Shown here: positions 1-64,000 of the stretch, piece by piece
Numbering within the stretch: position 1 is the stretch's first letter
Layout: every line of letters begins with the position of its first letter
Assembly (NCBI GenBank): GCA_043800705.1
Contig: JAZDMS010000010.1
Span: 32,001 to 96,000 of the forward strand
Reading direction: 5' to 3'
DNA: 64,000 nucleotides
Source: Candidatus Altiarchaeota archaeon
Lineage (GTDB): Archaea; Altiarchaeota; Altiarchaeia; IMC4; SCGC-AAA252-I15
Program-made: the position numbers and the translations under genes
Notes under the pieces: model-generated
Seen by the model: the letters and a program-made list of their open reading frames with translations, nothing else
Told to the model about the DNA's origin: nothing
Databases searched by the model: none

Positions 1-2
1 CG

Positions 3-1370
3 GAGCGCAGGAGCGCGTTCAGGGCGAGCCTCAACAAGGCCGTCGACAGCCTTTCCGCGCTGGAGCGGGAGATGCAGGACAACGCAGTCGAGATAACGAA
101 GCTGGAGCGGACCGCAAGCGCCGAGGAGAAGAGTATCAACGAGCTGGCGGAGCGCAGAAACCGGGGAGCGGTCACGAAGGTCGACTCGCTGAAGGACGCA
201 CTCCGCGACCTGGAGGTCCAGAAGACGAAGCTCACAGAGAAGGCAGGCTTCCTCAAACAGCAGGCGGAGCAGCTTAAGGCCAGGCTGGCCGAGATCGCGC
301 CATCCCGGGACATGATAGAGGGCGAGATCAAGTCGCTTGAGGGAAACATCCACAAGCTCCGATTCGAACTCGACGGCCTGGAGAAGGCCCACCACTCCGT
401 GCACGGAGAGATCGCGAAGCTCATCGAGGAGAGGGGAAATGTCGAGGTCCAGATCACGGAGCTCTCATCCAGGATAGGCGAGACCGAACGGGGAATGGAG
501 GGCGCTGCCCAGAGGCTCCAGGACTATATGGTCGAAAAGGCGACGATAAACACCCGCCTGGACGACCTGCGTAGGGAATACGGCAAATATGAGGGCGTGG
601 CGCTCATAGAGAAGGCCGTAAAGGAGCTGACGGACCTTGCCGAGAAGCTGGAGCGGGACCTGACTGCGTTCGGCTCCGTCAACCTGAGGTCTGTGGAGAC
701 GTATGAGGTCATCAAGAAGGAGTTCGATGAGATCAACGCCAAGCTCGACACCCTCAAGAGCGAAAGGCAGAGCATATTCGATTTCATGGACAAGATAGAG
801 TCCAAGAAGCGGGACACGTTCATGGAGGCCTTCGACAAGGTGAAGGCCAACTTCGAACGCATCTACGCGCAGCTCGCAGACGGAAAGGGCACGCTCATAC
901 TCGACAACCCGATGAACATATCCGAAAGCGGGCTCATAATCACCGCATCCCCGGGCGGCAAGAGGGTGATGTCCCTCGACGCGATGAGCGGGGGCGAGAA
1001 GGTCCTCACATCCAGCGCGTTCCTCCTCGGCCTACAGCAGTACAAGCCGGCGTACTTCTACATCGTGGATGAACTGGACGCCGCCTTGGACAAGAGGAAC
1101 TCTTCGAGGCTCGCCGAGATGCTTGCCGCATCATCGAGCCAGTTCCTGATGGTCACCCACAACATGAACATGCTCAAGTACATGGACTCCGCGATCGGGG
1201 TCTCCATGACTAATGGGTCCAGCCAGATAGTCGGGGTCAGGTTCTCGGCGGAGAAGCAGGCCCCAATCGAGACCGCCCTGCCGAAGGAGGAGGCCGGCGG
1301 GGACGTCGACGCCGACGAGCTGGAGCCCGTAATACCGGAAGCGCCGACGGACGGGAAGACTGCGGGCTGA
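3..1370 (+). CDS. smc: Chromosome segregation protein SMC, C-terminal part (5' end outside window)
   Basis: Long coiled coil, then GSVNLRS, ABC signature MSGGEK, Walker B/D-loop YIVDELDAALD and VTH; frame open from window start. Confidence 0.95.
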   Translation, partial: ERRSAFRASLNKAVDSLSALEREMQDNAVEITKLERTASAEEKSINELAERRNRGAVTKVDSLKDALRDLEVQKTKLTEKAGFLKQQAEQLKARLAEIAPSRDMIEGEIKSLEGNIHKLRFELDGLEKAHHSVHGEIAKLIEERGNVEVQITELSSRIGETERGMEGAAQRLQDYMVEKATINTRLDDLRREYGKYEGVALIEKAVKELTDLAEKLERDLTAFGSVNLRSVETYEVIKKEFDEINAKLDTLKSERQSIFDFMDKIESKKRDTFMEAFDKVKANFERIYAQLADGKGTLILDNPMNISESGLIITASPGGKRVMSLDAMSGGEKVLTSSAFLLGLQQYKPAYFYIVDELDAALDKRNSSRLAEMLAASSSQFLMVTHNMNMLKYMDSAIGVSMTNGSSQIVGVRFSAEKQAPIETALPKEEAGGDVDADELEPVIPEAPTDGKTAG

Positions 1371-1449
1371 ACCTGATTGACCTCTATCTGTGATCCCGTA
1401 AGCGCGGCATACTTGATTTAAAAACCTGGGCTCATTATCCTTTGGAAGG

Positions 1450-1905
1450 ATGGATGTCAGGAAAGCTTCGGTTAGGGACGTCGATGCGATCAGGGCTCTG
1501 ATAGACGTCTATTCCAGGCAGGGCAAGATGCTATCCCGCAGCCTCAGCTACCTCTACGACAACATCAGGGACTATTTCGTCGTCGAGGAAGGCGGCAGGG
1601 TGATCGGCTGCGTCGGCCTCCACATCACATGGAGCGACCTTGCGGAGATCAAGAGCCTAGCAGTCGACCCGGTCCACCAGCAGAAGGGCGTGGGGAGAGC
1701 CCTCCTTGAGGCGACGTTCAGGGAGGCTAAGGAATTCGGCATATCCCGGCTATTCACCCTGACCCTGGAGCCTGATTTCTTCACCAGGCACGGTTTCAGG
1801 GTGATTCCGCGGGAGTCGCTGCCGATGAAGATCTGGGGCGAATGCATACAGTGCCCGAAATACCCAGAATGCGACGAGGTCGCCTTGGAATACCCCCTCA
1901 AATGA
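1450..1905 (+). CDS. GNAT N-acetyltransferase (short ArgA-like amino-acid acetyltransferase)
   Basis: AEIKSLAV..QQKGVG acetyl-CoA motif; LPMKIWGECxxCPK..CDE tail typical of the short ArgA family. Confidence 0.85.
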   Translation: MDVRKASVRDVDAIRALIDVYSRQGKMLSRSLSYLYDNIRDYFVVEEGGRVIGCVGLHITWSDLAEIKSLAVDPVHQQKGVGRALLEATFREAKEFGISRLFTLTLEPDFFTRHGFRVIPRESLPMKIWGECIQCPKYPECDEVALEYPLK

Positions 1906-1911
1906 GTTGGC

Positions 1912-2616
1912 TCAGGCCATATCGTGGAAGACCCTCTCGTTCGGGTACAGGTTGATGCCGGTGTCCTCTATGCGGTAGACAGTCTCGGTCGTCTTGTGTT
2001 TCGTACCCCTCATCTTCAGGACCTCGAGGGTCCTGACCCGCTCCTGCCCGACCTTCTTGTAGTAGAGCTTGATCCAGCCGTCGACGATGTATGTGAGGCC
2101 GAAGGGTGTGTAGTCCTGAGACGATTCAGAGACTATCAGCGTCGTCACGTTCCAGCTCTTCAGCTTTTCGAAAAGGCGCTGGACAGCGGTCCGCTGTTTT
2201 GATTCGTTCTCGTAGTTGAGGACGAAGGCGGAGATGCTGTCGAGGACTATGCGCTTCGCCTGCATCTGGATTATCTCCTGCTCGATGCCGAGGGATCCCT
2301 TGTCGAGGAAGTCCTTCATCTTCTGCGACGTGCATTCGAAGAACAGGAAGTTGCCGGCGTTCTCGTACTCCTCGATGTTGTATCCGAACCTGGCCATGTT
2401 ATGGGTGAAGCTCTTCTTGGTCTCCTCGACGCTGATGTACACCCCCCTCTCGCCGGCCTTGACGCCGGCCAGGAGATACTGCAGCGCGAACGTCGATTTG
2501 CCGCTTCCGGGATCCCCCTCCAGGAGGTTGACGCTGTCCTCCTTGAATCCTCCCTCCATGAGCTCGTCGAGTTTACCGACGCCCGTAGACTTCCTTCCCG
2601 TCTCTGTCCTGTCCAT
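1912..2616 (-). CDS. KaiC/RAD55-like single-domain ATPase
   Basis: STGVGKLDELMEGG, Walker A GDPGSGKS, ISVEE, VLDS, LKMRGT. Confidence 0.9.
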   Translation of the reverse strand: MDRTETGRKSTGVGKLDELMEGGFKEDSVNLLEGDPGSGKSTFALQYLLAGVKAGERGVYISVEETKKSFTHNMARFGYNIEEYENAGNFLFFECTSQKMKDFLDKGSLGIEQEIIQMQAKRIVLDSISAFVLNYENESKQRTAVQRLFEKLKSWNVTTLIVSESSQDYTPFGLTYIVDGWIKLYYKKVGQERVRTLEVLKMRGTKHKTTETVYRIEDTGINLYPNERVFHDMA

Positions 2617-2618
2617 GT

Positions 2619-3311
2619 TTAATCAGTCCCGAAGACCCTCTCGTTCGGGTACAGGTTGATGCCTTTGTCCTCTATCCTGTAGACGACCTCGGTCGCATCG
2701 TGCTTCGTACCCCTCATCTTCAGCACCTCGATCGTGCGTATCCTCTCGCGGCCGCTCTTTTTGTAGTAGAGGCGTATCCATCCGTCGACGAGGTATGATG
2801 CCCAGTTGTTGTTGTGCTGGGTGTGTGCCGCCTCGGCGATGACGAGCGTGGTCAGCCCCCAGCTTCTGAGCTTCTCGAAGAGCCGGTGGACCGCAGCCCT
2901 CTGTTTGGCTTCGGTCTCATAGAGCGTTACGAAGGCGGATATGCTGTCCAGGACGAGCCTTTTCGCATGTATCTCCGTTATCTTGTCCTCTATCCCTATC
3001 GTTCCCTTGTCGAGGGATTCCTTCAGCTTCTGGGGGTTGCATTCGTAGAAGAACAGGCTGCCTTCCTTCTCGTATTTTGCGAGGTCGAAGCCGTAGTAGC
3101 CCATGTTCTCGAAGAAGTTCTCCCTGCTCTCCTCGACGCTGATGTATATCCCGTTCTCGCCTGCGTTTATGCCTGCGACGACATAGGACACAGAGAGCGT
3201 GGATTTGCCGCTGCCTGCGTCGCCTTCCACCAGCGTTATGCTCTTCTCCTTCAGGCCCCCCTGTATGAGGCTGTCGAGGTTTGGGATGCCAGTGGGTCGG
3301 CGTGCGTTCAT
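2619..3311 (-). CDS. KaiC/RAD55-like single-domain ATPase (tandem paralog)
   Basis: PTGIPNLDSLIQGG, GDAGSGKS, ISVEE, LKMRGT; closely similar to the neighbouring gene. Confidence 0.9.
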   Translation of the reverse strand: MNARRPTGIPNLDSLIQGGLKEKSITLVEGDAGSGKSTLSVSYVVAGINAGENGIYISVEESRENFFENMGYYGFDLAKYEKEGSLFFYECNPQKLKESLDKGTIGIEDKITEIHAKRLVLDSISAFVTLYETEAKQRAAVHRLFEKLRSWGLTTLVIAEAAHTQHNNNWASYLVDGWIRLYYKKSGRERIRTIEVLKMRGTKHDATEVVYRIEDKGINLYPNERVFGTD

Positions 3312-3343
3312 CTTTCAACTATTGGCCTTTCCACATAATAAGG

Positions 3344-4078
3344 CTAATACCAGCCGTACTTCCTTTTTTGCCTACGCTGCTGGGTGCCCCAGGATTTCAC
3401 TGTAAGGCCTCGCAGGATCACGTCCGGATCGCTTCTGTCCTTGGCCCTTCCGGCGTATTCCTCCGTATTCTTCCCAACTGCCGCCTTGGACTGCGCCTCC
3501 GTGAGCCCCAGCATCATCCCCCCGTCCGCCAAGTCGTGCGGGCTTCTCACGTCTAGGTCCGTGCGGGCGCCGCAGCCCAAAACGACATTTACGCCGTACT
3601 TTCTTGCGACCCTGATGTTCTGGCCGATGCGCCCAAGCAGCCTGGCACGCCTCATCCCGTTCGCGTGTAGGACGTTGCCTGCGTTGACTAGGTATCCGAC
3701 TCTCCTCTCCGCCATGAAGGCAGCCATCACGTGGTCGATGCCCCCGCTCCACTGGTCTACGAGGTCGCGCTCCTCGTTCATTTCGGGGTTCACGATGAGG
3801 TCGACCTCCCAGGACTCGGAAGCCGCCCTTGCCGCGTCCTCGTTGCGGCCGTCCACGACTACGAGGTCCGCACCCAGGTCGAGGGCCTTATGTGCTGCCT
3901 TCTCAGGGGCTTCCGAGATTATGGCGCCGACGAGGACATTTCTCCCCCTCTTCCTCGCTGATTCCGCGAATCCCCTGAAGTCTGCGCCGAATTCGCACGC
4001 TGCGAGGATGCCGTCCCATCCGAGCCGGATGTGGGCCTCAAGGGTCGCAGGGTCCGTGAGTAGGTCATAGCATTTCAT
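3344..4078 (-). CDS. rnp3: Ribonuclease P protein subunit Rpp30
   Basis: GGIDHVMA, RKYGVNVVLG, DVRSPHDL motifs of archaeal p30; conserved neighbourhood with a DUF54 gene. Confidence 0.8.
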   Translation of the reverse strand: MKCYDLLTDPATLEAHIRLGWDGILAACEFGADFRGFAESARKRGRNVLVGAIISEAPEKAAHKALDLGADLVVVDGRNEDAARAASESWEVDLIVNPEMNEERDLVDQWSGGIDHVMAAFMAERRVGYLVNAGNVLHANGMRRARLLGRIGQNIRVARKYGVNVVLGCGARTDLDVRSPHDLADGGMMLGLTEAQSKAAVGKNTEEYAGRAKDRSDPDVILRGLTVKSWGTQQRRQKRKYGWY

Positions 4079-4511
4079 CAAGCAGCTCCGCCGCGGACCT
4101 CAGCGCGTTCTCCCTGCTGGCGGGGTAGGCCGCCAGCTTGAATGTCACATGGATTGGGTCCTTATGTTCCAGGACCATCTTGCCGCCTTTGGCTTCGGCC
4201 TTGCTCAGGCGCAGGTACATGTTGCAGTCGTCGTCGACATGGTCTTCGAGCCTCTCCCTCAGGAGCCTCTTGTCGTATTCGTCCAGTCCGCGCAGGACCT
4301 TGGATGCGAACTCCCTCACCTCCTTCTGTCTTGTGAGCCTGGCCGTAAGCTCGACGATCTCGCTTTTGAACACACCCCCGTCGGCCTCAGGCTCGAGGAC
4401 CGTTTCATCGACCTTCGTGTCCGCAGGCAAGAGGCCCTTCAGGATCTCGCGAAGGGCTTCCGAGGCCTCCTTCGGCGAGAATGCGCGGACAGTGATGTGG
4501 TGGGCTTTCAC
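4065..4511 (-). CDS. Predicted RNA-binding protein (DUF54/COG1325-like)
   Basis: YLRLSK and FKLAAYPASRE motifs; lies upstream of rpp30; GTG start at 4511 inferred. Confidence 0.7.
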   Translation of the reverse strand: MKAHHITVRAFSPKEASEALREILKGLLPADTKVDETVLEPEADGGVFKSEIVELTARLTRQKEVREFASKVLRGLDEYDKRLLRERLEDHVDDDCNMYLRLSKAEAKGGKMVLEHKDPIHVTFKLAAYPASRENALRSAAELLDEML

Positions 4512-4578
4512 GGTAAAATAGAAGACGGATTGGATTATTAAGGGATGTATTTCTTCAAGAGATTCCAACTATCTTACC

Positions 4579-6162
4579 GTGGAAGCCGAGGTGCATGGAA
4601 AACAGTTCAGAAAGGCTGCTTTAGTCAGCCAGTTTCGGCAGGGTAAGCCGGCGGAGGAGGCATTGGCCTACATGGTGAAGAAATTCCACCAGGATATGCC
4701 CCCCGAGGAAGTCAGACGGCTATATTCGCACATGAACCCGTCCCCCCTGAAGTTTTCGAGGCTACCCCCAGAGCAGGTATCAGAGGCATACCGAAGACAA
4801 AGGCAGAGGCAGAAGGAGAGGGCAGATAGGATCGGGCAGAAGAAGCTTGGCAGATCGCTTACGCCCGCCACTCGTAAAAAAATCGCCGAGGCGGGTATGG
4901 GCAGGGTGATGTCGGAGGAATCGAAAAAGAAGATAAGCGCCGCCAATACCGGGAAAATTGTCAGCCCAGAGACTAGGGAGAAGCTTCGGAAGGCGAAACT
5001 TGGCACAACCCAAAGCGAAGAGACCAAGGAGAAGAAACGCAAGGCCAGCCTTGGCAGAGTCGTCACCCCCCAAACCCGGGGGAGATTGAGCAAGGCATTA
5101 ATGGGCCATAGCGTAAGTCCTGAAGCTAGGGAGAAGATTGCCGATGCCGCTAGAATGAGGACCGGCAGAAAAAATTCATTCTTCGGGAGGCATCATACGC
5201 CGGAGACAAAAAAAAGGCTGAGTGAACGGATGTCTGGCGAAATGCACCCGATGTTTGGCAAACACCTATCTGAAGAGGCAAGGCGAAAAATAAGCGAGTC
5301 TAAAAAAGGACCTAAGAATCCGATGTTTGGCGTGCATAAACCTCATAGCCCTGAAACAAAAAAAAGCATAAGCGAGTCTCTGTTAAGCTTCAATAAGGTG
5401 TTCTCTGCCAAGGGCGGTGGCGAGACAATTGACGTGCCTGCCATCGACGACGAGGACATGTCACTGATATCTGATGCATTGTCGAGGCACAGGGATTTGG
5501 GCATCCTCTACTGTGTGGCGAAAATTGACAGAAATAAGGCTGACCGCCTTGTCTCCTCGCACAAGTTGGACGTGCGTCGCATGGTGGAGGAGAGACTTAC
5601 ACCCTACAAACTCGCACCGGATAGCGGGATAATGCTCGCCTGGGTTTACCTCATGGCTAAAGAACTAGGGGTGGATATTTCCCCGTCCGAGGAACATGCC
5701 ATCATCATAGGGGGAGAGGCAAAGCGGCTTATGGCGAACGTTAAGGGGTCTGACGTAGTCGACTACATCGATGTAATCGACTTTGCAGAGCTCTCCTCAA
5801 CGATGCCACAGATCGGCATCAGAGCGGATTATAAAGAAGTCGAGGAACCTATGAGGACACACCTCATCTGTTTTTTGGCTGATGCCAGGCATAGGGCAAA
5901 AAAGTTATGGAAGGATTTGCGAACTGCCAGGACAGAAAATGAGTTGGATGAATCGAACCGTAACCTGGGCAGCATGACGGCTTCGATACTCCTCAACATG
6001 GGGCGCATGGGCTTCGGGGCGGATGTCACAGGCGATGATTGGGATATAATGGCCTCCCGGCTGGAGTCCTTCAGGGAATCAAATAACGCCTCAGGAATCG
6101 CATGGATGCATTATGCCCTGAGGGAAATCTCCAAATACTATCCTCTTAAGGCCAGACCTTGA
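4579..6162 (+). CDS. Protein with a tandem array of NUMOD3 DNA-binding motifs and an unknown helical C-terminal domain
   Basis: About 9-10 repeats of (H/S/T)xE(T/S/A)(R/K)xK(I/L)S, with NSFFGRHH, HPMFGKH and NPMFG linkers. Confidence 0.75.
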   Translation: MEAEVHGKQFRKAALVSQFRQGKPAEEALAYMVKKFHQDMPPEEVRRLYSHMNPSPLKFSRLPPEQVSEAYRRQRQRQKERADRIGQKKLGRSLTPATRKKIAEAGMGRVMSEESKKKISAANTGKIVSPETREKLRKAKLGTTQSEETKEKKRKASLGRVVTPQTRGRLSKALMGHSVSPEAREKIADAARMRTGRKNSFFGRHHTPETKKRLSERMSGEMHPMFGKHLSEEARRKISESKKGPKNPMFGVHKPHSPETKKSISESLLSFNKVFSAKGGGETIDVPAIDDEDMSLISDALSRHRDLGILYCVAKIDRNKADRLVSSHKLDVRRMVEERLTPYKLAPDSGIMLAWVYLMAKELGVDISPSEEHAIIIGGEAKRLMANVKGSDVVDYIDVIDFAELSSTMPQIGIRADYKEVEEPMRTHLICFLADARHRAKKLWKDLRTARTENELDESNRNLGSMTASILLNMGRMGFGADVTGDDWDIMASRLESFRESNNASGIAWMHYALREISKYYPLKARP

Positions 6163-6266
6163 GTGGCCCTATCTGCTTGACGGTTAATGCTCTCTTTTCC
6201 CGGATTCCCCCCTCCCGGCCTCCATCTCCTACAGCCTCAACCTGGGGGGATGACGACTCAGGGTTA

Positions 6267-6938
6267 TTAACCGGTCTTTGGTATCAGGTCGCAGAAGAAG
6301 AACCTCCCGTCCTTTGACGTGATCTCTCCCCTTTCGAATCGGACCGGTTTCCCGAACCCTGGCCCGTCGTATGCGAACGTGTGGAATTCCCCGTTCTCGC
6401 CGCATGGGTCCGCGTCGGAGGGAAGGCTTTTCAGGAATTCCCCGTCGTATTCCCTCCCCGCCAGGTCCTCGTCCAGCTCGCAGCCGTCGACGCACGTCAC
6501 TATCGCCTTGTACCCCCGTGCGATGAAATCTCTCGCAAGGGCTGCGGTATCCTCCTTCCACAGCGGGAAGACAGCTTCCATCCCGGCTCTGGCGAGCCTG
6601 TCGGTCCTGTACGCCCTGAGGTCCTCGAGGAAGATGTCGCCGAACGCGACTGCGGAGATCCCCTCTCCCTTTTTCCCCTCCAGGATGGCGCCCATCGCGC
6701 CCTCGTAGTCCGTGTTGGTGTGGTCCTTGCCGAGTCCGACCTCGGTCAGCGGCAGGCCCAAGGATTCCGCCTGCATCCTCAGTAGCTCGATCCTGACCCC
6801 GTGCATGAAGACGCGGCCGAAGTCGGAATTGTATGTGCTCAGAAGCGCGGCGACATCGTATTTTCCCTCGCGTCTCAGGCGTTCCAGCGCTAGTAGGCTG
6901 TCTTTTCCGCCGCTCCAGGAAAGTATGGCATTCGGCAT
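6267..6938 (-). CDS. PP-loop ATPase, diphthine-ammonia ligase/DUF71 family
   Basis: SWSGGKDS, FGDIFL, FPLW, DPCGENGEFHT. Confidence 0.85.
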   Translation of the reverse strand: MPNAILSWSGGKDSLLALERLRREGKYDVAALLSTYNSDFGRVFMHGVRIELLRMQAESLGLPLTEVGLGKDHTNTDYEGAMGAILEGKKGEGISAVAFGDIFLEDLRAYRTDRLARAGMEAVFPLWKEDTAALARDFIARGYKAIVTCVDGCELDEDLAGREYDGEFLKSLPSDADPCGENGEFHTFAYDGPGFGKPVRFERGEITSKDGRFFFCDLIPKTG

Positions 6939-6940
6939 GT

Positions 6941-9070
6941 CTACTTGATCTTCGATCCCGCCTTGGCGCTCTTCTCAGGCTGCAAAAGAACGGGCGCGCC
7001 TTTTTCGTCGGAGGCCGCAAGCAGCATCCCCTGGCTTTCCACTCCCCGGAGCTTGGCAGGCTGGAGGTTCGCGACCACTATTATCTGTTTCCCCACCATC
7101 TCCTCCTTCGGGTAGCTGGCCTTTATCCCTGCAACTATCGTTCTGTCCCCGAGTTCGCCCAGGTCGACCTTCAGCACCATCAGCTTGTCAGCGTTCGGGT
7201 GGTCGCTGGCCTCCTTCACCACACCCACCCTCAGGTCCACCCTGTTGAACTCTTCGTAATCTACCATAGGCTTCACCTCTTTATCGGCCTTCGATTTTCG
7301 GTCCTCGGCTTTCTGTTCTCGGTTTTCAGTTTTCGGTTTTCCGTCTTCTGCATTTTTCTTCTTAGGGCCGTGGGCTGAAGACTGGAAACTGAGAACTGCA
7401 GACTGCGAACTTCCCTCAGGAAGGTATTTCCCCCTGAATTCATCCATCTTCTTGTCCTCGAGCTTCACGTACAGGGCCTTCGCCTTGCCTATCATGTGCC
7501 CGCCTTTTACTCCGAGTTTCTTGGCTTCATCCCATCTTTGGCCGTGGGCGGAGCCTTCGAGGGCGAGCATCTTCCAAATCCTATCTGCTGTAGATGGCAG
7601 AAGCGGCGCGGCGGTTATCGCCAGTGAACGGATGAGGTTCGCGCAGAGGTATAGTGTGTTGCCGCCTTTGTTCTTCCAAGGCTCCCTCGCCTGGAAGTAT
7701 TTGTTGCCTTCCTGTGCGAGCGTCATTAGCGCGCTCGTCGCGTTTATGAAGTCGAGGCGGTCGATCCTCGATGCGACCTCGTCCTGCTGCTTCGAGACGA
7801 ACTCGGTGAGCCTTTTGTCCTCCTCGTCGAACTCCACGGGATTAGGCACTACGCCCCCCTCCCTCTCTATGAACGTCAATACCCTGTTGACGAGGTTCCC
7901 GAGGGTTGCGATGAGCTCGTTGTTGACCCTCTCCTTGAAGTCCGCGAGCGAGAAATCGCTGTCCGACGTCTGCGGCGTGATAGTCAGAAGATAGTACCTC
8001 ACCTGGTCGGGGTCGAACTCCCGTACGCAGTCGTGCAGCCATAGGACCCACTTCCTCGACGTGCTCATCTTCCTGCCCTCCAGGTTCAGGAACTCGTTGG
8101 AGGCTATCTGCCACGGGAGGTTGTATTTCCCGTTGGCCATGATGACTGCAGGCCAGATTATCGTATGGAAGGGGATGTTGTCCTTTCCTATGAAATGGAT
8201 TATCTTCGATTTCGGGTCGAGCCAGTACTTCTCCCACTCATCAGGCTTCCCCATCTTTTGCGCCCACTCCATCGTCGAACTTATGTATCCGATGGGCGCG
8301 TCGAACCAGACGTAGAGGACCTTGCCTTCCGCGCCTTCGACAGGCACCGGTATCCCCCAGTTGAGGTCCCTCGTTATGGAGCGGTCCTGCAGACCCTCCC
8401 TTATCCAGCCCAGCGCGAAGTTCCTGGCGTTCGCAGGCCAGTGCCTGTTGCCCTCGACCCATGTCCTCAGGGGCTCGCTCATCTCGCTCAGCTTGAAGAA
8501 CCAATGCGACGTCTCCCTCATCTCCGGCGTGTCCCTGCAGATGACGCAGTAGGGGTCCTTCAGCTCCTGGGGCTCAAGCTGCGCAGAACACTTCTCGCAC
8601 TGGTCCCCGCGCTCGTCCTGGGCCCCGCACTTTGGGCAGACGCCCTTGACATAGCGGTCCGGGAGGAACCTTCTGCAATTGGGGCAATACGGCCGCAGGA
8701 CAGTCTTCTTCTCTATCAGCCCCTTCTTCATTATGGTGGCGAATATGTCCTGGGATACCTCGTAGTGTATGGGTCTGCTCGTTCCGCTGAAGTTGTCAAA
8801 CATGACTCCTATGGCGTCGAACGCGGCGACGTGCATGTCGTGGTACTTGTCCACGAGCTCCTTCGGGCTCACGCCCTCCTGCTCCGCCGCCACAGATATC
8901 GCGGTTCCGTGCTCGTCGGTGCCGCAGATGTACAGGACGTCGTCGCCGATCATCCTGTGGTATCTGACGTAGACGTCGGCGGGCACATAGCAGCCTATGG
9001 CGTGGCCTATATGGATGGGGCCGTTGGCGTAAGGCAGGGCCGCGGTCACGAGGATGCGTTCTTTCGCCAT
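6941..9070 (-). CDS. metG: Methionyl-tRNA synthetase with C-terminal tRNA-binding (Trbp111-like) domain
   Basis: ALPYANGPIHIGH, zinc-knuckle cysteines, YVWFDA, KMSTS, C-terminal HPNADKL...SQGMLLA. Confidence 0.97.
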   Translation of the reverse strand: MAKERILVTAALPYANGPIHIGHAIGCYVPADVYVRYHRMIGDDVLYICGTDEHGTAISVAAEQEGVSPKELVDKYHDMHVAAFDAIGVMFDNFSGTSRPIHYEVSQDIFATIMKKGLIEKKTVLRPYCPNCRRFLPDRYVKGVCPKCGAQDERGDQCEKCSAQLEPQELKDPYCVICRDTPEMRETSHWFFKLSEMSEPLRTWVEGNRHWPANARNFALGWIREGLQDRSITRDLNWGIPVPVEGAEGKVLYVWFDAPIGYISSTMEWAQKMGKPDEWEKYWLDPKSKIIHFIGKDNIPFHTIIWPAVIMANGKYNLPWQIASNEFLNLEGRKMSTSRKWVLWLHDCVREFDPDQVRYYLLTITPQTSDSDFSLADFKERVNNELIATLGNLVNRVLTFIEREGGVVPNPVEFDEEDKRLTEFVSKQQDEVASRIDRLDFINATSALMTLAQEGNKYFQAREPWKNKGGNTLYLCANLIRSLAITAAPLLPSTADRIWKMLALEGSAHGQRWDEAKKLGVKGGHMIGKAKALYVKLEDKKMDEFRGKYLPEGSSQSAVLSFQSSAHGPKKKNAEDGKPKTENREQKAEDRKSKADKEVKPMVDYEEFNRVDLRVGVVKEASDHPNADKLMVLKVDLGELGDRTIVAGIKASYPKEEMVGKQIIVVANLQPAKLRGVESQGMLLAASDEKGAPVLLQPEKSAKAGSKIK
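7281..7409. repeat. Degenerate heptamer array (YYYYCNG x10, then inverted CNGRRRR x6) inside the metG linker
   Basis: TTATCGG CCTTCGA TTTTCGG TCCTCGG CTTTCTG TTCTCGG TTTTCAG TTTTCGG TTTTCCG TCTTCTG, then CTGAAGA CTGGAAA CTGAGAA CTGCAGA CTGCGAA. Confidence 0.8.
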
Positions 9071-9146
9071 GGTAGAAACGTTGGAGCTTGAGATAATAAA
9101 TTATGGGGCGGCGTATTTATCGGTGGTCCTACAGACCGCCCCGCAC

Positions 9147-9461
9147 CTAGAGGTGCTTCTGCAGCTTGGCCAGCATCTTATCCTTTGGTAGCGCTCCGAC
9201 GATCCTGTCCACGAGCTTGCCATCCTTGAATACGAGCAGGGTGGGTATGCTCATGACCTGGTATTTCACCGCAGGCCCCTTGTGTTCGTCGATGTTGACC
9301 CTGTAGAAGGAGGCCTTGCCCTGAAGCTGGCCGGACAACTCCTCCATTAAGGGGGCTATCATCATGCACGGCCCGCACCAGGGCGCCCAGAAGTCCACGA
9401 CGACCAAGCCGCTTGATGCGGCTTGGTCGAACTCGGACTCCGTCAGCTCTCGTACTGCCAT
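9147..9461 (-). CDS. trxA: Thioredoxin
   Basis: VVDFWAPWCGPC, MSIPT; ATG at 9461 overlaps the upstream stop (TGATG). Confidence 0.93.
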   Translation of the reverse strand: MAVRELTESEFDQAASSGLVVVDFWAPWCGPCMMIAPLMEELSGQLQGKASFYRVNIDEHKGPAVKYQVMSIPTLLVFKDGKLVDRIVGALPKDKMLAKLQKHL

Positions 9462-11230
9462 CAGCATCCGCCCGTGGCTGCAACTCCTCCGGTTGAGCCG
9501 CTGAGTGTCTTCTCGCAGCCTGCCCATCCCTGGTTGTACAGGCAGAGGTTGGTCTTGATCGCGTCCGCTGCGATGCCCTGGAACTTGTATTTGTTGTTCG
9601 CAAGCCATGTCGGGCTGCCGGTCACGGAAAGCTGCTCTGTTAAGGCGAAGCTCTCCTTGAGGAGGTTCTTGCCTTCTTCGCCTTCGGCGCATGTCTTGAG
9701 CTTGGCTGCGTCCATTCCGTTGTCTGTCGCGCACTTTTGCCAGTCGCCCTTCATGTCGGCGTTTCTGCACCATATGTAGTCCATATAATCGAAGTTGTTG
9801 GGGTAGTTCTTGATGGCGCATATCTCCCTAAGATCCTCGTCGACTTCCGGCTGTCCGTGGAGGCTGGTAAACGTGCCTTTCGCCTCGTTGTATGTGCCTA
9901 TGAAGTGGATGTCGAATTTCAGGTCATTGAAGGTGGCTATGACCTCCTTCATCGAGTTCAGGGCCTGCAACCCGTACGGGCACTGGCTCATCACGAACAC
10001 GTCGAGTTTCTTCGGTATCTCCTGCCTGCAGCTCATCCTGCCCTTGCACAGGTCCTCGCTGCAGTGTTCGTTCGTGGCGTCGCAGTACGGGTCCCATGTG
10101 GCGCCGATCTTCAGGCTCATGTAGTTCCCCGCCTCAAAGAGGTAGTTCTTTACGTCTGCGTAGCCCGGGTCCTGCGTGACCTTCTTCTCGAAAAGGAACG
10201 CTGGCAGGAGTTTGACCTGTGTGGCGTCATAGAGCGACTTGCCCTCCGGGCTGGAATAGTCCAGGTTCTTTATCTGGACCCCCGGGAACATCGTCTTGAG
10301 CCTGCCTTCGAACATCGTCGTGTCACAGCTCTTGCAGAGCTTGTCGCTCAATACGGTGACCTGGAAATCCAGGGGCTTGGGAATTTTATCGCATGCTTCG
10401 GGCTTGACTGCGAGGACCCCGCATATTGCCCTTATGAAATCCGCCTCCTTTCTGCCGCCGTTATATGCGTTCCCGTTGAGGAACATCGTCGGGCTGCCTC
10501 TTGCGCCCGCACTCGTGGCAGCCTCCAGGGAGGCCTTGAGGAGCTGCTTGCCTTCGTCGCCCGTGGAGCAGGCCGTCATCTTAGCGACGTCCATGCCGCT
10601 GCCTGTTGCGCATGATTCCCATGCGGTGCTTCTGATGTTCTTATCCCTGCATACTACGTAGTCCATCCATTTGTAATCCTGCGGGTAGTATTTCATCGCG
10701 CACAGCTCGCGGATGTTCTCGTCGACTTCCGTCTGGCCGTGTAGGCTCTCGAACTTGCCGTCGCCTGCGTCGTCGGCTATGTAGTTTACTGTGAGGTCTA
10801 TTGAGCCGCCCATCTTCTTCAGCACGGGGGCTATCGCATCCAAGACCTGCACCCCGTATGGGCACTGGCTCATTATGTAGAAATCCAGTTTTGCCTTGTC
10901 GCCGGTCGCGCGCGCCGGTTGGGTCGTGCCCGGTATGCTCGTTGTCGTCGATACCGTTGCATCGTCGCCAAGGTTTGTTAGAAGCAAGTATCCGATGGCG
11001 AGCACTGCGATGACGAGTAAGGCTGCTAACGCCTTTTCAAGGGGGAATGCGTATCCGGCGCCAGCGTCCTTTGCGGCCTTAGCGTGCGTGGGTGCCGCTT
11101 CGACCTTGTGTTTGGCTGGGGTTTTCCTTGGTGCGCGCCTTTTTTTGGCTTCCGCCTTGCGCGTCGTCTTCGCTTTTATCTCGACTACTGGGCTGGGTGT
11201 TCCAATATCTGTATTCTCTTCATCCGCCAT
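9461..11230 (-). CDS. Membrane-anchored, Cys-rich, duplicated thioredoxin-fold (DsbA/GILT-like) protein
   Basis: One N-terminal TM; two repeats each with MSQCPYG, SLHGQxEVDE and GSPT; central CKSC domain. Confidence 0.75.
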   Translation of the reverse strand: MADEENTDIGTPSPVVEIKAKTTRKAEAKKRRAPRKTPAKHKVEAAPTHAKAAKDAGAGYAFPLEKALAALLVIAVLAIGYLLLTNLGDDATVSTTTSIPGTTQPARATGDKAKLDFYIMSQCPYGVQVLDAIAPVLKKMGGSIDLTVNYIADDAGDGKFESLHGQTEVDENIRELCAMKYYPQDYKWMDYVVCRDKNIRSTAWESCATGSGMDVAKMTACSTGDEGKQLLKASLEAATSAGARGSPTMFLNGNAYNGGRKEADFIRAICGVLAVKPEACDKIPKPLDFQVTVLSDKLCKSCDTTMFEGRLKTMFPGVQIKNLDYSSPEGKSLYDATQVKLLPAFLFEKKVTQDPGYADVKNYLFEAGNYMSLKIGATWDPYCDATNEHCSEDLCKGRMSCRQEIPKKLDVFVMSQCPYGLQALNSMKEVIATFNDLKFDIHFIGTYNEAKGTFTSLHGQPEVDEDLREICAIKNYPNNFDYMDYIWCRNADMKGDWQKCATDNGMDAAKLKTCAEGEEGKNLLKESFALTEQLSVTGSPTWLANNKYKFQGIAADAIKTNLCLYNQGWAGCEKTLSGSTGGVAATGGC

Positions 11231-11412
11231 TTTTCAAACCTCGCAAAAATGCAATAATAAAAATCGTGTCATATACTACGAAAATGCGGTATAAAAAGAG
11301 CGCGACATGCGATCCAGGGCTTTAAGGGATGTCCAAGTCAGCAACCGAACCTTTATCCCATTATATTTATTCCCAGTGTATCTATTAATCAAAAACTTCA
11401 AAGGATAAGATA

Positions 11413-13323
11413 ATGATCGGTCCCTTCTATGCGGATTCGCTGGTTTTTCTGGTATTTTTCCCGGTTATAGCGGGTTCGATATTGATGTTTCTACCCACTG
11501 AGAGGGTTCGTAAGTCGTTTGGCTACATCTCCTCGTTGGGCATTCTGCTCATGTCGTTCTATGTGATCTACTCGTCATTCGACGCCCCAGCGACGCACTA
11601 TCTGATAGCCGATAGCCCCCTGAATGAGGCGATGCTAGCGATCGAGGCATTGATCGCACTATATATCATATTCCGGAGCGCCAGATGCGGGAAGGCGCTC
11701 CCCATAGTGTTGGTGCTTTTGCAGTCCGCATGCGTGATATGGTCAGAACTCGGGTACCCCGCCGCCCAAGCCTCAGGGAACAGTCTCTTCCTGGACAGCC
11801 TGTCCGTCATCATGGTTTCAATAATCGGGATCATAGGAAGCCTGATATGCGTCTATTCGTTCGGCTACATGGGCAATTACCACGCCCGAAACCGTGAGCT
11901 GAAGGATCGCAGAGGCGTATTCTACTACGTTATGTTTGCGTTCCTTTCGGCGATGTTTGGGCTGGTCCTTTCCGACAGCCTCAAATGGGTCTACTTCTTC
12001 TGGGAGGTTACGACCCTATGCTCCTTCATACTAATCGGATACACCAGAACCAATGATTCCATAAAAAACTCGTTCAATGCACTGACAATGAACCTGCTGG
12101 GGGGCATAGCATTCGCATTCGCGATCCTATACCTGAGTTCACTGGCGGAGCCGAACCTCACGATCGACGGCATCCTCCGGGCGAACAAGGCAATAGTCCT
12201 CGTTCCAGTAGTCCTCGTGGGTTTCGCAGCCCTCACGAAATCCGCCCAGCTGCCATTCTCATCCTGGCTTGTCGGGGCCATGGTCGCACCCACTCCCGTA
12301 TCCGCCCTCCTGCACTCCAGTACGATGGTCAAGGCGGGCGTCTACCTCCTCGTCAGGTTCGCACCCGTGTTCGAAGGAACGGTATCGGGGACCATGCTCT
12401 CCCTGCTGGGGGGCGTCACGTTCCTCGTAACCTCCATGATCTCGGTATCCCAGAAAAATGCGAAAAAGGTCCTGGCATACTCCACCATCGCAAACCTCGG
12501 ACTCATCGTCGCCTGCGCTGGGGTCGGCACATATGAGGCCGTATGGGCCGCCGTCCTTCTGATAATATTCCATGCACTGGCGAAGTCCCTCATGTTCCTG
12601 GCGGTCGGGACCGTGGAGCAGAAGATAAGCAGCAAGGACATAGAGGACATGGAGGGCCTCATCATCCGGATGCCGAAGATATCCGTGATGATGATAATCG
12701 GGATCGCCGGGATGTTCCTCGCGCCTTTCGGGATGCTGATCAGCAAATGGGCGACGCTGAAGGCATTCATCGACTCGAACCCGGTCCTGGTCGGCATCGT
12801 CGCGTTCGGCAGCGGCGTCACGGTCTTCTTCTGGTCAAAGTGGCTCGGCAAGATAATCGTCGTCAACAGGGCATACAAGCAGGTCGAAGGCAGTATCAGC
12901 GCCGAGGAATGGACTGCCCTCTACAGTCTCATGATGCTGACCATCGGCATATGCGTCCTCTTCCCGCTGGTGTCTCAGCATTTCGTCGAACCTTATGTCT
13001 ATCAGGTCTACGGCAGGACCACGCACCTCAGCCAGGACAACCTAATGATCATGCTTTTCATGCTCGCTGTGATACTCCTGACTCCATTCTGCCTCCTGTA
13101 CTACAAAGGCGAAAGGAGGCATATCTCCCCGTACATGGGCGGCAGGACCGTGGCGGATTCGAAATTCCTCGGCACCTTCGGCATCCGGCGGGAGATGTCC
13201 CTGAAGAACTACTACCTGGAGTCGGTCTTTGGCGAGGCGAAACTCATGAAACTCGCCCTTCCACTGTGCATCATGCTCATCGCGGCAATGCTTATCTTCA
13301 GCATGACGGGAGTGGCGCTATGA
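11413..13323 (+). CDS. echA: Ech hydrogenase subunit A (NuoL-like antiporter subunit)
   Basis: FFWE, TKSAQLPF, AMVAPTPVSALLHSSTMVKAGVY, LAYSTIANLG. Confidence 0.9.
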   Translation: MIGPFYADSLVFLVFFPVIAGSILMFLPTERVRKSFGYISSLGILLMSFYVIYSSFDAPATHYLIADSPLNEAMLAIEALIALYIIFRSARCGKALPIVLVLLQSACVIWSELGYPAAQASGNSLFLDSLSVIMVSIIGIIGSLICVYSFGYMGNYHARNRELKDRRGVFYYVMFAFLSAMFGLVLSDSLKWVYFFWEVTTLCSFILIGYTRTNDSIKNSFNALTMNLLGGIAFAFAILYLSSLAEPNLTIDGILRANKAIVLVPVVLVGFAALTKSAQLPFSSWLVGAMVAPTPVSALLHSSTMVKAGVYLLVRFAPVFEGTVSGTMLSLLGGVTFLVTSMISVSQKNAKKVLAYSTIANLGLIVACAGVGTYEAVWAAVLLIIFHALAKSLMFLAVGTVEQKISSKDIEDMEGLIIRMPKISVMMIIGIAGMFLAPFGMLISKWATLKAFIDSNPVLVGIVAFGSGVTVFFWSKWLGKIIVVNRAYKQVEGSISAEEWTALYSLMMLTIGICVLFPLVSQHFVEPYVYQVYGRTTHLSQDNLMIMLFMLAVILLTPFCLLYYKGERRHISPYMGGRTVADSKFLGTFGIRREMSLKNYYLESVFGEAKLMKLALPLCIMLIAAMLIFSMTGVAL

Positions 13324-14180
13324 ACATCCTCTACGGCATCCTATACCTCGTGGCGGCACCCCTAATGGGGGGCCTCGTCGTCGGAGCTGACAGGATCATC
13401 ACCGCCAGGATGCAAGGGAGGGTCGGCCCGCCGCTTCTGCAGCCTTTCTACGACGTGCTTAAGCTTATGGAGAAGGAGAAGGTCGTCGTCACCAGGGCGC
13501 AGAACCTGTTCATATTCGCTTATATCGTGTTCATGGCGCTGACAGGCGCACTCTTCTTCGCCGGAGGCGACTTCCTCCTCGTGATCTTCGCCATGACCCT
13601 CGCGCACATATTCATCGTCCTCGGCGCATACTCCGCCAACTCCCCCTATAGCTTCATCGGCGCGGAAAGGGAGCTGATACAGATAATGGCGTTCGAGCCC
13701 ATGATAATACTCGTCGCGACCGGCATGTATCTGGTCGCCAAGAGCTTCTACATCAGCGACCTCGTAAGGACTGATGCGCCTCTCATAGCATACCTTCCGG
13801 GGCTGTTCCTGGGCTTCGTATATGTCCTCAACATCAAGCTTAGGAAGTCCCCCTTCGACCTTTCCTCCTCCCATCATGCGCACCAGGAGATCGTCAAAGG
13901 CATAACCACCGAATTCTCCGGGTCGAGCCTCGGGCGGATCGAGATAGCCCACTGGTACGAGACAATCCTGCTTATGGGCTTCATATACCTGTTCTTCGGA
14001 TTCAACCCTGTCATCGCGATCTTCGCGGTGATGCTGGTCTACCTCATCGAGCTTCTGGTCGACAACTCATTCCCCAGATACAAATGGGAACTTGCATTCC
14101 AGAACTCCTGGGCAGCCGCATTCTTCCTGGGCATGGGCAACATAATAATGCTATGGTACTACCTCCGGGGTGGTATGTGA
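13320..14180 (+). CDS. echB: Ech hydrogenase subunit B (NuoH-like)
   Basis: DRIITARMQGRVGPP, KSPFD, GITTEFSG; ATGA overlap with echA. Confidence 0.9.
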   Translation: MNILYGILYLVAAPLMGGLVVGADRIITARMQGRVGPPLLQPFYDVLKLMEKEKVVVTRAQNLFIFAYIVFMALTGALFFAGGDFLLVIFAMTLAHIFIVLGAYSANSPYSFIGAERELIQIMAFEPMIILVATGMYLVAKSFYISDLVRTDAPLIAYLPGLFLGFVYVLNIKLRKSPFDLSSSHHAHQEIVKGITTEFSGSSLGRIEIAHWYETILLMGFIYLFFGFNPVIAIFAVMLVYLIELLVDNSFPRYKWELAFQNSWAAAFFLGMGNIIMLWYYLRGGM

Positions 14181-14623
14181 TGACGTTCCTCAGAAAGTCC
14201 CCGTGGATAATCCACTACAACGCGACCAGCTGCAACGGCTGCGACATAGAGGTTATCGCCTCCTTCGGCCCCACATACGACCTGGAGAGGTTCGGGATAG
14301 TGAACACCGGCAACCCGAAGCACGCGGACATCCTCATCATAACCGGCTCCGTGAACGAGCAGAGCGTCGAAGTCGTAAAAAACCTGTACTCCCAGATGCC
14401 TGAGCCTAAGGTCGTCGTCGCAGTCGGCATATGCGCCACCTCCGGAGGCGTGTTCAGGGAATGCTACAACGTAATGGGCGGCATCGACAAGGTCCTGCCT
14501 GTCGACGTGTACGTGCCGGGATGCGCCGCAAGGCCGGAATCGATAATAGACGGCATCTTGAAGTCCCTGGAAATACTCGAGGGAAAAAAACGCAAGATCC
14601 AGGAAAAGAGGATGAAAAAATGA
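14180..14623 (+). CDS. echC: Ech hydrogenase small subunit C
   Basis: SCNGCDIE, NPKHAD, GICA, VPGCAARPE. Confidence 0.93.
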   Translation: MTFLRKSPWIIHYNATSCNGCDIEVIASFGPTYDLERFGIVNTGNPKHADILIITGSVNEQSVEVVKNLYSQMPEPKVVVAVGICATSGGVFRECYNVMGGIDKVLPVDVYVPGCAARPESIIDGILKSLEILEGKKRKIQEKRMKK

Positions 14624-14979
14624 CGTACGAGAACCAGCCCGTAAGGGCCATCGAAGACAACCAGCTACTGGCGTCCGTCGAAGAGCACAAACGGCTCGGA
14701 TACCGGCTCGTCCAGATATCATGCACAGCCCTCGACCCCGACAGGTTAGAAGTCACCTACTCATTCGACAAGGACCTCAGCTTCGAGAACCTGCGCGTCA
14801 CGGCCTCCAAGGGTACGATCCTCCCGAGCATAAGCGGCATATTCAAAGGCTCATTCCTCTACGAGAACGAGATAAAGGAGCTATTCGGGCTCGGATTCAA
14901 GGATATCAGCGTCGACTACAACGGGACCCTGTACAAGAAGCGGAAGGAAACGCCGTTCGCCATCGAGGAGAAAAAATAA
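14620..14979 (+). CDS. echD: Ech hydrogenase subunit D (NuoC-like)
   Basis: LPSISGIF, LYENEIKELFG; position in operon. Confidence 0.85.
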   Translation: MTYENQPVRAIEDNQLLASVEEHKRLGYRLVQISCTALDPDRLEVTYSFDKDLSFENLRVTASKGTILPSISGIFKGSFLYENEIKELFGLGFKDISVDYNGTLYKKRKETPFAIEEKK

Positions 14980-14980
14980 A

Positions 14981-16060
14981 ATGCCAAAAAAGACCGTAAT
15001 ACCGTTCGGGCCACAGCACCCCATACTCCCCGAACCCATACACCTGGACCTCGTAATGGACGACGAAAAGGTGATAGACGCGCTACCGTCGATAGGATAC
15101 ATACACCGCGGCCTAGAGAAGCTCGTCGAAAAGAGGGAATACCAGGAATACGTCTATGTGGTCGAGAGGACTTGCGGCATATGCAGCTACATCCACGGAC
15201 TCTCATACTGCCAGGCCGTAGAGGGGATAATGAACGTGGAAGTCCCCGAACGCGCCCTATTCCTCAGAACCATCGGCTCGGAGTATTCGAGGATGCACAG
15301 CCACCTCTTGATACTCGGCTGCATCGCCGACGCGATGGGCTTCGAGAACCTCTTCATGGGCTTCCTCAAGGCAAGGGAACGCGTCCTGGACCGGATGGAG
15401 GAAAGCCTCGGCGGAAGGGTCATACAGGGCACGTGCAAGATAGGGGGCGTCAGACGGGACATCGACGGGGAAACCCTAGACCGGATGGCCGAAGAGCTGC
15501 AGGAAACAGAGCTGGAGATAAAGGAGCTCACAAAAGTCCTCCTAAAAGACGACGCAGTGAAGCACAGGATGAGGGCGGTGGGGCCATTGAGCAAGGAAGA
15601 CGCATACCTGCTAGGAGCGGTCGGCCCCGTGGGTAAGGGAAGCGGCCTGAAGATCGACATGCGGCAGCGCGGATACGCGGCCTATGGGCGGATAAGGTTC
15701 GAGCCGATCACGGAATCCCAAGGCGACTGCTACGCCCGGAACTCCGTCCGCGCCAGGGAGATAATCCAGTCCGCGGACATAATCAGGCAGTGCATCAAGA
15801 AGATCCCCGACGGCCCGATAGAGGCAAAGGTTGCGGGGAACCCGGACGGGGAGCACTTCTCCAGAGTCGAGCAGCCCAGGGGCGAAGCCATACACTACGC
15901 CAAAGGAAACGGCACGAAATTCCTCCAGCGGTTTCGTATCAGGACCCCCACCTTCGCCAACGTCCCACCGCTCGTGCACATGCTCAAGGGCGCAGACCTC
16001 GCGGACGTGCCGGTGATAATACTATCCATCGACCCGTGCATCAGCTGCACTGAGAGGTAA
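14981..16060 (+). CDS. echE: Ech hydrogenase large ([NiFe]) subunit E
   Basis: GPQHP, HRGLEK, L1 ERTCGIC and L2 DPCISCTER with all four Ni-binding cysteines. Confidence 0.95.
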   Translation: MPKKTVIPFGPQHPILPEPIHLDLVMDDEKVIDALPSIGYIHRGLEKLVEKREYQEYVYVVERTCGICSYIHGLSYCQAVEGIMNVEVPERALFLRTIGSEYSRMHSHLLILGCIADAMGFENLFMGFLKARERVLDRMEESLGGRVIQGTCKIGGVRRDIDGETLDRMAEELQETELEIKELTKVLLKDDAVKHRMRAVGPLSKEDAYLLGAVGPVGKGSGLKIDMRQRGYAAYGRIRFEPITESQGDCYARNSVRAREIIQSADIIRQCIKKIPDGPIEAKVAGNPDGEHFSRVEQPRGEAIHYAKGNGTKFLQRFRIRTPTFANVPPLVHMLKGADLADVPVIILSIDPCISCTER

Positions 16061-16064
16061 GACG

Positions 16065-16451
16065 ATGACACACATGCAAATGGCGAAAAACACGATAAAG
16101 GCCCTATTCAGCAGGCCCTCAACCCTCATGTACCCGAAAAAGCCGGCGAAGAAGAAGGATATAACGCGGGGCCGCCTCGAAAACGACATCGCTAAATGCG
16201 TATTCTGCGGCATGTGCCAGAGGATATGCCCCGCCGACGCCATAACCGTAGAGCGGCCGAACAAGTCATGGGAAGTGGACCGCTACCGCTGCGTCGTATG
16301 CGGCGCATGCGTCGGAGTCTGCCCCGTAAAATCCCTGCGGATGGACACGGACTACACGAAACCCTCATCGACCAAGGAATTGAAAGACAGGCTCCACTAC
16401 GAACCCCCCCAAAAAACCGCAGACATCGGCGGAAAAAACAACCCGGCATAA
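16065..16451 (+). CDS. echF: Ech hydrogenase subunit F, 2x[4Fe-4S]
   Basis: CVFCGMCQRICP and CVVCGACVGVCP. Confidence 0.9.
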   Translation: MTHMQMAKNTIKALFSRPSTLMYPKKPAKKKDITRGRLENDIAKCVFCGMCQRICPADAITVERPNKSWEVDRYRCVVCGACVGVCPVKSLRMDTDYTKPSSTKELKDRLHYEPPQKTADIGGKNNPA

Positions 16452-16478
16452 ATGCAGCCAAAATGAATCGCAACCCCC

Positions 16479-17627
16479 CTAACAATGCTTTGCGTCGGCA
16501 TCTGCCAAGTACCCCCTCGACGCCATATACCACAGGACGATGATCAAGGGTAAGGCATACTTCTCCCATATGATGAACGAGAAAGCCACGACCAGACAGT
16601 TGAAACAGACCATGAGCGATGGAAGGCCGAGCCGCTGAAACCTTAGGACGGCCAAGGCAGCCAACATGTAATATGCCGCGATGCGCAGAGGCTCTCCAGC
16701 GAAGCCAGCCAAGAACGTATCGAATATCCCCATCGTCTTGATGGGATAAACCCCCGGGTTCCCGTAAGGGGGGAATGACACGAACAACGCAAAGAGCACA
16801 ACCATAACCGGCACCACAGACTTGCGAGGGCGTCTCAACCACCCGAAGCCGAACAACAATGACTCTACCAAGACATAATACAACCCGACCATCGAAAGAA
16901 GGAAAAGGCTGTATTCCGGATGCAACCCCAACATGGACGGCTTCGGAGAAAGGCCCGGAGGCCCGAATCCGCCGAAGAGAAGATACCACCCTAAAAGGGA
17001 CATCGAAGCCATCACATGGGGTGCGGCAGAAGCCAACCGCCTCCTGGAACCTGAAAACAACTCCCATGCCGCGATGGCAGCGGGGAAGCAGACCATGAAC
17101 TGCCTTGACGAGACCGCCAGGACGAAGAATAACCCGCTGACCCATCCCTTACCCCGCTCGTAAGCCAGGAACCCGCACAGCACAAAGAACGACGCCACCA
17201 TGTCCGTGTATGCGTAGGCGGAAGCCAGCCAGAAATACGGGAACAAGAACAGGCCCACCAAAGGCCGGAACCTGCATCCCCTGGCCACGATACAGGCAAC
17301 CGCGAAGGAGACGAGGAAATTGGTCGCCCTGGCGCCGGAGACACCGAACCCGAAGGTCCGCTCAAGAAGGGAAAACAGATAAAACACCAGCGGCGTAGGA
17401 TAGACCCCAGACACCTTCCCGGAATATCCGCGAAGCGCCTCGATATCCGGCATGACCCCCCCTGAAGAGAAAGCCAAAACGGACGGCCAGAAGAACCGCT
17501 CATCGTTTCGCGCATCGAACATTAGCGCCGGCGCGAGGAGGAACGCAATAAGATAAACGGCCATGACGGCGAACAGGCATCCGTTCTTACAGGAAACCCC
17601 CCCCAATACCCGCATAATCCCCTCCAT
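16479..17627 (-). CDS. Polytopic membrane protein, probable GT-C glycosyltransferase
   Basis: Many TM helices; DE after the first TM, YTD and RQ motifs. Confidence 0.55.
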   Translation of the reverse strand: MEGIMRVLGGVSCKNGCLFAVMAVYLIAFLLAPALMFDARNDERFFWPSVLAFSSGGVMPDIEALRGYSGKVSGVYPTPLVFYLFSLLERTFGFGVSGARATNFLVSFAVACIVARGCRFRPLVGLFLFPYFWLASAYAYTDMVASFFVLCGFLAYERGKGWVSGLFFVLAVSSRQFMVCFPAAIAAWELFSGSRRRLASAAPHVMASMSLLGWYLLFGGFGPPGLSPKPSMLGLHPEYSLFLLSMVGLYYVLVESLLFGFGWLRRPRKSVVPVMVVLFALFVSFPPYGNPGVYPIKTMGIFDTFLAGFAGEPLRIAAYYMLAALAVLRFQRLGLPSLMVCFNCLVVAFSFIIWEKYALPLIIVLWYMASRGYLADADAKHC

Positions 17628-17690
17628 AACGCATCAGTTTCACATAACCATTGCCGCTAGAATTATTTATATCCCGCCAAAAATCGGAAG

Positions 17691-17800
17691 TCTTCTGTCT
17701 ACTGTTTCCAGTCTTCTGTCTTTGGTTTCCGCTCTTCGGTCTACCGTCTTCAGTTTCCGGTCTTCGGTCTAGTTGAAACTCAGGACAGAGGACTGTGGAC
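17691..17800. repeat. Intergenic heptamer array (TYTNCNG-like x11, then a short inverted arm)
   Basis: TCTTCTG TCTACTG TTTCCAG TCTTCTG TCTTTGG TTTCCGC TCTTCGG TCTACCG TCTTCAG TTTCCGG TCTTCGG, then CTCAGGA CAGAGGA CTGTGGA. Confidence 0.85.
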
Positions 17801-17811
17801 TTGATAATAAT

Positions 17812-17990
17812 AATGGGCCCGCCCGGATTCTTGAAAAAGCCTTCGGCTTTTTACATCCAGGCGGGTGCGTGAGACGAGACGCCAGTGGGAAGATAAGAAA
17901 TGGGCCCGCCCGGATTTTTCCAAAAAAGCGCCTCGCGCTTTTTACATCCGTGCGGGTTCGCGAGACGAATTCGCTTCGGAAAGATACTAA
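17812..17990 (-). repeat. Two 87-90 bp tandem units, each ending in a copy of the tRNA-Val 3' end
   Basis: TGGGCCCGCCCGGATT (each preceded by AA) at 17814, 17901 and 17991; units share the AAAAAGC..GCTTTTT hairpin, ACATCC, GCGGGT and GAGACGA. Confidence 0.9.
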
Positions 17991-18065
17991 TGGGCCCGCC
18001 CGGATTTGAACCGGGGACCTCCGCCATGTCAAGGCGACGTCATAGCCGGACTAGACCACGAGCCC
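17991..18065 (-). tRNA. tRNA-Val(GAC), CCA not encoded
   Basis: GGGCTCG TGGTCTAGTCCGGCTATGAC, anticodon arm TCGCC-TTGACAT-GGCGG, GGTTCAAATCC, CGGGCCCA. Confidence 0.95.
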
Positions 18066-18286
18066 TTTTTTTTGTTGGTTGTTTGTTGTTCTTTTTCCAG
18101 AGGGGCTGGAGCGGAGCGGAATGCCCTCCTTCGCCAGCCTTAGTAAGGCTGCCATGAGGCCTTTTTGTGGGTATTAATAAGTGCTTCAGGGTTTATTAGC
18201 GTTAGTTTTTGTTTGTAGCGTGCGTTGTTTTTATCATCAACAACATATTCGCATCGGATTTAAGGCTGTGATTCGCAGAATTATCC

Positions 18287-19699
18287 ATGGTATCGAGGCA
18301 GGCTAGGCGGCGGGGAAACGGAGAGAATCCTCCAAGCCCCGAGGTAAGAGACCTGCCGACGATGCGTTTCAAAGGCGAGGATTCAAAAAGCAGCCGCGGC
18401 TCAGGCAAGCAGGATATGTTACCTGGGATGACGCCCGCCGAAATATTCGCCGTAGGCACGTCTGTTCTGGGAGCGAAACGCAGGTTATATGGATCAATCC
18501 GCCAGGTCGACGGTCGATTGAGGGGCCTCAGCTCCGCGAATGCGGAGGAGGCCCATGCGGCTCGCCAATTTCTAGCGGAAACGATGAGCCGGATCACTGG
18601 GAGGTCTGTCGAAGCCGATGCATTCCAAAGCGCCGTTTGGCATGATGGTACGGTTTCTTTCAAAGGAGCAGGGGCATCCAGAGGATTCGCTCGCATGTCA
18701 AAAAATGGGGCGTCAGAAGAATACGACGCGGTTTCAGAAAAGCTGGGTTTTCAGGGCACAGGAGGCGTCTGTTTCAGGGGGGCGGGCAGGAGCGTCGGCG
18801 AGGAGGGGGGTGTCACTTTCGTCCGCTCCATCCGTCGAAAAGATGTGATCTCACATGAGGCTGAGCACAGAGCGGACTTACTGGTCAGGGAGAGGTATCT
18901 GGCCAATCGTGCAATCACCGAATTAAAATCGTTTTCCAGAAACGTTCAGGCAGGGACTTGGAGCTGGGAGCAGGTTAAAAGGAGTTTTTTCGATTATTAT
19001 ATGAAGAAGAATTGGGGCACCCATCGGTTGTCGGCGGAAGAGCTGAGGGATGCAAGGAAGCAGATAGTGCGGGCGGTCGATAACGCGGAGAAGCTGGTCG
19101 AAAAGGTGGCCGATGAGCATCTGAAAAAAGGTTACTCGCCGGAAGACTCCCGCAAGCGCGGATACCAGCGGCTGAGGAACATACTCGAAGGCTCCCTGAT
19201 GCTCGGTCAATTCAACGAAGTCGCGGAAGACGTCCTCTCGGGGAGGATAGGCAGCAGGGAGGCCGTCAACTCGAACCTGCGAAAATCTCAGCGGATGCTT
19301 TCGGAGACGAGGCCGGCTCCGTGGATGCCAAGCCGGGAGACTGGAACCAAGGCCGTCCCCCCTTCAGTCAACCTGGGGCGGCGTGTCGGCCTCCTGGAGC
19401 GGGTTGTCGATGCCCCTTTCCCTGCTGGTGGGGGGAGGATTGCTGGCAGGGTTCGCCTCATTGGTCCTGCCGAGGATGTGGTGGACGACCTGCTTCAAGA
19501 GCGGTTTCGGCTGTCATCGGACCGTTTCCGGCGGGTCGTCGAATCTCAAAGCGCAGAGCGTAGCATGGGGGCTGTCAAAGAAGATCGTGTGAGGCCCGCG
19601 AAGGAGGATCTGGTAGCGGACGGTCGGTCGGAGGATGACGAACGGGAGGCATCAGATCCGGAAGCTAAACCGAAGCGTCACAAGGGTTCTGATCAATGA
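18287..19699 (+). CDS. Hypothetical protein with an HExxH (HEAEH) motif
   Basis: 470-aa ORF between tRNA-Val and rpl37e on the opposite strand; no family recognised. Confidence 0.6.
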   Translation: MVSRQARRRGNGENPPSPEVRDLPTMRFKGEDSKSSRGSGKQDMLPGMTPAEIFAVGTSVLGAKRRLYGSIRQVDGRLRGLSSANAEEAHAARQFLAETMSRITGRSVEADAFQSAVWHDGTVSFKGAGASRGFARMSKNGASEEYDAVSEKLGFQGTGGVCFRGAGRSVGEEGGVTFVRSIRRKDVISHEAEHRADLLVRERYLANRAITELKSFSRNVQAGTWSWEQVKRSFFDYYMKKNWGTHRLSAEELRDARKQIVRAVDNAEKLVEKVADEHLKKGYSPEDSRKRGYQRLRNILEGSLMLGQFNEVAEDVLSGRIGSREAVNSNLRKSQRMLSETRPAPWMPSRETGTKAVPPSVNLGRRVGLLERVVDAPFPAGGGRIAGRVRLIGPAEDVVDDLLQERFRLSSDRFRRVVESQSAERSMGAVKEDRVRPAKEDLVADGRSEDDEREASDPEAKPKRHKGSDQ

Positions 19700-19744
19700 G
19701 ATAAAAAAACAATTTGGGGGATTCTATCCCCATCCTTTGTTGGT

Positions 19745-19936
19745 TTATCGCTTCCTCTTCGTCACCCTCTTCTTCGAGTGTGCTTGGGGCTTGTGTTTGA
19801 TCCTGGGGCCTCTTCCGAATCCGCATGCCGCGCATTCCTTCTTCCTCTGGTGGTAGCTTTTCTTTCCGCAGCGGGGGCATGTGACGTGGGTCTTCCTCTT
19901 TCCCCTTTTCCCGTGGCTTGTCGTTCCTTTCGTCAT
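19745..19936 (-). CDS. rpl37e: 50S ribosomal protein L37e
   Basis: [27 protein letters not shown]. Confidence 0.97.
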
Positions 19937-19949
19937 TTTGGGGCTCCCT

Positions 19950-20156
19950 TTAGCTTATGAAGAGGATCATGTCTCCGCGCAGGAACACTCTCCTGAACTT
20001 CTTCCCTACGTCGCCGTCCTGGAATTCTGCATCCTCCAGTACGAGGTTTATGTGTATGTCAAAGGCTTTTAGTTTGCCCCTGATCTCCATGCCGTTCTTC
20101 AGTCTCACGAGGATTTGGTTGTCCAATAGTTCGCCCAATGCGTCCAATGGTTTCAT
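19950..20156 (-). CDS. Archaeal Sm-like (Lsm/SmAP1) protein
   Basis: [19 protein letters not shown]; conserved position upstream of rpl37e. Confidence 0.95.
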
Positions 20157-20273
20157 AGAAACACCTTTAAAATAATAATTTAGTTGTTTGTTTTAGATTA
20201 TGTTCGCAGCCTTTAAAAATGTGTTTTGTCCCGTGTTCAGGATGTTCATATAGGTCCGCACTCATATCTTATC

Positions 20274-21308
20274 ATGTCTTTTTGCCGTGAGCTGCGCCTT
20301 CACATCGGAAAGGTCCGCTCCGAGATGGGGAAGGTGGGCGCAGGCGCGTATTTCGGTTCGGGGGAGGTCGATGCCCTGTATCTCACTGGCAGGGAGACGG
20401 GTCGGGTGCTGGTGACTCAGTCGTCTGCAGTCCTCTGGGTCAAGGACGTTTATTTAGACCTGTATCACGACCTTTACTCCTCTGGCGGGTATCCCCTGGA
20501 GGTGAGGGTCCACGACAAGGGCGATGTCGAGTCTTTCCTTAGGGGGATGCGTTCGAAGAGTGTATGCGTGTCTTCCGCGGACCAGAAGGAGGCCATGGGG
20601 AAGGCCTCCAATAAGCCGGTGTTCGTCGGCGACTTGGTCAAGGTCGCCCGGTCGGTGAAGACAAGGTGGGAGATCGGGTGTATAAGGAAGTCTTGCAGGA
20701 TAGCTAAGGCAGGGATGCGGAAGGCGCGTGAGGTCATTGGCGTGGGCGTGCGGGAGTTGGATGCTGTTGCGGAGATAGAGGGCGAGATCCGAAGGAGGGG
20801 GTCGGAGGCGCCTCCGTTCAAGGGCGGCATGCTTCTTGCATCGGGCAGGCGTTCGGCTGACATCCATGCGAAGGCGTCTCTCAGGCGGATCGGCGACGGT
20901 CCGGTCGTTGTCGACCTGGGCGCCGTCTGCCGCGGATATTTCTCTGACATGACCCGGACATTTGCAGCCGGCCGCGTCTCCTCAGATGAACGATCTGTGA
21001 TGTCGTTCGTGAAGGGCCTGCGCGACGAGGCCATAGACATGATCCGGCCTGGGATGTATGCGTCTTCGGTGCATCGGTTCGTGGACGGGCGGATCGAGGC
21101 TAAAGGCTATAAGTTCCATCATTTGAGCGGCCACGGCGTCGGCTTGGAGATACATGAGAATCCGAGCTTCAACCCCGACAATAGAATGCGTCTGAAGGCT
21201 GGGATGGTGTTCACAGTCGAGCCCGGGGTCTATCTGCCCGGCAGGTTCGGCGTCAGGTTCGAGGATACGGTCATATTGGCTAAGGGCGGCTGCGTCAAGC
21301 TCACTTAG
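20274..21308 (+). CDS. Xaa-Pro peptidase, M24 family
   Basis: VDLG, SDMTRT, GHGVGLEIHE, TVEPGVY, GVRFED. Confidence 0.9.
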   Translation: MSFCRELRLHIGKVRSEMGKVGAGAYFGSGEVDALYLTGRETGRVLVTQSSAVLWVKDVYLDLYHDLYSSGGYPLEVRVHDKGDVESFLRGMRSKSVCVSSADQKEAMGKASNKPVFVGDLVKVARSVKTRWEIGCIRKSCRIAKAGMRKAREVIGVGVRELDAVAEIEGEIRRRGSEAPPFKGGMLLASGRRSADIHAKASLRRIGDGPVVVDLGAVCRGYFSDMTRTFAAGRVSSDERSVMSFVKGLRDEAIDMIRPGMYASSVHRFVDGRIEAKGYKFHHLSGHGVGLEIHENPSFNPDNRMRLKAGMVFTVEPGVYLPGRFGVRFEDTVILAKGGCVKLT

Positions 21309-21573
21309 CCTTCATCTTCAGGTATTTGTGCGTCAGCCTCATCGCGTACGGCGTCTGGTCCGGAATCTTATCCCTGGTTGTCCTATGGTCCTCAGCCACC
21401 ATTTCGGCTGTGTGCTCGAGGATGGCCTTCCTCTCCTCCTTCGTCAGTGCGTTCCATATGTCTTTTGTGAGTTGGGCCTCCTCCTGGGAGGGTATGCCTT
21501 CGTCGGTGAATGGGAGGGATGCGATTCTTCTTTCAAACATTTCCCCGACCCCGATGAGCATCTCCCCGCTCAT
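21301..21573 (-). CDS. Small hypothetical protein
   Basis: 90-aa ORF, ATGA-coupled to an upstream 56-aa ORF. Confidence 0.5.
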   Translation of the reverse strand: MSGEMLIGVGEMFERRIASLPFTDEGIPSQEEAQLTKDIWNALTKEERKAILEHTAEMVAEDHRTTRDKIPDQTPYAMRLTHKYLKMKAK

Positions 21574-21740
21574 CGTTTGCCCTCTACAGCCCTTGAGGCC
21601 TTTTTGGGGGTGTATCTTGCAGCATGGTCGTTTAGGAGGTTGAAACGAGTGGGTATGGGGCCGATCATGTCGTCTTCTTTCAGCGGATTTGGCAGGTCGG
21701 TTTCCGATGTCGCCACCTTTCGCGCCTCTTTCGAAGCCAT
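21570..21740 (-). CDS. Small hypothetical protein (56 aa, not in ORF track)
   Basis: MASKEARKVATSETDLPNPL...VEGKR*; TTTATA upstream; stop overlaps the next ATG. Confidence 0.4.
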   Translation of the reverse strand: MASKEARKVATSETDLPNPLKEDDMIGPIPTRFNLLNDHAARYTPKKASRAVEGKR

Positions 21741-21774
21741 GGTTATTATCTTCCTGTTCTGCTATAAATAATCC

Positions 21775-22095
21775 ATGGGCCGCTCGAGGGATAAGGGGGA
21801 GCAGAGGGATATTGCGCTCGAACGCGTCATGTTGCTTCTTGCCCAGGCCGAGTCTTTGGCGTCTGGGGGCGATCCGGGTTCAGCGTCTTCGAGGGTGAGG
21901 CTGGCGAACAGGATATGTCTCCGTTTCAATCTGCGCCTTCCGCCTGTTTTGAGGCTGCGGTACTGCCGCGGGTGCCTGTCGTATTTCACGTTATCGAATT
22001 CCCGCCGCAGGCTGGATCCGAGGAATCGGAGGCTTGTGGTCAGATGCCTCGCCTGTGGTAGATGCGCATACCGCCCGTATTTCAAGAAGGCTTAG
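21775..22095 (+). CDS. rnp4: Ribonuclease P protein subunit Rpp21
   Basis: IALERV, YCRGC, RCLACG, RPY. Confidence 0.85.
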   Translation: MGRSRDKGEQRDIALERVMLLLAQAESLASGGDPGSASSRVRLANRICLRFNLRLPPVLRLRYCRGCLSYFTLSNSRRRLDPRNRRLVVRCLACGRCAYRPYFKKA

Positions 22096-25000
22096 TCTTC
22101 TTCTTCACGAAACTTGTGATGTTGAGCATCAGCTTCTCGGCTGGTGACGGGGTCTTTGGCTGATTCGGCTCTGCGGCCTGCGGGGGTTTTGTTGTCTGTG
22201 CGGGAGGCTCCTGAGGCGGCGTTTTCACTGGCTCTTGCGGTTTCTTTTCATCCTTAGGTATGAGGGTTATCCTGTGGCGTATGCCCTTCTTGCCTGAGCC
22301 GGCCGACGGCTGCGGTATTTGAGGCTTCGGCTGCTGGGGTATTGTCTGCGGGGCTTTTGGCGGTATTGTCTGGGGTTTGGGTTGTTGGGGCGGCGTCTGT
22401 TGCATCGGCTGTGTTGTCTGCTGTTTGGGTTGTTGGGGTATTGTCTGCGGGGCTTTTGGCGGTATTGTCTGGGGTTTGGGTTGTTGGGGCGGCGTCTGTT
22501 GCATCGGCTGTGTTGTCTGCGGCTTAGGCTGCATCGGTCTCATGGGGCCCGACTGCGTTGTGGCCGGCCTGGCCACCGGTTGTGTAAGTGGTCTCTGCAT
22601 CTGCGGCATCGGGAATTTACCTGGAGGCTGCGGCTTGTATCCAGGCTGCGGCATCGGCGGCCTCTGAGGCTGGCCTGGCATCCTCGGCGGCAGCTGCCCC
22701 GGCGGAATCGGCCTGTACTGTCCCTGCGGCATCTGCTTGTATTGCATTGATACTGTCGACGGCTGTTTCTTGAGTATGATCGCTGCTGCGAGGATGAGGA
22801 GCGCGATGGTGACTACTACCGTAGAATTCATCCATCCCGAGGATGAGGTCGTCGGGGTCTGGGCTTTGTTCGAGTTGTCGATGATCTTCCTCGCCTTGGC
22901 ATATCCGGCATAGTCTCCGCTTTCGTTGAACTTCCTTGACGCGTTCTCCGCGTATTCGGCGGCCTTCTTGAAATACGCCCCCCTCCAGTACAATTCCGCG
23001 TCGTTGTAGAGCATATTGGCCTCATACATATTGTTGGCTTTCTGGTAGAGCTTCAGCGATTTTTCGAATCCCTCCGCGCTCGTGTTCTCGAACCATTTCA
23101 TGGCCTCCTTCGCGTTCTCTGTCGCGTTTTCGAAGCTGCTCCTGTTGAGGGCTGCGGCCGCGGCGGCATATGATTCATCGCCTTTTATGGTGTCTACGGT
23201 CCTGTCAATCTTCGCCATATCCTCGGTCCTTCCCGCAAGTTCGAACGATTTTTTCGCGAATCCGAGGAGCATCTTGGCGGTATCGAGCCTGCCTTCCTTC
23301 AGCGCGCTCATCCCGTCCTCGTAGTACGTCTGCGCATTGTCCTGGTTTTTGGTGATTACTGTGAGATTCTGGCATTTAATGATGCCTTCGGTGTCGTTCA
23401 GGCTCCTGAAGAACGTCTTTGCGGCTTCGATGTATACCGACGCGTTGGAGTGCAGTCCGCTGTCGAAGTAGTATTTTCCTTCGAGGTAGTATTTTTCGGC
23501 CTCGATCCTGCGGAAGAGTATGTCGCTCCTGTCCATCCCCCCCGTGTCGTTTACCTGCCTGTAAGTTTCGGCCGCCCTCTGCAGCTGCTGCCCTGCGTCT
23601 TCGAAGTCGCCTTGCTCGTAGAGTCTCTGCGCGTCCTGGAGGATCCTGTCCGAGTCGATGCTCTCCAGGAGGTCGTCGCATTTGTCTATGCCCCTGATGT
23701 ACTTGACCTTCGCGTATATCTCGCGGGCCTGGTTGATGAGGGGTATGGCTTCCGCGAAGTTGCCGACTCCCTTTTGTTCGAGGGCTTTGAGGTAGAGTGC
23801 GTCGCCTACCCCTATGCTCCTGCCCCTTCTGTCCCCGAATAGGTAGACTTTTCCGTTATCTGAGCCGATGGCTATCTCCGGGGACCCGTCGCCTGTGAGG
23901 TCCGCGACCGCCGGCGATGACCTGACCGCGGACCCGGTATCGTGGCTGAACCTCCGGACGCCGGGGTAGTCGACGATGTAGAAGCTGCCTTCGTTGCTGC
24001 CGAATATGACCTCGATCGTGCCGTCGCCGTCGAGGTCGGCTAGCGCAGGGGAGGATTCGATCGGCTTGCTGAGCGTATACGTCCTGTTGTCCGTCCCGTC
24101 GGAGTTGACGAAATGGAGGTTTTTATCGCCGGCTCCGACTGCCAGCCCGTATCCTCCTTCGGGGAACACGTCCCCGACCGCCGTGGATGATCTGATCGGA
24201 CTGTCGATCGTGTGATTCCACAGGAGTCCGAGGCCGCTCAGGCTGATCGTGTCGGTGCCCCACACATCGTCTACCCGGACCCTCCTCGTCTCGGCAGTGC
24301 CCATCCACTGTATCTCCAGCCTGTATATCACTCCGTCCTCGGAGCCGACGATTATCCTCCCGGATTCGTCTATGGTCGGGGTCGCGCTAATGTCCCCCTT
24401 CGTAAGGTACTGCCAGACCTTGTAGGGGGGGTATTTCAGGACATAGATGATGTTGTCCGCTGAACCGATGATGATCTCGTCTTTCCCGTCGATGTCGATG
24501 TCGTATATGGCTGGCGAGGAGTCGATCTTGTCCAGCGTCTTGTACGACCAGTCCTCGACTCCCTTGGAGTTGAGGGCGTATATCCTTCCATCCTCGGATC
24601 CGAACACTATCTTGTTGTCGGACTGCGGGTCGGTCTCGATGAGTGCGGGCGAAGACCTGACAGGCCCCCCCGTGGAGAAGTTCCATATGTGCCTTCCGCG
24701 GCTGTCCAAGAGGTAGAGCCTGCCGTCGTCGGAGCCGATGAGTATTTCGGTCTTTTGGTCTTTGAAGACGTCAGCCGCGGTCGGCGACGACCTGACCGGC
24801 CCGCCGGTCTTGAACCTCCATTCAACCTCGCCCTGATAATCCAGGGCATAGACGTATCCGTCGGCGGATCCGAACACGATCTCCTTGATGCCGTCCATGT
24901 CTATGTCTGATATCACCGGCGAGGACTCGACCTGGCCCCCCGTCTGGTAGTCCCAGAGGGCTCCGAAGTCGCTCATGTTGCACCAGGTTTCCGCGTCGCT

Positions 25001-25102
25001 CTCCCCGGTCCGCAGGAAATTCCCCCTGAACGTGGGCCAGTCTGCGGCCGCGGCGTTCTGTGCCAGGATTAGTAGGATCGCGAGGTATGGGGCGCTTCTC
25101 AT
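22082..25102 (-). CDS. Surface protein: signal peptide, FG-GAP/PQQ beta-propeller, TPR-like helices, TM, Pro/Gln-rich tail
   Basis: WPTFRGN..RTG; repeated SSP..D.DGDG..EI..GS.DG; helical repeats; TM near residue 770. Confidence 0.8.
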   Translation of the reverse strand: MRSAPYLAILLILAQNAAAADWPTFRGNFLRTGESDAETWCNMSDFGALWDYQTGGQVESSPVISDIDMDGIKEIVFGSADGYVYALDYQGEVEWRFKTGGPVRSSPTAADVFKDQKTEILIGSDDGRLYLLDSRGRHIWNFSTGGPVRSSPALIETDPQSDNKIVFGSEDGRIYALNSKGVEDWSYKTLDKIDSSPAIYDIDIDGKDEIIIGSADNIIYVLKYPPYKVWQYLTKGDISATPTIDESGRIIVGSEDGVIYRLEIQWMGTAETRRVRVDDVWGTDTISLSGLGLLWNHTIDSPIRSSTAVGDVFPEGGYGLAVGAGDKNLHFVNSDGTDNRTYTLSKPIESSPALADLDGDGTIEVIFGSNEGSFYIVDYPGVRRFSHDTGSAVRSSPAVADLTGDGSPEIAIGSDNGKVYLFGDRRGRSIGVGDALYLKALEQKGVGNFAEAIPLINQAREIYAKVKYIRGIDKCDDLLESIDSDRILQDAQRLYEQGDFEDAGQQLQRAAETYRQVNDTGGMDRSDILFRRIEAEKYYLEGKYYFDSGLHSNASVYIEAAKTFFRSLNDTEGIIKCQNLTVITKNQDNAQTYYEDGMSALKEGRLDTAKMLLGFAKKSFELAGRTEDMAKIDRTVDTIKGDESYAAAAAALNRSSFENATENAKEAMKWFENTSAEGFEKSLKLYQKANNMYEANMLYNDAELYWRGAYFKKAAEYAENASRKFNESGDYAGYAKARKIIDNSNKAQTPTTSSSGWMNSTVVVTIALLILAAAIILKKQPSTVSMQYKQMPQGQYRPIPPGQLPPRMPGQPQRPPMPQPGYKPQPPGKFPMPQMQRPLTQPVARPATTQSGPMRPMQPKPQTTQPMQQTPPQQPKPQTIPPKAPQTIPQQPKQQTTQPMQQTPPQQPKPQTIPPKAPQTIPQQPKPQIPQPSAGSGKKGIRHRITLIPKDEKKPQEPVKTPPQEPPAQTTKPPQAAEPNQPKTPSPAEKLMLNITSFVKKKTKPS
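22335..22520. repeat. 99-bp-period tandem duplication (33-aa repeat) in the Pro/Gln tail
   Basis: QTTQPMQQTPPQQPKPQTIPPKAPQTIPQQPK twice, nearly identical at DNA level. Confidence 0.9.
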
Positions 25103-25144
25103 AGGGTTAATTAATGATGCGACTAAATCATATTAATAGTGAAG

Positions 25145-25852
25145 ATGAGAAGCGTCAGCGGTCGGGGGCAGAGCGGCATCGAGCTCATCGTCGGCGTGGC
25201 ACTCATCCTGGTGGTCTTTTTAATCGTGGTCCTGATGGTCATGGACAAGACCGCAGAGACCTCGAGGGTAAAAAGTCTCATCGACGCGCAGAGGGTCGGT
25301 GTCAGCATGAGGGACAACATCAACATGATAAACGATGAGGGTCCGGGATACTATGCCTACGTCTCGATTCCCGAGCGCATCCATGGCGGATACGAGTACG
25401 ACATCATTGCGAGGAACAATGTCCTGGAGATCGTCTGGGAGGACAACGCGTGGACGACGAAGGTCATTCCCACGAACGTGACCATATACTGCCTCGACAA
25501 GGGTTACACCCTTAAAAACAGGATATTCTACGGCTCTGAAGGCATCGAGGTGACCTGCAACCGCCCGAATCTGAGAGTCGTTCCTCACACCGTCGTCAGA
25601 ACCCCTGGCAAGACCACAATCGACGTAGTGAACGACGCGCACGTCGACGCAGGTATTTTCAGGACGAGATTCCAGACCAACTCCACGCCCTCGACATCAT
25701 TCGCTGTCACGGCGGGGCTTGCTGCGGGCGATACTACAACCCTGGAATTCAACCTGCAAGCCAACAACTTCACATATTTCGCCGTCGACTATCTCGGCGA
25801 CGTAAACGAGAGCATCGAATCCGACAACGGGATGAACGAGACCCTATCATGA
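25145..25852 (+). CDS. Pilin-like protein with class III signal peptide and CARDB-like tail
   Basis: RGQ|SGIEL plus hydrophobic helix; C-terminal VDY.G.VNESIESDN. Confidence 0.75.
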   Translation: MRSVSGRGQSGIELIVGVALILVVFLIVVLMVMDKTAETSRVKSLIDAQRVGVSMRDNINMINDEGPGYYAYVSIPERIHGGYEYDIIARNNVLEIVWEDNAWTTKVIPTNVTIYCLDKGYTLKNRIFYGSEGIEVTCNRPNLRVVPHTVVRTPGKTTIDVVNDAHVDAGIFRTRFQTNSTPSTSFAVTAGLAAGDTTTLEFNLQANNFTYFAVDYLGDVNESIESDNGMNETLS

Positions 25853-26391
25853 AGCCAAATTCGGATCAAGGGCAGATGTTCAGCGGCGAGTTCATCCTCG
25901 GATTCATCCTGTTTGCCGTTGCGTTCGCCATGATGATCTCCCTCTGGGACACGACGACACGGGACGTCCTGCGGGCCGAAAGCATCAGGGAGATGAACGA
26001 CGCAGCAGTCAACGCAGCGGAGACGCTCGTCAGGACGCCGGGCGTGCCTTCGGATTGGAACCGGTCGAATGTCGCCTCCCTCGGCCTGGCCAACCAAAGC
26101 AGGATACTACACCCACTGAAGGTGAAGGAATTCGTCCATTACATGAGCACGAACGAGACCGGCCTCTGCGGCTCCGAGAAAAACTATCAATGCAACCTGC
26201 ATATGCTCGGCCTCGGCGGATACGATTTCATGATGAACATATCGTACGTCAACGGGACGACCGTGAACGTGAACGGGACGCCCGCCTACGTCGGCCGCCC
26301 GCCCGTCAACGAGACCGAGCGGATCACGGTGCTTCGGACGACGATATTAAACGATGAAATAACAAGACTATACCTGACGGTGTGGAAATGA
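25849..26391 (+). CDS. Minor pilin-like protein
   Basis: QGQ|MFSGEF plus TM; LVRTPGVPSDW..LGLA motif. Confidence 0.7.
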   Translation: MKPNSDQGQMFSGEFILGFILFAVAFAMMISLWDTTTRDVLRAESIREMNDAAVNAAETLVRTPGVPSDWNRSNVASLGLANQSRILHPLKVKEFVHYMSTNETGLCGSEKNYQCNLHMLGLGGYDFMMNISYVNGTTVNVNGTPAYVGRPPVNETERITVLRTTILNDEITRLYLTVWK

Positions 26392-29300
26392 AAAGGGGGT
26401 ATGCCATTATCCTGGACGCCGTGGTGGCGCTGACCTTCGTCCTGGTTATCATGGCGTCATTTCTCGGGATCGTAAAGACGTCGTCAATCGTCTCCGAATC
26501 CAGCATGGTGCGGCTCCACTACGTATCCGAGGACGCGCTGGACGTGCTGAACAAGAAGGGCGTCCTAGACTATGTCGGCGAGGAGTGGGCTGCGGCGGAC
26601 GGCAACCGATCGAGCGGCCATTTCGCGAACGCCAACCTAACGTTATCGTCCTACCTGGAGCGCATCCTCCCCCCCAACGTCGGCTACCGGATCACGATAG
26701 ACGACGATGTCGTCGCGGAGAACATCAGCCGGATCCCCCTGGATTCGTCGACTTCCCTGACCCACTCCACCCGCCTGCTCGTCGGATACGGCAAAGGCCT
26801 TCCAACCCGGGGGAACGTCGCCAGGGCGGCATTGAACAACATCAAGGAGAAGGAAACCTCATCGTATACGTACTTCGGGGGCTTCGTGGGGGAGGGCAAT
26901 ATAACAGTCTACGTCCGCGACATACCAGCAGACGCTGACATACTCAGCTGCTGCCTTGAGGTGAACACGCCATCGGACTACGACCTGTACATCAACGACC
27001 AGCTCGCAGGATCTTTCTCCCCCGTTTCATCGAGCGACATGTCTGCTACATTGAGGGACCGCTCCCAGACCGGATGTCCCGTGCCTTCCGGCACCGGCAG
27101 CGGCTGCGTTGCGGGATGCTCACCCCTCATCTCCCCCGGCGAGGACAACGAGTTCGAGATCAGGTTTACTGGCTCCGACATCAGCGAACAGTACGTCGGA
27201 GGGGGATACATCCACGTCCTGTACAACACAAACACCATGGACACCGACGAGGCTGTGAAGATGTCGAGGTACTATTTCCCGGGAATCGACGGCATCATCA
27301 ACCTCTACGACTCCTTCTACGTGCCAGGGAGGCTTCAGTCCATGGATGCTAGGATACGGTACAAGAGCAACTACTCCACATTCCTGGACATCGGCGACAT
27401 CACCGTATTCAACTCAAGCGGAGGGGACCCCGACTGGCAGGAGGTCAACATATCCGACAGCAACTTCTTGACCATGGGGTTCATCTACTCGTCCGGCGGA
27501 TTCCCCCAGGACCTGACATCGCTGAGCATGAACACCGTGCCGCTGAGGTTCGGCTCCAAGAACATCAGCCAGGTCATAGCGTCGGGGAACGCCGACGTCG
27601 TACTGATAACCGACGTCTCCGGCAGCATGGCCTGGCGCATCGGATACACGGACAGCACTTCGGGCACGACCCGCGACTGCAACAGCCCGAACCTTTACGA
27701 CGCCGACACCAGACGGATCAGCCTCGCGAAATGCCTCGACAAGCAGTTCATCAACACCGTCATGAACAGGAGCGGCAACAGGATGGCGCTCATATCCTTC
27801 GACGACCTCGCGGAAGCCGACGGCAGAAACCCGTACCACCTGACCGACGCGCAGAACAACGCGAGCCTCATCGCCCAGATAAACAGCTACTCCAACAGCC
27901 CCTCCGGGGGGACATGCATATGCTGCGCCATAAATCTGGCATACGAAATCCTGCAGGCCGAACGCGACCCCGGAAAGGACGCATACATCATCGTCATGAC
28001 CGACGGCATCGCGGGGAAGAACTGCGGCGGGTGCAGCTACGGCAGGGGCCCGATATTCACATCGAGCTTCGAGGACGCATCGGAAGCGTCAAGCTGGATG
28101 GTTGACCCTGTCAGGACGACGGCGTCCACGGGCTATTATTTCGGCATGTCCGACAACGGCTCAATCGGCGCGCATACGGGGGACAGCTACCTCGGAATCT
28201 GGGGCAACTTCACGGGATATCTCGTCCTAAACAGGACCAAGATCGACATATCCAACTATACCGACGTAAATGTGAGCGTCTGGTACAGCTACGAGAGCAC
28301 GGAATCGACCGACCGGTTGGCGTTCCTGTACTGGAACGGGACGCGCTGGAGGACGGTCTTCAACATAACGAACCCAAACATCGGCAACGGGAACCAGGCC
28401 GCATGGCGCAACGCCTGGGCCCTCATCCCCTCGACCGTCGAGAACCTGACCCTCCAGTTCATGGGCAGGACCGACAACACCTCCGAGAGGGAGCATGTGA
28501 TGATAGACGACCTAGAGGTTCAGGGGCACGGCCTGTACACATGCGACAGCTGCGGCGGCAATTGCTCGAGCAAGACGGGGACGGACAGCTGCGGCGGAAA
28601 CCCGTCGGACTGCTACAACAACGCATGCTATCCCGCCATATACGACACCATATGCTCCGCCAAGCGGGCGCACAACGACCTCGGCGCGGAGATCCGGTCA
28701 ATCGGCTTCGGCCCAGCGACGGTGGGATGCCTGACCGCGGAAACCACGCTAATGGGCGTCGCAACATGCGGCGAGGGCGATTACTGCCCCGGCGGGAACG
28801 CCACAGCCGCGGCGTCATGCTATCTGAACTTCTCCACCCAGATATTTGACTCCTCAACGAGGAGCCAGTCCATCGTGTTCGGCGGCGCCTTCGAGGAGAG
28901 CGTCCTGGACCCGATCTCCTACATAGAGTTCACATTCGAGCCGGAGAACAGGTCCTCATACGGGGAAGTGTCGCTCAAGCGCTCCACATGCAGGTTCGCA
29001 GATACCGTCTCCTGCACCGGTGACATCGCAGTCCCGTCAGGGGCCGTCGTCTCGGACGCCAAGGTCACCTCATACTCCGGCCCCCAATGGACGGATTACG
29101 TGACCCTCGCATCGAGCGGCTCCCCCGACACGGTATACAACCTCGGAGCATGGGGCTCGGGATATCAGGTTCTCGGCGACCCTTTTATCGTCAACATCCC
29201 GGTCGAATACGTGGAATCCGACGTCAACAACGAGATATACGTGCGGACAGGCAACAGCTCAAGCTCCCCTACGGGATGCTCTCCCGACGACAAGGCGATA

Positions 29301-29648
29301 TACACCCTCCGGATGCACACGATGGCGGGATACGGGGACGTCTTCCAGGACAACATCGGCTGCAACTGGACGATACAGTTCGAGGACGACACATCGTTCA
29401 CCTCCCCGCTGCCGTCGTCCTACAACGGCTCGGAATCATGCTACTTCACGAACGCCAGCATAGACTACGCCGACGACGACGCGATGAACGACGCCATCTA
29501 CCGACTTCTCGTCCAGCTCGACCTGGACCGCAACGGGAAGGTCGACCTCCTCTTCGACCCGGCGATGATAGAATTCGAACTCAGCCAGGCCAGCGGGATA
29601 CAGTCCCTTTGGGGGCCGGCGAAATTCAAGCTCATAGTGTGGATGTGA
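26388..29648 (+). CDS. Large pilin-like adhesin with VWA domain
   Basis: MKRG|YAIILDA; MIDAS DVSGS..GGT..MTDG; Cys-rich inserts. Confidence 0.8.
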   Translation: MKRGYAIILDAVVALTFVLVIMASFLGIVKTSSIVSESSMVRLHYVSEDALDVLNKKGVLDYVGEEWAAADGNRSSGHFANANLTLSSYLERILPPNVGYRITIDDDVVAENISRIPLDSSTSLTHSTRLLVGYGKGLPTRGNVARAALNNIKEKETSSYTYFGGFVGEGNITVYVRDIPADADILSCCLEVNTPSDYDLYINDQLAGSFSPVSSSDMSATLRDRSQTGCPVPSGTGSGCVAGCSPLISPGEDNEFEIRFTGSDISEQYVGGGYIHVLYNTNTMDTDEAVKMSRYYFPGIDGIINLYDSFYVPGRLQSMDARIRYKSNYSTFLDIGDITVFNSSGGDPDWQEVNISDSNFLTMGFIYSSGGFPQDLTSLSMNTVPLRFGSKNISQVIASGNADVVLITDVSGSMAWRIGYTDSTSGTTRDCNSPNLYDADTRRISLAKCLDKQFINTVMNRSGNRMALISFDDLAEADGRNPYHLTDAQNNASLIAQINSYSNSPSGGTCICCAINLAYEILQAERDPGKDAYIIVMTDGIAGKNCGGCSYGRGPIFTSSFEDASEASSWMVDPVRTTASTGYYFGMSDNGSIGAHTGDSYLGIWGNFTGYLVLNRTKIDISNYTDVNVSVWYSYESTESTDRLAFLYWNGTRWRTVFNITNPNIGNGNQAAWRNAWALIPSTVENLTLQFMGRTDNTSEREHVMIDDLEVQGHGLYTCDSCGGNCSSKTGTDSCGGNPSDCYNNACYPAIYDTICSAKRAHNDLGAEIRSIGFGPATVGCLTAETTLMGVATCGEGDYCPGGNATAAASCYLNFSTQIFDSSTRSQSIVFGGAFEESVLDPISYIEFTFEPENRSSYGEVSLKRSTCRFADTVSCTGDIAVPSGAVVSDAKVTSYSGPQWTDYVTLASSGSPDTVYNLGAWGSGYQVLGDPFIVNIPVEYVESDVNNEIYVRTGNSSSSPTGCSPDDKAIYTLRMHTMAGYGDVFQDNIGCNWTIQFEDDTSFTSPLPSSYNGSESCYFTNASIDYADDDAMNDAIYRLLVQLDLDRNGKVDLLFDPAMIEFELSQASGIQSLWGPAKFKLIVWM

Positions 29649-29653
29649 TATAT

Positions 29654-32302
29654 ATGAAACGGAAAGGGATGTTTTTCACGATATCGATAGTCCTGCTGGT
29701 AGTCCCGCTCATACTCTTCGTCGCATACTACTACACGTCCACGCAGACCAAGGTCCAGGACACGATATCAAAGGTCCGCTGCGACGAACTCCACTACTTC
29801 GTCGAAGACGTCAGGGAGGACATGGAACGGGCGCTCGTCATATTCGGCCGCAGGGCAGCCATCTATGCCCTAAGCGATGTCGTGGAAAAGGGCAGCTCCC
29901 TTGGCGGGTACGTCTTCAACTGCACCTCCACCTGCCGACTCGACTGCTCGAAGTTCGCCTTCGCAGTCAACGGATCGGAGGCGGCGATCGCGGAGCTCTC
30001 CGTCTGCGGCACCCTCTACGGCAGGAACGTCTCGTACATGGCCAACCACACCCTCTCCCAGTGGATAACCCGCATCGAAACCCACGGCTCGGACATGCAC
30101 TTCAACGTCAGCATAGACCTGAAGAGCGTCGAGCTGGCGATGAGCGACCCGTGGACCTTCCACTCGTTCACCAACAGCACGTTCAAGGTATACGACGAGG
30201 CCAAAGTCTGCTACTTTGTCGGCGACAGCGTGACGACGTCGTCGGCTACGTCCATCCTCGGCCTCGAAGACCCCCTCTTCCCGCTTTACACAGGCGGCCA
30301 GATGGACAAATACATGCTGAATTGCACCGTCCCGATCATCCTCCAGCTCAAGGCCGGATGCAGCGCTGACCCCGATTCGCCGGGCAACGGGACCGCCTCC
30401 GGCTACGTCGTCTTCGACTCCGATATCGGGGACGCTGACACATACTGCCAGAACACCCCCGGCATCAATGGCCAGATCCTCGTCCTGGACGGCGGCTTCG
30501 GCAGCTGCAACGCATACGAGGGCGACTGCTTCAACGCAAGCAGCCCCAACCACTTCGCAGGCGTCTTGGATTACGGGCCCAACAATCCTCAGAGCTTCAT
30601 CAACAAATGCGATGTCACCATACCATGGCTCATGGACACCGGAGACATAGACGACGAGGCTCCAAGGAGCCCGCCAAGGAGGGTGCCGTCATGCGCCGGC
30701 GGCGACATAGCGGACGGCGAATGCATACAGCTGAGGAACAGCGGCCTTTGCGGCATACACGACATCCTGCTGGGGTGCCCGTCCGACAGGGTCAACACCA
30801 CCTGCTACCAGGCAAGCAACGCAAGCCTCATGGGCGGCTTCGACGGGCCGAGCTTCTTCGACAGGCTCGACGGGAGCCTTAGACTTGGAGAAAAATACCT
30901 CAACCAGAGCATGCTACATTTCAACACGACCCTGATAGGCGTCGAGACGCTCGTCAACCCCTACGTCCTCGACGACCACGACGTCAAGGTGAAATCAAAC
31001 GCATCCTGGGTCGACTACCTTTACTGGAACGGAACGTACGGCTGCGCTGCCATCGGCACCTGCTCACTCGACGAATACAACTTCCGCTTCGACGACCCGC
31101 ACGCGAGCATATACTCCGTAGACACCTCATGCGTGAACGTCACCGGCTGCGGAATATCGGAATCCTGCGTGGACGACGTCGACGAGGACCTCGACGGCCT
31201 GCCGGACTGGCTCGACCCATCATGCGCCGGCAGCTTCGCGGAATGCGGGACCATAATATCGTGCGACCCGACCGACAGCGACTACTGCGGGACATGCGAC
31301 TACCAAAGCCCCAAGCCGATAGCGGAAAACACCCAGGCAACGTGCCTCAACTACGGATACAACGACACCGAATGGCACTTCTACTCGGTGACGCCGACCC
31401 AGGACGGCCTCTTAACCGTGAGATTCAACGGCACAGCCACCCCGACCGGGAACAAGAAAACAGACATGGTCGTATACAACTACACCGAAAGGGGCTGTTC
31501 GATCCCGGTCGAGCACGATTTCGACATGGAACGCAACTACGAGAATGCATTCTGCGTCGGCGCAGGCCAGACGTACGTCGTCGCCCTCGACTCGGACAGC
31601 GTATACGGCGAAAACGGCGCATACAACCTCTCCGTAACGCTGACGCCTGGCAGCCCCTCATGCCCCGCCGCTCCCTCGACCATGGAGTCGACATCCTCAT
31701 CGTCGATCGCCGGCTCGTCGTCCTACTCCTCCAGCAGCATATTCAGCACCTCAAGCTACAGCTCAAGCTCCGCCAGCAGCTCAAGCAGCGTGCCATGCGG
31801 CTTCTTCGACGACATGGAAGACTCAGACAACGGCTGGACCCACGACGGAGCCAACGAGGACTGGGAGCGCGGAACCCCAACATGGCTGTCGGCAGACGGC
31901 AAATACGCATACTCCGGGACAGACTGCTGGGCCACAAACCTCAACGGCAACTACGCCAACAACATGAACGGGACCCTCCTAAGCCCCCCCATATACATCC
32001 CCGCATCATCCTCCCCCCTCCTCCTGTTCCACGTCAAATACAGCATAGAATACTACAACTCCGGAACCGGGAAGGGGGACCGCGGATTCGTGGAAGCATC
32101 GTCTGACGGGATCAACTGGGACCGGCTGGGCGTCTACTCCAACACCGTATCCGACCAGTCACAGAACGGCTGGATACAGAAAACATACTCCCTCGACCCC
32201 TACCGGGGGGGCAATGTCCGGTTACGATACCGGCTCAGGTCCGACGGGAATATACGCCGAGCCGGCCTCTACATAGATGACGTAAACGTCACCTGCTCAT
32301 AG
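29654..32302 (+). CDS. Large pilin-like surface protein with Ser-rich linker and C-terminal InhA/MAM-like beta domain
   Basis: MKRKG|MFFTI; WERGTP, AYSG..CWATNL, GLYIDDV. Confidence 0.75.
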   Translation: MKRKGMFFTISIVLLVVPLILFVAYYYTSTQTKVQDTISKVRCDELHYFVEDVREDMERALVIFGRRAAIYALSDVVEKGSSLGGYVFNCTSTCRLDCSKFAFAVNGSEAAIAELSVCGTLYGRNVSYMANHTLSQWITRIETHGSDMHFNVSIDLKSVELAMSDPWTFHSFTNSTFKVYDEAKVCYFVGDSVTTSSATSILGLEDPLFPLYTGGQMDKYMLNCTVPIILQLKAGCSADPDSPGNGTASGYVVFDSDIGDADTYCQNTPGINGQILVLDGGFGSCNAYEGDCFNASSPNHFAGVLDYGPNNPQSFINKCDVTIPWLMDTGDIDDEAPRSPPRRVPSCAGGDIADGECIQLRNSGLCGIHDILLGCPSDRVNTTCYQASNASLMGGFDGPSFFDRLDGSLRLGEKYLNQSMLHFNTTLIGVETLVNPYVLDDHDVKVKSNASWVDYLYWNGTYGCAAIGTCSLDEYNFRFDDPHASIYSVDTSCVNVTGCGISESCVDDVDEDLDGLPDWLDPSCAGSFAECGTIISCDPTDSDYCGTCDYQSPKPIAENTQATCLNYGYNDTEWHFYSVTPTQDGLLTVRFNGTATPTGNKKTDMVVYNYTERGCSIPVEHDFDMERNYENAFCVGAGQTYVVALDSDSVYGENGAYNLSVTLTPGSPSCPAAPSTMESTSSSSIAGSSSYSSSSIFSTSSYSSSSASSSSSVPCGFFDDMEDSDNGWTHDGANEDWERGTPTWLSADGKYAYSGTDCWATNLNGNYANNMNGTLLSPPIYIPASSSPLLLFHVKYSIEYYNSGTGKGDRGFVEASSDGINWDRLGVYSNTVSDQSQNGWIQKTYSLDPYRGGNVRLRYRLRSDGNIRRAGLYIDDVNVTCS

Positions 32303-32346
32303 TACTCGGATTTTAACCCGTCCGGGTAATCATTAAACTCCTTAGG

Positions 32347-33888
32347 ATGACAGAAATCAAGGCCAGACTTCTGGGGGGTGTACAGGAAAAAAAGAAGACC
32401 GGCGCCGAGAGGCTAAAGTCTATCCTGGAGGAGATAAAAACCAGAGGCACCGTCACGGAAAGCGAACTTGCCAAAGCCACAGAAATTGACAAGGCCGCCC
32501 TGAAAAAATACATCAAATACCTCAGCGACAACGGCCTGATAACCATACAACGGCGGTTCTTCAGGGCGGCTGAAATATCCGCCGCCGGGGGCAGAACCAT
32601 GAAAACCCCCCCAAAACAGGAGGAACGCCCCCCGGAACCCTCCACGGAGGAAACAGCCGCAGAAGAACCCGACAGGGAGGAAAAACCTCCGCCTGCCCCG
32701 CCACAAAAAACGGGGGAAAATCAGGCACCTGCATCTGAGCCATTGCCTGAAAAGGAGCCGCCCGCCGAACAGCCCCCCAAGGAGACGGAATCCCAGAAAA
32801 CCGACCTGGAACCGAAAAGCCCCCCGATACAGGGAGGCGAGAAGGTCATACCCGCCACCGAAGCCGAACTGAAGGAAGTGTGCGAGAGCCTCGTAACCGA
32901 CTTCTTAGGCGTCATACGCCTCTTCGGAGAGATCCAGGGCAAATCGTACACCGCAGGCCTGCTCATAGACAAGGGAGACATCATAGCATCCTCATTCGAG
33001 CACATGGACACGGTCGAGATCCTCTACGGAGACGAAGCCCTCAGACAGATGCAGGAGAAATTCTGCGGCACCAGGGGAGACCTCGAGATCTACGAGCTGT
33101 CCGAGGAAGACCTCAACGAGTCCCTCATCAAGAACATCAACTACCTCCTCACCACCCCGATAAAGCTCTCGACCCTAAAGATAAAGATAAAGACGACAAC
33201 CCCCCCTCCCGAGGAGAGACGATACATGTTCTCGAACCTCGCGTGCATGTTCAACCGCCCGGACCCCAAAGCCAAGGAAGAAAGGATGACGGTGCTGAAG
33301 GAGATGAAAAAGCGGAGGGTCGAGAAACTCAGCGGAGGACTCAACCTCGTCGACTTCGCAAGAAACCTCGTATTCGACCCTGCGAAGGCGAAACGGTTCG
33401 AGGAGCTGAGAAAGGCCATGCAGAAGACCGCGCCGGAACAAGGCCGCGAAGACCCCCGCAAGGCCGCAAGGTTCGAGGAATTGAAAAACCAGCGGATGCT
33501 GCTTAAGGGCATCATCCCCCAGCAGGGCGGTCCCATGTCCAAGGAAGAACGGATCGAAAAATTCAAACAGGAGCACAAACCAATACAGGCCCTGCCGGAG
33601 AAGCTGGACAAGATCCCTGTAAAAGCCGTCAAGGAGGGGAAAAAGATAGAGACGAACATCGACAGATTCTACGATTACGTCAAAAGCAATGGCAAGCTGA
33701 AGCTCAACGACGCACTGTCGCTAAAATTGAAGGTCAGCAAGACCCAGCTCGAAGCCTGGGCGATGATACTGGAGGAGCACAGCCTCCTGGAACTCCGATA
33801 CCCGACGATCGGGGAGCCTGAAGTCGCATACAACGCCCCGGAAAAACCGGTAAAAACGGATGATGCAGATGGCAGAAAAAAAAGATAA
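32347..33888 (+). CDS. Pilus-associated cytoplasmic protein (wHTH, Pro/Glu linker, DUF2226-like domain, HTH-like C-terminus)
   Basis: SELAKAT..LKKYIKYLSDNGLI; ILYGDEAL; WAMILEEHSLLELRYP. Confidence 0.65.
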   Translation: MTEIKARLLGGVQEKKKTGAERLKSILEEIKTRGTVTESELAKATEIDKAALKKYIKYLSDNGLITIQRRFFRAAEISAAGGRTMKTPPKQEERPPEPSTEETAAEEPDREEKPPPAPPQKTGENQAPASEPLPEKEPPAEQPPKETESQKTDLEPKSPPIQGGEKVIPATEAELKEVCESLVTDFLGVIRLFGEIQGKSYTAGLLIDKGDIIASSFEHMDTVEILYGDEALRQMQEKFCGTRGDLEIYELSEEDLNESLIKNINYLLTTPIKLSTLKIKIKTTTPPPEERRYMFSNLACMFNRPDPKAKEERMTVLKEMKKRRVEKLSGGLNLVDFARNLVFDPAKAKRFEELRKAMQKTAPEQGREDPRKAARFEELKNQRMLLKGIIPQQGGPMSKEERIEKFKQEHKPIQALPEKLDKIPVKAVKEGKKIETNIDRFYDYVKSNGKLKLNDALSLKLKVSKTQLEAWAMILEEHSLLELRYPTIGEPEVAYNAPEKPVKTDDADGRKKR

Positions 33889-35416
33889 GGAAGCGAAGGA
33901 GGCCGAAGTGCTGGACAGCTATGAGCTGGAGGCCGATGGGATAAAGACCCCCGTCCAGATAGTAATGAAGGACTTCGTCCCCCATTACAAGCTCATACTC
34001 CCCGAACTCGACGTCGCTACGATCGCGCTCATGGACGACATAAAGGACCGGCTCATATCCGGGGTTGAGATGAGCACCAGCGAAATACTCGACCCCAAAC
34101 AGCTCGGCCAGCTGACGAAGGAATTCTCTAACAGCGCCGACACCATCATAAACGAGGAACTGGGCAGCCTCAACGAAGACGTCAAAAAACACCTGGTCCA
34201 CCGCATGCTCCACGAGCTCCTAGGACTCGACGAGATAGAATACTTCCTCTCCGACCCCAACCTCGAAGAGATCATCGTAAACTCCGCGTCGGAGCCGATA
34301 AGGGTCTACCACAAGAAGTGGGGCTGGCTCCTGACCAACATCACCCCTGTCAGCGAGATGCGGATACAGAACTACGCCAACACGATAGCGCGGCGCGTAG
34401 GGCGGGAAATAACGACATTGAACCCCCTCCTGGACGCCCACCTTGTCAGCAAGGACAGGGCGAACGCGATACTCACGCCGATCGCCACCAAGGGAAACAC
34501 CATCACCATCAGGAAATTCGCCCGCGACCCCTGGACAGCGACGGACTTCATTAACTCAGGCACCGCGTCCCCCGACGTCCTCGCCCTCATCTGGCTCATG
34601 ATGCAATACGAGATGAACATCCTCATATCCGGGGGGACCGGTTCGGGGAAGACGAGCTTCCTGAACATAATGATGCCGTTCATACCCCCCAACCACAGGA
34701 TAATCAGCATAGAGGACACCCGTGAACTGCAGCTGCCGGAATTCCTCTACTGGTGCCCCCTCACCACCCGCGAACCCAACCCCGAAGGAAAGGGCGAAGT
34801 CAACATGCTCGACCTCATAGTCAACGCCCTCCGGATGAGACCCGACCGGATAGTCATGGGCGAGATAAGGAAGAAGAGGGAGGCGGAAGTCCTGTTCGAG
34901 GCAATGCACACAGGCCACAGCGTCTACGGCACCATCCACGCCGACACATGCGAACAGACGATAACGCGGATTACGAACCCCCCCATAGACATCCCCCACA
35001 CGATGCTCGAGGCAGTCCACCTCAACGTCGTCATGTTCCGCGACAGACGACGCGGCATAAGGCGCATCTTCGAGGTCGGCGAATTCCTCGTCGACGAGGA
35101 CAAACGGCACTCGGGCGATATAAGGTACAAACCCAACATCATCTACCGCTGGGACGCCCGCGACGACAAGATAATACCCAACGTCGAACCCATGCGCCTG
35201 TTCACGGAACTCTACAGGCACACGGGACTGACCAGGGCGGAAGTCGTTGACGACATCAACCAGAAGCGGTCGATACTCGCCTGGATGGTGAGCCACAAGG
35301 TCCGGCAGATCAACGACGTCGGGAAGGTCTTCAATCGCTACTATATCGACAGAAAAACGCTCATGAATGTCGTGGACAACGACGAAGACCCAAAAGCCAT
35401 CATAACGGACCAGTGA
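33869..35416 (+). CDS. Type IV pilus assembly ATPase (CpaF/VirB11/FlaI family)
   Basis: TIRKF, GGTGSGKT, IEDTREL, LRMRPDRIVMGEIR, TGH..TIHA. Confidence 0.93.
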   Translation: MAEKKDKEAKEAEVLDSYELEADGIKTPVQIVMKDFVPHYKLILPELDVATIALMDDIKDRLISGVEMSTSEILDPKQLGQLTKEFSNSADTIINEELGSLNEDVKKHLVHRMLHELLGLDEIEYFLSDPNLEEIIVNSASEPIRVYHKKWGWLLTNITPVSEMRIQNYANTIARRVGREITTLNPLLDAHLVSKDRANAILTPIATKGNTITIRKFARDPWTATDFINSGTASPDVLALIWLMMQYEMNILISGGTGSGKTSFLNIMMPFIPPNHRIISIEDTRELQLPEFLYWCPLTTREPNPEGKGEVNMLDLIVNALRMRPDRIVMGEIRKKREAEVLFEAMHTGHSVYGTIHADTCEQTITRITNPPIDIPHTMLEAVHLNVVMFRDRRRGIRRIFEVGEFLVDEDKRHSGDIRYKPNIIYRWDARDDKIIPNVEPMRLFTELYRHTGLTRAEVVDDINQKRSILAWMVSHKVRQINDVGKVFNRYYIDRKTLMNVVDNDEDPKAIITDQ

Positions 35417-36136
35417 CTACTGGACGACGATCCCGCCGGCGGAGAAATCCATTGTGTGATTGCCTGCGTTTATCCTAGTCTGGCGCATCTTCTCCACAAG
35501 GGCGCTCCTTATCACGTCGTTGCCGACGTTCACCTTGTTGAAATAGATCAGCCCATCGCAGACGAACTCGCTGACCTCGTCCCTCCCCCCATCGGGCCCC
35601 ATCTGCTCGGAGATGAGAAGAGTCGTGACACCCAGGGACTTGATCTTCGACAGGATGTGGTACACGGTCTGCCGCCTCAGCTGGTATGCGTCCAAGGGGA
35701 CCTTGGAATGCAGGTCCATCGACAGCTCCACGAGCCTCGTCTGCTCGGTGTCCTCGAGGATGTTAGTGTAGACCGACAGGACTGAGAGGCTGTCGATGAC
35801 CAGGCGCCTCGCCTTCTTCGCCGCCACCTCATCCCTCAGATACCCCATGAAGCTCTGGATGTCCTTGTGCTTGATGGACAGAAGCGAAAACAGCTTCTCG
35901 TTGCGGATGTCGCTCCACCCGAACTGCTCCGCCTGCTTGATGATGTCCTCCCGAAACTGCTCGAAACTGACGTAGATGCCAGGCTCGCCATTCTTCACAC
36001 CCTCATGGATGAACTGCAGCCCCAAGATGGTTTTGCCAGTGCCCGGCAGGCCCGAAACCAAAACATTGAATCCGACCGGTATGCCGCCCTCAATAAGATC
36101 GTCCAAACCCCCAACACCGGTGGAAACACGCTCCAT
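35417..36136 (-). CDS. KaiC/RAD55-like ATPase
   Basis: STGVGGLDDLIEGG, GLPGTGKT, VSFEQ, VIDS, EKMR. Confidence 0.88.
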   Translation of the reverse strand: MERVSTGVGGLDDLIEGGIPVGFNVLVSGLPGTGKTILGLQFIHEGVKNGEPGIYVSFEQFREDIIKQAEQFGWSDIRNEKLFSLLSIKHKDIQSFMGYLRDEVAAKKARRLVIDSLSVLSVYTNILEDTEQTRLVELSMDLHSKVPLDAYQLRRQTVYHILSKIKSLGVTTLLISEQMGPDGGRDEVSEFVCDGLIYFNKVNVGNDVIRSALVEKMRQTRINAGNHTMDFSAGGIVVQ

Positions 36137-36166
36137 CGAATAGGTATTGGACGACCAAATATTTAA

Positions 36167-36466
36167 CTAACGCGTCCGCCTCCCCTTTAGCGAAGAATTC
36201 TCGGCTGCCTTCCCCCCACTCTCCCCCCCGCCCTTCACAATGGGCCTTGCAGTCTTCCTGCCGGCCTTCTCGGCCCTGCGCCTCTTCTTCTTTTTCTCCA
36301 TCGAATGCTCCAGCATCCGCAGATAGAAGATTATCATGAGAAGAAGCCTCTGCATGGGCGTCGCCTGTATCGCTTTCTTCCTTCTGCCCCTCTTCATCCC
36401 AACCCTCCTTTTGCCCGCCGCTTTTTTGCCCTTCATTCTATCACTGTCAAATATTTTGGAGAACAC
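36167..36466 (-). CDS. Small basic hypothetical protein
   Basis: Lys/Arg-rich ORF with one hydrophobic stretch; start uncertain. Confidence 0.35.
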   Translation of the reverse strand: MFSKIFDSDRMKGKKAAGKRRVGMKRGRRKKAIQATPMQRLLLMIIFYLRMLEHSMEKKKKRRRAEKAGRKTARPIVKGGGESGGKAAENSSLKGRRTR

Positions 36467-36538
36467 CTTAATATCCGTAAAAAACCCGCAGAAACCGCTT
36501 TCCGGCCTTTCTTTAATCCTGGATCATAATATATCCTG

Positions 36539-37438
36539 ATGGCGTCAGTCAAGATACCCCTCCTGTCATCAACACTCTTGAGGAACGCCTCACGGATATT
36601 CATAGGAGTCGGAGACATACTCACCCACCTGTTCCCGAACATGAAGAACATCGTCGAACAATCCGGCGTCAAGGAATCCTACGGCATAAACCACCGCGAA
36701 TACCTCGCCTTCTGCGCGTTCACGTCCCTGCTTATATTCATCGGCCTCGGAGGCCTCATCACCGGCCTCCTGCTGCTAAAACCCGGGTCATCGCCCTCGA
36801 TCGGGCTGATCATAGGCGGGGCCCTGGGCTGCACGTTCTTCATGTACCTCATAGTCTACCCCCAGTCCATAGTCAACAAGCGGGTCAAGAACCTCGAACG
36901 CAACCTCCTGTTCGCCCTGCGCACCCTGCTAATACAGATACGTTCCGGCGTGCCGATATTCAACGCCATGGCGTCCGTCGCCATCGGCAACTACGGGCAG
37001 ATCGCCGACGAATTCAAGCTAGTCGTCGAAAAAGTCAGCGCAGGACGCGACGTCAAGGACGTCCTTGAGGAGATGGCGGTCAGAAACCCCAGCATCTACT
37101 TCAGGCGCGCCCTCTGGCAGATGGTGAACAGCCTCAAATCCGGCAGCGACGTGGGAAAAAACCTCGAAGACGTCATAAAATCCCTCTCGAAGGAGCAGCT
37201 TGTGGAAATCAACAGGTACAAGAGCATCCTCAACCCCCTGTCGATGATGTACATGATGGTCGCAGTAATCGCCCCCTCCCTCGGGATAACGATGCTCATC
37301 ATCCTCTCATTCTTCCCCAACATGGACAAGCTCGCCAACGAAAACATCTTCTGGGGCCTCATGATATGCATCATATTCCTCCAATTCATATTCCTCGGCC
37401 TCATCAAATCCAAGAGGCCGAACCTACTCGGCTCGTAA
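36539..37438 (+). CDS. Type II secretion F / TadC-like pilus platform protein
   Basis: TMs; IQIRSGVP, YGQIADEF, SLKSG. Confidence 0.88.
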   Translation: MASVKIPLLSSTLLRNASRIFIGVGDILTHLFPNMKNIVEQSGVKESYGINHREYLAFCAFTSLLIFIGLGGLITGLLLLKPGSSPSIGLIIGGALGCTFFMYLIVYPQSIVNKRVKNLERNLLFALRTLLIQIRSGVPIFNAMASVAIGNYGQIADEFKLVVEKVSAGRDVKDVLEEMAVRNPSIYFRRALWQMVNSLKSGSDVGKNLEDVIKSLSKEQLVEINRYKSILNPLSMMYMMVAVIAPSLGITMLIILSFFPNMDKLANENIFWGLMICIIFLQFIFLGLIKSKRPNLLGS

Positions 37439-37439
37439 A

Positions 37440-38441
37440 ATGTCCTTCCTGAAACTCCTCGCAAGGGTGCTGCCGCAGGGCATGCGGGAAAAATACTCCA
37501 AAATGGTCGGGTATTCGACGCTGAAAACCAACCCCGACACGTTCATAGGATTCGCCATAACCGCCGGAATCGTCGCGGGATTCCTCCTGACCATCGCCAC
37601 AAACGGGCTAAAACCCCCATGGCCCCTCTCCATGCCCCTCGTCATGTTCACCGTCTCATTTACGGCCATGCAGCTTCTCATCTACATCTGGCTCACCCTC
37701 AACGTCAGCGCGAAAGGGCGCCAGGTCGAGACCGCCCTCCCCGACGCGCTGCAGCTCATGTCCTCAAACATACGCGCAGGCCTCACCACCGACAAGGCCC
37801 TCCTCATGTCCGCCCGCCCGGAATTCGGCGCATTGGAGGAGGAGATCAGGCGCGTGGGCAAGGAGACGATGGCGGGCAGAAACCTCACAGACGCCCTCTC
37901 CAGAATGACGCTGCACATAAAATCCACGGACCTGTCACGCACAGTAGAGCTCATAACCAACAGCATAAAATCCGGCGGCCAGCTCGCGGACCTGCTCGAC
38001 CAGACAGCGGACGACCTCAGGGACCAGCAGATCATCCAAAAGGAGATAAGCGCGAGCGTCCTCATGTATGTCCTGTTCATATTCATAGCCATAGCCATCG
38101 GAGCCCCCATGCTCTTCGCCATGTCCTCATTCCTCGTCGACCTACTGGCCAGGAACATGGCGATGATCTCCAGAGAAATGCCGAAAAACTTCGACGGCGC
38201 AGCCAAGATGCCGATAAAGATGACCGGCCTCAGCATCAGCACCGAATTCATAAAACAATACGCAGTAATATCCATCTCAATCTCCTGCATTATGGGCGCC
38301 ATGATCATGGGCCTCATACTCAAAGGCGAAGAAAAAGAAGGATTCAAATACGTCATCATAATGCTCCCCCTCGCCCTGATAATCTTCTTCGCCGCATCAT
38401 GGGGCCTCGAAATGACCATAGGCGGAATGATGCCGCGCTGA
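37440..38441 (+). CDS. Type II secretion F / TadC-like pilus platform protein
   Basis: LPDALQLMSSNIRAG, EFGAL, KSGGQLADLL. Confidence 0.9.
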   Translation: MSFLKLLARVLPQGMREKYSKMVGYSTLKTNPDTFIGFAITAGIVAGFLLTIATNGLKPPWPLSMPLVMFTVSFTAMQLLIYIWLTLNVSAKGRQVETALPDALQLMSSNIRAGLTTDKALLMSARPEFGALEEEIRRVGKETMAGRNLTDALSRMTLHIKSTDLSRTVELITNSIKSGGQLADLLDQTADDLRDQQIIQKEISASVLMYVLFIFIAIAIGAPMLFAMSSFLVDLLARNMAMISREMPKNFDGAAKMPIKMTGLSISTEFIKQYAVISISISCIMGAMIMGLILKGEEKEGFKYVIIMLPLALIIFFAASWGLEMTIGGMMPR

Positions 38442-38525
38442 CGCGCAGAGGGCTACCCCCTCATTTTTTTGGATTGTAGGCCCCCCTTTTTTTAGCGAGT
38501 TTCGTCGTAAGGCAGCTCCAACCTT

Positions 38526-38650
38526 TCGGATAACATTGGGATTAAGCGAAGTCTGCGGAAGGACTGTCTATTCCTGACGTTTGCGCAGATTTGGGGCGCA
38601 GAGCACCCGACAAGGGTCCGAATGCGCCCGCTTAATCCCGCGTTATCCGA
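38526..38650. repeat. attC-like site A
   Basis: TCGGATAAC-ATTGGGATTAAGCG ... CGCTTAATCCCGC-GTTATCCGA with two internal hairpins. Confidence 0.85.
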
Positions 38651-38697
38651 CCGAGCCCGACAAGGGCGAGGCTTGAGTTTTCGAACTGCCCCTATAC

Positions 38698-39075
38698 TTA
38701 GATAGTTATCTTTTTTTCGATTTTAATATTTTCTCCAGCGTGAGTCTTGATGATGGTATTGAATTCATCTAAATCTTTTGTTATAAGATTTGTCCGCATA
38801 TATGCAACTTGACTGCTTTCTCTTGTTAACTTCAAATCATATGGTCTCATTCCCCCATTAGATAAAAAGACACTACGAAGGATTTCTATTTTATCAAAAT
38901 CTTTCCACGCATAGAATTTATCTGGTTTGATACAATGAATTCCAGTAGAATAAACTTTAAAATATGGTTCAAACGGTTCAAAAATAAAGTTTGTTTGTAA
39001 TAACACTCTAAGTATGTTGTGCTTCTTAGGTTTATCTTCATAGACTAAACTGCCACGTTCTTTTACATCTATCAT
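38698..39075 (-). CDS. Cassette gene: hypothetical 125-aa protein
   Basis: AT-rich ORF filling the A-B cassette. Confidence 0.7.
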   Translation of the reverse strand: MIDVKERGSLVYEDKPKKHNILRVLLQTNFIFEPFEPYFKVYSTGIHCIKPDKFYAWKDFDKIEILRSVFLSNGGMRPYDLKLTRESSQVAYMRTNLITKDLDEFNTIIKTHAGENIKIEKKITI

Positions 39076-39126
39076 GTAGGTTATTGCAATTTCATTAAAA
39101 AGAGTTGTCTGGCAGCTCGAAAATTG

Positions 39127-40331
39127 ATACTATGTAGGGTTCTTGCCTTTTGCCGTGTAATGCGGCTAAAGGAGGAGTATTAAGGAGTATTATGGAGAAC
39201 CCTACGGTTTATCTTGGATGTGATGCGCATAAAAAAGAGTGCGTTTTCTGCGGTTTGAATGAGGAAGGCAACCGTGTTTGGGAGGGTAAAACGCCCACAT
39301 GTTTGGCGGGATTCGAGTTTGTCAAAGGCAAACTCGAAGGCTATATTGTCAAAGTCGTGGTTGAGGCGGGAGGTTTCGTGTGGAAGATTACGGACTTATT
39401 CTCGGAGGTCGGTTTCCAGGTGTACGTGTGCAACCCCTCAAAGAATCCCCAGATCGGTTTGAGCAGGAAGAAAACCGATAAAGAAGATGCATTTAAGTTA
39501 GCTGATCTGCTTCGGGCGGGGTATTTGAAATGCATCTATATCCCCACGAAAGAGCAGAGGGAGTTGCGGTCTGTAAGCAGGGACAGGCATAGTCTTGGTC
39601 GATTGCGGGGTAGGCTGTTGACTCAGGCACGCACTGCATCGTATGAGCATCAGATAGAACGTCGCAAAAGGATCATTGAATGCGTAGATGATGAAATCAA
39701 GAGTCTGAAAAAAGAAATAACAGCGAATGCCGGGAAAAATCCGAGCATTCGGCTTTTAGACTCAACTCCTGGAATAGCGGAGTACGGGGCTAACCTAATC
39801 GTTGGGGAAATATGCACTATAGACCGGTTCCCCACCTGCAAACAGTACATCGCCTACTGTGGGCTGGTGCCGTCGGTACGTCAGTCGGGGAATACCTTGC
39901 ATCTGGGTGCGATAAGGAAGGATTCCAATCACCGGTTGAAGTGGGTGTATACCCAGTCTGCTTGGATAGCGGTAAGGTGGAATCAGGAACTCAGAAGATT
40001 ATACGATCGGAAAGCTCGGGAGAGGGGGAAGAAGAAGGCGATTATTGTTGTGGCGAAGAAACTCGCCACAAGGAACTATTGGATGCTCAAAGAAAACAAA
40101 ACATACCAGGAACTGGTAGCCGCTTTTATCCGAATAGGCTAATCAAGCCTTACAGATTGTTTGCGGATCAGATCCCTGGACGGATCAGTACAGTAGGCTA
40201 ACCAAGCCTGAATGGTTGAATGTCGGAAGACGACTCACAAAGTACTGACCACGAAAAAAGAAACAAGTAAAATTCTGGAAGGTCTTATTATAGCGGCAGC
40301 CCTATACACATACCAGGCAAGAACCCACATG
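39127..40331 (+). mobile_element. IS110/IS1111-family insertion sequence 1, abutting attC-like site B
   Basis: Subterminal IR GGGTTCTTGCCT (39137-48) and AGGCAAGAACCC (40315-26); about 170 bp 3' non-coding end; ends uncertain by a few bp (core TG or AT). Confidence 0.85.
39192..40142 (+). CDS. IS110-family transposase (bridge recombinase)
   Basis: DEDD RuvC-like residues LGCDAHK, VVEAG, KTDKEDA; YCGLVP..RQSG catalytic serine region. Confidence 0.93.
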   Translation: MENPTVYLGCDAHKKECVFCGLNEEGNRVWEGKTPTCLAGFEFVKGKLEGYIVKVVVEAGGFVWKITDLFSEVGFQVYVCNPSKNPQIGLSRKKTDKEDAFKLADLLRAGYLKCIYIPTKEQRELRSVSRDRHSLGRLRGRLLTQARTASYEHQIERRKRIIECVDDEIKSLKKEITANAGKNPSIRLLDSTPGIAEYGANLIVGEICTIDRFPTCKQYIAYCGLVPSVRQSGNTLHLGAIRKDSNHRLKWVYTQSAWIAVRWNQELRRLYDRKARERGKKKAIIVVAKKLATRNYWMLKENKTYQELVAAFIRIG

Positions 40332-40334
40332 GTT

Positions 40335-40456
40335 TCGGATAACATGGCAGGTAACCGAAGTTCGCCGAAGAAACGTCGCCAGACTGACAATTGGGCGAAT
40401 TTGGGGAACCACGGACCCGCAGGCAGAGAATTCCCGCTTAGCCGTACGTTATACGA
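40335..40456. repeat. attC-like site B
   Basis: TCGGATAAC..GGTAACCGAAGT ... ATTTGGGG ... CGCTTAGCCGTAC-GTTATACGA. Confidence 0.82.
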
Positions 40457-40517
40457 GGCGAACCGCAGTGAGCCCGAGCCCCTGAAAGGGGCGAGCGTGC
40501 CTGCCAAGTTTTTTTTG

Positions 40518-40988
40518 TTATTGTTTTAGTTTGATATACCCTTCAATTAGTCTTAGGACTTTTACTTCTCCTTCCCTGTTTAGTGGTTTTTGGACGTATT
40601 CATTTGCGCCAATTCTAGGTCTCTCTTCATCTGACGGTAGTCTACCTGACAACATTATTACTACCTGGTCACCGTTGGATGTTTTCTTTATATCTGGAAT
40701 AACAGTATCCCCAGACATTCCTGGCATTTCTCTATCACACACTACAACATCATACTTCTTTGGGGAGTACTTTTCAAGACCATCCATACCGTTAGCGGCT
40801 AAATCAACATCCCAACCTTGTCGCACCATAATCATTTGGAGTCGATCACGCAATATCTCATCATCATCTATTAAAAGAATCTTTGGTTTACTCACTCTGG
40901 CACTTAAATGTGGTTGGAGTTGACGCACCTCTCCTAAGCTTATCTTATCTGCTAAAGGATTTCTGGTTGAAATATGCTGCGTGACCAT
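40518..40988 (-). CDS. Cassette gene: stand-alone response regulator receiver (CheY-like)
   Basis: ILLIDDD, AANG, VVCDREMPGMSG, MLSG, QKP. Confidence 0.88.
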   Translation of the reverse strand: MVTQHISTRNPLADKISLGEVRQLQPHLSARVSKPKILLIDDDEILRDRLQMIMVRQGWDVDLAANGMDGLEKYSPKKYDVVVCDREMPGMSGDTVIPDIKKTSNGDQVVIMLSGRLPSDEERPRIGANEYVQKPLNREGEVKVLRLIEGYIKLKQ

Positions 40989-41214
40989 GTTATTAGATAT
41001 AATAATGAAAACTATTTAACTTGGCAGGCATGTCGTATAACATCGCGGGTAAGCGAAGTTCCCGCGATGGACTGCCTCTGACCCACTTTTGGCGGGAATT
41101 TGGGGCGCCGCGTACCCGGCAAGGGATCACGAACGCCCGCTTAGCCGCATTCCTTAGAACTTTTTCTTTTGGCTGTGTGTTTACATTTTATTAGTCCTCT
41201 ATCTTATTAATCTT

Positions 41215-41364
41215 TTGAGGGCATGGGGCTGTTCCACAATCGTTCCTCGGCGCTCACTGGGCGCAATTTGGTAAGTGGTAAACGGAGCCCCCAATCACGT
41301 TACAGAAGCTTCAGCCTCGGGTGAGGTTGGCTTAGCGGCTAAACGGGGGTGCCCGTGCCCTCAA
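41215..41364 (-). ncRNA. Predicted bridge/seek RNA of IS element 2
   Basis: Closing stem TTGAGGGCA/TGCCCTCAA; two internal loops whose strands match the target (CGTTTAGCCGC, TAACGTG) and the donor junction (TACCA, AGGAACG). Confidence 0.78.
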
Positions 41365-41386
41365 CTGAAGTAAAGAACTTAATCTT

Positions 41387-42376
41387 TTATGCCACCTCCC
41401 TGTATGGTTCCTGGTTGGTGAGCATGTGCCAGATGATGGTCGCCATTTTCCGGGCGGTGCTTCTTCTGGCGGTTTGCATGCCTTTTCTTTTTTGGATTTT
41501 GTAGTAGTGTTTCATGAATCTTGTGTCGATTGTTGCAGCTTTCCCGGAGGATTCGTAGAGTATCCATTTGAGCCATTTGTTGACTGCGTGTTTTTCTACG
41601 GTGTGTTCTTTGCTGCCGGATTGGTAGATTCCGGGGCATAGTCCGCAGTAGCTGATGAGGTGTTGGGGTGTTTTGAATCGTTTTATGTCTCCGATTTCCG
41701 CCAGGATGAACAGGGCTGAGTATTCAGCTACTCCGGGCAGGCTCATCAGCAAACTTGTTTGATGGTTGCTGCGGCTTATTTTTTCTATCCGGTTTTTGGC
41801 TTCTTGTTCTTCGGCGTGTACGGTGTCGTAGACGTTCAGGAGGTTGGTGGTGTTCTGGTCCTGGTTTTGTTTTTTGAAGGCTGTTAGCATCTTTTTTGTC
41901 CAGAGGTTTTTGGGGCAGGTTTGACCTTCCCGAATGAGATTCGTCTTTATTTTGGTTTTTACCTGTGTTTGTATCCTGGTTATGCTGCTTTTGTGTCTGC
42001 ATAGGTCTCGTAGTTTCTGTGTTTCTTCGCCGGGTATGTAGACTTCGGGCAGGTAGTTGGTTCGCAGCAGGTCTGCGAGTATTTTGGCGTCGCCCCAGTC
42101 TGTTTTTTTGTTTGCGGCAAGTTGGTGTGTTTTTAGGGGATTAGCTAGTTTGACTGTGTATCCGAGTGTTGTTAGGTTTCTGTATGCTGGTCGCCACATT
42201 CCGCAGGCTTCTACGGCTACTGTCAGATGGGTGTTAGGTATCCCTGTCACGAACCGTTCAACAGCGTCTTTTCTGGCGGGGAATTCATTCTCCCGAACGA
42301 CTTTTCCCCTGGCATCCATGATGCACCCGGTGTACTTTTCCTTGTGTATGTCCAACCCGCAAAACAACTGATCCAT
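41387..42376 (-). CDS. IS110-family transposase (bridge recombinase)
   Basis: CGLDIHK, AVEACG, KTDWGDA, YCGLCP..YQSG; SD GGAGGTGA before ATG 42376. Confidence 0.93.
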   Translation of the reverse strand: MDQLFCGLDIHKEKYTGCIMDARGKVVRENEFPARKDAVERFVTGIPNTHLTVAVEACGMWRPAYRNLTTLGYTVKLANPLKTHQLAANKKTDWGDAKILADLLRTNYLPEVYIPGEETQKLRDLCRHKSSITRIQTQVKTKIKTNLIREGQTCPKNLWTKKMLTAFKKQNQDQNTTNLLNVYDTVHAEEQEAKNRIEKISRSNHQTSLLMSLPGVAEYSALFILAEIGDIKRFKTPQHLISYCGLCPGIYQSGSKEHTVEKHAVNKWLKWILYESSGKAATIDTRFMKHYYKIQKRKGMQTARRSTARKMATIIWHMLTNQEPYREVA

Positions 42377-42506
42377 ATTTTTCACCTCCCCGGGGCTTAT
42401 AGACGGTAATAAGCCCCATAATAAACTATTTGCCTAAAGAAAAAGTTCTACTACCATCACGTTATGCGCCCCTGGGCGACAAGCCCAGGGTTCGAAGCCC
42501 AAAATA

Positions 42507-43121
42507 TTATTCTGTAAAAGAATGATTCAAGATATAGTCAGCTGGCAATACTTTCGACTCATCTTCATTATACCAGAAGCACTGTTTTTGTTTGCTATAG
42601 AAAGAGCTATTCATGTTGCAGCATATATTACAGCAAACATAGGAGTGATCAGGGATTTTAGTGACATAAAACTTTTTGAAGGTGTCATATCCGTCTTTTT
42701 CAAATTCACCAAAGAAACCCGTTACGTTAAACGGTTTAGCTCCGAAATACACTAATTTGCTGGTTTCCCTAGTCAGGCAGTTATCTGTTTTCATGTCCCA
42801 GAGGATGACGTCGTTATCCGCAAATGTGCAACTTTTGAATTTCGACTTTCTTGCTACTGCTGTTATATTCTCAATTCCAGCAGAAATTGTTTCAGTCCTA
42901 TTCGATATCCTTATAGGATACTCTTCAGAGGGTTCACAATTGAAGATATACCATCCATGGTAGTCGATAACTTTAGGGATCAAAGATAAATTCACTTGAA
43001 TAGTACTTGTAGAAATTGAGGATAATCTATGTGTCGTTGAAGTAATTCCTTGATTTGTGTCCGAACCAATACACCCACAAAAGAGTAATACCAGGGTTAA
43101 TGAAGGCAATATTTGATTCAC
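42507..43121 (-). CDS. Cassette gene: predicted lipoprotein/secreted Cys-containing protein
   Basis: Hydrophobic N-terminus ending LLFCGC, followed by a Ser/Thr-rich linker. Confidence 0.7.
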   Translation of the reverse strand: MNQILPSLTLVLLFCGCIGSDTNQGITSTTHRLSSISTSTIQVNLSLIPKVIDYHGWYIFNCEPSEEYPIRISNRTETISAGIENITAVARKSKFKSCTFADNDVILWDMKTDNCLTRETSKLVYFGAKPFNVTGFFGEFEKDGYDTFKKFYVTKIPDHSYVCCNICCNMNSSFYSKQKQCFWYNEDESKVLPADYILNHSFTE

Positions 43122-43201
43122 ATTTATCTATACATCCTCTAGCAATAAAATCGTTTGGGTCGTTTGGGCTTCGAAAGTCAGTTCGCCGCAGCGAGCCGAT
43201 T

Positions 43202-43328
43202 GCGCATAACATTGGGGCTAAACGAAGTCCGCCGAGGAAACGCCGCCAGAGTGACTTTTGGGCGGATTTGGGCAACCACGTACCCCGACAAGGGGCAGAG
43301 AATTGCCGTTTAGCCCTGCGTTATCCGA
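43202..43328. repeat. attC-like site D
   Basis: GCGCATAAC-ATTGGGGCTAAACGAAGT ... CGTTTAGCCCTGC-GTTATCCGA. Confidence 0.85.
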
Positions 43329-43401
43329 CCGAGCCCGGCAAGGGCGAGGCAAGCCCCTCCAAAAGGAGGGGCGTAGAGTCGCGGAGGGGCAATAGTTCTT
43401 A

Positions 43402-44289
43402 TTATTCCCTTAGCCGTAATCTTTTTTGATTTGTCTCGATTAATCTCAATCTTCTTTTTATTCGAGTCTGAGGTATTTGATTTCTTAGGAATATCATACC
43501 CTCATCAGTCAGTCTCCCAGCTTCTCTCTCACTAGGTTCTTGTAGATATCCCCGTCGTAAATATTCCTCTTCTGTCTCAATAATTTCTTTTTTAGTTTTT
43601 AGGGGTGGTTTTTGGACTGATAATACTATCACTCCATCAATACCGTATCCATCCATAAAATCAATGAGAGCAAGCTCATACGTACTATATAAACGTAATC
43701 CCCGAAAGGTCGATGCTGTATCTGTTAATGACTCCATATAAGGATTTTCTCTCCATCTTTGACAAAAGTAATTTTTACTTAATTTAAATAATCTCCAATA
43801 ATCTTTAATTCTTTTTTCATCTCTATCCAAAATTCTACTTTTTAGATGTTCATTTATAACAACACTATAATAGATCGGACTGATTACGGCAAGGGCAGAA
43901 TGAATTAATTCGTGTTCTAAGCTGTTTGTTTCATGTACTAGCTTTTCTGGCCCTTTGGAGTAAGGATAATCCGCCACACTGATAAGGTTATGGGTGAGAG
44001 AATAGCGTCCACCAACACTTTTCTTGTGTTTTATTGAAATCTGTAATGGTAATAACTCTTCAATAGGCACTTCCCAGATTTGTGATATTCGTTGAAATAA
44101 ACTTCTAACTATTGGAGTCATGTTTTCCAATCTAAACTTTCCACCCTCCTCCGGAACAATCAATAAACCATATGTCCTATCAGTCAATGAACGAGTATCA
44201 TACCCTTCCCAAATCTTTGGAAAAGAATCATTAAATCTTTGGTGAAATTCTTCAACCCGTTGGTCCTTATTTTTTTTCTTAATGTGCAT
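43402..44289 (-). CDS. Cassette gene: hypothetical protein with HExxH (HELIH) zincin-like motif
   Basis: GGRYS..NLISV..LEHELIH; ATG 44289 lies about 30 nt after a TATATA box. Confidence 0.7.
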   Translation of the reverse strand: MHIKKKNKDQRVEEFHQRFNDSFPKIWEGYDTRSLTDRTYGLLIVPEEGGKFRLENMTPIVRSLFQRISQIWEVPIEELLPLQISIKHKKSVGGRYSLTHNLISVADYPYSKGPEKLVHETNSLEHELIHSALAVISPIYYSVVINEHLKSRILDRDEKRIKDYWRLFKLSKNYFCQRWRENPYMESLTDTASTFRGLRLYSTYELALIDFMDGYGIDGVIVLSVQKPPLKTKKEIIETEEEYLRRGYLQEPSEREAGRLTDEGMIFLRNQIPQTRIKRRLRLIETNQKRLRLRE

Positions 44290-44340
44290 ACACACCAATA
44301 AGATATCTGAACAATGACTATATATTGCCCCTCCGTGATT

Positions 44341-44412
44341 TCGGATAACACCGATTACCCGCAATTGTTGCGGGTAATCGCTCTTTTGGGCTGGTTACCC
44401 GCAGTTATGGGC
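44341..44412. other. Atypical terminal recombination site E (short attC-like or attI-like)
   Basis: TCGGATAAC, perfect hairpin CGATTACCCGCAA-TTG-TTGCGGGTAATCG, third TTACCCGCA copy, GTTATGGGC. Confidence 0.55.
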
Positions 44413-44494
44413 ATTATTTTTCCGATGCTCTGTGGGCCGTGGTTTTGGTCTTTATCGTTGGGGTTTTATATTCGCCGGCCGCCTTTTTCTTTGT

Positions 44495-44677
44495 ATGGAA
44501 TGCAGGAGGGCCTTGAATTTGAAGGCCTGCAATTGCACGTATCCGTGTGAGCGGAGGGGTTTGTGTTGCGAGTGCGTGGCATATCATCGGAAGCGGAATG
44601 AGCTGCCGGCCTGCTATTTTGATAAAGATGCTGAGAAGTCGTATGATCGGAGCATTGAGCGATTTATGCAAGGCTAA
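44495..44677 (+). CDS. Small Cys-rich protein (DUF6485-like)
   Basis: [31 protein letters not shown]. Confidence 0.75.
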
Positions 44678-44710
44678 GGCCGAAAATTGAGGACTAAAGA
44701 TGTAATCGGG

Positions 44711-45367
44711 TCAGTCTTCGTCTGTGCAGCAGCATTTTCTGCTGTGTTCGCTGCAGGGGCCTTTGGTGAGCGGCATCTGTATGTCTGGGGAGGTGCAGTT
44801 GTAGTTGGTGCAGTAGAATATGCCGTATCCTTCGTCGTCGCAGGCAAAGTCGCATTCGTTCAGGTATTTGGTTATGCAGCGGCCGTATTCGCACCTTTCA
44901 TAGATGTCGCAGGCTAATACGGCTGTGTTCTTCGGCTTGCCGAGGCAGTAGCTGTCCGGGTGGCCGCGGTTCACGCACGTATACGTCGTCGAGTAGTTCC
45001 ATATCGTGTTCCCCTTGCATTTGAGTTCCGATACGACTAATCCGCCGCAGTCCGCTTCGGAATTGCAGCGTTTGCCTTTGAGGGTCGTGGTCGTAGTGGA
45101 TGACGTGGTCTCTGATGACGATGTAGTGGTCGTGGATTCTGTCGATGTCGTCGTCGAGGTGGTAGTGGTGGACGACGTGGTGGTCGTGATGGTGGATGAT
45201 GTGGTCGTGGTCGTCGACGAAGTCGGCAGGACAATGTACCATACGCTGTTGAGGACGGCTTCGGCTGAATTCACGAATAGGGCCGAGGGGATTAAAAGCA
45301 GCAGAACGAGCATTATGCCCATTATTGCGACGAGGGCCGTCATGACGGCCTCTTCCTTGGCGACCAT
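44711..45367 (-). CDS. Membrane-anchored Thr-rich, Cys-rich surface protein
   Basis: N-terminal TM, poly-Thr/Ser stalk, Cys-rich C-terminus. Confidence 0.7.
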   Translation of the reverse strand: MVAKEEAVMTALVAIMGIMLVLLLLIPSALFVNSAEAVLNSVWYIVLPTSSTTTTTSSTITTTTSSTTTTSTTTSTESTTTTSSSETTSSTTTTTLKGKRCNSEADCGGLVVSELKCKGNTIWNYSTTYTCVNRGHPDSYCLGKPKNTAVLACDIYERCEYGRCITKYLNECDFACDDEGYGIFYCTNYNCTSPDIQMPLTKGPCSEHSRKCCCTDED

Positions 45368-45463
45368 GGTACTTTATCCCGTCCGGAATATATTAATCGC
45401 TCTGTGTATGGGCGGTTTTTATACTCTGGCTCGGATTTCTATCCATCAGAGGTGATTTGTAAT

Positions 45464-45892
45464 ATGGTTAAAGCATCTATCGGTAAGAGGGTCGTGGCGT
45501 ATATTATCGACAGCGTCCTCGTAGGCGTCATCGTGGGCGTTATCATCGGCGGGGCGATGGTGTTGTCCATCGTGCTGGCTTCGATGAGCGACTCGTTGGG
45601 GGCGATGTCGATGATCCTGTCGTTCGGGGCGATGGGCATATCCATGATTCTGGCGTTCGGCTACTTTCTAGTCCGGGACGGGATGGGCTCGGGCAGGAGC
45701 GTCGGAAAGAAGCTGATGGGCTTGAAGGTCATGAAGGGCGGCAGCCCGTGTTCGTACGTCGATTCGGTCAAGAGGAACATAACATTCATCGTTCCCATAC
45801 TGGGCATGATCGAGCTGATTATGCCGTTCGTCGACGCGGAAGGCCTCAGGTTCGGGGACAAGATTGCGAACACGAAGGTAGTGGACGCATAG
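45464..45892 (+). CDS. RDD family membrane protein
   Basis: KRVVAYIID, GRSVGKKLMGLKV, RFGDKIANTKVV. Confidence 0.88.
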   Translation: MVKASIGKRVVAYIIDSVLVGVIVGVIIGGAMVLSIVLASMSDSLGAMSMILSFGAMGISMILAFGYFLVRDGMGSGRSVGKKLMGLKVMKGGSPCSYVDSVKRNITFIVPILGMIELIMPFVDAEGLRFGDKIANTKVVDA

Positions 45893-45935
45893 GCGTCCAC
45901 TCCCCCTATTTCTTTTATTACTCTCATACTCTATT

Positions 45936-46415
45936 ATGGTTTCCGCATCCGATGAGAGGTTCATGCGTAAGGCGATAGAGGTCGCGAAGAAGGGGATAGA
46001 GGCCGGCCAGACCCCGTTCGGCTCATGTATAGTCAAGGGGGGCCGGGTCGTTGCGGCGTGCCACAACACCGTTTGGGGCACATGCGACCCCACAGCCCAC
46101 TCCGAGGTCAACACAGTCAGGGAGGCGTGCAGGAAGCTCAAGAATATCGGCCTGTCCGGGTGTACCATATATTCGACGACGGAGCCGTGTCCGATGTGCT
46201 TCAGCGCATGCCATTGGGCGAAGGTCGGCAGGATCGTCTACGGGGACGGCATACTCGATGCGCAATCGGCGGGGTTCAACGAGCTCACCATCTCCAACAG
46301 GAAGATGAAGTGGGGCGGGGACAGCCCCGTCGAGATAGAGGGCGGCGTATTGAGGAAGGAGTGCAAGGAGCTGTTCGAGGAATGGGCTAAGAAGAGGAAG
46401 TGTAGGACCTACTGA
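45936..46415 (+). CDS. Nucleoside/guanine deaminase (cytidine deaminase fold)
   Basis: PFGS, DPTAHSE, EPCPMC. Confidence 0.88.
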   Translation: MVSASDERFMRKAIEVAKKGIEAGQTPFGSCIVKGGRVVAACHNTVWGTCDPTAHSEVNTVREACRKLKNIGLSGCTIYSTTEPCPMCFSACHWAKVGRIVYGDGILDAQSAGFNELTISNRKMKWGGDSPVEIEGGVLRKECKELFEEWAKKRKCRTY

Positions 46416-46813
46416 TTGTTCCGCCTATGGCGTTGTTTCGGGTTGTATGTCTAGCTTTCCTTGGAGAACAGGAACCATGCTTCGCTGGACAGATTTAGCC
46501 TCTTCTCTTGAAGGTTCCTCGTCCCCTTAGCTAGCTGATACGTCAGTCCCCTGATATTTAAATATAATCCCGATGGTTAATCTAATGGAAAGATAGAGGA
46601 AACCAGGTTGGATAAAGTTGGGGCTTGACCGTAAAAAAGATGAAGAGCTGATTAATAAGATTCTAGGTGAGATGGAAGAAACAGGGGATGTCAAAGCCAT
46701 TGTTGTGTTCGTAACCGGAGAAGTAAAAAATTTCCAGAGCCAAAGACCATAAAGGAGGAAAAAAAAGAAATAATATCACACTTGGGGTAATCAAATCCCC
46801 ATAATTATAGTCG

Positions 46814-47614
46814 TCATGCAGTCTTATCCTCTCCCGGAGTTGGAGCTATGAATCCGTCAACCTTGACTCTTCCGCCGTATTTGTCTGCGAGGTGCTCTAT
46901 CTCACCTCTGAGTTTTTCTACCGAAAAGGTGTCATCCTGCGGGTCGCCGATGGCCACAACCATGTAGGGGTCTTCTTTTGTCAACATTTCTCCAAATCCA
47001 TGGGGCCCCATTGCTATTGAGATGCTGATCTCTATCTCCTGCCTGGCATATTCGTAGTGTTTCTCCAGGTATCTCCTGCTTATGACAAATCCGGGCGGTA
47101 GGCCTCGGGATTTTGCGCAGTCGAATCTGCCGCTGCCATCATAATATGTGATCCTAGCGATATGTCTCCCCTTTGGCCTTAGCATGTTTTTTCCTAAGAT
47201 AAGGCCTTTGTAGTGCACATCCAGGGCTTCAGCCAGCTTTTTTGACCATTCAACACCATATTTGTCTGTTATGTTGCATTCAAGACCTGCGTTTTTTGCG
47301 TATATTCCGCATGCGCCGCAGCCTTGATGGGCTGTTACACCTTCCACTTCAGCGTCACGTAAGACGTCCACTGTTTTGTCTAATCCAAGGAGTATGCCTT
47401 GTCCAGCCAACCTAATCCCTCCAGGAGTTCCCTCGTCTATGCAACGTACAACCCGGTCAGAGCGGATAAATGCCGCAGATAAGTCTCGAAGACTCAGAGA
47501 ATAGGCTGAAAAACCCTCGGCATATATCCTCCTATACATGCCCTGTTGTGGCCTCCAATTCATCCTCTTCACTTCGTGTATGCTGTGGCCACGGGTTCTA
47601 CTTGAGTTATCCAC
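46814..47614 (-). CDS. Hypothetical protein with CxD and HxxC metal-binding motifs
   Basis: RCIDEG and TAHQGCGA; lower GC than flanking genes; start uncertain. Confidence 0.65.
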   Translation of the reverse strand: MDNSSRTRGHSIHEVKRMNWRPQQGMYRRIYAEGFSAYSLSLRDLSAAFIRSDRVVRCIDEGTPGGIRLAGQGILLGLDKTVDVLRDAEVEGVTAHQGCGACGIYAKNAGLECNITDKYGVEWSKKLAEALDVHYKGLILGKNMLRPKGRHIARITYYDGSGRFDCAKSRGLPPGFVISRRYLEKHYEYARQEIEISISIAMGPHGFGEMLTKEDPYMVVAIGDPQDDTFSVEKLRGEIEHLADKYGGRVKVDGFIAPTPGEDKTA

Positions 47615-47709
47615 CCGTTGTCTTATGTTGCTCCCGGTTTATTAACTTTGACTGGGAGGTTTTGTTTCTTCCAATGATTAATTAATAGAAACCCTATGAC
47701 AAGAGTAAG

Positions 47710-49335
47710 ATGAAGATTGGACTTGCGCAGCTGAATCCGACCGTGGGCGATCTAGACGGGAACCTTGCGAAGATGGGGGCCGCACTCGAAAAGTCCTCGG
47801 GCGCGGACCTGGTGGTCTTCCCGGAGCTGTTTCTGACAGGTTATCCGCCGAAGGACCTCCTTCAGAACAAGGGATTTTTCAAAAGGTCGCAGAAGGCGGT
47901 GCGGGAGGCGCTCAGGCTTACGGCAAAGACAGAGAAGCACATCCTCTTCGGCGCTCCTGTCAGTGTGGACGGATCCCTCTACAACGGCGCCATACTGGCG
48001 GGGAAGGGGCGGCTCGTCTTCGTCCAGCACAAGTCACTCCTGCCGACGTACGATGTCTTCGACGAGGGGCGGTATTTCAGCTCCGCTAAGAAGATATCGA
48101 CCGTCCGGCTCGGCGGCGAAATCCTGGGGATCTCCATATGCGAGGACGCATGGAACGCCCCGCCGGTTTCGAAGGCGCGCAGATACCCGGTCGATCCGAT
48201 AACCGTCCTTGCCTTAGCAGGCGCGACACTTCTAATAAACCTCTCGGCGTCGCCGTTCCAGCTAGGCAAGGAGGAGATTAGGGTGAAGACATTGGGAGCC
48301 CACGCGAGGAGGCACGGGATCCCGTTCGTCTACGTCAACCAGGTGGGCGCGAACGACGAGCTCGTCTTCGACGGCAGGAGCATGGCATTCGACCCGAAAG
48401 GTAGGCCGACCTTCGTGTCGCCTCCGTTCGTAGAGTGTGTACGCCTCATAGACACCAGTGCCGCGGGCAGGCCGTCCATACACGTCCCGCAGGATAGGAT
48501 CACGAGCCTGCGCCAGGCCCTCGTCCTCGGGATCAGGGACTACATGAGCAAATGCGGATTTAGGCAGGCGGTCCTCGGCCTCTCCGGCGGAGTGGATTCC
48601 GCGGTGTCTGCGGTTTTGGCGGCTGAGGCTGCGGGTGCCGGGAACGTCCTCGGCGTCGCGATGCCTGGTCCCTACTCCTCGAAGGGCAGCCTCACTGACG
48701 CGCAGAATCTTGCCGAGAACCTCGGGATCCATTTCATGGTCGTGCCGATAGGCGGAGCATTCGATGCCTATCTGGAATCGCTCGCCCCGGCGTTCGAAGG
48801 CCTGCATTCGGACCACGCGGAGGAAAACATCCAGGCGAGGATCCGGGGCAACATACTCATGGCGTTATCCAACAAGTTCGGCCACCTCGTCCTGTCCACC
48901 GGCAACAAGAGCGAACTGTCCGTCGGCTACTGCACCCTCTACGGCGACATGAGCGGGGGCCTCGCCGCGATCAGTGACGTCCCGAAGACGCTGATTTACG
49001 AGCTGGCGAGGAACATCAACCGCGGCAGGACGATCATACCAGCGTCGTCGATCACGAAGCCGCCTTCCGCGGAGCTTCGGTCGAACCAGACGGACCAGGA
49101 CAGCCTCCCCCCATATGAGGTGCTCGACCGGATATTGTCCCATTATATCGACGAAGGCCTCGGAAGGGACGAAATCGTGCGAAAGAGGCTATCTGCGAAG
49201 ACCGTCGATTGGGTGCTGAAGACCGTCAACGCGAACGAGTACAAGCGCAGGCAGGCGGCGCCGGGGATAAAGGTGACGTCGAAGGCGTTCGGCTCAGGCA
49301 GGAGGATGCCGATAGCTGCGAGATATTCGCTTTAG
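47710..49335 (+). CDS. nadE: Glutamine-dependent NAD+ synthetase
   Basis: Nitrilase domain (FPEL, K..LPTYDVFDE, ICED) plus GLSGGVDS, ENIQARIR, TGNKSE, EYKRRQA. Confidence 0.96.
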   Translation: MKIGLAQLNPTVGDLDGNLAKMGAALEKSSGADLVVFPELFLTGYPPKDLLQNKGFFKRSQKAVREALRLTAKTEKHILFGAPVSVDGSLYNGAILAGKGRLVFVQHKSLLPTYDVFDEGRYFSSAKKISTVRLGGEILGISICEDAWNAPPVSKARRYPVDPITVLALAGATLLINLSASPFQLGKEEIRVKTLGAHARRHGIPFVYVNQVGANDELVFDGRSMAFDPKGRPTFVSPPFVECVRLIDTSAAGRPSIHVPQDRITSLRQALVLGIRDYMSKCGFRQAVLGLSGGVDSAVSAVLAAEAAGAGNVLGVAMPGPYSSKGSLTDAQNLAENLGIHFMVVPIGGAFDAYLESLAPAFEGLHSDHAEENIQARIRGNILMALSNKFGHLVLSTGNKSELSVGYCTLYGDMSGGLAAISDVPKTLIYELARNINRGRTIIPASSITKPPSAELRSNQTDQDSLPPYEVLDRILSHYIDEGLGRDEIVRKRLSAKTVDWVLKTVNANEYKRRQAAPGIKVTSKAFGSGRRMPIAARYSL

Positions 49336-51612
49336 CGTTTCTTCCGTCTTCGGATGAGGATAACTGCGGCTGCGATGAGGATGTTTGCCGATATCGCAGC
49401 GGCCGTGACTATCATCCCAATCACGGTGCCGCCTGCGGCGAGCCACAGCCAGCCTGGCGTATCCTTATTCTTTGCCCATTCAGGGATAGGCGGCTGCGGC
49501 GGTATCTTGCCTGTGACCCTGAAGTCGTGCTCCATGTAGTATCCCCTCTTTGCCGATTGCGGGTATTCCCTGTTGAAGTCCTCGCTCAGGAAGACGAGCG
49601 GGTGTCCGGTCTTCACCCCTTCGCCGCGTATCACCATGGTGGCGTTGTAGCCTGCCGGGGGGACCCTTAGGTATATCATCCCTCCCATGTTGCGGGTCCT
49701 GTAGGCGTGGGTCAGCTGCGGCTTCCCGGGGAATATGACCTCGACCATGTAGAACGGGACGTCGTTGCCGACCTTGACGTACTGCCCTGGGACCTCCAGG
49801 GGCGTGTGCCTCAGCGGCCGCTGGTAGTTGGATGCGGAGCCGATTGCCATGCCTGGGCGGTACTGCGGCGTCTCGGCCGACAGGTCCACGAACTTCTCCC
49901 CCGTCGTCCCGCTCCCCGTTCTTGTTGGCGTCATCGAAGGGCTCGAAGTCGTCGTATTGCCCGTTGCCCCTCATGTCATCGGCGAAGAAGCCGTGCTTGA
50001 CGAACACGTCGTCGATTGCCGTCTTCTGGTCCGGACGCCTCTTGACGATGTCGTTGTATACGTCGGAGAAGTCGCTGTGGTAGGTGCGAAGGACTGGCCA
50101 GACATCCTTTTGGAAGTCGAGCTCGGCCTGGTCGTCGTCGAGCCTGGCGGTATCCATGTCATGCCGCGTGTATTGCGGGATGTCGATGAGGGGCTCTTCG
50201 GGGTACTCCCTCCTCGTGTATTCGTTGGCCTCCTCCATGTCCGTCTTCCACTCCAGGTAGTTCTTCCACATCTGATCAGGGTTCACATCCTCCCTGTACC
50301 CCTTCTCGTTGTCGATGAGGTCCCATAGTATTCCCGCCCCGGCGTACTCCTCCATCTTCCCCTGCTTGTCCCAGGCCTTGTAGTCGGTCTCAAGGTCGGA
50401 TACGGGCCCGTTGCCGTAGATTGCTATGAGCTGCGACAGGCTCAGCTTGGAGTCGTCCCTTCCGGAGGGGACGGTCTGCCCGTACGCCTCCATCATGGCC
50501 ACCGACATGAAGGATGCGAAAGCCTCCACGTAGGCGTCGGAGGTGCTTGGGTTCATGAATCCGCCGTGGTTCCTCTCCTTCACGTCAGTCTGCCCCTCCG
50601 GGTAGGGCCACTTGCCATAGAGGGCCTGCATCACGTAGTGGCTGAATTCGTGATAAATCTCCATCTGCCTGTCGGGGCTTCCCTGGACGGAGTCCCTGGT
50701 CTGAATGTAAATGTTGCTTTCGCCGTTGTCGCCGTTGTACTGCGCCCTCGGAGCGTTCGGGTCGTCCGGCATGAAGCTGTGGACGTGCAAGGGCAGCTGA
50801 AAGTCCAAGTCCTCCTTGAGGCCGTCGATGTAGAACTCCAGCGCCTCCGTCATGTGCATGTACACGGCGGCCTGCGCCTCGCCGCCGTCGGAGTCCTCAG
50901 CCAGGAGCTTCTCCATGGCCATGTCCCCGTCCGTCCCACCGAGCTTGAACTTGTGGTTCAATGTCGCAGGTTCGGTGTCGTCCTGGTTGTGGACCTGGAA
51001 GTAGGTCCTGCCGTTTCGGACGTATTCGAAGCGGACCTCGCAGTCGTAGTCCTCCCCCGCCTTGCCGCCAACGGCCTCGAACTCGAAGACGCCGTTCTCG
51101 TCGGTCGTGACCTCGACCCTCCCGTCGCCGCAGTACATCCTTACGTACTTCAGCGGCTTGCCGAACGCGGTCATCCTCCCCTTGACCTTGGCGGTATTGT
51201 TGGCCTCGGCTTTGATGGTGGTCGTCGTCTTCTGCCCCTTTATCGTCGTCGGCGGCAGCGGGACCGAGGCCGTCTGCGCATCCTTCTCCCCTGGGCACTT
51301 GTCCTTCGGGTTTATGCACAGGTAGAGGCAACCGGGGCAGCTTTTGTCTTCGTGAGGCCGCCGGCATTCCTTCTCGAAGCCTTTGTCTCCGGAGCAGCCG
51401 GCGTCGCCGCATGCGCTGCAGACGCAGTATCCGACGTAGCTGTAGAATCCGTGTGGGACGTCCCTGCATTTGTCCTGGACGCAGCCTACGCCGGACATCC
51501 GGTCGAACCTGTAGCCTGCGGGGCAGTCAGTGATGGCTGCCAAGGCGGTGCCGCATGATAGGAGCAGGAAGGCGAATGCCAAAGTCCAAGTGCTGACAGA
51601 CAAATCAACCAC
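49332..51612 (-). pseudogene. Secreted, C-terminally anchored zinc-metallopeptidase-like protein split by a 1-nt frameshift
   Basis: Signal peptide, Cys-rich domain, HEFSH..E; removing one C from the C5 run at 49898-49902 joins the 710-aa and 200-aa ORFs (..ERDDGEKFVDL..), ending in TM plus RRRKKR. Confidence 0.7.
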
Positions 51613-51659
51613 CCGTTGAATATGTTCGATTAAAACCTTAAAAGGCGCGGGGGAAGGCG

Positions 51660-52265
51660 CTATCTCTTCGCCTGCTTGACGAAGTTCTCGAGTATCCTCA
51701 GGCCCTGGGGTCCGCTCTTTTCGGGGTGGAACTGGGTCGCGAACACGTTCCTGTCCGCCACTACGGATGGAAAGGCCGTTCCATAGCCCGTTTCCGCAGC
51801 AATAACCCCCCTCTCTTTAGGCACTACGTGGTAGCTGTGTACGAAGTAGAAGTATTCGCCGTCCTTGGTGCCTTCGAGTATGGGGCAGTCCCCCACCTTC
51901 GTTATCGTGTTCCATCCCATGTGCGGGACCTTGAGCCCTTTCGCATGGAACCTCTTGCACGTCCCCTCGAAGAGGCCGAGGCCCTCGACTGCGGGGCTTT
52001 CGTCGCTGGATTCGAATATGACCTGCTCCCCGAGGCACATCCCGATGAACGGAGTACCCGCTTCGACGGCCTCCAGGATTGCAGGCTTGAACGTGATAAG
52101 CTTCTCCATGGCGTCTCCGAAGGAGCCGACACCCGGCAGGACGATGGCATCCGCAGTCTTCAGTCTTCCGGGGTCTTCCGTCAACTCGACCTTTGCCCCT
52201 ACCTTCCTGAAGCCGTTGACGATGCTCCTGAGATTCCCCGCCCCGTAGTCGATGCAGACGATCAC
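51660..52265 (-). CDS. hisH: Imidazole glycerol phosphate synthase subunit HisH
   Basis: DYGAGN, LPGVG, GMCLG, PHMGWN, YFVHSY, QFHPEKS. Confidence 0.96.
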   Translation of the reverse strand: MIVCIDYGAGNLRSIVNGFRKVGAKVELTEDPGRLKTADAIVLPGVGSFGDAMEKLITFKPAILEAVEAGTPFIGMCLGEQVIFESSDESPAVEGLGLFEGTCKRFHAKGLKVPHMGWNTITKVGDCPILEGTKDGEYFYFVHSYHVVPKERGVIAAETGYGTAFPSVVADRNVFATQFHPEKSGPQGLRILENFVKQAKR

Positions 52266-52297
52266 TGTATATATTCAGTGCCTGCCGGATATTATAT

Positions 52298-53269
52298 ATG
52301 AGCGTACCGCCGCAGCCGCTGCCGCCAGGTGAGGGAAGCGGCCAAAGCAGGGAAGTCCCAGCCTGGGAATATCCGGGCCTTGGAAGGGTGCTGGTGCACT
52401 TCATCAAACGTACAGGCTCTGTCGAAGTCGGGGGAAAGACGCAGGCTCTTGACAACGGCTACGTCGAGGTTAAGGGTCAGAGGTACATCGTCCTGGGAGG
52501 GATCGATGCGCCCGAGGTTGGGATCGAACTTCCTCTAGGGATCAACGCGGTATTCGACAAGTCCTGCGCTGCGATGGGGGATGTCGCGGCCGCTGGGAAG
52601 GTGGCGTTCACTGGGCCTGTGCATGTCAAGTCCGTCTCGGCCTCAAGCATCCAGTTCGCAGGCGATTTAGACTCGTTTGGCGTCGTCTTTGCCAGGGAGG
52701 GGAGCCTGGAGGGGCGCGGCGACGTCAATGCCGGGGACGTGAAGGCAAGGGACAATATCTCCGTCTACGGAGACATCCGGGGACAGCTTGTCATGGCTTT
52801 GAACGGATTCCTGCAGGCGAATTCCATCAAAGGTGAGGCGATACTGGGGAGGCTTGGAATCAATGCCCTCACCGGCGGCATGGGGTACGGCAGTGACAAA
52901 CCCACTGCCGAAAGGCCCAGCTGTATGATCTGGTGCAACGAAGGCAGGATATATTCCGCAAAGGACATCACGACGGGAAAAATATGCGCAGGCCAGGATA
53001 TCCAGACCTCGGATGGGGACCTTACCCTCGTGGGCGACGCGTTCTGTCTGGGGGCGAAGATCAACGGGCGGGTCCTCGACAGCGCAGGGAAACCCGCGGC
53101 CGACAACGTATACTCAAGGTACGCGTGGGAGTGCTGGGGCCTGGGCGATCGCAAATCGAGGATACCTCCGAAGGAGATACCCGAGGAAGAGCTCGTGAGG
53201 AAACTCGAGCATTCGCCGTTCGCCATCGACAGATGGGAAAAATACTTCACCAAATATGAGACCGACTAG
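52298..53269 (+). CDS. Hypothetical protein with Gly-rich beta-helix-like repeats
   Basis: Repeated GDV.A..I...G pattern. Confidence 0.6.
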   Translation: MSVPPQPLPPGEGSGQSREVPAWEYPGLGRVLVHFIKRTGSVEVGGKTQALDNGYVEVKGQRYIVLGGIDAPEVGIELPLGINAVFDKSCAAMGDVAAAGKVAFTGPVHVKSVSASSIQFAGDLDSFGVVFAREGSLEGRGDVNAGDVKARDNISVYGDIRGQLVMALNGFLQANSIKGEAILGRLGINALTGGMGYGSDKPTAERPSCMIWCNEGRIYSAKDITTGKICAGQDIQTSDGDLTLVGDAFCLGAKINGRVLDSAGKPAADNVYSRYAWECWGLGDRKSRIPPKEIPEEELVRKLEHSPFAIDRWEKYFTKYETD

Positions 53270-53395
53270 TCCATTCCCTGGCCACTAGCCGGGCATTGGC
53301 TCTTCCAGTTTTCTGCATCGGCTCGGGGTATCCGACATCGGGGGCCTTACGTTCACCAGAGGCTCGAATAGGAAAACATCATATTAGCCGGAATA

Positions 53396-54121
53396 TCAGC
53401 CTTTGACTGCCGACACGATCTCCTCCAGCCTCTTCGGGTCCCTCTCCGCAATCGTTCCAGTCACTATGACGTCCGCTCCGGCATCTATCGCTGCCTTCGC
53501 GGCCAGTGGGTCCCTAATCCCTCCCCCCACTATCAAGGGAATGCTAAGCGCGGCCTTGACTGCCTTCACCATCTCGGCCGGCACCGGCTTGTCGGCGCCT
53601 GATCCGGCCTCGAGGTAGATACATTCCATCCCGTAGTATTCGGCGGTGAGCGCGTAGGCGACCGCCTTGTCGACCTCCTCTTCGCCTATCCTGTCGACTT
53701 CGCCGACCTTTTCGACCGTCGTCGGCTTCGCGCTCGTCGATATCACGACGTAGCCCATGGGGATGAGCTTGAGCCCGAGCTTCTTGATGAACGGGGCGGC
53801 CTTCACCTGTTCGCCGACGAGGAACCTCCTGTTGGTGCTGTTCATCAGCATCATCCAGTAGAGGTAGTCTGCGTGGCGGCTGACTCCGGCCGCGGTCCCG
53901 GGGAACAGTATCGTCGGCAGTTTGCATGCTGCCTTGATCGCTGCCGTCACGGCGTCCGTGACCTCGTGTCCCGCGGTGGAGCCGCCTATCATTATCGCAT
54001 CGGAGCCGAATCCTTCAGCCTGTGCCGCCAGCTTTCCCGCAGCCTCAGGAGGCTGTTTGTCGGGGTCTATGAGCGTGAAGTGGAGCTTCCCTCCTGAAAG
54101 CCATGATCTCAGAGTCCTCAT
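53396..54121 (-). CDS. Geranylgeranylglyceryl phosphate synthase
   Basis: FTLIDPDK, IMIGGST, ILFPG, YLEAGSGA, VGGGIR. Confidence 0.93.
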   Translation of the reverse strand: MRTLRSWLSGGKLHFTLIDPDKQPPEAAGKLAAQAEGFGSDAIMIGGSTAGHEVTDAVTAAIKAACKLPTILFPGTAAGVSRHADYLYWMMLMNSTNRRFLVGEQVKAAPFIKKLGLKLIPMGYVVISTSAKPTTVEKVGEVDRIGEEEVDKAVAYALTAEYYGMECIYLEAGSGADKPVPAEMVKAVKAALSIPLIVGGGIRDPLAAKAAIDAGADVIVTGTIAERDPKRLEEIVSAVKG

Positions 54122-54207
54122 ATGTTGAGAAAATAGGTATCTTGGGAAATATATATCTATCCTATCCGCCCACACGGTATAAAAAGGAAACAATACCATA
54201 TCTGTAT

Positions 54208-55164
54208 ATGTCCTCGCAGGGGCCTTTGCAGGTGCCTCCCGGTGATGTCCCATCCCCGGATGTCTCGCCACATGAGCTCCATGAGGCGAAGATGTATGCC
54301 GTCATCAGGGCGCTAGTTCCGCCGGGTCCTCAGGCGCAGGCATATACGGACTATGCGACTGCCAGCTTCACACCTGCCGGGCTTTCCGGCTATCTTGCCA
54401 AGGCTCCCCGGACGGGTGAAAAACCAAAGTTTGTCTTTCTCGATTTTTCATCGCCTGGATATAAGACCGACGAGGTGACGAGCCAGCATAGGCCTGCTCC
54501 TTTTACGCTGGTGCCTATAGCGCTCGCGAACGAGCCCGACGGCAAGGGAACGAATGACCCCCCAGACATCAGGGTAATCATCCAAATACCTGCCGGCATG
54601 GTCGGCCAGGCTCAAAAGGCCTTGGAGGGCAAGGTCTTCGATAAATGGCATGGGTTGGGGCTGCCGGCCACAGGACAGAGCTTGAACTACAACTCGGCAC
54701 CCACGCAGGTGCAGGCATTGGCGGAGCTGAAGGAGAGGGGGGTTCTTTGCGACAAGATGTCTGTCAGAAATCCAAACCCCCAGTGGCCCCCTGAGTACAT
54801 GCGTCAGCTGGCGGAGGCGATGCTCGAGCGGTTGAACGTCGATAAGACCATCCACCCGATAGGGGCCAGCGTCCTCATCGGCCATGAACCCAAGTTCGGA
54901 CTATATCAGCCGCATGAGCAGTTCATCGACGTCTTCAAGAGGACTGCGGCAGAGCAGGGATTCGAAGTGTTCCAGTCCTCGACGCACAACGTCGCAGGCG
55001 AGGGCCGCCCCGCCGAGCTCATGTACCTGCGGCGAAGGGGGAAGCCCCCGGAAAAACAGGCAGAGGAACCAAGAATGGAGAAGCCGCACATTTATGGCGC
55101 CGTAAAGCCGTATTTTGGCGGGAGAACATTAGATGACCTCCTCGGCAAAAAATCAGAGTTTTAG
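54208..55164 (+). CDS. Hypothetical protein
   Basis: About 318-aa ORF filling the gap between GGGPS and egsA on the opposite strand; start inferred. Confidence 0.6.
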   Translation: MSSQGPLQVPPGDVPSPDVSPHELHEAKMYAVIRALVPPGPQAQAYTDYATASFTPAGLSGYLAKAPRTGEKPKFVFLDFSSPGYKTDEVTSQHRPAPFTLVPIALANEPDGKGTNDPPDIRVIIQIPAGMVGQAQKALEGKVFDKWHGLGLPATGQSLNYNSAPTQVQALAELKERGVLCDKMSVRNPNPQWPPEYMRQLAEAMLERLNVDKTIHPIGASVLIGHEPKFGLYQPHEQFIDVFKRTAAEQGFEVFQSSTHNVAGEGRPAELMYLRRRGKPPEKQAEEPRMEKPHIYGAVKPYFGGRTLDDLLGKKSEF

Positions 55165-55166
55165 GC

Positions 55167-56174
55167 TCAAATCACTCCCGTCTCCTTCGCCACCCTCTCA
55201 GCCTCCTTCGCGCCGAGGCCCTTCCTGAGTATGGTGTACCTTTCCCTGACGCTGTGTGCCGTTGTGAGGGCCTGGATTATCTTCTCTTCCGGTATCTTCA
55301 TCTCGGCTGCGGTCGTCGGTGCCTCGCATTTTTTCAGCGCCGCCTTGACCTTTTGCCAGTCGGCTCCGTGCAGGTGCGCCATCATTATCGTACCTACCCC
55401 GCATTGTTCGCCGTGTAGCGCCGGCCTTTCGCATATGAGGTCGAGGGTGTGGCTGAAGAGGTGTTCGGAGCCGCTGCACGGGCGGCTCGATCCCGCGATT
55501 CCGATGGCGACTCCGCTGGAGATGAGGGCTTCGACGAGTATGCTTATGTTCTTGTAAACCTGGGCGTTCTTCTCCATGATTATCTCGGCGCTCATCATGG
55601 AGAGGGCGCTGGCGTAGTCTCCAAAGTATTCCTTCCTCTCCTCATGGGCCAGCTGCCAGTCGAGGACGGCGGTGTAGTTGGATATTGCGTCAGCGCATCC
55701 TGCGGCAAGGAGCCTCCTCGGGGCCTTTGCGATTATCTTCGTATCCGCGATGACCGCCATCGGGCAGTGGACCTGGACCGTGACCGGCTTGTCGGCCTTC
55801 AGCGAGGCCTGCGGCGACGCGATCCCGTCGTGGGAGGCCGCGGTGGGCATGCTGATGTATGGCACCTTGTTCTCGAACGCGATGACCTTGCCGCTATCGA
55901 TGACCCTGCCGCCTCCGACCCCGACGACGTATGCGACGTCGTCGTCCCTGATCGCGTTGTGTATGTGCCGAAGCTCCGACGCGCAGAAGTCGTTGATGAC
56001 GGTGGCCTTGGCGCCGAGTTCCTCGGCGACGGCGTCGCCGGCTATGTCCCTGGTCGTCGTGTCGCACAGGATGAGCGGCCTGCCTTTGAGGCCGAGTTCG
56101 GCGACGACTTCGTCTATCTCGTAGATGGCGTCCTCTCCGACCAGGACCTTCCTAGGCAACTCGATGTTTTTCAT
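55167..56174 (-). CDS. egsA: sn-glycerol-1-phosphate dehydrogenase
   Basis: GGGRVID, PTAASHDG, SGSEHLFSH, LHGEQCG. Confidence 0.95.
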   Translation of the reverse strand: MKNIELPRKVLVGEDAIYEIDEVVAELGLKGRPLILCDTTTRDIAGDAVAEELGAKATVINDFCASELRHIHNAIRDDDVAYVVGVGGGRVIDSGKVIAFENKVPYISMPTAASHDGIASPQASLKADKPVTVQVHCPMAVIADTKIIAKAPRRLLAAGCADAISNYTAVLDWQLAHEERKEYFGDYASALSMMSAEIIMEKNAQVYKNISILVEALISSGVAIGIAGSSRPCSGSEHLFSHTLDLICERPALHGEQCGVGTIMMAHLHGADWQKVKAALKKCEAPTTAAEMKIPEEKIIQALTTAHSVRERYTILRKGLGAKEAERVAKETGVI

Positions 56175-56210
56175 TTGTTAAATGTAAAAATCCGTCGTGT
56201 AGGCGGTGTT

Positions 56211-56510
56211 TCACACGCAGTACAGCTGCGCATGCTTCGTCCCGCAGACTTCGACGACTCCGGACTCTTCGATGAGGCCCTGCTCCAGCGCGAATCGGAC
56301 GACTTCGTCGCCGATCAGGTTGGCTGCGGTGGCCTCCTTCATCAGGCTCTTGAGGTCATCGGAGCCGACTTTCTGCCCGCCATAGAACGATTCCTCTATG
56401 TGTATCTCCAGTTCCCCGGATTTCAGCCTTTTGCCGAGGATTTCCGCGTCGCAGCATGCGATGAGGACCTCGCCCCCCCTCTTGTGGACTTTGGCGTAGA
56501 ACATCTTCAC
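56211..56510 (-). CDS. DUF424 family protein
   Basis: IACCDAEILGK, FYGG, ANLIG, KHAQ; follows aIF-2beta. Confidence 0.85.
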   Translation of the reverse strand: MKMFYAKVHKRGGEVLIACCDAEILGKRLKSGELEIHIEESFYGGQKVGSDDLKSLMKEATAANLIGDEVVRFALEQGLIEESGVVEVCGTKHAQLYCV

Positions 56511-56929
56511 TTTATCCTGCGCATCGGCCACCAGGCGCCGCAGGCCTCGCATTTCACTATCTTCTGGCTTTCCAGTTCGCTGATCTTGGTGTCGGGCCTG
56601 CCGCATTCGTGGCAGACCACGAATTCCTGGGCGTATGCCTTGATTTTGTCGTCTACTATCTGCTTCCTGAGCTTCCTCTGTATCATCACCCTGCTGCCGT
56701 CCTGTGAAGCGGGGGCTGCGAGCTCTTTGGACAGGAACTTCATGATGTGCTCGACTGGGCGGTTGAAGGCCTGCGCGATGTCGTTGAAGTTCCTTATGAT
56801 CGTCACGTTCCCCTCGTTGAATGCGTCGGCCTGGGGCATCTCGAACCGGTCGTGCTTCTTCAGCTTCTCCGGCAGCCCGCTCCAGACGCGTTCCAGGAGC
56901 TTGTCGTAGTCGTATAGTCCGTAATCCAT
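56507..56929 (-). CDS. eif2b: Translation initiation factor aIF-2 subunit beta
   Basis: YDKLLER, RFEMP, GNVT..NF, CHECGRPDT, CEACGA. Confidence 0.95.
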   Translation of the reverse strand: MDYGLYDYDKLLERVWSGLPEKLKKHDRFEMPQADAFNEGNVTIIRNFNDIAQAFNRPVEHIMKFLSKELAAPASQDGSRVMIQRKLRKQIVDDKIKAYAQEFVVCHECGRPDTKISELESQKIVKCEACGAWWPMRRIK

Positions 56930-57023
56930 AATAGGAAATACATTAGCGCACATGTCAATAAAAGGCGGCGTTCGGCATATATAATGTTCCATTACTTATT
57001 CATCCTACATTCGGGCGTTTTTC

Positions 57024-57851
57024 ATGGTTGCGATGGCTTCTGGGCACGGCGGCGGGGGGCGGCCGGGGAAATCAGGGTTCGAGAGGTTCCTGGGGCCGGT
57101 TCTGCGCCCATGGAGGGCGTTATGCCGGAGGTGGGAGGCATTCCTCGGGCTTCTGCCCGGATGGCTTTCGCCCTGGGTCAGGGATCTGGCCGACGTCGGC
57201 GTGACGGTCCTCGTCGTCATCGCGGTTTTGAAGCTTCTGTTCGGAGCCGACATGCTCGTGCCGCTCGTCGTCGTCACCTCGGAGAGCATGGTCCACGAGA
57301 GCGGCGACATGAGCTGGTCTACGTGGATGACTGACCGGGGCATGTCGCATGCCTTGATATCCGCATTTCCCATGAGCGGCGGATTCAACGTAGGGGACAT
57401 GATCGTCGTCAGGGATCCTGAATCCGGGTTGGGCGACATCATCATATACGAGCGGGACCTGGACCACCTGACCTTTACGAGCAGGGACCCCATCATCCAT
57501 CGGGTAGTGGGTGTCGCGCACGTAAAGGATTACGGCATCTCAGGCGTCGAGGGGACGCTGGACTGCTTCAGCGGTCAGACCCTCCAGCCTTACATCCAGA
57601 CCATCAGGGCCTGCCAGGGGGGGAGGGGATACTGCCCGTATCCGCGCCTGCCCGAAGGCGGCGACTTCAAGCTGTTCATCACCAAAGGCGACCACAACGA
57701 AGGCTCCGACCAGTGCAACAGCAGGCTTAACATCTCATACCCGGTCAACTCCGCCCAGGTCACCGGCCGCGCGTTCATCCGCCTCCCATACCTGGGCTGG
57801 CCGAAGCTGGCGCTTAGCATCATCTTCCGCCTGTTGAGCGGCCAATTATAA
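57024..57851 (+). CDS. Signal peptidase I (S26, Sec11-type)
   Basis: VVTSESM, GDIIIY, PIIHRV, TKGDHN, LPYLGW. Confidence 0.85.
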   Translation: MVAMASGHGGGGRPGKSGFERFLGPVLRPWRALCRRWEAFLGLLPGWLSPWVRDLADVGVTVLVVIAVLKLLFGADMLVPLVVVTSESMVHESGDMSWSTWMTDRGMSHALISAFPMSGGFNVGDMIVVRDPESGLGDIIIYERDLDHLTFTSRDPIIHRVVGVAHVKDYGISGVEGTLDCFSGQTLQPYIQTIRACQGGRGYCPYPRLPEGGDFKLFITKGDHNEGSDQCNSRLNISYPVNSAQVTGRAFIRLPYLGWPKLALSIIFRLLSGQL

Positions 57852-57876
57852 ATAGGGCCCGCCCTAGAATACTCCT

Positions 57877-58494
57877 ATGGCAGTGGAGGCGTTCGTTTTC
57901 CTGCGGTCGATGCTGGCCTATTTCGCGGCCTTGTTCCTGGTGTCTTCCAGCGCATTGGCGGTCCATGAGTTCTCCCACATCTACGCCGCGCAGTACATCA
58001 CGAAGGACTGCATATTCACGGAGACAGTCCTTCGGTTCGACGCGCTTGTCATCCGCCGTTCGGGGATGACGTATTTCACCTGCAGCCACGGCGTGAGCCG
58101 GCTGAATCCGCCTACGTTATCGCTCGTTTGGGACGACATAACAATGCCGACTGTTCGGATCGTTGCTGCCAAGCCGGCGGGTATCCCGCAGATCACGAGC
58201 CCCCTGACGACCGGCTGGTTCACCGCCCTCTTCGGGCCCGCCGCCGAGGTGGCATTCGTCGCGTTCATCACGGATTGGCTCACCCGCGCTTCGAAACGGT
58301 TCAAGGGTGCGTGGGTCTTTTTCCTCCCCCTGCTCGTAATCATATACTGGGGCAGCTGGTCGGATTTCGCCAGGGCGAGCCCATCCGGGTCCTCCGGCCT
58401 GTTCGAGGCGTCATATACTCTGGCGTTCATTGTCATCGGCATGCTCCACATATCCTTCAACTTCGAATGCTACAAGAGGGTAGTAGACCTATGA
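57877..58494 (+). CDS. Membrane protein with HEFSH, possibly M50-like
   Basis: TMs; VHEFSH, FGP, SDF. Confidence 0.55.
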   Translation: MAVEAFVFLRSMLAYFAALFLVSSSALAVHEFSHIYAAQYITKDCIFTETVLRFDALVIRRSGMTYFTCSHGVSRLNPPTLSLVWDDITMPTVRIVAAKPAGIPQITSPLTTGWFTALFGPAAEVAFVAFITDWLTRASKRFKGAWVFFLPLLVIIYWGSWSDFARASPSGSSGLFEASYTLAFIVIGMLHISFNFECYKRVVDL

Positions 58495-59267
58495 TGCCGC
58501 AGGTGCTTCGTCTTCAGGGAGTGTCTAAGGATTTCGGCGACGGCAGGCTGGCGCTGGATCGCGTCGACTGGACGGTGAACGGGGGCGAACACTGGGTCGT
58601 CCTCGGGTTGAACGGCTCGGGGAAGACGACGATACTGCGCATCGCATCCGGCCGCCTCTGGCCCACTTCCGGCGATGTGTCAATCCTCGGCAAAATGCTC
58701 GGCTCCGTCGACCTTCGCAGCCTGCGACGGAGCATCGGCTGGGTGAGTTCGGCCCTCTCGACGAGGATGCCTCCCGGACTGTCCGCGATCGACGTCGTCA
58801 AGTCCGGCCGCTTCGACAGCGTGGGATTGTATGAGGAGACCGGGGAGGGGGAGGAAAATGATGCAAAGCGGCAGATGAGGCTCATGGGCTGCATGTCCGT
58901 TGCTTCGAAGCGGTTCGGGACGCTCTCCCAGGGCGAGGCCCAGAGGGTCCTGATAGCGCGGGCGCTCCTGGCCGCGCCGAGGCTTCTGGTCCTTGACGAG
59001 CCGTGCATCGGCCTGGACATGAAGGCGAGGGAGTCTTTCCTGGAATCGGTCGGAAGGCTAACGGGTTCCGGGCTGACGGTCCTTTTCGTAACCCACCACC
59101 TAGAGGAGATAATTTCCGAGTTCACGCACGTGCTTCTGATGAAGGACGGGCGGGTCATGAAGGCGGGCCCGAAGGGGGAAGTAGTCTCTTCGGAAAATCT
59201 TTCGAATGCCTTCGAGCTGAGCCTCGATCTGGAATGTAGAAGCGGCAGATACTACGTCAGGATTTAG
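58491..59267 (+). CDS. ABC transporter ATP-binding protein (ModF-like)
   Basis: GLNGSGKT, LSQGE, LDEP, VTHH. Confidence 0.9.
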   Translation: MMPQVLRLQGVSKDFGDGRLALDRVDWTVNGGEHWVVLGLNGSGKTTILRIASGRLWPTSGDVSILGKMLGSVDLRSLRRSIGWVSSALSTRMPPGLSAIDVVKSGRFDSVGLYEETGEGEENDAKRQMRLMGCMSVASKRFGTLSQGEAQRVLIARALLAAPRLLVLDEPCIGLDMKARESFLESVGRLTGSGLTVLFVTHHLEEIISEFTHVLLMKDGRVMKAGPKGEVVSSENLSNAFELSLDLECRSGRYYVRI

Positions 59268-61266
59268 GCTCCGCAGGCGGCGCGGCCATGACCCTGGCAA
59301 GGCATGTTACCACTACCATCAGCGCGCCTGCCGCCAGGGCGGCGATAAGTAGGGGGTTCGACAGGGCCGACTCCTGCGCATTTGCCAGTGTCTTCTTCAG
59401 TTCGGCGGCTCTCGGGAGGCTCAAGCTCATGTAAGGCGTCTCAAGGACCAGGGGGTCCTCTATCGTGATCGCGGCCGCCGCTTCGGCGACGTGCTCACTT
59501 TCCTGGTCCAACACGTCGGCGCCTATGATATAGTCGCCGTATGGGGTGTCGTATCCGGCGTAGGCGTCGAATCTGGCGATTCCAACTCCCCCCCCTTGGA
59601 CAAAGACCTCCTTTGTCGAGTCTCCGGCTTCGCTCAGCCCCTGCGGCATGTCGATGATGATCAGGTATTTCCCGGTCCTGTTGGCCGTGATGCTGGCGAC
59701 TATGGCGAAGCTCTCGCCTCTTCCTGCGACATAGGGCGCAACGATGCTCAGGCCGACGGCTGGCTTCGGGCATTTCGGACAGGGACCTCCGCAGTCGACG
59801 TCCGCCTCTTCGTTGTTCCTGATGAGGTCGCCGCAGCCTGCATCGGTCCTTCCAGAAGGGATCGTCATGGTCGTCGTCGCCATCCCCCGGCCTGTGCAGT
59901 CGTGCCTGCCGAAGTTGCCGTTGAGCCTGCTTGAGTCTTTTTCGCCGACCATTCCGTCGCGGTTGTTGTCTGCGCCGGCGCACCAGCCCCCCTCGGGGGA
60001 GCAGTCGTTCGCGCCGAACCATTCCTTCATGATCGCCAGGTCCTTTTCGTCGACTTTGGAGTCGCGGTTGGCGTCGGACCATTCGCACCAGTCATCCGGC
60101 CGAATCGGCATCGTAGCCGTCGTCTGTGTTTTCGCCAGGGTCGTGCTCGTCACCTGCTGAAAGCCCTTAAGCGTTGTCGTCACAGGCGGATGATCCCTCG
60201 CCGTCGAGGTTGTCGTAGATTGGCTTCTCGGCGTTGCGGTCACGTTCAGGGGGTTGCAGTCGAGCCTGCCTTTGTTGTAGTTGACGAGGTCGAGCTCGAT
60301 CCTGTTCACAAAACCGTCGCGGTTGATGTCCGATTCCCTGCACCATTCGTTGAATTTTTCGCAGTCGTCCCTGTTCCAGTTGTCGATGACGGTCTCAAGG
60401 TCCTCGCCGTCGACGTATCCATTCCGGTCAATGTCCGCGCCCCAGCACCACCAATGCCTGGGCAGTGTCGTGGTCGTCGTGGCCATGAGAGTCGTCGTGG
60501 GCGGCGGCCTGCAGTCTGTGCGTTTGTAGTTCTTTATGATACGCGTCTCGTCGTCTTTGTCCACATCCCCGTCATTGTCTATGTCGGCGCCTTTGCAGAA
60601 GCCGTTGCCGCTGTAGCAGTCCGTTCTGCCGAAATATTTTATGAAAATGGTTATGTCCCTTTCGCCTACGGTCCTGTCCCAGTTGATGTCCGCTCCTTGG
60701 CACCATGCCCCCTGGGGCTGTATGATCGTGGTTGTCGTGGTCTCGGGAATCACGGCTATCAAGGTGGTGTTGACAATGGCGGTCTTCAGGTTGACGACGT
60801 TGACGGACGTGGAATACCTGTTGTATCCGGGCTTGGCCAGCGATATCGTGTGTTGTCCTGTCGTGATGTTCCTCATCATATACGGGCTCAGGCCCCTGAA
60901 GAAGCCGTCTATCCTCACATATGCGCCTGGGGGGGAGGAGTCGACGAGAATGTTGCCCATGCTTATAAGCTGCAGCGTCGCGTTGACTATCGTAGTGTGG
61001 TAGGATATCACTTCAGTCTTTTTCTTGTAGACCTCGTAGTAGGGGTGCGATATGACGATCCTATACACGTCTACCGGCGCCCAGTCCCTCCTGTACGGGG
61101 TCTCGCCGACGGCCGAGCCGTTGATCGTGACTTGGGACCCCCGTGGTACTGAGTCGACGATGAGGGTGCCCGGGAACGGAATGGTGGTGGTCGTGGTCGT
61201 GGTCGCCTGCGAGAATCCGATGAGACATGCAAGGGCAAGGGCGGCGTATGCGGTTTTGGCGCTCAT
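59257..61266 (-). CDS. Surface protein: two PEGA domains, three Cys-bracketed dockerin/EF-hand-like modules, C-terminal TM
   Basis: VDS.P.G..V.IDG; WC.GADINxDG.VD..D repeats; Thr-rich linkers. Confidence 0.78.
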   Translation of the reverse strand: MSAKTAYAALALACLIGFSQATTTTTTTIPFPGTLIVDSVPRGSQVTINGSAVGETPYRRDWAPVDVYRIVISHPYYEVYKKKTEVISYHTTIVNATLQLISMGNILVDSSPPGAYVRIDGFFRGLSPYMMRNITTGQHTISLAKPGYNRYSTSVNVVNLKTAIVNTTLIAVIPETTTTTIIQPQGAWCQGADINWDRTVGERDITIFIKYFGRTDCYSGNGFCKGADIDNDGDVDKDDETRIIKNYKRTDCRPPPTTTLMATTTTTLPRHWWCWGADIDRNGYVDGEDLETVIDNWNRDDCEKFNEWCRESDINRDGFVNRIELDLVNYNKGRLDCNPLNVTATPRSQSTTTSTARDHPPVTTTLKGFQQVTSTTLAKTQTTATMPIRPDDWCEWSDANRDSKVDEKDLAIMKEWFGANDCSPEGGWCAGADNNRDGMVGEKDSSRLNGNFGRHDCTGRGMATTTMTIPSGRTDAGCGDLIRNNEEADVDCGGPCPKCPKPAVGLSIVAPYVAGRGESFAIVASITANRTGKYLIIIDMPQGLSEAGDSTKEVFVQGGGVGIARFDAYAGYDTPYGDYIIGADVLDQESEHVAEAAAAITIEDPLVLETPYMSLSLPRAAELKKTLANAQESALSNPLLIAALAAGALMVVVTCLARVMAAPPAEPKS

Positions 61267-61293
61267 CGATGAAACTATTGTCGGATGCGAATA

Positions 61294-62526
61294 TTAAGTT
61301 CGGAAGTCCCCGAGCTTTTTCTGGCCTCCCCTGTAGTATCTGTCCTTTTCGCCTGTGAGGCTCGGGTGGCCGTAGTTCCCTCCCCCGCCTGCGACGTACC
61401 TCATCCTGCCCTGCCTGAAGAGGTTGATGACGGTCCCGACCTCCTTGTCCGCCTTTAGGACCTCGGATATGTCTGCGTCGACAAGGACGTCGATCTCGGT
61501 GCCGAAGCTGGCAACGAGCGCGTCCCACCGGTTCTTCACCCTCTTGCTCGTGATGGTCGCGGTCTTCGTCGCAAGGGCGATGGCCTCCGCAAGGGGGATG
61601 ATGTGCAGGTACGGCGGCCTGTGTTCCGGGTGCCTCGGCGCATCATGGGTCGCGAGCTCGTCTATCCTGTCGGCGACGCCCTTCTTCACGATGCCCCTGC
61701 ATTCGGGGCATCGCCTGTTCATCTTCAGGGCGTCGGCCCATCTGAACTTCAGGAAGCAGCGGCTGCATGCGCTGACGTGGTATTTCCCCTCGAGGGGGTT
61801 GAGTCCCGCGTTCATGGTGAACTTTCTGCCGCCCTCCCTGCAGATAGCCTTGCGGATCTCATCGAATGTCGGCTCCTTCACGAGGATGCGGTTGAATTCG
61901 CGCCCGAGCCTGTGTGGCCAGGGGCTGTGGCAGTCGCTGTTGGACATGTAAGTCAGCCCGGACAGCTCCGCCACCCTGTCTGCGCTGTCGGCGTCGGCGC
62001 TGAGCCCGAGCTCAAGGAACCTGACACGCTTCAGCCTGTCGCCGTAGCATTCCGCGAGTGAACTGAACTCCTTGTACAGCGAGGTCCAGGGCGTGAATGC
62101 GTGCGCCGGGCCGATCAGGCCGCCGACGGATTCGACGCAGTCGACGAGCTCCGGTGCGCCCATGCGGACGTTCGGCCTCCCGTCGGTGTCGATGTTGACT
62201 GACCTCTTCCTCAGCGCGTCGGCCAGCTGATCCGCGGCCTCTAACGACGGCAGGAGGATGACGTGGTGGACGCGCCTTTCGTCCTCGACCTCGGTCTGAA
62301 TGACGAACCTGGTCGGGGAATTCGGGGCCTTGTAGAGTCCTGCCTCGGATTCGGTGAGGCATTCCCTGAGGTGCCTGCGCCATCCGCCGTGCAGCGCGTC
62401 CGCGGTGGCGAGCACGTCGAGGCCTTTGAGCGGGGCCTGGCTTGCAAGGAGCGGTATGCTCATCTCCTCGCTCGTTCCGCCCGAGTATCTTCCGTGTATG
62501 TGGAAGTCGACGTCCAGCTCGATCAT
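61294..62526 (-). CDS. PHP-domain endonuclease Q family protein (TIGR00375-like)
   Basis: DFHIHGRYS, PAHAFTPW, ELGLSAD, NSDCHS, GKYH..CxxC, GGGGNYG. Confidence 0.88.
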   Translation of the reverse strand: MIELDVDFHIHGRYSGGTSEEMSIPLLASQAPLKGLDVLATADALHGGWRRHLRECLTESEAGLYKAPNSPTRFVIQTEVEDERRVHHVILLPSLEAADQLADALRKRSVNIDTDGRPNVRMGAPELVDCVESVGGLIGPAHAFTPWTSLYKEFSSLAECYGDRLKRVRFLELGLSADADSADRVAELSGLTYMSNSDCHSPWPHRLGREFNRILVKEPTFDEIRKAICREGGRKFTMNAGLNPLEGKYHVSACSRCFLKFRWADALKMNRRCPECRGIVKKGVADRIDELATHDAPRHPEHRPPYLHIIPLAEAIALATKTATITSKRVKNRWDALVASFGTEIDVLVDADISEVLKADKEVGTVINLFRQGRMRYVAGGGGNYGHPSLTGEKDRYYRGGQKKLGDFRT

Positions 62527-62562
62527 ATTGTGGGATTACTTGTCGCAGCCGCTAAAATACCT

Positions 62563-64000
62563 CTAGCCTGTCTGGTTCCTCAAGGCCAGCTTGAAGAGGA
62601 CCGACCTGTACTTGCTGTTCTCTATGCAGCTGTGGTGCCAGTCCTCGTTGTCGGTCATGAAAATGAGGCGGGCTGAGAACCTGTCGAACAGTTCCAGGGA
62701 GTAGATGCCTCCGAGGGGATAGATGCCGTCGGTGCTCCTGTCAAAAAGGAGCCTCTTGCCCGTGTCGAACCTCACATTGGAGTAGTCCCTCCCAGTCTGG
62801 GTGTTTATCAGCGCCTGGCGGTCGGAGTCGTATGCGAGCATGCCCTCCTGCATCCCGTCGTATGACAGGCCCTGTGTCGTGACGTAGACCGGCGTTCCGT
62901 TCCTGATCATCGCCTCGATGTCGTCAAGGCTCTTCCTCACCTGTTTCGGGTCGCTTAGGCTCGAGCCGGATGGGTGGCCGATTCCCTTCCGCTTCGCGTA
63001 GTATTCGTAGTGCATCGTCTCATCCATGCCCATGATGACGGCATTCGCCTCAGTGACGTTGCCTATCCTCTTGGAGAAGTCGCACGGGCCGCATGTGACT
63101 CTCCTGTATTCGAGCACCGGGTATATGTTCGAGAACATCCAGCCGACGAGGACCACCATGACGATGGCGACCGGGAGATAGTCGTATTTCAGCCAGAGCT
63201 TCTCCACCGTGACCGCTGCGAGGATGACCGGGGCGGCGAGGGCCGGTATGACGAACCTCGGCGACGTGGATATGAGGTTGCCGAGATACAGGAAGAACAG
63301 AAGGAACCATAGGATGAGGGCCAATGCCTTGATCTTGTCCTCCCTCCATGCGAGGAAGGCCCCCACGAGGGCGAGGACCCAGCCGAGGGGGGTCATGGAT
63401 ACCGTCGCCCACATGAGCGATAGCATCAGCATCGGCGAGAAGAGGCTGAATCCGACGTTGGTCTCCGCGCTCACGGACCTGAACCGGCTGACGAGGTCGA
63501 ATCCCGGCTCGTTGATCATCTTCGGAACGAAGAATACGACGAAGACCGCGAACGAGACTGCGACTATGATCGCCACGTCCCCTACCAGGCCCTCCTTAGG
63601 CCGGTTGAACTTTATCCTGAGCGCCTTGCCCTTCTTCTTAAGCTCGAAGGGGTTGTTCGCGCGGAAGTACAGAAGAAACAAGGCAGGAAGGAAAAGGACG
63701 CTCGTCTGCCTGATAGCCATCGTAAACCCCATCGAGGCTGCGGTGAGGACCTTCAGCCCCAGGCTGTCCCTCTCCCCGGCCAGGATGCCGATGTATCCGG
63801 TGAGCATGATGAAGAACAGCTCCATCCCGTGGCCGTGGCCCCAGGTCGAAAGCGACAGCTGCACCGGCAGGAACGTCATCATCAGAGCGGAGTAGACTCC
63901 GACATGTTCTGAATCGAAGATCTTCCTCGATAGGAGGAATATCATCGGCACACACAGGGCGCCGAATAGGACGCCGGAGAACAGCGTGGACGCCTCCGCG
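62563..64000 (-). CDS. GT-C (family 39/PMT-like) membrane glycosyltransferase, 5' end outside window
   Basis: Many TMs; IRQ and PRF motifs; soluble C-terminal domain. Confidence 0.7.
   Translation of the reverse strand, partial: AEASTLFSGVLFGALCVPMIFLLSRKIFDSEHVGVYSALMMTFLPVQLSLSTWGHGHGMELFFIMLTGYIGILAGERDSLGLKVLTAASMGFTMAIRQTSVLFLPALFLLYFRANNPFELKKKGKALRIKFNRPKEGLVGDVAIIVAVSFAVFVVFFVPKMINEPGFDLVSRFRSVSAETNVGFSLFSPMLMLSLMWATVSMTPLGWVLALVGAFLAWREDKIKALALILWFLLFFLYLGNLISTSPRFVIPALAAPVILAAVTVEKLWLKYDYLPVAIVMVVLVGWMFSNIYPVLEYRRVTCGPCDFSKRIGNVTEANAVIMGMDETMHYEYYAKRKGIGHPSGSSLSDPKQVRKSLDDIEAMIRNGTPVYVTTQGLSYDGMQEGMLAYDSDRQALINTQTGRDYSNVRFDTGKRLLFDRSTDGIYPLGGIYSLELFDRFSARLIFMTDNEDWHHSCIENSKYRSVLFKLALRNQTG

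Follow-up and report, generated by a model that had tools for sequence, protein, structure and literature searches.

The window analysed here, a stretch of 64,000 nucleotides on contig C35 of an archaeal genome, contains between positions 38526 and 44412 a block of short genes separated by related palindromes. Does this block constitute an integron-type array, and which enzyme would move its cassettes? The first part has a plain answer: the block is an integron-type gene-cassette array headed by an orphan attI-type site. As to the second, the likely recombinase, judging by its sequence, is a short Xer-like enzyme encoded on another contig and not a classical integron integrase. The whole reading, an integron-type array on an Altiarchaeota chromosome whose cassettes are moved in trans by the XerA-family recombinase of contig C17, is considered probable.

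An array inserted between two host genes

The host is archaeal, as indicated by its thermosome (822 bits) and archaeal SSU rRNA (1422 bits), and its relatives carry Altiarchaeales or Altiarchaeota labels. Completeness of the MAG is 87.5%, for an assembly of 2.0 Mb. The array, read on the minus strand, comprises four cassettes, the attI-type head and two insertion sequences (ISs), and is flanked by conserved chromosomal genes, both on the plus strand. To the left lies the gene of a T2SSF-domain pilus/archaellum membrane protein (37440-38441; Pfam PF00482), and to the right a DUF6485 gene (44498-44677; PF20095), the start of which was moved to the ATG at 44498 by comparison with relatives. These two genes are adjacent in relatives L025-L027, with a gap of ~20 nt, and are separated by a single 690-nt gene in L028 and L029. 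According to these five relatives, the 6-kb block is an insertion between two otherwise neighbouring genes.

The ORFs of cassettes 1 (38698-39075, 125 aa), 3 (42507-43121, 204 aa) and 4 (43402-44292, 296 aa from the ATG at 44292) match no known family, while that of cassette 2 (40518-40988, 156 aa) is a stand-alone response-regulator receiver domain (PF00072, 66 bits). To note, an alternative TTG start of the cassette 4 ORF at 44364 would run into the attI. As proposed in a preliminary description of this DNA, the four ORFs are co-oriented, all being on the minus strand, and more AT-rich than the host, with a GC content of 0.41-0.48 in the cassette region versus 0.54-0.62 in the flanks. The cassettes look promoterless and share one order of parts: TTAT-NNNN-AAT, an outer-stem arm, the ORF, the second outer-stem arm, ~30-50 nt of GC-rich DNA and the cassette's own attC of ~125 nt.

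The preliminary description rightly recognized a cassette array but overlooked two IS insertions and the resulting split of one site. The two ~330-aa ORFs of the interval, one per strand, are the transposases of IS1111-type elements, each with PF01548 and PF02371 domains. IS1 (41150-42459, minus strand, 1310 nt) has its transposase at 41387-42385, 19-nt subterminal inverted repeats at 41155-41173 and 42432-42450, and 237 nt of non-coding DNA downstream. It splits attC C one base after R'', leaving the right core 1.3 kb from the body of the site. Six IS1-like insertions, that of the window and those at five other places, share an identical attC position and orientation. IS2 (39126-40334, plus strand; transposase at 39150-40142, subterminal inverted repeats at ~39132-39147 and 40316-40330, non-coding DNA downstream) abuts attC B between its R' 9-mer and the conserved AAT start of the cassette; its left end is uncertain by a few nucleotides, the boundary being supported by the ORF-bracketing repeat that its removal restores. 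Both elements display the features that define the IS1111 family (PMC11187229), namely a DEDD transposase, subterminal repeats, a long downstream non-coding region and a fixed target. They are unrelated to one another (30% identity) and landed later than the array, at fixed positions in or beside attCs.

Folded sites and paired cores

The four related imperfect palindromes of ~125 nt initially described are all present on the minus strand. AttC A, the last site of the array, spans 38526-38650 (covariance model (CM) score of 133.7 bits, DNA fold z = -6.5), attC B 40335-40456 (116.5 bits) and attC D 43202-43328 (127 bits). The main part of attC C, from L'' to R' in the cassette sense, lies at 41033-41149 and is ~95% like site 2 of contig C37; its R'' end, read from the sequence, was displaced by IS1 to 42460-42469. 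The motifs ATAAC, TAA.CGAAGT, ATTTGGG, CGYTTA and CGTTAT are found in all four, as had been claimed. With four attCs in 4.8 kb and no adjoining integrase, the locus falls within the definition of a CALIN (two or more attCs spaced by less than 4 kb, without adjoining integrase).

The sites fold as single strands into imperfect palindromes with R''/R' and L''/L' boxes, with an architecture of R'' box, L stem and two inner hairpins joined at a three-way junction. Compensatory changes support this fold. Within this genome (six sites), both partners change in 13 of the 35 pairs, versus 7.1 in shuffles (0/500) and 0-3 in slid controls. In relatives, covariation extends to 33 of 35 pairs (153 cells, versus 46 in shuffles (0/500) and 20-37 in slid controls), in an alignment that was itself fitted to the covariance model. 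The L stems are perfectly paired in A, D and C37 site 1; C and C37 site 2 harbor a 1x1 C-C mismatch, B a 3-nt bulge, and the attCs of relative G015 symmetric 2x2 mismatches. Conserved extrahelical bases are absent from the attC sites examined, the sole constant asymmetry being one extra base in the 3' spacer. The window cores are of the GGATAAC/GTTATCC type, which keeps AAC and GTT and differs from RYYYAAC/GTTRRRY at the inner positions, and related sites bear canonical GCCTAAC/GTTAGGC cores.

All eight core coordinates of the preliminary description read as it gave them, and the cores pair across each cassette: GTTATCCGA at 38642 with TCGGATAAC at 40335 (cassette 1), GTTATACGA at 40448 with TCGTATAAC at 41033 (cassette 2), GTTATGCGC at 42461 with GCGCATAAC at 43202 (cassette 3), and again GTTATCCGA at 43320 with TCGGATAAC at 44341 (cassette 4). 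Mismatches within sites likewise stand, at 3 of 4 variable bases in B, 2 of 4 in C and 2 of 4 in D; in site A, the cores match within the site. Since the variable tetramers of the 9-nt cores are all NCGN, with two truly variable positions per core, the across-cassette signal amounts to 8 informative positions and not 36. Independent support for the cassette units comes from a cassette-specific inverted repeat of 12-16 nt that brackets every cassette ORF, with 12/13 matches in cassette 1 after removal of IS2, 14/15 in cassette 2, 13/14 in cassette 3 and 15/16 in cassette 4. Over 19 cassettes, these outer stems have an own-cassette mean of 12.2 matches versus 7.75 for the 342 non-own pairs, and none of 10,000 permutations reached the own mean.

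A ParE toxin-antitoxin cassette on C37 (1886-2604) reveals the mobile unit. It is 87% identical over 722 nt to a cassette of metagenome contig L091. Homology begins exactly at the GTTAT core of the upstream site and stops at that of the cassette's own attC, with unrelated flanks on both sides; 2 of the 4 variable bases after GTTAT differ between the two copies. Because this common cassette is bounded by GTTAT cores, cassettes move as an ORF plus its downstream attC. By sequence, this is the mobile unit of integrons, bounded at G|TT. A covariance-model scan of the assembly, with which nhmmer agrees, returned six sites, four in the window and two on C37. Related arrays occur, with a patchy distribution, in 15 of 150 relatives; on contig C63 of G015, seven co-oriented sites each have an ORF upstream and display the same across-cassette pairing. 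Folding, covariation, confinement to arrays, the common cassette and these related arrays all agree with the integron-like reading first proposed.

An orphan attI and a candidate recombinase

The array begins at an orphan attI-type site (44341-44412, minus strand) that aligns with the attIs of L091 and of the host's contig C17, both located immediately upstream of recombinase genes. It is composed of an R' box (44341-44349), a 27-nt palindrome with two inverted arms (44353-44379) and a direct third copy of the arm (44393-44404). An integrase leader remnant follows (44413-44497, plus strand). Over its first ~50 nt, it shares homology with the DNA that separates attI from the recombinase start codon in L091 and C17; in the window, attI and leader are not followed by any recombinase gene. 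A second orphan copy of the site lies on C21. The same design, NNNNATAAC followed by the palindrome and the direct arm copy, is found upstream of the recombinase genes of C17, L091 and seven other genomes (G008, G023, G024, G026, G028, G044 and G045). The arms covary between genomes. Within this genome, those of the C17 attI (TTAAACGC) differ from those of the window attI (TTACCCGC), which weighs against action of the C17 enzyme on the window array. With inverted arms around a short spacer, beside the crossover, the attI would resemble a Xer core.

The assembly's single PF00589 match is on C17; none is found on C35, which bears out the claim that the 64 kb encode no tyrosine recombinase. The suggestion that the enzyme acts in trans or was lost can thus be sharpened: the window kept an orphan attI, and the sole tyrosine recombinase, 259 aa long, lies behind its own attI at the edge of C17, with no physical link to the window array. 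Among 75 metagenome loci (91 CM sites) chosen by attC pattern alone, blind to recombinases, a C17 homologue is present in 10 (8 distinct sequences). In all 10, the attI lies beside the recombinase gene, which is divergent from the array, on its upstream side. The box by the recombinase pairs 9/9 with R'' of the first attC in L091, L101 and L103. Pairing between the attI box and the first attC detected by the CM is lacking in 5 of the 8 distinct linked loci, which counts against the assignment; intermediate sites may have been overlooked there. One recombinase-linked contig bears fmt, a hint of bacterial occurrence.

A search for IntI in the 16 array-bearing genomes returned no canonical member; what was found instead beside arrays is a Xer-like enzyme without the IntI insertion. 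The best PDB match of the recombinase is P. abyssi XerA (4A8E; 131 bits, in one stretch), while VchIntIA (2A3V) matches it in two stretches, with 32 aa where IntI4 has 77. The spacing between KGxKDR and HxLRH is 60-65 aa in all eight array-linked proteins, versus 66 in XerA and 107 in IntI4 as counted from alignments. Against TIGR02249, the C17 protein scores 168 bits for a cut-off of 265, model positions 171-240 being unmatched; the IntI-specific additional domain is absent from the array-linked recombinases. NF040815 (XerA_Arch) is the top family for C17 and for 6 of 7 metagenome proteins, L115 scoring higher on TIGR02249. With respect to the curated NF040815 cut-off of 220 bits, C17 (172.5) and L091 (164.2) fall below, L074, L050, L086, L101 and L049 above (223-243.5), and L115, whose N-terminus is cut, reaches 211.6. 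The TIGR02249 cut-off is reached by none of the metagenome proteins or C17, nor in any of the 16 array-bearing genomes, and at E 1e-45 the model has no match in 151 genomes, a search in which the 14 control genomes included no positive control.

Among class relatives, 23 of 60 possess the recombinase gene, versus none of 4 members of the same genus, and PF00589 has no match in G001 (92% complete) or G003 (88%); on these grounds it is accessory and not a housekeeping XerA. In this genome and in 7 of 8 relatives with at least 54% identity, 143-872 nt separate its 5' end from a contig end. Two further observations weigh against the assignment to this enzyme. At the genome level, its presence is uncorrelated with CM hits (6 of 13 CM-positive class relatives, ~5 being expected by chance), and upstream of the gene there is a single short attC-like site in G039 and no array that is obvious in G026.

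The mechanism proposed is cassette excision and insertion by recombination at G|TT of the R' box. By analogy with bacterial integrons, it would proceed on a folded single strand, and the enzyme acting in trans on the window array would be the XerA-family protein of C17 and not a canonical IntI. The attC stems, often perfectly paired, offer none of the extrahelical bases recognized by the IntI-specific domain, which fits a recombinase devoid of that domain. An unlikely alternative is an ordinary CALIN built by a canonical IntI, since lost or unassembled, with Xer-like genes adjoining arrays because cassettes gather at or near a Xer/dif-like site. Most reported archaeal integrons are indeed CALINs, and of nine archaeal attCs assayed with IntI1, eight were recombined (Ghaly et al. 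2022, PMC9668308). A canonical IntI could reside in the missing 12% of the MAG, or archaeal IntIs could be divergent and low-scoring. The archaeal XerA family to which the protein belongs is broad (identity to a Methermicoccus homologue is 57%), so that adjacency to arrays could also reflect pile-up at a Xer/dif-like site and not a dedicated integrase. Against this stand the TIGR02249 results above, the short type of all array-adjoining tyrosine recombinases in the 75 metagenome loci, and the 9/9 pairing in three loci, which marks the box beside the recombinase as the place of cassette insertion.

It is very improbable that the palindromes are repeats of the MITE or REP type, or 3'-UTR structures acting at the RNA level, foreign to site-specific cassette exchange. 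They are structured repeats located after ORFs, and the G-T wobbles of this genome are biased toward the ORF-sense strand (20 vs 4), but this bias is gone in relatives (24 G-T vs 26 A-C). The MITE/REP class requires many dispersed, gene-unlinked copies, whereas there are only six in 2.0 Mb, all in arrays. Moreover, cores pair across cassettes and not within sites, a whole cassette bounded at cores is common to two arrays, and arrays begin at a site beside a recombinase gene. It is scarcely credible that the DEDD (IS110/IS1111) recombinases inside the array move the cassettes. Enzymes of this kind act site-specifically under RNA guidance (Siddiquee et al. 2024, PMC11187229), and the only two IS110-family genes of the assembly lie in the window array; both nevertheless belong to complete ISs with subterminal repeats that interrupt sites, PF01548 matches occur in only 8 of 61 genomes, and none is found at E 1e-8 in the array-rich G011, G015, G018, G020 and G051.

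Relation to known systems

The proposed movement of cassettes by the C17 enzyme leads to a broader, tentative proposal, to which we give slightly less than an even chance: these arrays may represent a distinct class of integron platform, with a short XerA-family integrase lacking the IntI-specific domain and attC hairpins devoid of extrahelical bases that carry a cassette-specific outer stem. The class would be widespread in Altiarchaeota, probably present in other small-genome archaea and some bacteria, and perhaps a Xer/dif-like ancestor state of classical integrons. If true, classical integrons could have arisen from such a Xer/dif-like platform, and tools needing the IntI domain would label such platforms integrase-less CALINs. 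Three features appear to be new: the Xer-like integrase, the outer stems that bracket the ORFs, and the targeting by ISs.

The sedentary chromosomal integrons of the Vibrio VCR type possess long attCs (~120-130 nt), homogeneous within a genome, whose variable region is branched and whose cores are ATAAC/GTTAT-like, as well as reversed toxin-antitoxin cassettes. The present arrays resemble them in all these respects. In contrast, several arrays here occupy different chromosomal loci, the attCs lack conserved extrahelical bases and have an extra conserved stretch of ~30-50 nt before R'', the ORF is enclosed by an outer stem of 12-16 bp, and the integrase has the length of a Xer protein. The CTX phage and similar IMEX elements integrate at dif via host XerCD using a folded single-stranded site. 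Both systems have an enzyme of the Xer family and a double-stranded, core-like site whose arms are inverted; in both, the partner is a folded hairpin and integrations stack successively at the site. Unlike IMEX, the present system has single-gene cassettes with integron-type R/L boxes, and a recombinase gene that adjoins the site and is accessory in the lineage.

Archaeal integrons and CALINs have already been published (Ghaly et al. 2022, Sci Adv, PMC9668308), in a text where Altiarchaeota feature only as tree root. Those arrays likewise comprise tandem short ORFs, mostly co-oriented, with folding attCs in between, are patchily distributed and mostly lack an adjoining integrase. Their IntIs are stated to have the IntI-specific additional domain, unlike the array-linked recombinase here, and ORF-bracketing outer stems and orphan attI heads are absent from the Results and part of the Methods of that paper. 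As for the ISs, they resemble the IS1111-attC group (ISKpn4, ISPst6) as described by Siddiquee et al. 2024 (PMC11187229) in their DEDD transposase, subterminal inverted repeats and downstream non-coding region, and in their insertion at one attC end in a fixed orientation. They differ from that group, as described there, in their archaeal host and in that two unrelated members use two positions, one just after R'' and the other just after the R' 9-mer.

Structure and setting of the cassette array

The four related sites of ~125 nt lie at the positions assigned to them in the preliminary description: attC A at 38526-38650, B at 40335-40456, C at 41033-41149 and 42460-42469, and D at 43202-43328. 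The eight 9-nt cores are also as described: they pair 9/9 across each cassette and mismatch inside B, C and D, with the informative signal limited to two bases per core as every variable tetramer reads NCGN. The ORFs of the four cassettes are indeed co-oriented, all on the minus strand, and the region is AT-rich (GC of 0.41-0.48 vs 0.54-0.62 in the flanks). Site C is interrupted by a 1310-nt insertion sequence (IS1, 41150-42459, minus strand), and a second one beside site B (IS2, ~39126-40334, plus strand) takes up most of the A-B interval.

The assembly is a MAG of 2.0 Mb in 43 contigs, 87.5% complete, with host markers that are archaeal: the thermosome scores 822 bits and the full SSU rRNA 1422 bits. 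The flanking T2SSF gene has close relatives in records titled Candidatus Altiarchaeales or Altiarchaeota. It is followed by the DUF6485 gene, at a gap of ~20 nt or less, in three relatives (L025-L027), and one gene separates the two in two further relatives (L028, L029). Positions 38442-44497 of the window are thus an insertion of 6 kb that interrupts a conserved pair of archaeal genes, and contamination is not an issue. Nearby, a 218-aa ORF (44711-45367, minus strand), with homologues at the same place in L025 and L026, is hydrophobic at its N-terminus; degenerate repeats of 9 and 18 nt (45083-45225) encode its long tract rich in Thr and Ser.

The fold of each site, described earlier as an imperfect palindrome, comprises an R stem of 9 bp, an L stem and a pair of inner hairpins (z = -6.5 for A); conserved bulged bases are absent from the L stems. 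Among the six attCs of the own genome, pairing holds in 93% of cells, and both sides change in 13 of the 35 pairs, against 7.1 in shuffles (0/500) and 0-3 in slid controls. Covariation is seen in 33/35 pairs among 24 attCs from other genomes, in an alignment that was fitted to the model and so favours structure. A G-T wobble argument for strand choice was dropped, as the bias in the own genome (20 G-T vs 4 A-C) is missing in relatives (24 vs 26).

The rival reading, a MITE- or REP-like repeat, would place the sites genome-wide. In the whole-assembly check that had been proposed, nhmmer and a covariance model (CM) each found only six sites: the window has four of them, contig C37 the other two. 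Matches are patchy among relatives (15/150); one contig (G015:C63) bears seven co-oriented sites, with ORFs upstream of each and across-cassette pairing as in the window. Sites so few and confined to arrays, together with this array of a relative, exclude such a repeat.

A second pairing layer is found in every cassette: the ORF stands between the arms of an inverted repeat that is specific to the cassette. The first arm directly follows the R' 9-mer (AAT...), and the other lies 13-50 nt ahead of R''. The arms match at 15/16, 13/14, 14/15 and 12/13 positions in the window. In a set of 19 cassettes drawn from three sources, own arm pairs average 12.2 matches vs 7.75 for 342 non-own pairs; the own mean is reached by 0/10,000 permutations, and compensating changes distinguish the homologous arms of two cassettes. 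Were the cassette circular or folded, this outer stem would prolong the attC stem outward. Between the outer-stem arm and R'' lies a conserved GC-rich stretch (ACTTCCTCGC...GCTCGG, cassette sense), confined to the ORF side of every site (e.g. 38651-38672 and 43329-43400, to the plus-strand right of attC) and also present in three other loci (L003 on C37, L019 and metagenome locus L091). Cassettes devoid of an ORF keep paired outer arms, with two attCs, or attI and attC, just ~100-130 nt apart (G011:C8 6506-6631; L074 ~2830-2960).

The attI-type array head and a Xer-like candidate recombinase

The segment 44341-44412 is no fifth attC. It combines an R' box with a perfect palindrome of 27 nt, whose arm is present a third time as a direct copy. 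This attI-type sequence also heads a cassette on contig C21 and, on metagenome contig L091, separates the first cassette from a tyrosine recombinase gene. At the very start of contig C17, just upstream of the only tyrosine recombinase of the assembly, there is a variant whose arms covary. The four copies align across the site and a leader of ~50 nt; that of the window runs into DUF6485 with no recombinase gene, which makes it an orphan attI. The same design lies upstream of recombinase homologues in eight or more other genomes or contigs. The exact palindrome pattern occurs in the own genome only among 401 genomes and has no match in the metagenome contigs. The C21 copy belongs to a third array fragment (1-830): the contig begins within an IS1-like copy splitting an attC, followed by a single cassette, whose ORF (250-719) runs antisense to the array; the orphan attI comes next, adjoining a NifU-like gene. 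From ~2330, C21 carries a ribonucleotide reductase gene with an apparent intein (a Cys-led block after the conserved NPC motif).

Metagenome contigs were scanned with a gapped attC pattern, blind to proteins, yielding 75 loci with 91 CM matches. By tblastn, 10 of the 75 match the C17 protein (8 distinct sequences), and in all ten the recombinase gene is divergent from the array, on its upstream side. The box beside the recombinase pairs 9/9 with R'' of the first attC in three of the eight distinct loci (L091, L101, L103). The recombinases are 259-283 aa long; catalytic motifs are intact, and the lysine-to-HxLRH spacing is 60-65 aa in 8/8 array-linked proteins. The closest solved structure is P. 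abyssi XerA; in the comparison with VchIntIA, 32 residues take the place of 77 in IntI. XerA_Arch (NF040815) ranks first among families for C17 and for six of the seven metagenome proteins, the integron-integrase model TIGR02249 scoring higher for L115; none of the eight reaches the TIGR02249 cut-off. The genome search for IntI suggested earlier found no canonical IntI in 16 array-bearing genomes, nor any at E 1e-45 in 151 genomes; the search had no positive control. We infer recombination activity for this candidate platform.

Within this lineage the recombinase gene is an accessory one, present in 23/60 class relatives and in 0/4 same-genus genomes, two of which have no PF00589 match at all. 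Its 5' end lies 143-872 nt from a contig end in 7/8 closest relatives and in the own genome, as expected where repeats lie upstream. When the regions upstream of the recombinase genes of relatives were searched with the CM, 28 loci gave one match; the model, built from own-genome sites, misses short or divergent ones, such as that of G039. G026 has no obvious array upstream of its recombinase. Recombinase presence and CM matches per genome are not associated beyond chance. On L101, a methionyl-tRNA formyltransferase gene (fmt, 10479-11435; 304 bits, cut-off 201.5) adjoins a platform of short recombinase, attI and attC, which suggests a bacterial host; the Xer-type platform may thus occur in bacteria too.

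Cassette mobility and site-specific insertion sequences

Judged from sequence, the source of L091 is a related archaeon: its flanks match contig C3 of the own genome, at 66-75% amino-acid identity, and not C17. L091 and C37 share a ParE toxin-antitoxin cassette, 87% identical across 722 nt. The homology extends from the GTTAT of the site upstream to that of the cassette's own attC; outside it, the two contigs are unrelated on both sides. These limits show a mobile unit and set the polarity as ORF followed by its own attC. Homology between attC C and the second C37 site gave a contradictory polarity signal, probably due to IS-mediated exchange; polarity was settled by the recombinase position and the shared ParE cassette. 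Cassette contents (toxin-antitoxin, a 4-kb cassette of G051, a receiver domain and unknowns) are typical of integrons. The 4-kb cassette (G051:C168, 1366-5306), flanked by two near-identical attCs, encodes two DNA methyltransferases and a 464-aa ORF, likely a restriction-modification system.

IS1 and IS2 are of the IS1111 type by the criteria of PMC11187229: both encode a DEDD transposase, have inverted repeats in subterminal position and include a non-coding region downstream. IS1-like elements occupy one attC position in one orientation at six places: window site C, the C21 start, a remnant at the terminal site of C37, two in L072 and one in L047. IS2 is inserted exactly between the R' 9-mer and the cassette AAT. 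No relative of the IS1 transposase was found in the genome contigs. C37 opens (1-1050) with two overlapping minus-strand frames resembling a frameshifted transposase, an attC being cut off by them; they are the likely cause of the assembly break. IS110-family enzymes were considered as the cassette recombinase, but their genes do not track arrays in relatives, which makes them parasites of the sites.

The IS1 non-coding region (41150-41386) contains GTTTAGCCGC then GCTAAGCC, which match the attC L'' box next to the insertion point on both of its strands; seekRNA guides likewise match both target strands. A solo IS1 3'-end fragment (G000:C4:62456-62596) has other letters at this place and another flank. 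As evidence for a seekRNA-like guide the match was rejected: the longest exact stretch, 8 nt, is equalled in 32/200 shuffles and is not significant.

Relation to known integrons

On integron integrases of Xer type or integrons in Altiarchaeota, the literature searches returned nothing beyond Ghaly 2022 (PMC9668308), whose supplementary genome and attC lists lay outside the search and may include this lineage or site type. Archaeal integrons have been reported only from 2022, nearly all as integrase-less arrays, and the array of the window, in an archaeon and with no neighbouring integrase, is of this published kind. As far as the readable text of Ghaly 2022 extends, the present locus and its relatives add an orphan attI, a Xer-length integrase candidate, attCs that lack extrahelical bases and possess outer stems, and archaeal ISs targeting attC, none of which was found described in the literature searched.

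For the enzyme that moves cassettes in integrase-less archaeal arrays, the locus and its relatives provide a concrete candidate that can be tested, namely a recombinase of Xer length accompanied by its own attI, and a matched substrate set: attI, long outer-stemmed attCs and a shared toxin-antitoxin cassette. With the site-specific IS1111-type insertions, Archaea join the hosts in which RNA-guided DEDD transposases target attC. If the candidate enzyme works, cassettes would recombine without need of the IntI-specific domain, integrons could be sought more widely in both domains, and integron, Xer/dif and IMEX systems would be mechanistically linked.

What the first reader, a model, noticed from the sequence alone, without database searches (positions are those of the whole stretch)
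38678..44340. Every cassette gene is bracketed by its own private 13-bp inverted repeat with near-constant spacing: possible undescribed gene-capture/cassette architecture
Seen: four unrelated IR pairs, one per cassette. They are TTTTCGAACTGCC 38678-90 / GGCAGCTCGAAAA 39111-23 (12/13), TGCCTGCCAAGTT 40498-510 / AACTTGGCAGGCA 41018-30, TTCGAAGCCCAAA 42491-503 / TTTGGGCTTCGAA 43163-75, and CGGAGGGGCAATA 43382-94 / TATTGCCCCTCCG 44323-35. One arm lies 7, 7, 3 and 7 nt past the stop codon. The other lies 35, 29, 41 and 33 nt before the start codon, at or just outside the TATA box. Several pairs extend with G-T wobbles. Sequence differs between cassettes while length, pairing and position are kept. 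Known: canonical attC pairing ends at the R box, and how cassettes are created is unresolved. Inference: in a single-stranded circular cassette these arms would extend the attC stem and loop out exactly promoter plus ORF. They may be a scar or signal of the capture mechanism, or an extra folding element for this recombination system. I know of no description of this feature.
Basis: partly seen in the sequence, partly recalled or inferred. Interest (0 to 1): 0.93.

Follow-up and report, generated by a model that had tools for sequence, protein, structure and literature searches.

The report
Cassette-closing helix of archaeal attC sites
The short inverted repeats around each cassette gene are real and form the outermost, 12-13 base-pair stem of an unusually large folded recombination site in an archaeal integron-like gene-cassette array, a site layout that I could not find described.

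Summary
The four inverted-repeat (IR) pairs are at the stated coordinates (12/13, 13/13, 13/13, 13/13). They are not chance: all 8 cassettes of this genome have one, and 25 of 38 cassettes from this and related archaeal genomes have a strong one at the same place, against 0.74% of random genome intervals.

They belong to the recombination site, not to the gene. One arm ends just before the TT-NNNN-ATAAC box of the next attC. The other follows a conserved AGAG, 20-80 nt past the GTTAT-NNNN box and after small G.A-mismatch hairpins. Pairing holds for 12-13 bp with all four pair types, then stops. Genes in reversed orientation and two gene-less cassettes (50-nt loop) keep it.

My reading: this is the basal helix (P1) of a multi-way single-stranded DNA fold, made of P1, R box plus attC core, and GA hairpin(s). 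It can form only between the two ends of the same cassette.

"Private" is only partly right. Arms fall into related families that covary. In 11 of 11 arm-related cassette pairs the genes are unrelated.

The only tyrosine recombinase found is XerA-like and lacks the IntI-specific insertion. In other archaeal lineages its homologues sit beside dif-like attI sites that carry such cassettes.

This is a new variant of a known kind. The mechanism is inferred, not shown.

The parts
38524..38652 (+). attC a1 (R'' TTTCGGATAAC ... R' GTTATCCGA). Last attC of the array. The + strand is the folding (bottom) strand.
   Evidence: 137.6 bits to model R1
38651..38677 (+). Linker with GA hairpin (CCGAGCCC-GACAA-GGGCGAGG) and junction TTGAG before armL1.
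38678..38690 (+). P1 arm L of cassette 1 (TTTTCGAACTGCC).
38698..39075 (-). Payload ORF of cassette 1, 125 aa, no Pfam or PADLOC family. Payload GC 0.30.
39111..39123 (+). P1 arm R of cassette 1 (GGCAGCTCGAAAA), pairs 12/13 with arm L.
39131..40331 (+). IS110-family insertion sequence (approximate ends; transposase ORF 39150-40142). Inserted between arm R1 and the R'' box of attC a2.
40333..40458 (+). attC a2.
40498..40510 (+). P1 arm L of cassette 2 (TGCCTGCCAAGTT).
40518..40988 (-). Payload ORF of cassette 2, 156 aa, response-regulator receiver domain.
   Evidence: PF00072, E 3.9e-18
41018..41030 (+). P1 arm R of cassette 2, 13/13. Followed by TGTCGTATAAC, whose TCGTATAAC pairs 9/9 with GTTATACGA at 40448.
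41031..41149 (+). attC a3, 5' part. Its 3' part (C GTTATGCGC) resumes at 42460.
41150..42459 (-). Second IS110-family element (transposase ORF 41387-42385). Inserted one base before GTTAT of attC a3.
   Evidence: (I6 terminal inverted repeat)
42491..42503 (+). P1 arm L of cassette 3 (TTCGAAGCCCAAA), preceded by hairpin CCCTGGGC-GACAA-GCCCAGGG.
42507..43121 (-). Payload ORF of cassette 3, 204 aa, no family found.
43163..43175 (+). P1 arm R of cassette 3, 13/13. Here a small hairpin (43176-43201) lies between the arm and the R'' box.
43200..43330 (+). attC a4.
43331..43381 (+). Linker with two hairpins (CCGAGCCC-GGCAA-GGGCGAGG and GCCCCTCC-AAAA-GGAGGGGC) and GTAGAG junction.
43379..43394 (+). 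P1 arm L of cassette 4 (TCGCGGAGGGGCAATA; 13-bp perfect core 43382-94).
   Evidence: (I19)
43402..44289 (-). Payload ORF of cassette 4, 295 aa from the ATG at 44289, no family found.
44323..44338 (+). P1 arm R of cassette 4.
44339..44403 (+). Array-terminal attI-like / dif-like site. It comprises R box TTTCGGATAAC (44339-49), the palindrome GATTACCCGCA-ATTGT-TGCGGGTAATC (44353-79) and a direct third copy GGTTACCCGCA (44393-403).
   Evidence: (I12)

Best explanation
What it is. The window holds an archaeal integron-like cassette array: four ~125-nt attC repeats, four AT-rich cassettes, two IS110-family insertions, and a dif-like attI site at 44339-44403. The inverted repeats are the basal helix (P1) of an extended recombination-site fold on the window's + strand. 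That strand is the 'bottom' strand, complementary to most cassette genes.

The fold, read 5' to 3' on that strand:
- P1 5' arm (12-13 nt, next to the gene's promoter side);
- TT;
- R box (NNNN-ATAAC);
- attC core;
- R box (GTTAT-NNNN);
- one or two small hairpins with tandem G.A mismatches;
- AGAG;
- P1 3' arm.

Why the arms bracket the gene. The crossover lies in ATAA|C. The P1 arms and the NNNN parts of the R box therefore sit at the two opposite ends of the same cassette, and only GTT/AAC is shared between cassettes. In the integrated double-stranded array the arms bracket promoter plus ORF. On a single strand they can pair and close the recombination module, with the gene looped out.

Shown: existence, fixed length, fixed position, conserved junction, covariation, cognate-only pairing, and greater stability on one strand.

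Inferred: the fold forms in vivo, in the excised single-stranded circle or across the payload in a single-stranded array. There it gives the recombinase a regular duplex beyond the R box and marks the cognate ends of a cassette. The recombinase is probably the XerA-like enzyme, which lacks the IntI insertion.
For: 1. Recurrence and position.
- 8 of 8 cassettes in this genome.
- 25 of 38 cassettes from G000, relatives and a Pacearchaeota contig have an arm score >= 18 with arm R <= 8 nt from the next attC. Two more have a hairpin in between.

2. Fixed length with covariation (27 cassettes).
- Positions 1-12 are Watson-Crick in 22-27 of 27, position 13 in 18, positions 14-16 in 10-11.
- All four pair types occur at positions 2-14.

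3. Conserved junction.
- AGAG before arm L in 20, 23, 21 and 25 of 27.
- First arm base T in 26 of 27.
- TT after arm R in 23 and 21 of 27.
- A linker hairpin of >= 4 bp in 26 of 27.

4. Pairing is cognate.
- The four outer R-box positions pair 4/4 in 18 of 36 cassette-end pairs, in 4.1% of 1260 non-cognate combinations, and in 1 of 17 pairs within the same attC.
- Flank scores of matched against mismatched pairs give p = 3e-18.

5. Independence from the gene.
- Reversed ParE/antitoxin and DUF6487 cassettes keep the arms.
- Gene-less cassettes with 50-nt loops keep them too (L054, L126).

6. Folding with DNA parameters.
- Reconstituted circular junctions fold into multi-way junctions that are 3.9-13.5 kcal/mol more stable than the same attC in array context.
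- In linear single strands of 836-1231 nt the predicted optimum pairs the arms 13/13, and the downstream ATAAC pairs with the upstream GTTAT.

7. Strand specificity.
- attC cores are more stable on the model strand in 37 of 40.
- Linkers are more stable on it in 23 of 27 and less stable in 2.
- Mismatches inside arms are G.T or G.A type in 10 cases against 2 of the opposite type.
- ORFs lie on the opposite strand in 15 payloads against 5.

8. Crossover. Sequence is shared from AAC onward and differs before it, between the window and C21 and among five DHVE2-group loci.
Against: - No experiment or read data shows the fold or any recombination. No sequencing run could be listed.
- 11 of 38 cassettes have only weak arms (7-10 bp, mismatches or a bulge), and about three have none that I could see (r0, r15, r17).
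- The mismatch-type asymmetry is weak: 10 against 2, p = 0.04. Tandem G.A pairs are not independent events. With a stricter penalty it is 5 against 1, which is not significant.
- The attC-core strand asymmetry is partly built in, because the hits were selected by a model built on that strand.
- Energy minima for ~1-kb single strands are unreliable.
- I recall, without having checked it here, that archaeal Okazaki fragments are short. If so, arms 400-1000 nt apart would seldom lie on one exposed single strand at a replication fork.
- In array context the cognate pairing would compete with the canonical folding of each attC, so the sign of its effect on excision is unknown.
- I could not test whether bacterial chromosomal integrons have the same feature.
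Confidence: 0.7

Rival explanations
1. Capture frame or scar. The attC module with its P1 helix pre-exists as a gene-less unit, and genes are placed into the apex of P1, or were captured together with a palindromic target. On this reading the arms mark how cassettes are made rather than serving recombination.
For: - 11 cassette pairs have related arms (>= 9/13 on both sides), and 0 of the 11 share payload homology. Two payload-homologous pairs have unrelated arms.
- w3 and a cassette of another genus share AGGGTTCGAAGCYCAA and TTGGGCTTCGAAAGTCAGT, but their proteins are unrelated (best blastp E 0.57).
- Gene-less modules with 50-nt loops sit next to attI in L054 and L126.
- Payloads are trimmed to a minimal promoter plus ORF: arm-to-start is mostly 24-43 nt and stop-to-arm 2-17 nt in single-ORF payloads.
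- Payload GC is 0.24-0.43, against 0.53-0.58 for the contigs of this genome.
Against: - A passive scar would decay. Instead the helix keeps its length, pairs through compensatory changes, and has a conserved junction.
- There is no target-site duplication at payload borders: mean longest direct match 4.0 against 3.8 in controls.
- The same pattern, similar sites with unrelated genes, is the norm in chromosomal integrons (recalled), so it need not point to P1 as the entry point.
- This rival is compatible with the best explanation rather than exclusive of it.
Confidence: 0.25
2. Array-state regulator. P1 and the cognate R-box extension form across the payload in the single-stranded array. There they either bring the two flanking attC sites together to promote excision, or sequester the R-box halves to lock the cassette in place. 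On this reading the circular form is not where P1 matters.
For: - In predicted optima of linear single strands, the arms pair 13/13 and the R-box halves pair across the payload. The cost of forbidding this is 6.5-16.7 kcal/mol.
- In bacteria, excision frequency depends on the distance between attC sites on the lagging-strand template (PMC5371416, passages read).
Against: - This rests on thermodynamic prediction only.
- Long single-stranded stretches may be rare in archaeal replication (recalled).
- The direction of the effect cannot be told.
Confidence: 0.25
3. RNA element. The arms pair in a transcript, for example as a processing stem or translational control.
For: G.U and tandem G.A pairs are also common in RNA.
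Against: - One arm lies at or outside the TATA box, so the cassette's own transcript lacks it.
- The favourable strand is antisense to 15 of 20 single-ORF payloads.
- The arms keep their place when the gene is reversed.
- No Rfam family matches at E <= 1.
Confidence: 0.03
4. Terminal inverted repeats of small transposons or invertible segments.
For: Inverted repeats bracket a gene-sized segment, and payload orientation varies (15 against 5).
Against: - Arm sequences differ between cassettes.
- There is no transposase inside.
- There is no target-site duplication.
- The position is fixed relative to the attC boxes.
Confidence: 0.03

Closest known systems
Canonical integron attC site (R''-L''...L'-R', bottom-strand hairpin, crossover at G|TT)
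   Same: - An imperfect palindrome with conserved AAC/GTT.
- The bases beyond the crossover belong to the other end of the same cassette and complement its inverse core.
- One strand folds better than the other.
- Genes lie mostly on the complementary strand.
- Arrays end at an attI-like site.
   Different: - Pairing does not stop at the 7-bp R box. There is a 9-bp R box and then, across a conserved junction (TT // GA hairpin(s) + AGAG), a further 12-13 bp helix.
- The whole site is a ~200-nt multi-way junction.
- Each cassette carries its own promoter.
- The associated recombinase lacks the IntI-specific domain.
CTX-phi type IMEX: a single-stranded forked hairpin integrated at dif by host Xer recombinases (recalled, not read here)
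   Same: - A Xer-family enzyme without a dedicated integrase domain.
- A folded single-stranded partner.
- A double-stranded dif-like partner: 11-5-11 palindromes next to the xerA-like gene. The dif format of 11-6-11 is taken from PMC8371274, passages read.
   Different: - Here there are arrays of many small gene cassettes with a conserved attC family, not a phage genome.
- The crossover box AAC lies 3-4 nt outside the palindrome.
Species-specific attC families of sedentary chromosomal integrons, such as Vibrio VCRs (recalled)
   Same: Highly similar, long (~125 nt) attC repeats within one genome, holding unrelated, mostly unknown genes and toxin-antitoxin cassettes, some reversed.
   Different: I know of no report of an outer cassette-specific helix for these families, and I could not test one here.
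Acinetobacter pdif modules (seen only as a search listing with abstract, PMC6449649)
   Same: Gene modules bracketed by inverted elements and moved by Xer recombination.
   Different: There the brackets are conserved Xer binding sites. Here the brackets are variable sequences of conserved length outside the recombinase boxes.

Membership tests
Integron | Tandem cassettes separated by attC sites with R''/R' (..AAC / GTT..) and L''/L' pairing | tested here: met
   four sites in the window and two on C37. The consensus fold has 42 pairs, 15 of them with compensatory changes.
Integron | Crossover at G|TT, so that the bases after it complement the inverse core of the same cassette | tested here: met
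   Comparative only; cognate 4/4 in 18 of 36, non-cognate 4.1%, same attC 1 of 17; sequence is shared from AAC onward.
Integron | Integron integrase with the IntI-specific additional domain | tested here: not met
   - one PF00589 gene in G000, which is 87.55% complete.
- 168 bits to TIGR02249, below the cut-off of 265.
- 33 aa where IntI4 (2A3V) has 78; best match XerA 4A8E.
- 0 of 101 genomes over the cut-off.
An unassembled intI cannot be excluded.
Integron | attI site next to the 5' end of the integrase gene, with cassettes inserted there | tested here: met
   The site architecture lies upstream of the XerA-like gene in G000 C17, L054, L047-L053 and L126. Cassettes abut it in L054, L047, L051 and L126.
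Integron | Extrahelical bases and unpaired central spacer in the folded bottom strand | tested here: inconclusive
   a 3-nt internal loop lies between the R and L boxes, and one unpaired base follows the L box. No model of extrahelical bases was applied.
Integron | Recombination activity of attC x attI | not testable with these tools
   No runs could be listed.
Xer/dif-exploiting element (IMEX) | Uses a host Xer-family recombinase and integrates at a dif site (two 11-nt inverted arms, 6-nt spacer) | tested here: inconclusive
   The recombinase is XerA-like. The terminal sites have 11-5-11 palindromes. Whether any of them is the chromosome's dif is unknown, and G000 has three such sites.
Transposon or MITE terminal inverted repeats | Repeats conserved between copies, and target-site duplication | tested here: not met
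   Arms differ between cassettes. No direct repeats lie at the borders.

The most novel reading that the evidence does not exclude
This is a Xer-type 'proto-integron'. A XerA-family recombinase without the IntI insertion works on a dif-like attI and on cassettes whose site is a three-way single-stranded DNA junction. The P1 helix is the frame that closes the module, and unrelated genes come to lie in its apex. The site module and its payload therefore have separate histories, and gene-less modules are the pre-capture state. That would give a concrete, testable handle on how cassettes are made and on how integron recombination arose from Xer recombination.
Probability: 0.3. Interest if true: 0.9.

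Novelty: new variant of a known kind. Interest (0 to 1): 0.78.

Why it matters
- attC sites are treated as simple hairpins that end at the R box, and tools and models are built on that. Here a whole lineage of archaeal cassettes carries a larger, conserved fold whose outer helix is made from the two ends of the cassette. By contig titles it spans DHVE2-group and Pacearchaeota genomes as well as this one.
- That changes what should be cloned and tested as 'the site' for these cassettes.
- It gives a sequence signature for cassette boundaries in archaeal genomes.
- Arrays sit beside a XerA-like recombinase that lacks the IntI domain. This bears on how single-strand recombination by integron integrases evolved from Xer enzymes.
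- Related site modules hold unrelated genes, and empty modules exist. This makes the open question of cassette genesis approachable by comparative and bench work.

Tried and rejected
- Chance: rejected.
- Stop-codon or promoter element: rejected, because reversed and gene-less cassettes keep the arms.
- RNA family: no Rfam match at E <= 1 over window 36000-47000.
- Transposon-like insertion: no target-site duplication at payload borders.
- Homologous cassettes for an arm-by-arm covariation test: blastn and tblastx of the 8 cassettes of this genome against all fetched loci gave only attC-flank matches and one toxin-antitoxin match. Covariation therefore rests on anchored positions and on arm-related pairs.
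- Duplex energies of the flanks were noisy: 18 of 34 lay below the 5th percentile of mismatched pairs, and the strand comparison was 21 against 12. An unanchored count of mismatch types was polluted by AT-rich extensions, 22 against 18. I replaced it with an anchored count.
- Bacterial control: model R1 found nothing in 52 bacterial recombinase loci, and three of them showed no arrays. Whether bacterial chromosomal integrons have such a helix therefore stays untested.
- Class-level search: the class holds only 61 genomes, all already covered.
- Defence families: no PADLOC match for six cassette proteins.
- Sequencing runs: none was listed for window 38300-44600, so no read evidence for circles or junctions.
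- Supplements of PMC9668308 (attC lists, attI figures) were not opened. They may bear on whether this lineage and its attI were seen before.

Full report
**Observation.** They pair 12/13, 13/13, 13/13 and 13/13, with sharp ends. The fourth extends to 16 bp with one G.T. The offsets to stop and start codons also hold. For the fourth cassette, one search's longest ORF starts upstream and gives 24 nt. I derived the ATG at 44289, which gives 33 nt, by hand.

**Setting.**
- The region 38.5-44.4 kb is AT-rich (GC 0.41-0.48 per kb) in a window of about 0.55-0.62.
- It holds four ~125-nt repeats with the attC layout: TTNNNN-ATAAC ... GTTAT-NNNN on the + strand, an L-box pair, and a branched centre.
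- Two IS110-family elements interrupt it. One sits one base before the GTTAT of the third attC. The other sits between an arm and the next R box.
- The array ends at 44339-44403 in a site made of the R box, an 11-5-11 palindrome and a third direct copy of the palindrome arm.
- An nhmmer search of the whole genome found two more attC sites on contig C37 and a partial one at the start of C21.
- Reading those contigs gave four further cassettes. All of them have their own inverted repeat. They include a reversed ParE/antitoxin pair and a reversed DUF6487 gene.

**More than chance.**
- In this genome, matched flanks score 10-15 and 56 mismatched pairs score at most 11. The one matched score of 10 lies below that maximum.
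- A covariance model built from five attC sites found related sites in 14 of 101 related genomes, G000 included, and 49 matches at E <= 1 in 26 fetched loci.
- The pool was 38 cassettes: 8 from G000, 22 intervals between model hits in relatives, 4 from a Pacearchaeota contig, and 4 array-terminal cassettes. Matched flanks have a median score of 22, against 14 for 1406 mismatched pairs. 23 of 38 exceed the 95th percentile and 13 of 38 the 99th, with p = 3e-18.
- With the arm required to end within 8 nt of the next attC, 25 of 38 score >= 18. Random intervals of this genome reach that in 0.74% of 2985 trials.
- Two more cassettes (w3 and r13) have a small hairpin between the arm and the R box.
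- Eleven have only weak arms, and about three have none that I could see.

**Anatomy (27 well-anchored cassettes).**
- The arm on the promoter side ends directly before TT-NNNN-(A/T)TAAC.
- The other arm starts with T (26 of 27) right after AGAG (20, 23, 21 and 25 of 27).
- Between GTTAT-NNNN and AGAG lie one or two small hairpins (26 of 27 with >= 4 bp). Many are of the form CCGAGC-loop-GCGAGG, with a tandem G.A mismatch in a CGAG/CGAG context (14 of 27).
- Pairing is Watson-Crick in 22-27 of 27 at positions 1-12, in 18 at position 13, and in 10-11 at positions 14-16. The helix is therefore 12-13 bp long, with all four pair types at almost every position.
- The four variable bases of the R box pair with the other end of the same cassette, not within the same attC. 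The outer four pair 4/4 in 18 of 36 cognate pairs, in 4.1% of 1260 non-cognate combinations, and in 1 of 17 same-attC pairs.
- Only GTT/AAC is common to all sites. This is the known integron rule, continued outward by a second helix.

**Orientation and crossover.**
- The attI-like end, and the homologous site directly upstream of the only tyrosine recombinase gene of the genome, place the array upstream of the recombinase.
- The window's - strand is then the cassette 'top' strand and the + strand the folding 'bottom' strand.
- Sequence is shared from AAC onward and differs before it, between the window and C21 and among five DHVE2-group loci. This places the crossover at ATAA|C.
- The + strand folds better: attC cores in 37 of 40 (partly expected from the way the hits were chosen), and the linkers, which the model did not select, in 23 of 27 with 2 worse.
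- Mismatches inside arms are mostly G.T or G.A on this strand (10 against 2). That count is small and its events are not independent.
- ORFs lie on the other strand in 15 of 20 single-ORF payloads.

**Folding.**
- I reconstituted circular junctions for w2, w4, c37_6 and c37_7. With DNA parameters they fold into P1 plus R box/attC core plus hairpin(s).
- Their energies are -44.2, -59.3, -46.1 and -49.1 kcal/mol, against -32.9, -45.8, -42.2 and -39.6 for the same attC with its array neighbour.
- In linear single strands that hold a cassette and both flanking sites, the predicted optimum pairs the arms 13/13. The downstream ATAAC pairs with the upstream GTTAT. Forbidding the arm costs 6.5-16.7 kcal/mol.
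- These are predictions, not measurements.

**Not private in the strict sense.**
- Eleven cassette pairs share at least 9 of 13 bases in both arms, with compensatory differences. None of the eleven shares payload homology by tblastx. Two payload-homologous pairs have unrelated arms.
- The clearest case is window cassette 3 and a cassette of another genus (G011). The arms and adjoining bases are nearly identical, and the proteins are unrelated.
- Gene-less cassettes with 50-nt loops lie next to the attI-like site in a Pacearchaeota contig and in a complete genome of the same order.
- There is no target-site duplication at payload borders.
- Payloads are compact. In single-ORF payloads, arm-to-start is mostly 24-43 nt and stop-to-arm 2-17 nt, also in relatives.
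- Payloads are AT-rich: GC 0.24-0.43, against 0.53-0.58 for the contigs.

**The recombinase.**
- The single tyrosine recombinase of G000 (272 aa; the genome is 87.55% complete) scores below the cut-offs of both the XerA and the integron-integrase models.
- It aligns end to end with Pyrococcus abyssi XerA. It has 33 residues where Vibrio IntI4 has 78.
- In 101 related genomes, none has a match over the integron-integrase cut-off. The listed matches fall in profile positions ~1-182 or ~225-315 and none covers ~183-224; a gene listed with two matches is split there.
- Homologues sit directly beside an AAC box plus palindrome. A cassette of this architecture abuts it in a Pacearchaeota contig (four cassettes), in DHVE2-group contigs (arms of 14 and 11 bp) and in the complete genome G026.
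- In the archaeal-integron paper, only six IntI genes were found for 539 attC sites (PMC9668308, passages read).
- The abstract of PMC4792948 says that integron integrases have a specific domain for the single-strand pathway.
- I therefore think it likely, but not shown, that a XerA-like enzyme serves these arrays.

**Mechanism I commit to.** P1 and the cognate R-box extension are the closing helices of the recombination module on the bottom strand. They can form only between the two ends of one cassette, that is, in the excised single-stranded circle or across the payload.
- They make the R-box side of the site a regular duplex for a Xer-like enzyme that lacks the IntI domain.
- The conserved TT/AGAG junction and the GA hairpins are probably part of what is recognised, or of what makes the fold stable.
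- Whether the array-state pairing promotes or blocks excision cannot be told from sequence.

**What is known.** Six full-text searches and the parts I read of PMC9668308, PMC5371416, PMC4792948 (outline and abstract only) and PMC8371274 gave no description of an outer cassette-specific helix, of a multi-way attC junction, or of arrays served by a XerA-like enzyme. Supplements were not opened, and subscription journals are not covered.

**Verdict.** The structural reading is well supported, the function is inferred, and the feature is a new variant of a known kind.

Noticed in passing
window 41150-42459; L002 (C21) 1-137; L001 (C37) about 3745-3790: The same IS110-family element, or its end, sits at the same place in three attC sites, one base before GTTAT. 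One copy is complete, one is cut by a contig end, and one is a ~50-nt left-end remnant. This looks like an archaeal counterpart of the attC-targeting IS1111 group (the name is recalled).
   Followed up: partly
window 39131-40331: A second, different IS110-family element is inserted between a P1 arm and the R'' box of the next attC. Subterminal inverted repeats ATGTAGGGTTCTTGCC / GGCAAGAACCCACAT were seen by eye.
   Followed up: no
window 44339-44403; L002 745-815; L003 90-170: One genome holds three dif-like/attI-like sites (AAC box, 11-5-11 palindrome, third direct arm copy). Two share the arm GATTACCCGCA, and one has GTTAAACGCA with compensatory changes. Only the last is next to the recombinase gene. 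About 60-100 nt downstream of the palindrome is also similar, although the following genes differ (DUF6485 protein, NifU-like by eye, recombinase).
   Followed up: partly
G000 C17:175-993 (L003) and 101 related genomes: The only tyrosine recombinase is XerA-like without the IntI insertion. No related genome searched has an integron integrase over the curated cut-off. Many of these genes lie within a few hundred bases of a contig start, as expected if repeats lie upstream.
   Followed up: partly
L054 5903-5975; L126 (reverse strand, upstream of the recombinase gene): Gene-less cassettes with a 50-nt loop between the arms lie directly next to the attI-like site in two distant genomes. In L126 the loop itself continues the hairpin (TTTTCGGG / CCCGAAAA).
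   Followed up: partly
L001 1919-2388 (C37): A ParE-family toxin (PF05016, E 3.8e-08) with a small upstream partner (weak DUF7557 match) forms a cassette in reversed orientation. A homologous pair lies in a cassette of G015 with different arms.
   Followed up: partly
L037 233-585 (G011:C1): A short cassette (351 nt) whose left arm resembles that of C37 cassette 5 and whose right arm resembles that of window cassette 2. The arms do not pair. It may be a chimera or a deletion between two cassettes.
   Followed up: no
window 44711-45367: A Thr/Ser-rich, Cys-rich 218-aa ORF with short tandem DNA repeats (families D2 and D5) lies just outside the array. It has only a weak mucin-like match, below the Pfam cut-off.
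   Followed up: no

Follow-up and report, generated by a model that had tools for sequence, protein, structure and literature searches.

The window, a stretch of 64,000 nucleotides of archaeal DNA, carries an insertion sequence that splits one of four attC-like sites, and the locus raises the question of how the element came to that site. The question has three parts, namely whether the element reads its target through an RNA, whether that target is a cassette recombination site, and whether the habit is shared with bacterial elements by descent. RNA guidance as a mechanism is already known from the seekRNA and bridge RNA work of 2024, as described in passages of PMC11187229 (Siddiquee et al. 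2024) and PMC11208160 (Durrant et al. 2024). A preliminary description of the window had proposed an archaeal IS1111-type recombinase with a readable guide programmed against attC, and the strings and coordinates quoted in it are all correct to the base (UACCA at 41273-41269; CGUUUAGCCGC, UAACGUG, and AGGAACG as listed in Table 1).

The archaeal attribution is borne out by the host genome, which yields matches to Archaea_SRP (132 bits) and to archaeal SSU rRNA (1421 bits), and by a TFIIB gene on the same contig as the element. A thermosome gene adjoins a further array of attC-like sites on contig C37, and MetRS is closest to that of Altiarchaeota MAGs. The host contig is archaeal and, judging from these genes, probably belongs to Altiarchaeota.

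Table 1. Positions of the insertion sequence, its predicted guide RNA, and the neighboring attC-like sites and cassette genes in the window.
Feature	Position	Strand	Remarks
Whole insertion sequence	41148-42457	minus	1310 bp counting one TG core copy; splits attC-like site C
Left subterminal inverted repeat	42436-42450	minus	TAGAACTTTTTCTTT, read from sequence; preceded by the 7-nt extension ATGGTAG (42457-42451)
Right subterminal inverted repeat	41155-41169	minus	AAAGAAAAAGTTCTA, read from sequence; followed by the 5-nt extension AGGAA (41154-41150)
Transposase/recombinase gene	41387-42376	minus	329 aa; ATG at 42376, with GGAGGTGA just before
Bridge/seek RNA gene (predicted)	41215-41364	minus	About 150 nt, two internal loops, in the 3′ non-coding end
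Target loop (loop 1), 5′ strand CGUUUAGCCGC	41335-41345	minus	Complement of the right half-target G-CGGCTAAGCG as read on the IS-sense top strand, 10/11
Target loop (loop 1), 3′ strand UAACGUG	41296-41302	minus	Identical to left half-target plus core, TAACG-TG
Donor loop (loop 2), 5′ strand UUACCA	41269-41274	minus	Complementary to left-end bases 2-7 (TGGTAG; one G-U pair)
Donor loop (loop 2), 3′ strand AGGAACG	41241-41247	minus	Compared with right end plus core, AGGAA-TG, 6/7; the mismatch is the first core base
attC-like site A, intact	38517-38659	minus	nhmmer profile of sites A-D; single-stranded DNA fold -37 kcal/mol, z -6.6
attC-like site B, intact	40327-40464	minus	Central dinucleotide TA for TG in IS sense
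attC-like site C, larger part (L″ to R′)	41022-41147	minus	nhmmer profile of sites A-D, 7.7e-31; arm comparison
attC-like site C, R″ part (...GCGCATAACG)	42460-42475	minus	Sequence, profile, and arm comparison
attC-like site D, intact	43195-43337	minus	nhmmer profile of sites A-D
Cassette ORFs	38698-39075, 40518-40988, 42507-43121, 43402-44364	minus	Each just upstream of a site

The boundaries of the element were set by comparing the occupied site C with the intact sites A, B, and D. As read from the sequence of the plus strand, CGCTTAGCCG-CA precedes the element and CA-CGTTATG follows it. In the sense of the insertion sequence, on the minus strand, the left junction reads ...GCGCATAACG(42460)-TG(42459-58)-ATGGTAG(42457...) and the right junction reads TAAGGAA(41150)-TG(41149-48)-CGGCTAAGCG(41147...). 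Because of these element ends, the predicted circle junction is CTACCAT-CA-TTCCT, and the flanks thus agree with the split site, target, and circle junction first proposed.

The ends of the element also place it within its family. The subterminal inverted repeat is perfect at 15 of 15 positions (TAGAACTTTTTCTTT at 42450-42436 and again at 41169-41155), and the left-end motif was found again in related loci. The longer non-coding region is the one downstream of the transposase gene, with 237 nt (41386-41150) against 81 nt upstream (42457-42377), and both this arrangement and subterminal repeats within about 7-17 bp are features of the IS1111 group. According to a passage of PMC11187229, the terminal extensions of IS1111 elements are 'usually' 7 bp on the left and 3 bp on the right, whereas here they are 7 (ATGGTAG) and 5 (AGGAA) with a 2-bp core, and the same lengths recur across 61 family loci. 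The right extension was treated as variation of a subfamily that does not exclude the element from the IS1111 group, and the element is an IS1111-type member of the IS110 family, as had been proposed.

The protein leads to the same placement. Both domains that mark the IS110 family are present, with DEDD_Tnp_IS110 (PF01548; 81.8 bits, 6e-23) in the N-terminal part and Transposase_20 (PF02371; 70.5 bits, 1.6e-19) in the C-terminal part, and the NCBIfam model NF033542, 'IS110 family RNA-guided transposase', scores 220.8 bits against a cut-off of 140. Sequence matches in the PDB are to the transposases of ISCro4 (9t56, E 7.9e-13) and IS621 (8wt6, E 1.4e-11), and residues D9, E56, D93, D96, and S242 (transposase numbering) are invariant or nearly so in 30 aligned homologues. 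Identity between the enzyme and the best-ranked plasmid-borne IS110-family genes does not exceed 32.6%, in a comparison that covered at least 5000 plasmid records, every one of them in the band below 60%. The preliminary description had called a protein of about 330 aa compact, but this length is ordinary for the family, and the solved IS621 chain has 328 aa. Related loci were retrieved with an alignment as the query; a single-protein query of genome contigs returned no match. The homologues number 880 or more.

Passages of PMC11208160 and PMC11187229 locate the bridge or seek RNA of IS1111 elements in the right end, where a two-loop RNA is also predicted here. The minimum free energy fold of 41364-41215 contains the outer stem, the CCCCC/GGGGG stem, the CCAC/GUGG stem, and the GCGC hairpin that had been drawn from the sequence beforehand. 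The z-score of this fold is -1.82, with 10 of 200 shuffles folding equally well, so that the single sequence is weak evidence and the case for the structure is a comparative one. With nhmmer, the conserved RNA was located at 77 related loci. In a 67-sequence alignment (A2), pairing extends to 97.2% of cells and compensatory change to 11 of 26 pairs, values that none of 500 shuffles reached, and controls in which one strand was slid gave 25-57% paired. The hypervariable stretches of the RNA are the two strands of loop 1 and no others. No Rfam family matches the RNA.

Loop 1 corresponds to the target. Its 5′ strand is complementary to the right flank in IS sense and its 3′ strand is identical to the left flank; since UAACGUG is identical to TAACG-TG, it would pair with the bottom strand. 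The same order is published for IS1111 seekRNAs, in which, by the account in a passage of PMC11187229, the top-strand match lies 5′ of the bottom-strand match. Strings this short make chance within a single window not negligible: 11-mers agreeing with the guide with at most one mismatch should turn up 1.32 times per 64 kb and turned up four times, namely at site B, in the L′ arm of site C (41045-41055), in the target half of site C, and in the guide itself.

Across the related loci, the guides follow their own flanks, which is the covariation that the preliminary description had asked for. Between the 5′ strand of loop 1 and the right-end flank, agreement is 5.92 of 8 positions for cognate pairs and 2.70 of 8 for non-cognate pairs (30 distinct guides); between the 3′ strand and the left-end flank, it is 3.38 of 6 and 1.71 of 6, respectively (45 distinct guides). 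Values as high as the cognate ones appeared in 0 of 20,000 permutations for either strand. The 3′ strand fits less well, and some loci have apparent register shifts of one base. By eye, neither loop-1 strand matches the flanks in locus L010, and the fit to the right flank is poor in L015, L063, and L070. One common 'flank' stands beside different guides in L068, L088, and L093, so the right end was probably mis-called in these loci, which were kept in the guide and flank counts. In a held-out locus (L124), the reverse complement of the loop-1 5′ guide matches the flank at 7 of 9 positions. An orphan copy of the RNA on contig C4 of the same genome has a different loop 1, GAGTTAAG, with the flank TG-CTTAACC, and targets elsewhere in the family include a tRNA-like 3′ end and other sequences unlike attC, as well as other palindromic repeats.

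This variety bears on an account in which the protein recognizes the attC-like hairpin, and in which the 3′ end resembles the flanks by accident or because it took up target sequence. Short matches in this copy alone would not be very improbable, and the inner hairpin of loop 1, CUAAGCC, resembles an L box, but the hairpin (CUAGGC/CUAAGC) is kept in all family members whatever their target. The tracking of flanks by 30 distinct 5′ guides and 45 distinct 3′ guides, non-attC targets included, makes hairpin recognition highly improbable, as does the report that the seekRNA is essential and reprogrammable in four IS1111 members and one IS110 member (in passages of PMC11187229, Siddiquee et al.).

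Loop 2 varies with the ends of the element. The 5′ strand UUACCA occurs only alongside the left end ATGGTAG (6 of 6 loci), and UUGCCA is accompanied by ATGGCAG in 31 loci and by ATGGTAG in 17, where it forms a G-T wobble; ten loci have other variants of this strand, nine of them mismatched at the variable position. In 48 of 61 loci, the 3′ strand agrees at 7 of 7 positions with the nucleotides that follow the right subterminal repeat, and it matches all five end variants (AGGAATG, AGAGGTG, AGGGATG, AGAGATG, and AGGAGTG). The core mismatch of the window copy has counterparts in related natural copies, which are likewise mismatched at that position, and in L035 and the relic on C37 the right-end dinucleotide reads CG, exactly as in the guide. 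With loop 1 covarying with the flanks, loop 2 with the ends, and the stems supported by the alignment, the RNA has the properties of a bispecific bridge RNA. The preliminary description had named unchanged loops at unrelated targets and a lack of covariation as the outcomes that would speak against it, and the opposite was observed on both counts.

From these comparisons, the window copy and its relatives are very probably bridge recombinases that transpose under RNA guidance. No RNA was seen; when sequencing runs were matched by sampled words, the best was DNA, with 0.11 of words, and none of those listed is RNA. The RNA is presumably made and bound to the protein, and the present copy is presumably mobile. 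In the mechanism proposed, an RNA of about 150 nt, encoded in the 3′ non-coding end, would probably be transcribed together with the transposase gene or cut out of its transcript. Both loops are built around a central YG dinucleotide, with a 5′ strand that complements the DNA on its right and a 3′ strand that has the sequence of the DNA on its left together with the dinucleotide. Loop 1 would read the target ATAACG-TG-CGGCTAAGC, which is the spacer between R″ and L″ at the 5′ end of the attC-like repeat, and loop 2 would read the joined element ends, ...AGGAA-YG-ATGGTAG..., as the circle junction. The complex of recombinase and RNA would then pair the excised circle with the target and exchange strands at the dinucleotide. 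The element would thereby enter in a single orientation, with its gene sense to the cassettes, and split the attC-like hairpin.

The window copy could instead be a fossil that was guided on arrival and is now immobile, a state that seems unlikely but carries some weight. The assembly contains a single full copy, and the one other copy, at the edge of C21, shares 81% identity with it along 142 nt, so recent transposition in this genome is not evident. Degenerate relics are also present, as a right-end stub of about 50 nt on C37 and a transposase-less right end on C4. The target guide has one mismatch (10/11) and the donor guide another (6/7, at the core), although mismatches at the core position are found in natural relatives as well. 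Against decay, the 329-aa open reading frame is intact and keeps all positions that are invariant across the 30 aligned homologues, the 15/15 repeat is perfect, the ends are complete, and the RNA stems are intact. These features favor a copy that may still move under the direction of its guide.

The nature of the target is a separate matter. Its identification as attC in the preliminary description stands as far as repeat architecture and array layout are concerned, but neither the genome nor any of the 49 genomes searched in its order yielded an IntI. The arms of the sites consist of an 8-bp R box with AAC/GTT, an asymmetric spacer of 2/3 nt, and a 10-11-bp L box around a variable center, with 114-119 nt from R″ to R′; as in attC, the R″ and R′ boxes carry AAC/GTT, and L″ and L′ form an imperfect inverted repeat. 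The boxes read GGATAAC and GTTATCC, and only the AAC/GTT triplets fit the full RYYYAAC/GTTRRRY consensus. attC sites range from 57 to 141 nt in length, and the repeat at site C is about 120 nt long. The element sits near the 5′ end of the site, in the spacer that separates R″ (ATAAC) from L″ (GGCTAAGCG). Site B, where CGCTTAGCCGTACGTTA lies at 40435-40451, is one base from the reconstructed target, as first noted, and the difference falls in the central dinucleotide.

The sites occur in arrays, with four on C35 (within 4.8 kb), two on C37 together with an IS-occupied remnant, and one at the end of C21. This is the layout of a CALIN, in which two or more sites are separated by less than 4 kb and each follows a cassette ORF, and the cassette ORFs on C35 are short, on the same strand, of unrelated or unknown function, and contained in a low-GC island. 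A second insertion sequence lies at 39130-40329; it has no relatives in 61 genomes of the phylum or in the retrieved loci, and no guide is readable in its 3′ end from exact matches of at least 6 nt.

An RNA-guided element might also be aimed at a REP- or MITE-like repeated palindrome that follows short genes, and not at an integron attC, in the manner of the REP-targeting IS1111 members ISPa11 and ISPpu9. No integron integrase above cut-off was found in the genome, which is 87.55% complete, so that absence is not proven. The sole PF00589 match (C17) is XerA-like and falls below the cut-offs of both XerA (172.5 against 220) and the integron integrase (168.2 against 265, in two stretches), and TIGR02249 scored above cut-off in 0 of the 49 genomes searched in the order. 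The repeat has no match in plasmids and, within the order, is found in 1 of 49 genomes, which is this one; Rfam has no match to the sites. Without an integron integrase, the name 'attC' rests on repeat architecture and array layout, and the departures from the degenerate consensus positions would suit a palindrome of another kind. Yet the box and spacer dimensions are those of attC, the sites form arrays in which, on C35, each stands just 3′ of a short same-strand ORF, and most archaeal integrons reported in passages of PMC9668308 are integrase-less CALINs. A target other than attC is doubtful for these reasons, and the attC reading is preferred.

Whether other copies sit at the same attC position had been raised at the outset, and they do. 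The left junctions of the window copy, the C21 copy, two copies in L035, and the copy in L036 all read [A/T]TAACG-TG; these are five independent junctions within a close clade, at attC-like sites. In L035, copies occupy successive sites of one array in the same orientation relative to the sites as the window copy. The empty site is represented in two X4 metagenome contigs, in which an uninterrupted homologous site is joined exactly after 41149, and further metagenome contexts diverge at 41133, 41137, and 42465. Other clades, which insert between ...TG and TTA(T), may also sit in attC-like sites, but a narrow attC profile built from four sequences gave this idea no support: the window site alone scores among reconstituted empty sites, and among whole loci L035 and the loci of the same genome alone score.

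Compared with the IS1111 elements for which seekRNAs are described (ISEc11, ISPa11, ISKpn4, and ISPst6), the element has the same DEDD transposase with PF01548 and PF02371, the same long non-coding region downstream of tnp with subterminal inverted repeats, and the same order of top-strand and then bottom-strand match. Site-specific and often palindromic targets, with guides reprogrammed between close relatives, are likewise common to both. The differences are the archaeal host, the divergence of the transposase from plasmid-borne IS110 genes, a right extension of 5 nt plus a 2-nt core where those elements have 3 nt, and an RNA without an Rfam model. Unlike the 82-96-nt 'peak' seekRNA of IS1111 elements, the RNA here has a conserved donor loop that covaries with the ends, which is closer to the two-loop bridge RNA of the IS621 type. 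With IS621 and ISCro4 (PDB 8wt6 and 9t56), the element shares the protein family, by sequence, and a bispecific two-loop guide that reads both strands around a core dinucleotide and takes the joined ends as donor. The RNA lies in the right end here and in the left end there, and the strand order in the loops is reversed, as published for IS1111 versus IS110. The subterminal repeats are long here and the core is TG/CG, whereas that of IS621 is CT.

The bacterial IS1111-attC group (ISPa21, ISPst6, ISKpn4, and ISPa25) shows the same site-specific insertion near the 5′ end of the site, according to passages of PMC3001079 and PMC11187229. As in that group, successive sites of one array can be occupied (L035), and a degenerate right-end footprint stands at the last site of an array (C37). 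Tetu and Holmes reportedly regard such right-end footprints as typical of the bacterial group. In passages of PMC3001079, that group is described as monophyletic, with insertions that run antisense to cassette transcription, whereas here the minus strand carries the transposase gene together with all four cassette ORFs. The protein is also only a distant relative of plasmid-borne IS110s (at most 32.6% identity). The sense orientation, unlike that of the bacterial group, makes convergence likely, and the element is probably an analogue that converged on the habit of the bacterial IS1111-attC subgroup without being related to it.

The array itself resembles the archaeal CALINs described in passages of Ghaly et al. 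2022 (PMC9668308), with short ORFs in the same orientation, imperfect palindromes of about 120 nt with AAC/GTT, and no integrase nearby, as in most archaeal cases there. The terms 'transposase', 'insertion sequence', and 'IS110' are absent from the main text of that paper, which thus presents no targeting of archaeal attC by insertion sequences, and its Data S1-S3 may list the genome or phylum. No insertion sequence targeting archaeal attC appears in published titles and abstracts or in passages of PMC9668308, PMC11213020, PMC11187229, PMC11208160, and PMC3001079; in the available parts of PMC12444791, IS1111 occurs in the reference list only.

Targeting of attC may well have arisen here apart from the bacterial IS1111-attC group, with loop 1 naturally reprogrammed in a family of two-loop bridge recombinases that is mostly archaeal and sediment-wide. 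The basis for such a course is that the family has at least 30 distinct target guides and counts a tRNA-like 3′ end as well as other palindromic repeats among its targets, and that the same target and insertion point are used in the opposite orientation by an unrelated protein lineage. A bolder and conjectural version would have the complex of recombinase and RNA sometimes rearranging cassettes through pairs of attC-like sites, in a lineage that has no integrase.

RNA-guided attack on cassette sites, so far described for integrons of Pseudomonas and enterobacteria, is extended by this locus to an archaeal host, probably of Altiarchaeota, and the shared insertion point suggests that archaeal and bacterial elements have converged on one 5′ end of the site. 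The related loci form a natural series of 36 distinct pairs of 5′ guide and flank, 53 distinct pairs of 3′ guide and flank, and five donor variants, which allows the rules by which an IS1111-type two-loop bridge RNA pairs to be derived without experiments. Recombinases of 329 aa with guides of about 150 nt are candidates for programmable recombinases. The footprint of the insertion sequence at attC-like sites is, in addition, an independent, circumstantial sign that these sites are a distinct and recognizable class of DNA in Archaea. If attC targeting did arise in this way, archaeal cassette arrays would be parasitized by RNA-guided elements just as bacterial integrons are.

The region forms a complete insertion sequence (IS) of 1310 bp on the minus strand; its ends, cores, and flanks are listed in the table, and every string and coordinate quoted for it in the preliminary description proved exact on direct reading. 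The 329-amino acid open reading frame (ORF) contains PF01548 and PF02371, scores 220.8 bits against the NCBIfam model "IS110 family RNA-guided transposase" (cut-off 140), and is matched in sequence by the ISCro4 and IS621 transposases of known structure.

Positions in the window of the insertion sequence, the attC-like repeats, and neighbouring features
Feature	Position	Strand	Detail
Left flank of IS	ends 42460	minus	...GGGGCGCATAACG; direct reading
Left core	42459-42458	minus	TG; direct reading
Left end	42457-42451	minus	ATGGTAG, then 15-bp subterminal repeat TAGAACTTTTTCTTT
Transposase ORF	42376-41387	minus	329 aa; GGAGGTGA upstream
Non-coding tail		minus	237 nt, 3' of ORF
Bridge RNA	41364-41215	minus	target loop (loop 1), donor loop (loop 2)
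Inverted subterminal repeat copy	41169-41155	minus	then right end
Right end	41154-41150	minus	AGGAA; direct reading
Second TG	41149-41148	minus	direct reading
Right flank of IS	from 41147	minus	CGGCTAAGCGGGCG...; direct reading
Repeat site A	38517-38659		
Repeat site B	40327-40464		
Repeat site C	41026-41149 + 42460-42475		split by the IS
Repeat site D	43195-43337		
Hairpin at site C	42476-42500		CCCTGGGC-TTGT-CGCCCAGGG
Second IS	39130-40329	plus	IS1111-type
218-aa ORF	44711-45367	minus	borders the array
Three direct repeats	17807-18006		ATAATAATGGGCCCGCCCGGATT..., spacing ~90 nt
tRNA-Val	17991-18065	minus	

The split site is one of four copies (A-D) of a ~140-nt repeat, each with a minus-strand ORF directly upstream (125, 156, 204, and 320 aa); one of these four cassette ORFs is a receiver domain and the other three match no family. 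In cassette orientation, the R'' side reads CG(G/T/C)ATAAC, a 2-nt spacer, and the L box GG(G/C)(A/C)TAA(G/A)CG, and the 3' part comprises a variable centre, an imperfect L-box complement, a 3-nt spacer, and GTTAT(C/A/G)CG, with the outer boxes 114-119 nt apart. Site A folds as single-stranded DNA with a z of -6.6, and the folding of sites B and D is less convincing. At its start, beside a thermosome gene, contig C37 of the same genome has two further sites and one occupied by an IS stub; another IS-occupied site lies at the end of contig C21. No integron integrase was found in the 87.55%-complete assembly, where the sole tyrosine recombinase is XerA-like and below both cut-offs, nor was one found above cut-off in any of 49 genomes searched in the order, among which only the host's own carries the repeat. 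The repeats are built and arranged like attC sites in a cluster without an integrase, and because the integrase is missing they are called attC-like here. The proposed identity of the target as attC fits this architecture and array layout but not the missing integrase, and the sites are quite probably true attC sites. The IS occupies the spacer between R'' and L'', at the 5' end of site C, and is oriented like the cassette genes.

A G+C-rich hairpin stands directly upstream of R'' at site C and at the C21 site (~150-175), with GCCC-TTGT-CGGGC at the equivalent position of sites A and D; the repeat unit is therefore longer than the attC-like core. The C37 stub is a 50-nt IS right end (C37:3734-3783; loci L004/L116) occupying the final attC-like site of another small array, a terminal "footprint".

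Use of one site recurs among close relatives. The window element and related loci L035 and L037 group in one clade with a long branch and full support, with 91-93% mutual identity and at most ~62% to the remaining family. Five independent left junctions (window, C21, both L035 copies, and L036) all read [A/T]TAACG-TG-ATGGTAG. The right junctions read TG-CGGCTAAGCGGGCG (window), CG-TGGCTAAACGGGCG (L035), and CG-CGGCTAGACTGGG (C37 stub); CG agrees exactly with the donor guide AGGAACG, which accounts for the single donor-guide mismatch of the window copy. Two sediment metagenome records carry an uninterrupted site, departing from the window sequence exactly after 41149 and continuing CGTTAAAC..., and further metagenome records with different site bodies enter or leave the element at 41133, 41137, and 42465. 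Site B, described as one base off the target, differs only in the central dinucleotide and is unoccupied. In IS621 the core must match, and if that is also required here, the core mismatch would explain the empty site. At L035:1-1985, two close-relative copies occupy successive attC-like sites with an intact site between them, all in one orientation. A nested insertion is seen at L037:1100-1700, where another IS110-family gene breaks into a close relative's right end immediately past ...AAAAGAAAAAG, at or close to the subterminal repeat.

The transposase has at least 880 homologues in a protein search, mostly at 55-62% identity. For the comparison, 30 loci were taken from genomes (the majority Thermoplasmatota and other archaeal MAGs, plus a few bacterial ones) and a further 80 from metagenomes. 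The RNA was detected with nhmmer in 77 loci, and an alignment of 67 distinct sequences has near-invariant stems and loop 2, with both loop 1 strands hypervariable. The previously drawn fold was recovered in its outer stem, two further stems, and two internal loops, but the single-sequence signal is weak (z -1.82). Across the 67 sequences, 97.2% of cells in the 26-pair structure are paired and 11 of the 26 pairs show both-sided changes (47 cells), most compensatory changes sitting in the loop 1 inner hairpin and the loop 2 hairpin; none of 500 shuffles reached the observed pairing or compensation values, and slid controls were 25-57% paired. No Rfam family matched. This comparison of aligned sequences argues strongly for the RNA.

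Anchored patterns recovered the loop strands from 73 of 114 sources. In loop 1, the 5' strand was scored as its reverse complement against the 8 nt after the dinucleotide at the right junction and gave a cognate mean of 5.92/8 (36 distinct pairs, 59 loci) against 2.70/8 for non-cognate pairs, and with one representative for each of 30 distinct guides no permutation in 20000 was as high as the mean observed. The 3' strand, scored against the 6 nt that precede the left-junction dinucleotide, gave 3.38/6 against 1.71/6 (45 guides; 0/20000 permutations as high), so that both strands track their own flanks across relatives. L124, a locus obtained after the analysis, has a right-side fit of 7/9. An orphan RNA without a transposase on contig C4 of the same genome has a different loop 1 and a flank matching that loop. 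This orphan right end (C4:62395-62596; L003) has an intact bridge-RNA gene, the target loop GAGUUAAG / CUGAAGU, and the flank TG-CTTAACC, and as a stand-alone guide it is reminiscent of the solo ssr9 copies in ISPpu9 (PMC12288879).

For the donor loop, the right end was placed independently, using the left subterminal repeat in reverse complement. The loop 2 3' strand equals the 7 nt after this right-side repeat in 48 of 61 loci; all five variants of the strand are matched, each by their own element end, and the remaining mismatches fall mostly on the two core positions. The 5' strand (UUGCCA or UUACCA) is complementary to left-end bases 2-7: UUACCA is paired with ATGGTAG only (6/6), UUGCCA with ATGGCAG (31) or, via a G-T pair, ATGGTAG (17), and 9 of 10 loci with other variants are mismatched at the variable position. 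In both loops, the 5' strand is complementary to DNA right of the core and the 3' strand is identical to DNA left of the core plus the core, the strand order published for IS1111 seekRNAs (PMC11187229).

Other guides in the family accompany other targets. A large clade with guide (A)GAUUUGAA (L007, L009, L014, L064-L067, L069, L073, L076, L080-L082, L086, L087, L089, and L106) sits at ...GG-TG followed by TTCAAATCCCTTCCCCTGCAC. This sequence resembles a tRNA gene's T-loop and 3' acceptor half; the left flank is unlike the rest of a tRNA. Guide AAAGACCCG (L005, L040-L046, L090, and L100) occurs in one clade and on a second, unrelated tree branch, at CTTT(T/C)CATC-TG followed by CGGGTCTTACGC, inside a conserved ~60-nt palindromic repeat CTGCGGGTCT...AGACCNCGCAG. 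That two separate branches carry it points to guide exchange or convergence.

The second IS is unrelated to the first (transposases 30% identical) and has an 11-bp subterminal repeat GGGTTCTTGCC, with left and right extensions of the classical 7 and 3 nt. Relative to the cassettes it is antisense, and its right end lies 6 nt from the site B R' box (GTTATCCGAAACCA, then the IS); no relatives were found in 61 phylum genomes, and no guide was readable in its 3' end from exact matches of at least 6 nt. The 218-aa ORF has a long Ser/Thr run and then a Cys-rich domain, with weak NCBIfam matches only. Elsewhere, the last ATAATAATGGGCCCGCCCGGATT repeat overlaps one end of tRNA-Val, and the first two are each followed by another repeated block (families D15 and D20). 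Such repeats may represent tRNA-end attachment sites that were duplicated.

The host is archaeal, probably a member of the Altiarchaeota. Its genome carries an archaeal SRP RNA that scores above the gathering threshold and a complete archaeal SSU rRNA. TFIIB is encoded on the 211-kb contig that contains the window, and a MetRS inside the window is closest to proteins named from Altiarchaeota MAGs (at most 73% identity among named matches). The array lies in a low-GC island (0.41-0.48 against 0.54-0.62 on both sides) and is of foreign composition, and the IS family was found in only 2 of 61 phylum genomes searched. The island probably arrived by lateral transfer.

Work published in 2024 established that IS110/IS1111 elements choose their targets under RNA guidance (PMC11187229; PMC11208160). 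Siddiquee et al. employed the bacterial attC-targeting ISKpn4 and ISPst6 (PMC11187229), and Durrant et al. predicted right-end bridge RNAs for 93% of IS1111 elements (PMC11208160). Archaeal IS110 recombinases and archaeal integrons (PMC9668308) are likewise on record, and the titles, abstracts, and some passages of published work yielded no archaeal element directed at attC-like sites. The window element works like the bacterial IS1111-attC group, which is reported to be monophyletic and to insert antisense to cassettes (PMC3001079), but it is not filed there because it is sense to the cassettes, its protein is distant (at most 32.6% identity to the best-ranked IS110-family genes of at least 5000 matching plasmid records), its right terminal extension is 5 nt plus the core rather than the 3 nt of classical IS1111, and it has a well-defined donor loop. 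The original observation is confirmed, and its RNA-guided reading is supported by a conserved RNA, loop covariation, and repeated site use. The mechanism is of a known kind; what is new here is the archaeal host, the probable convergence of the element on attC, and a large natural series of reprogrammed guides.
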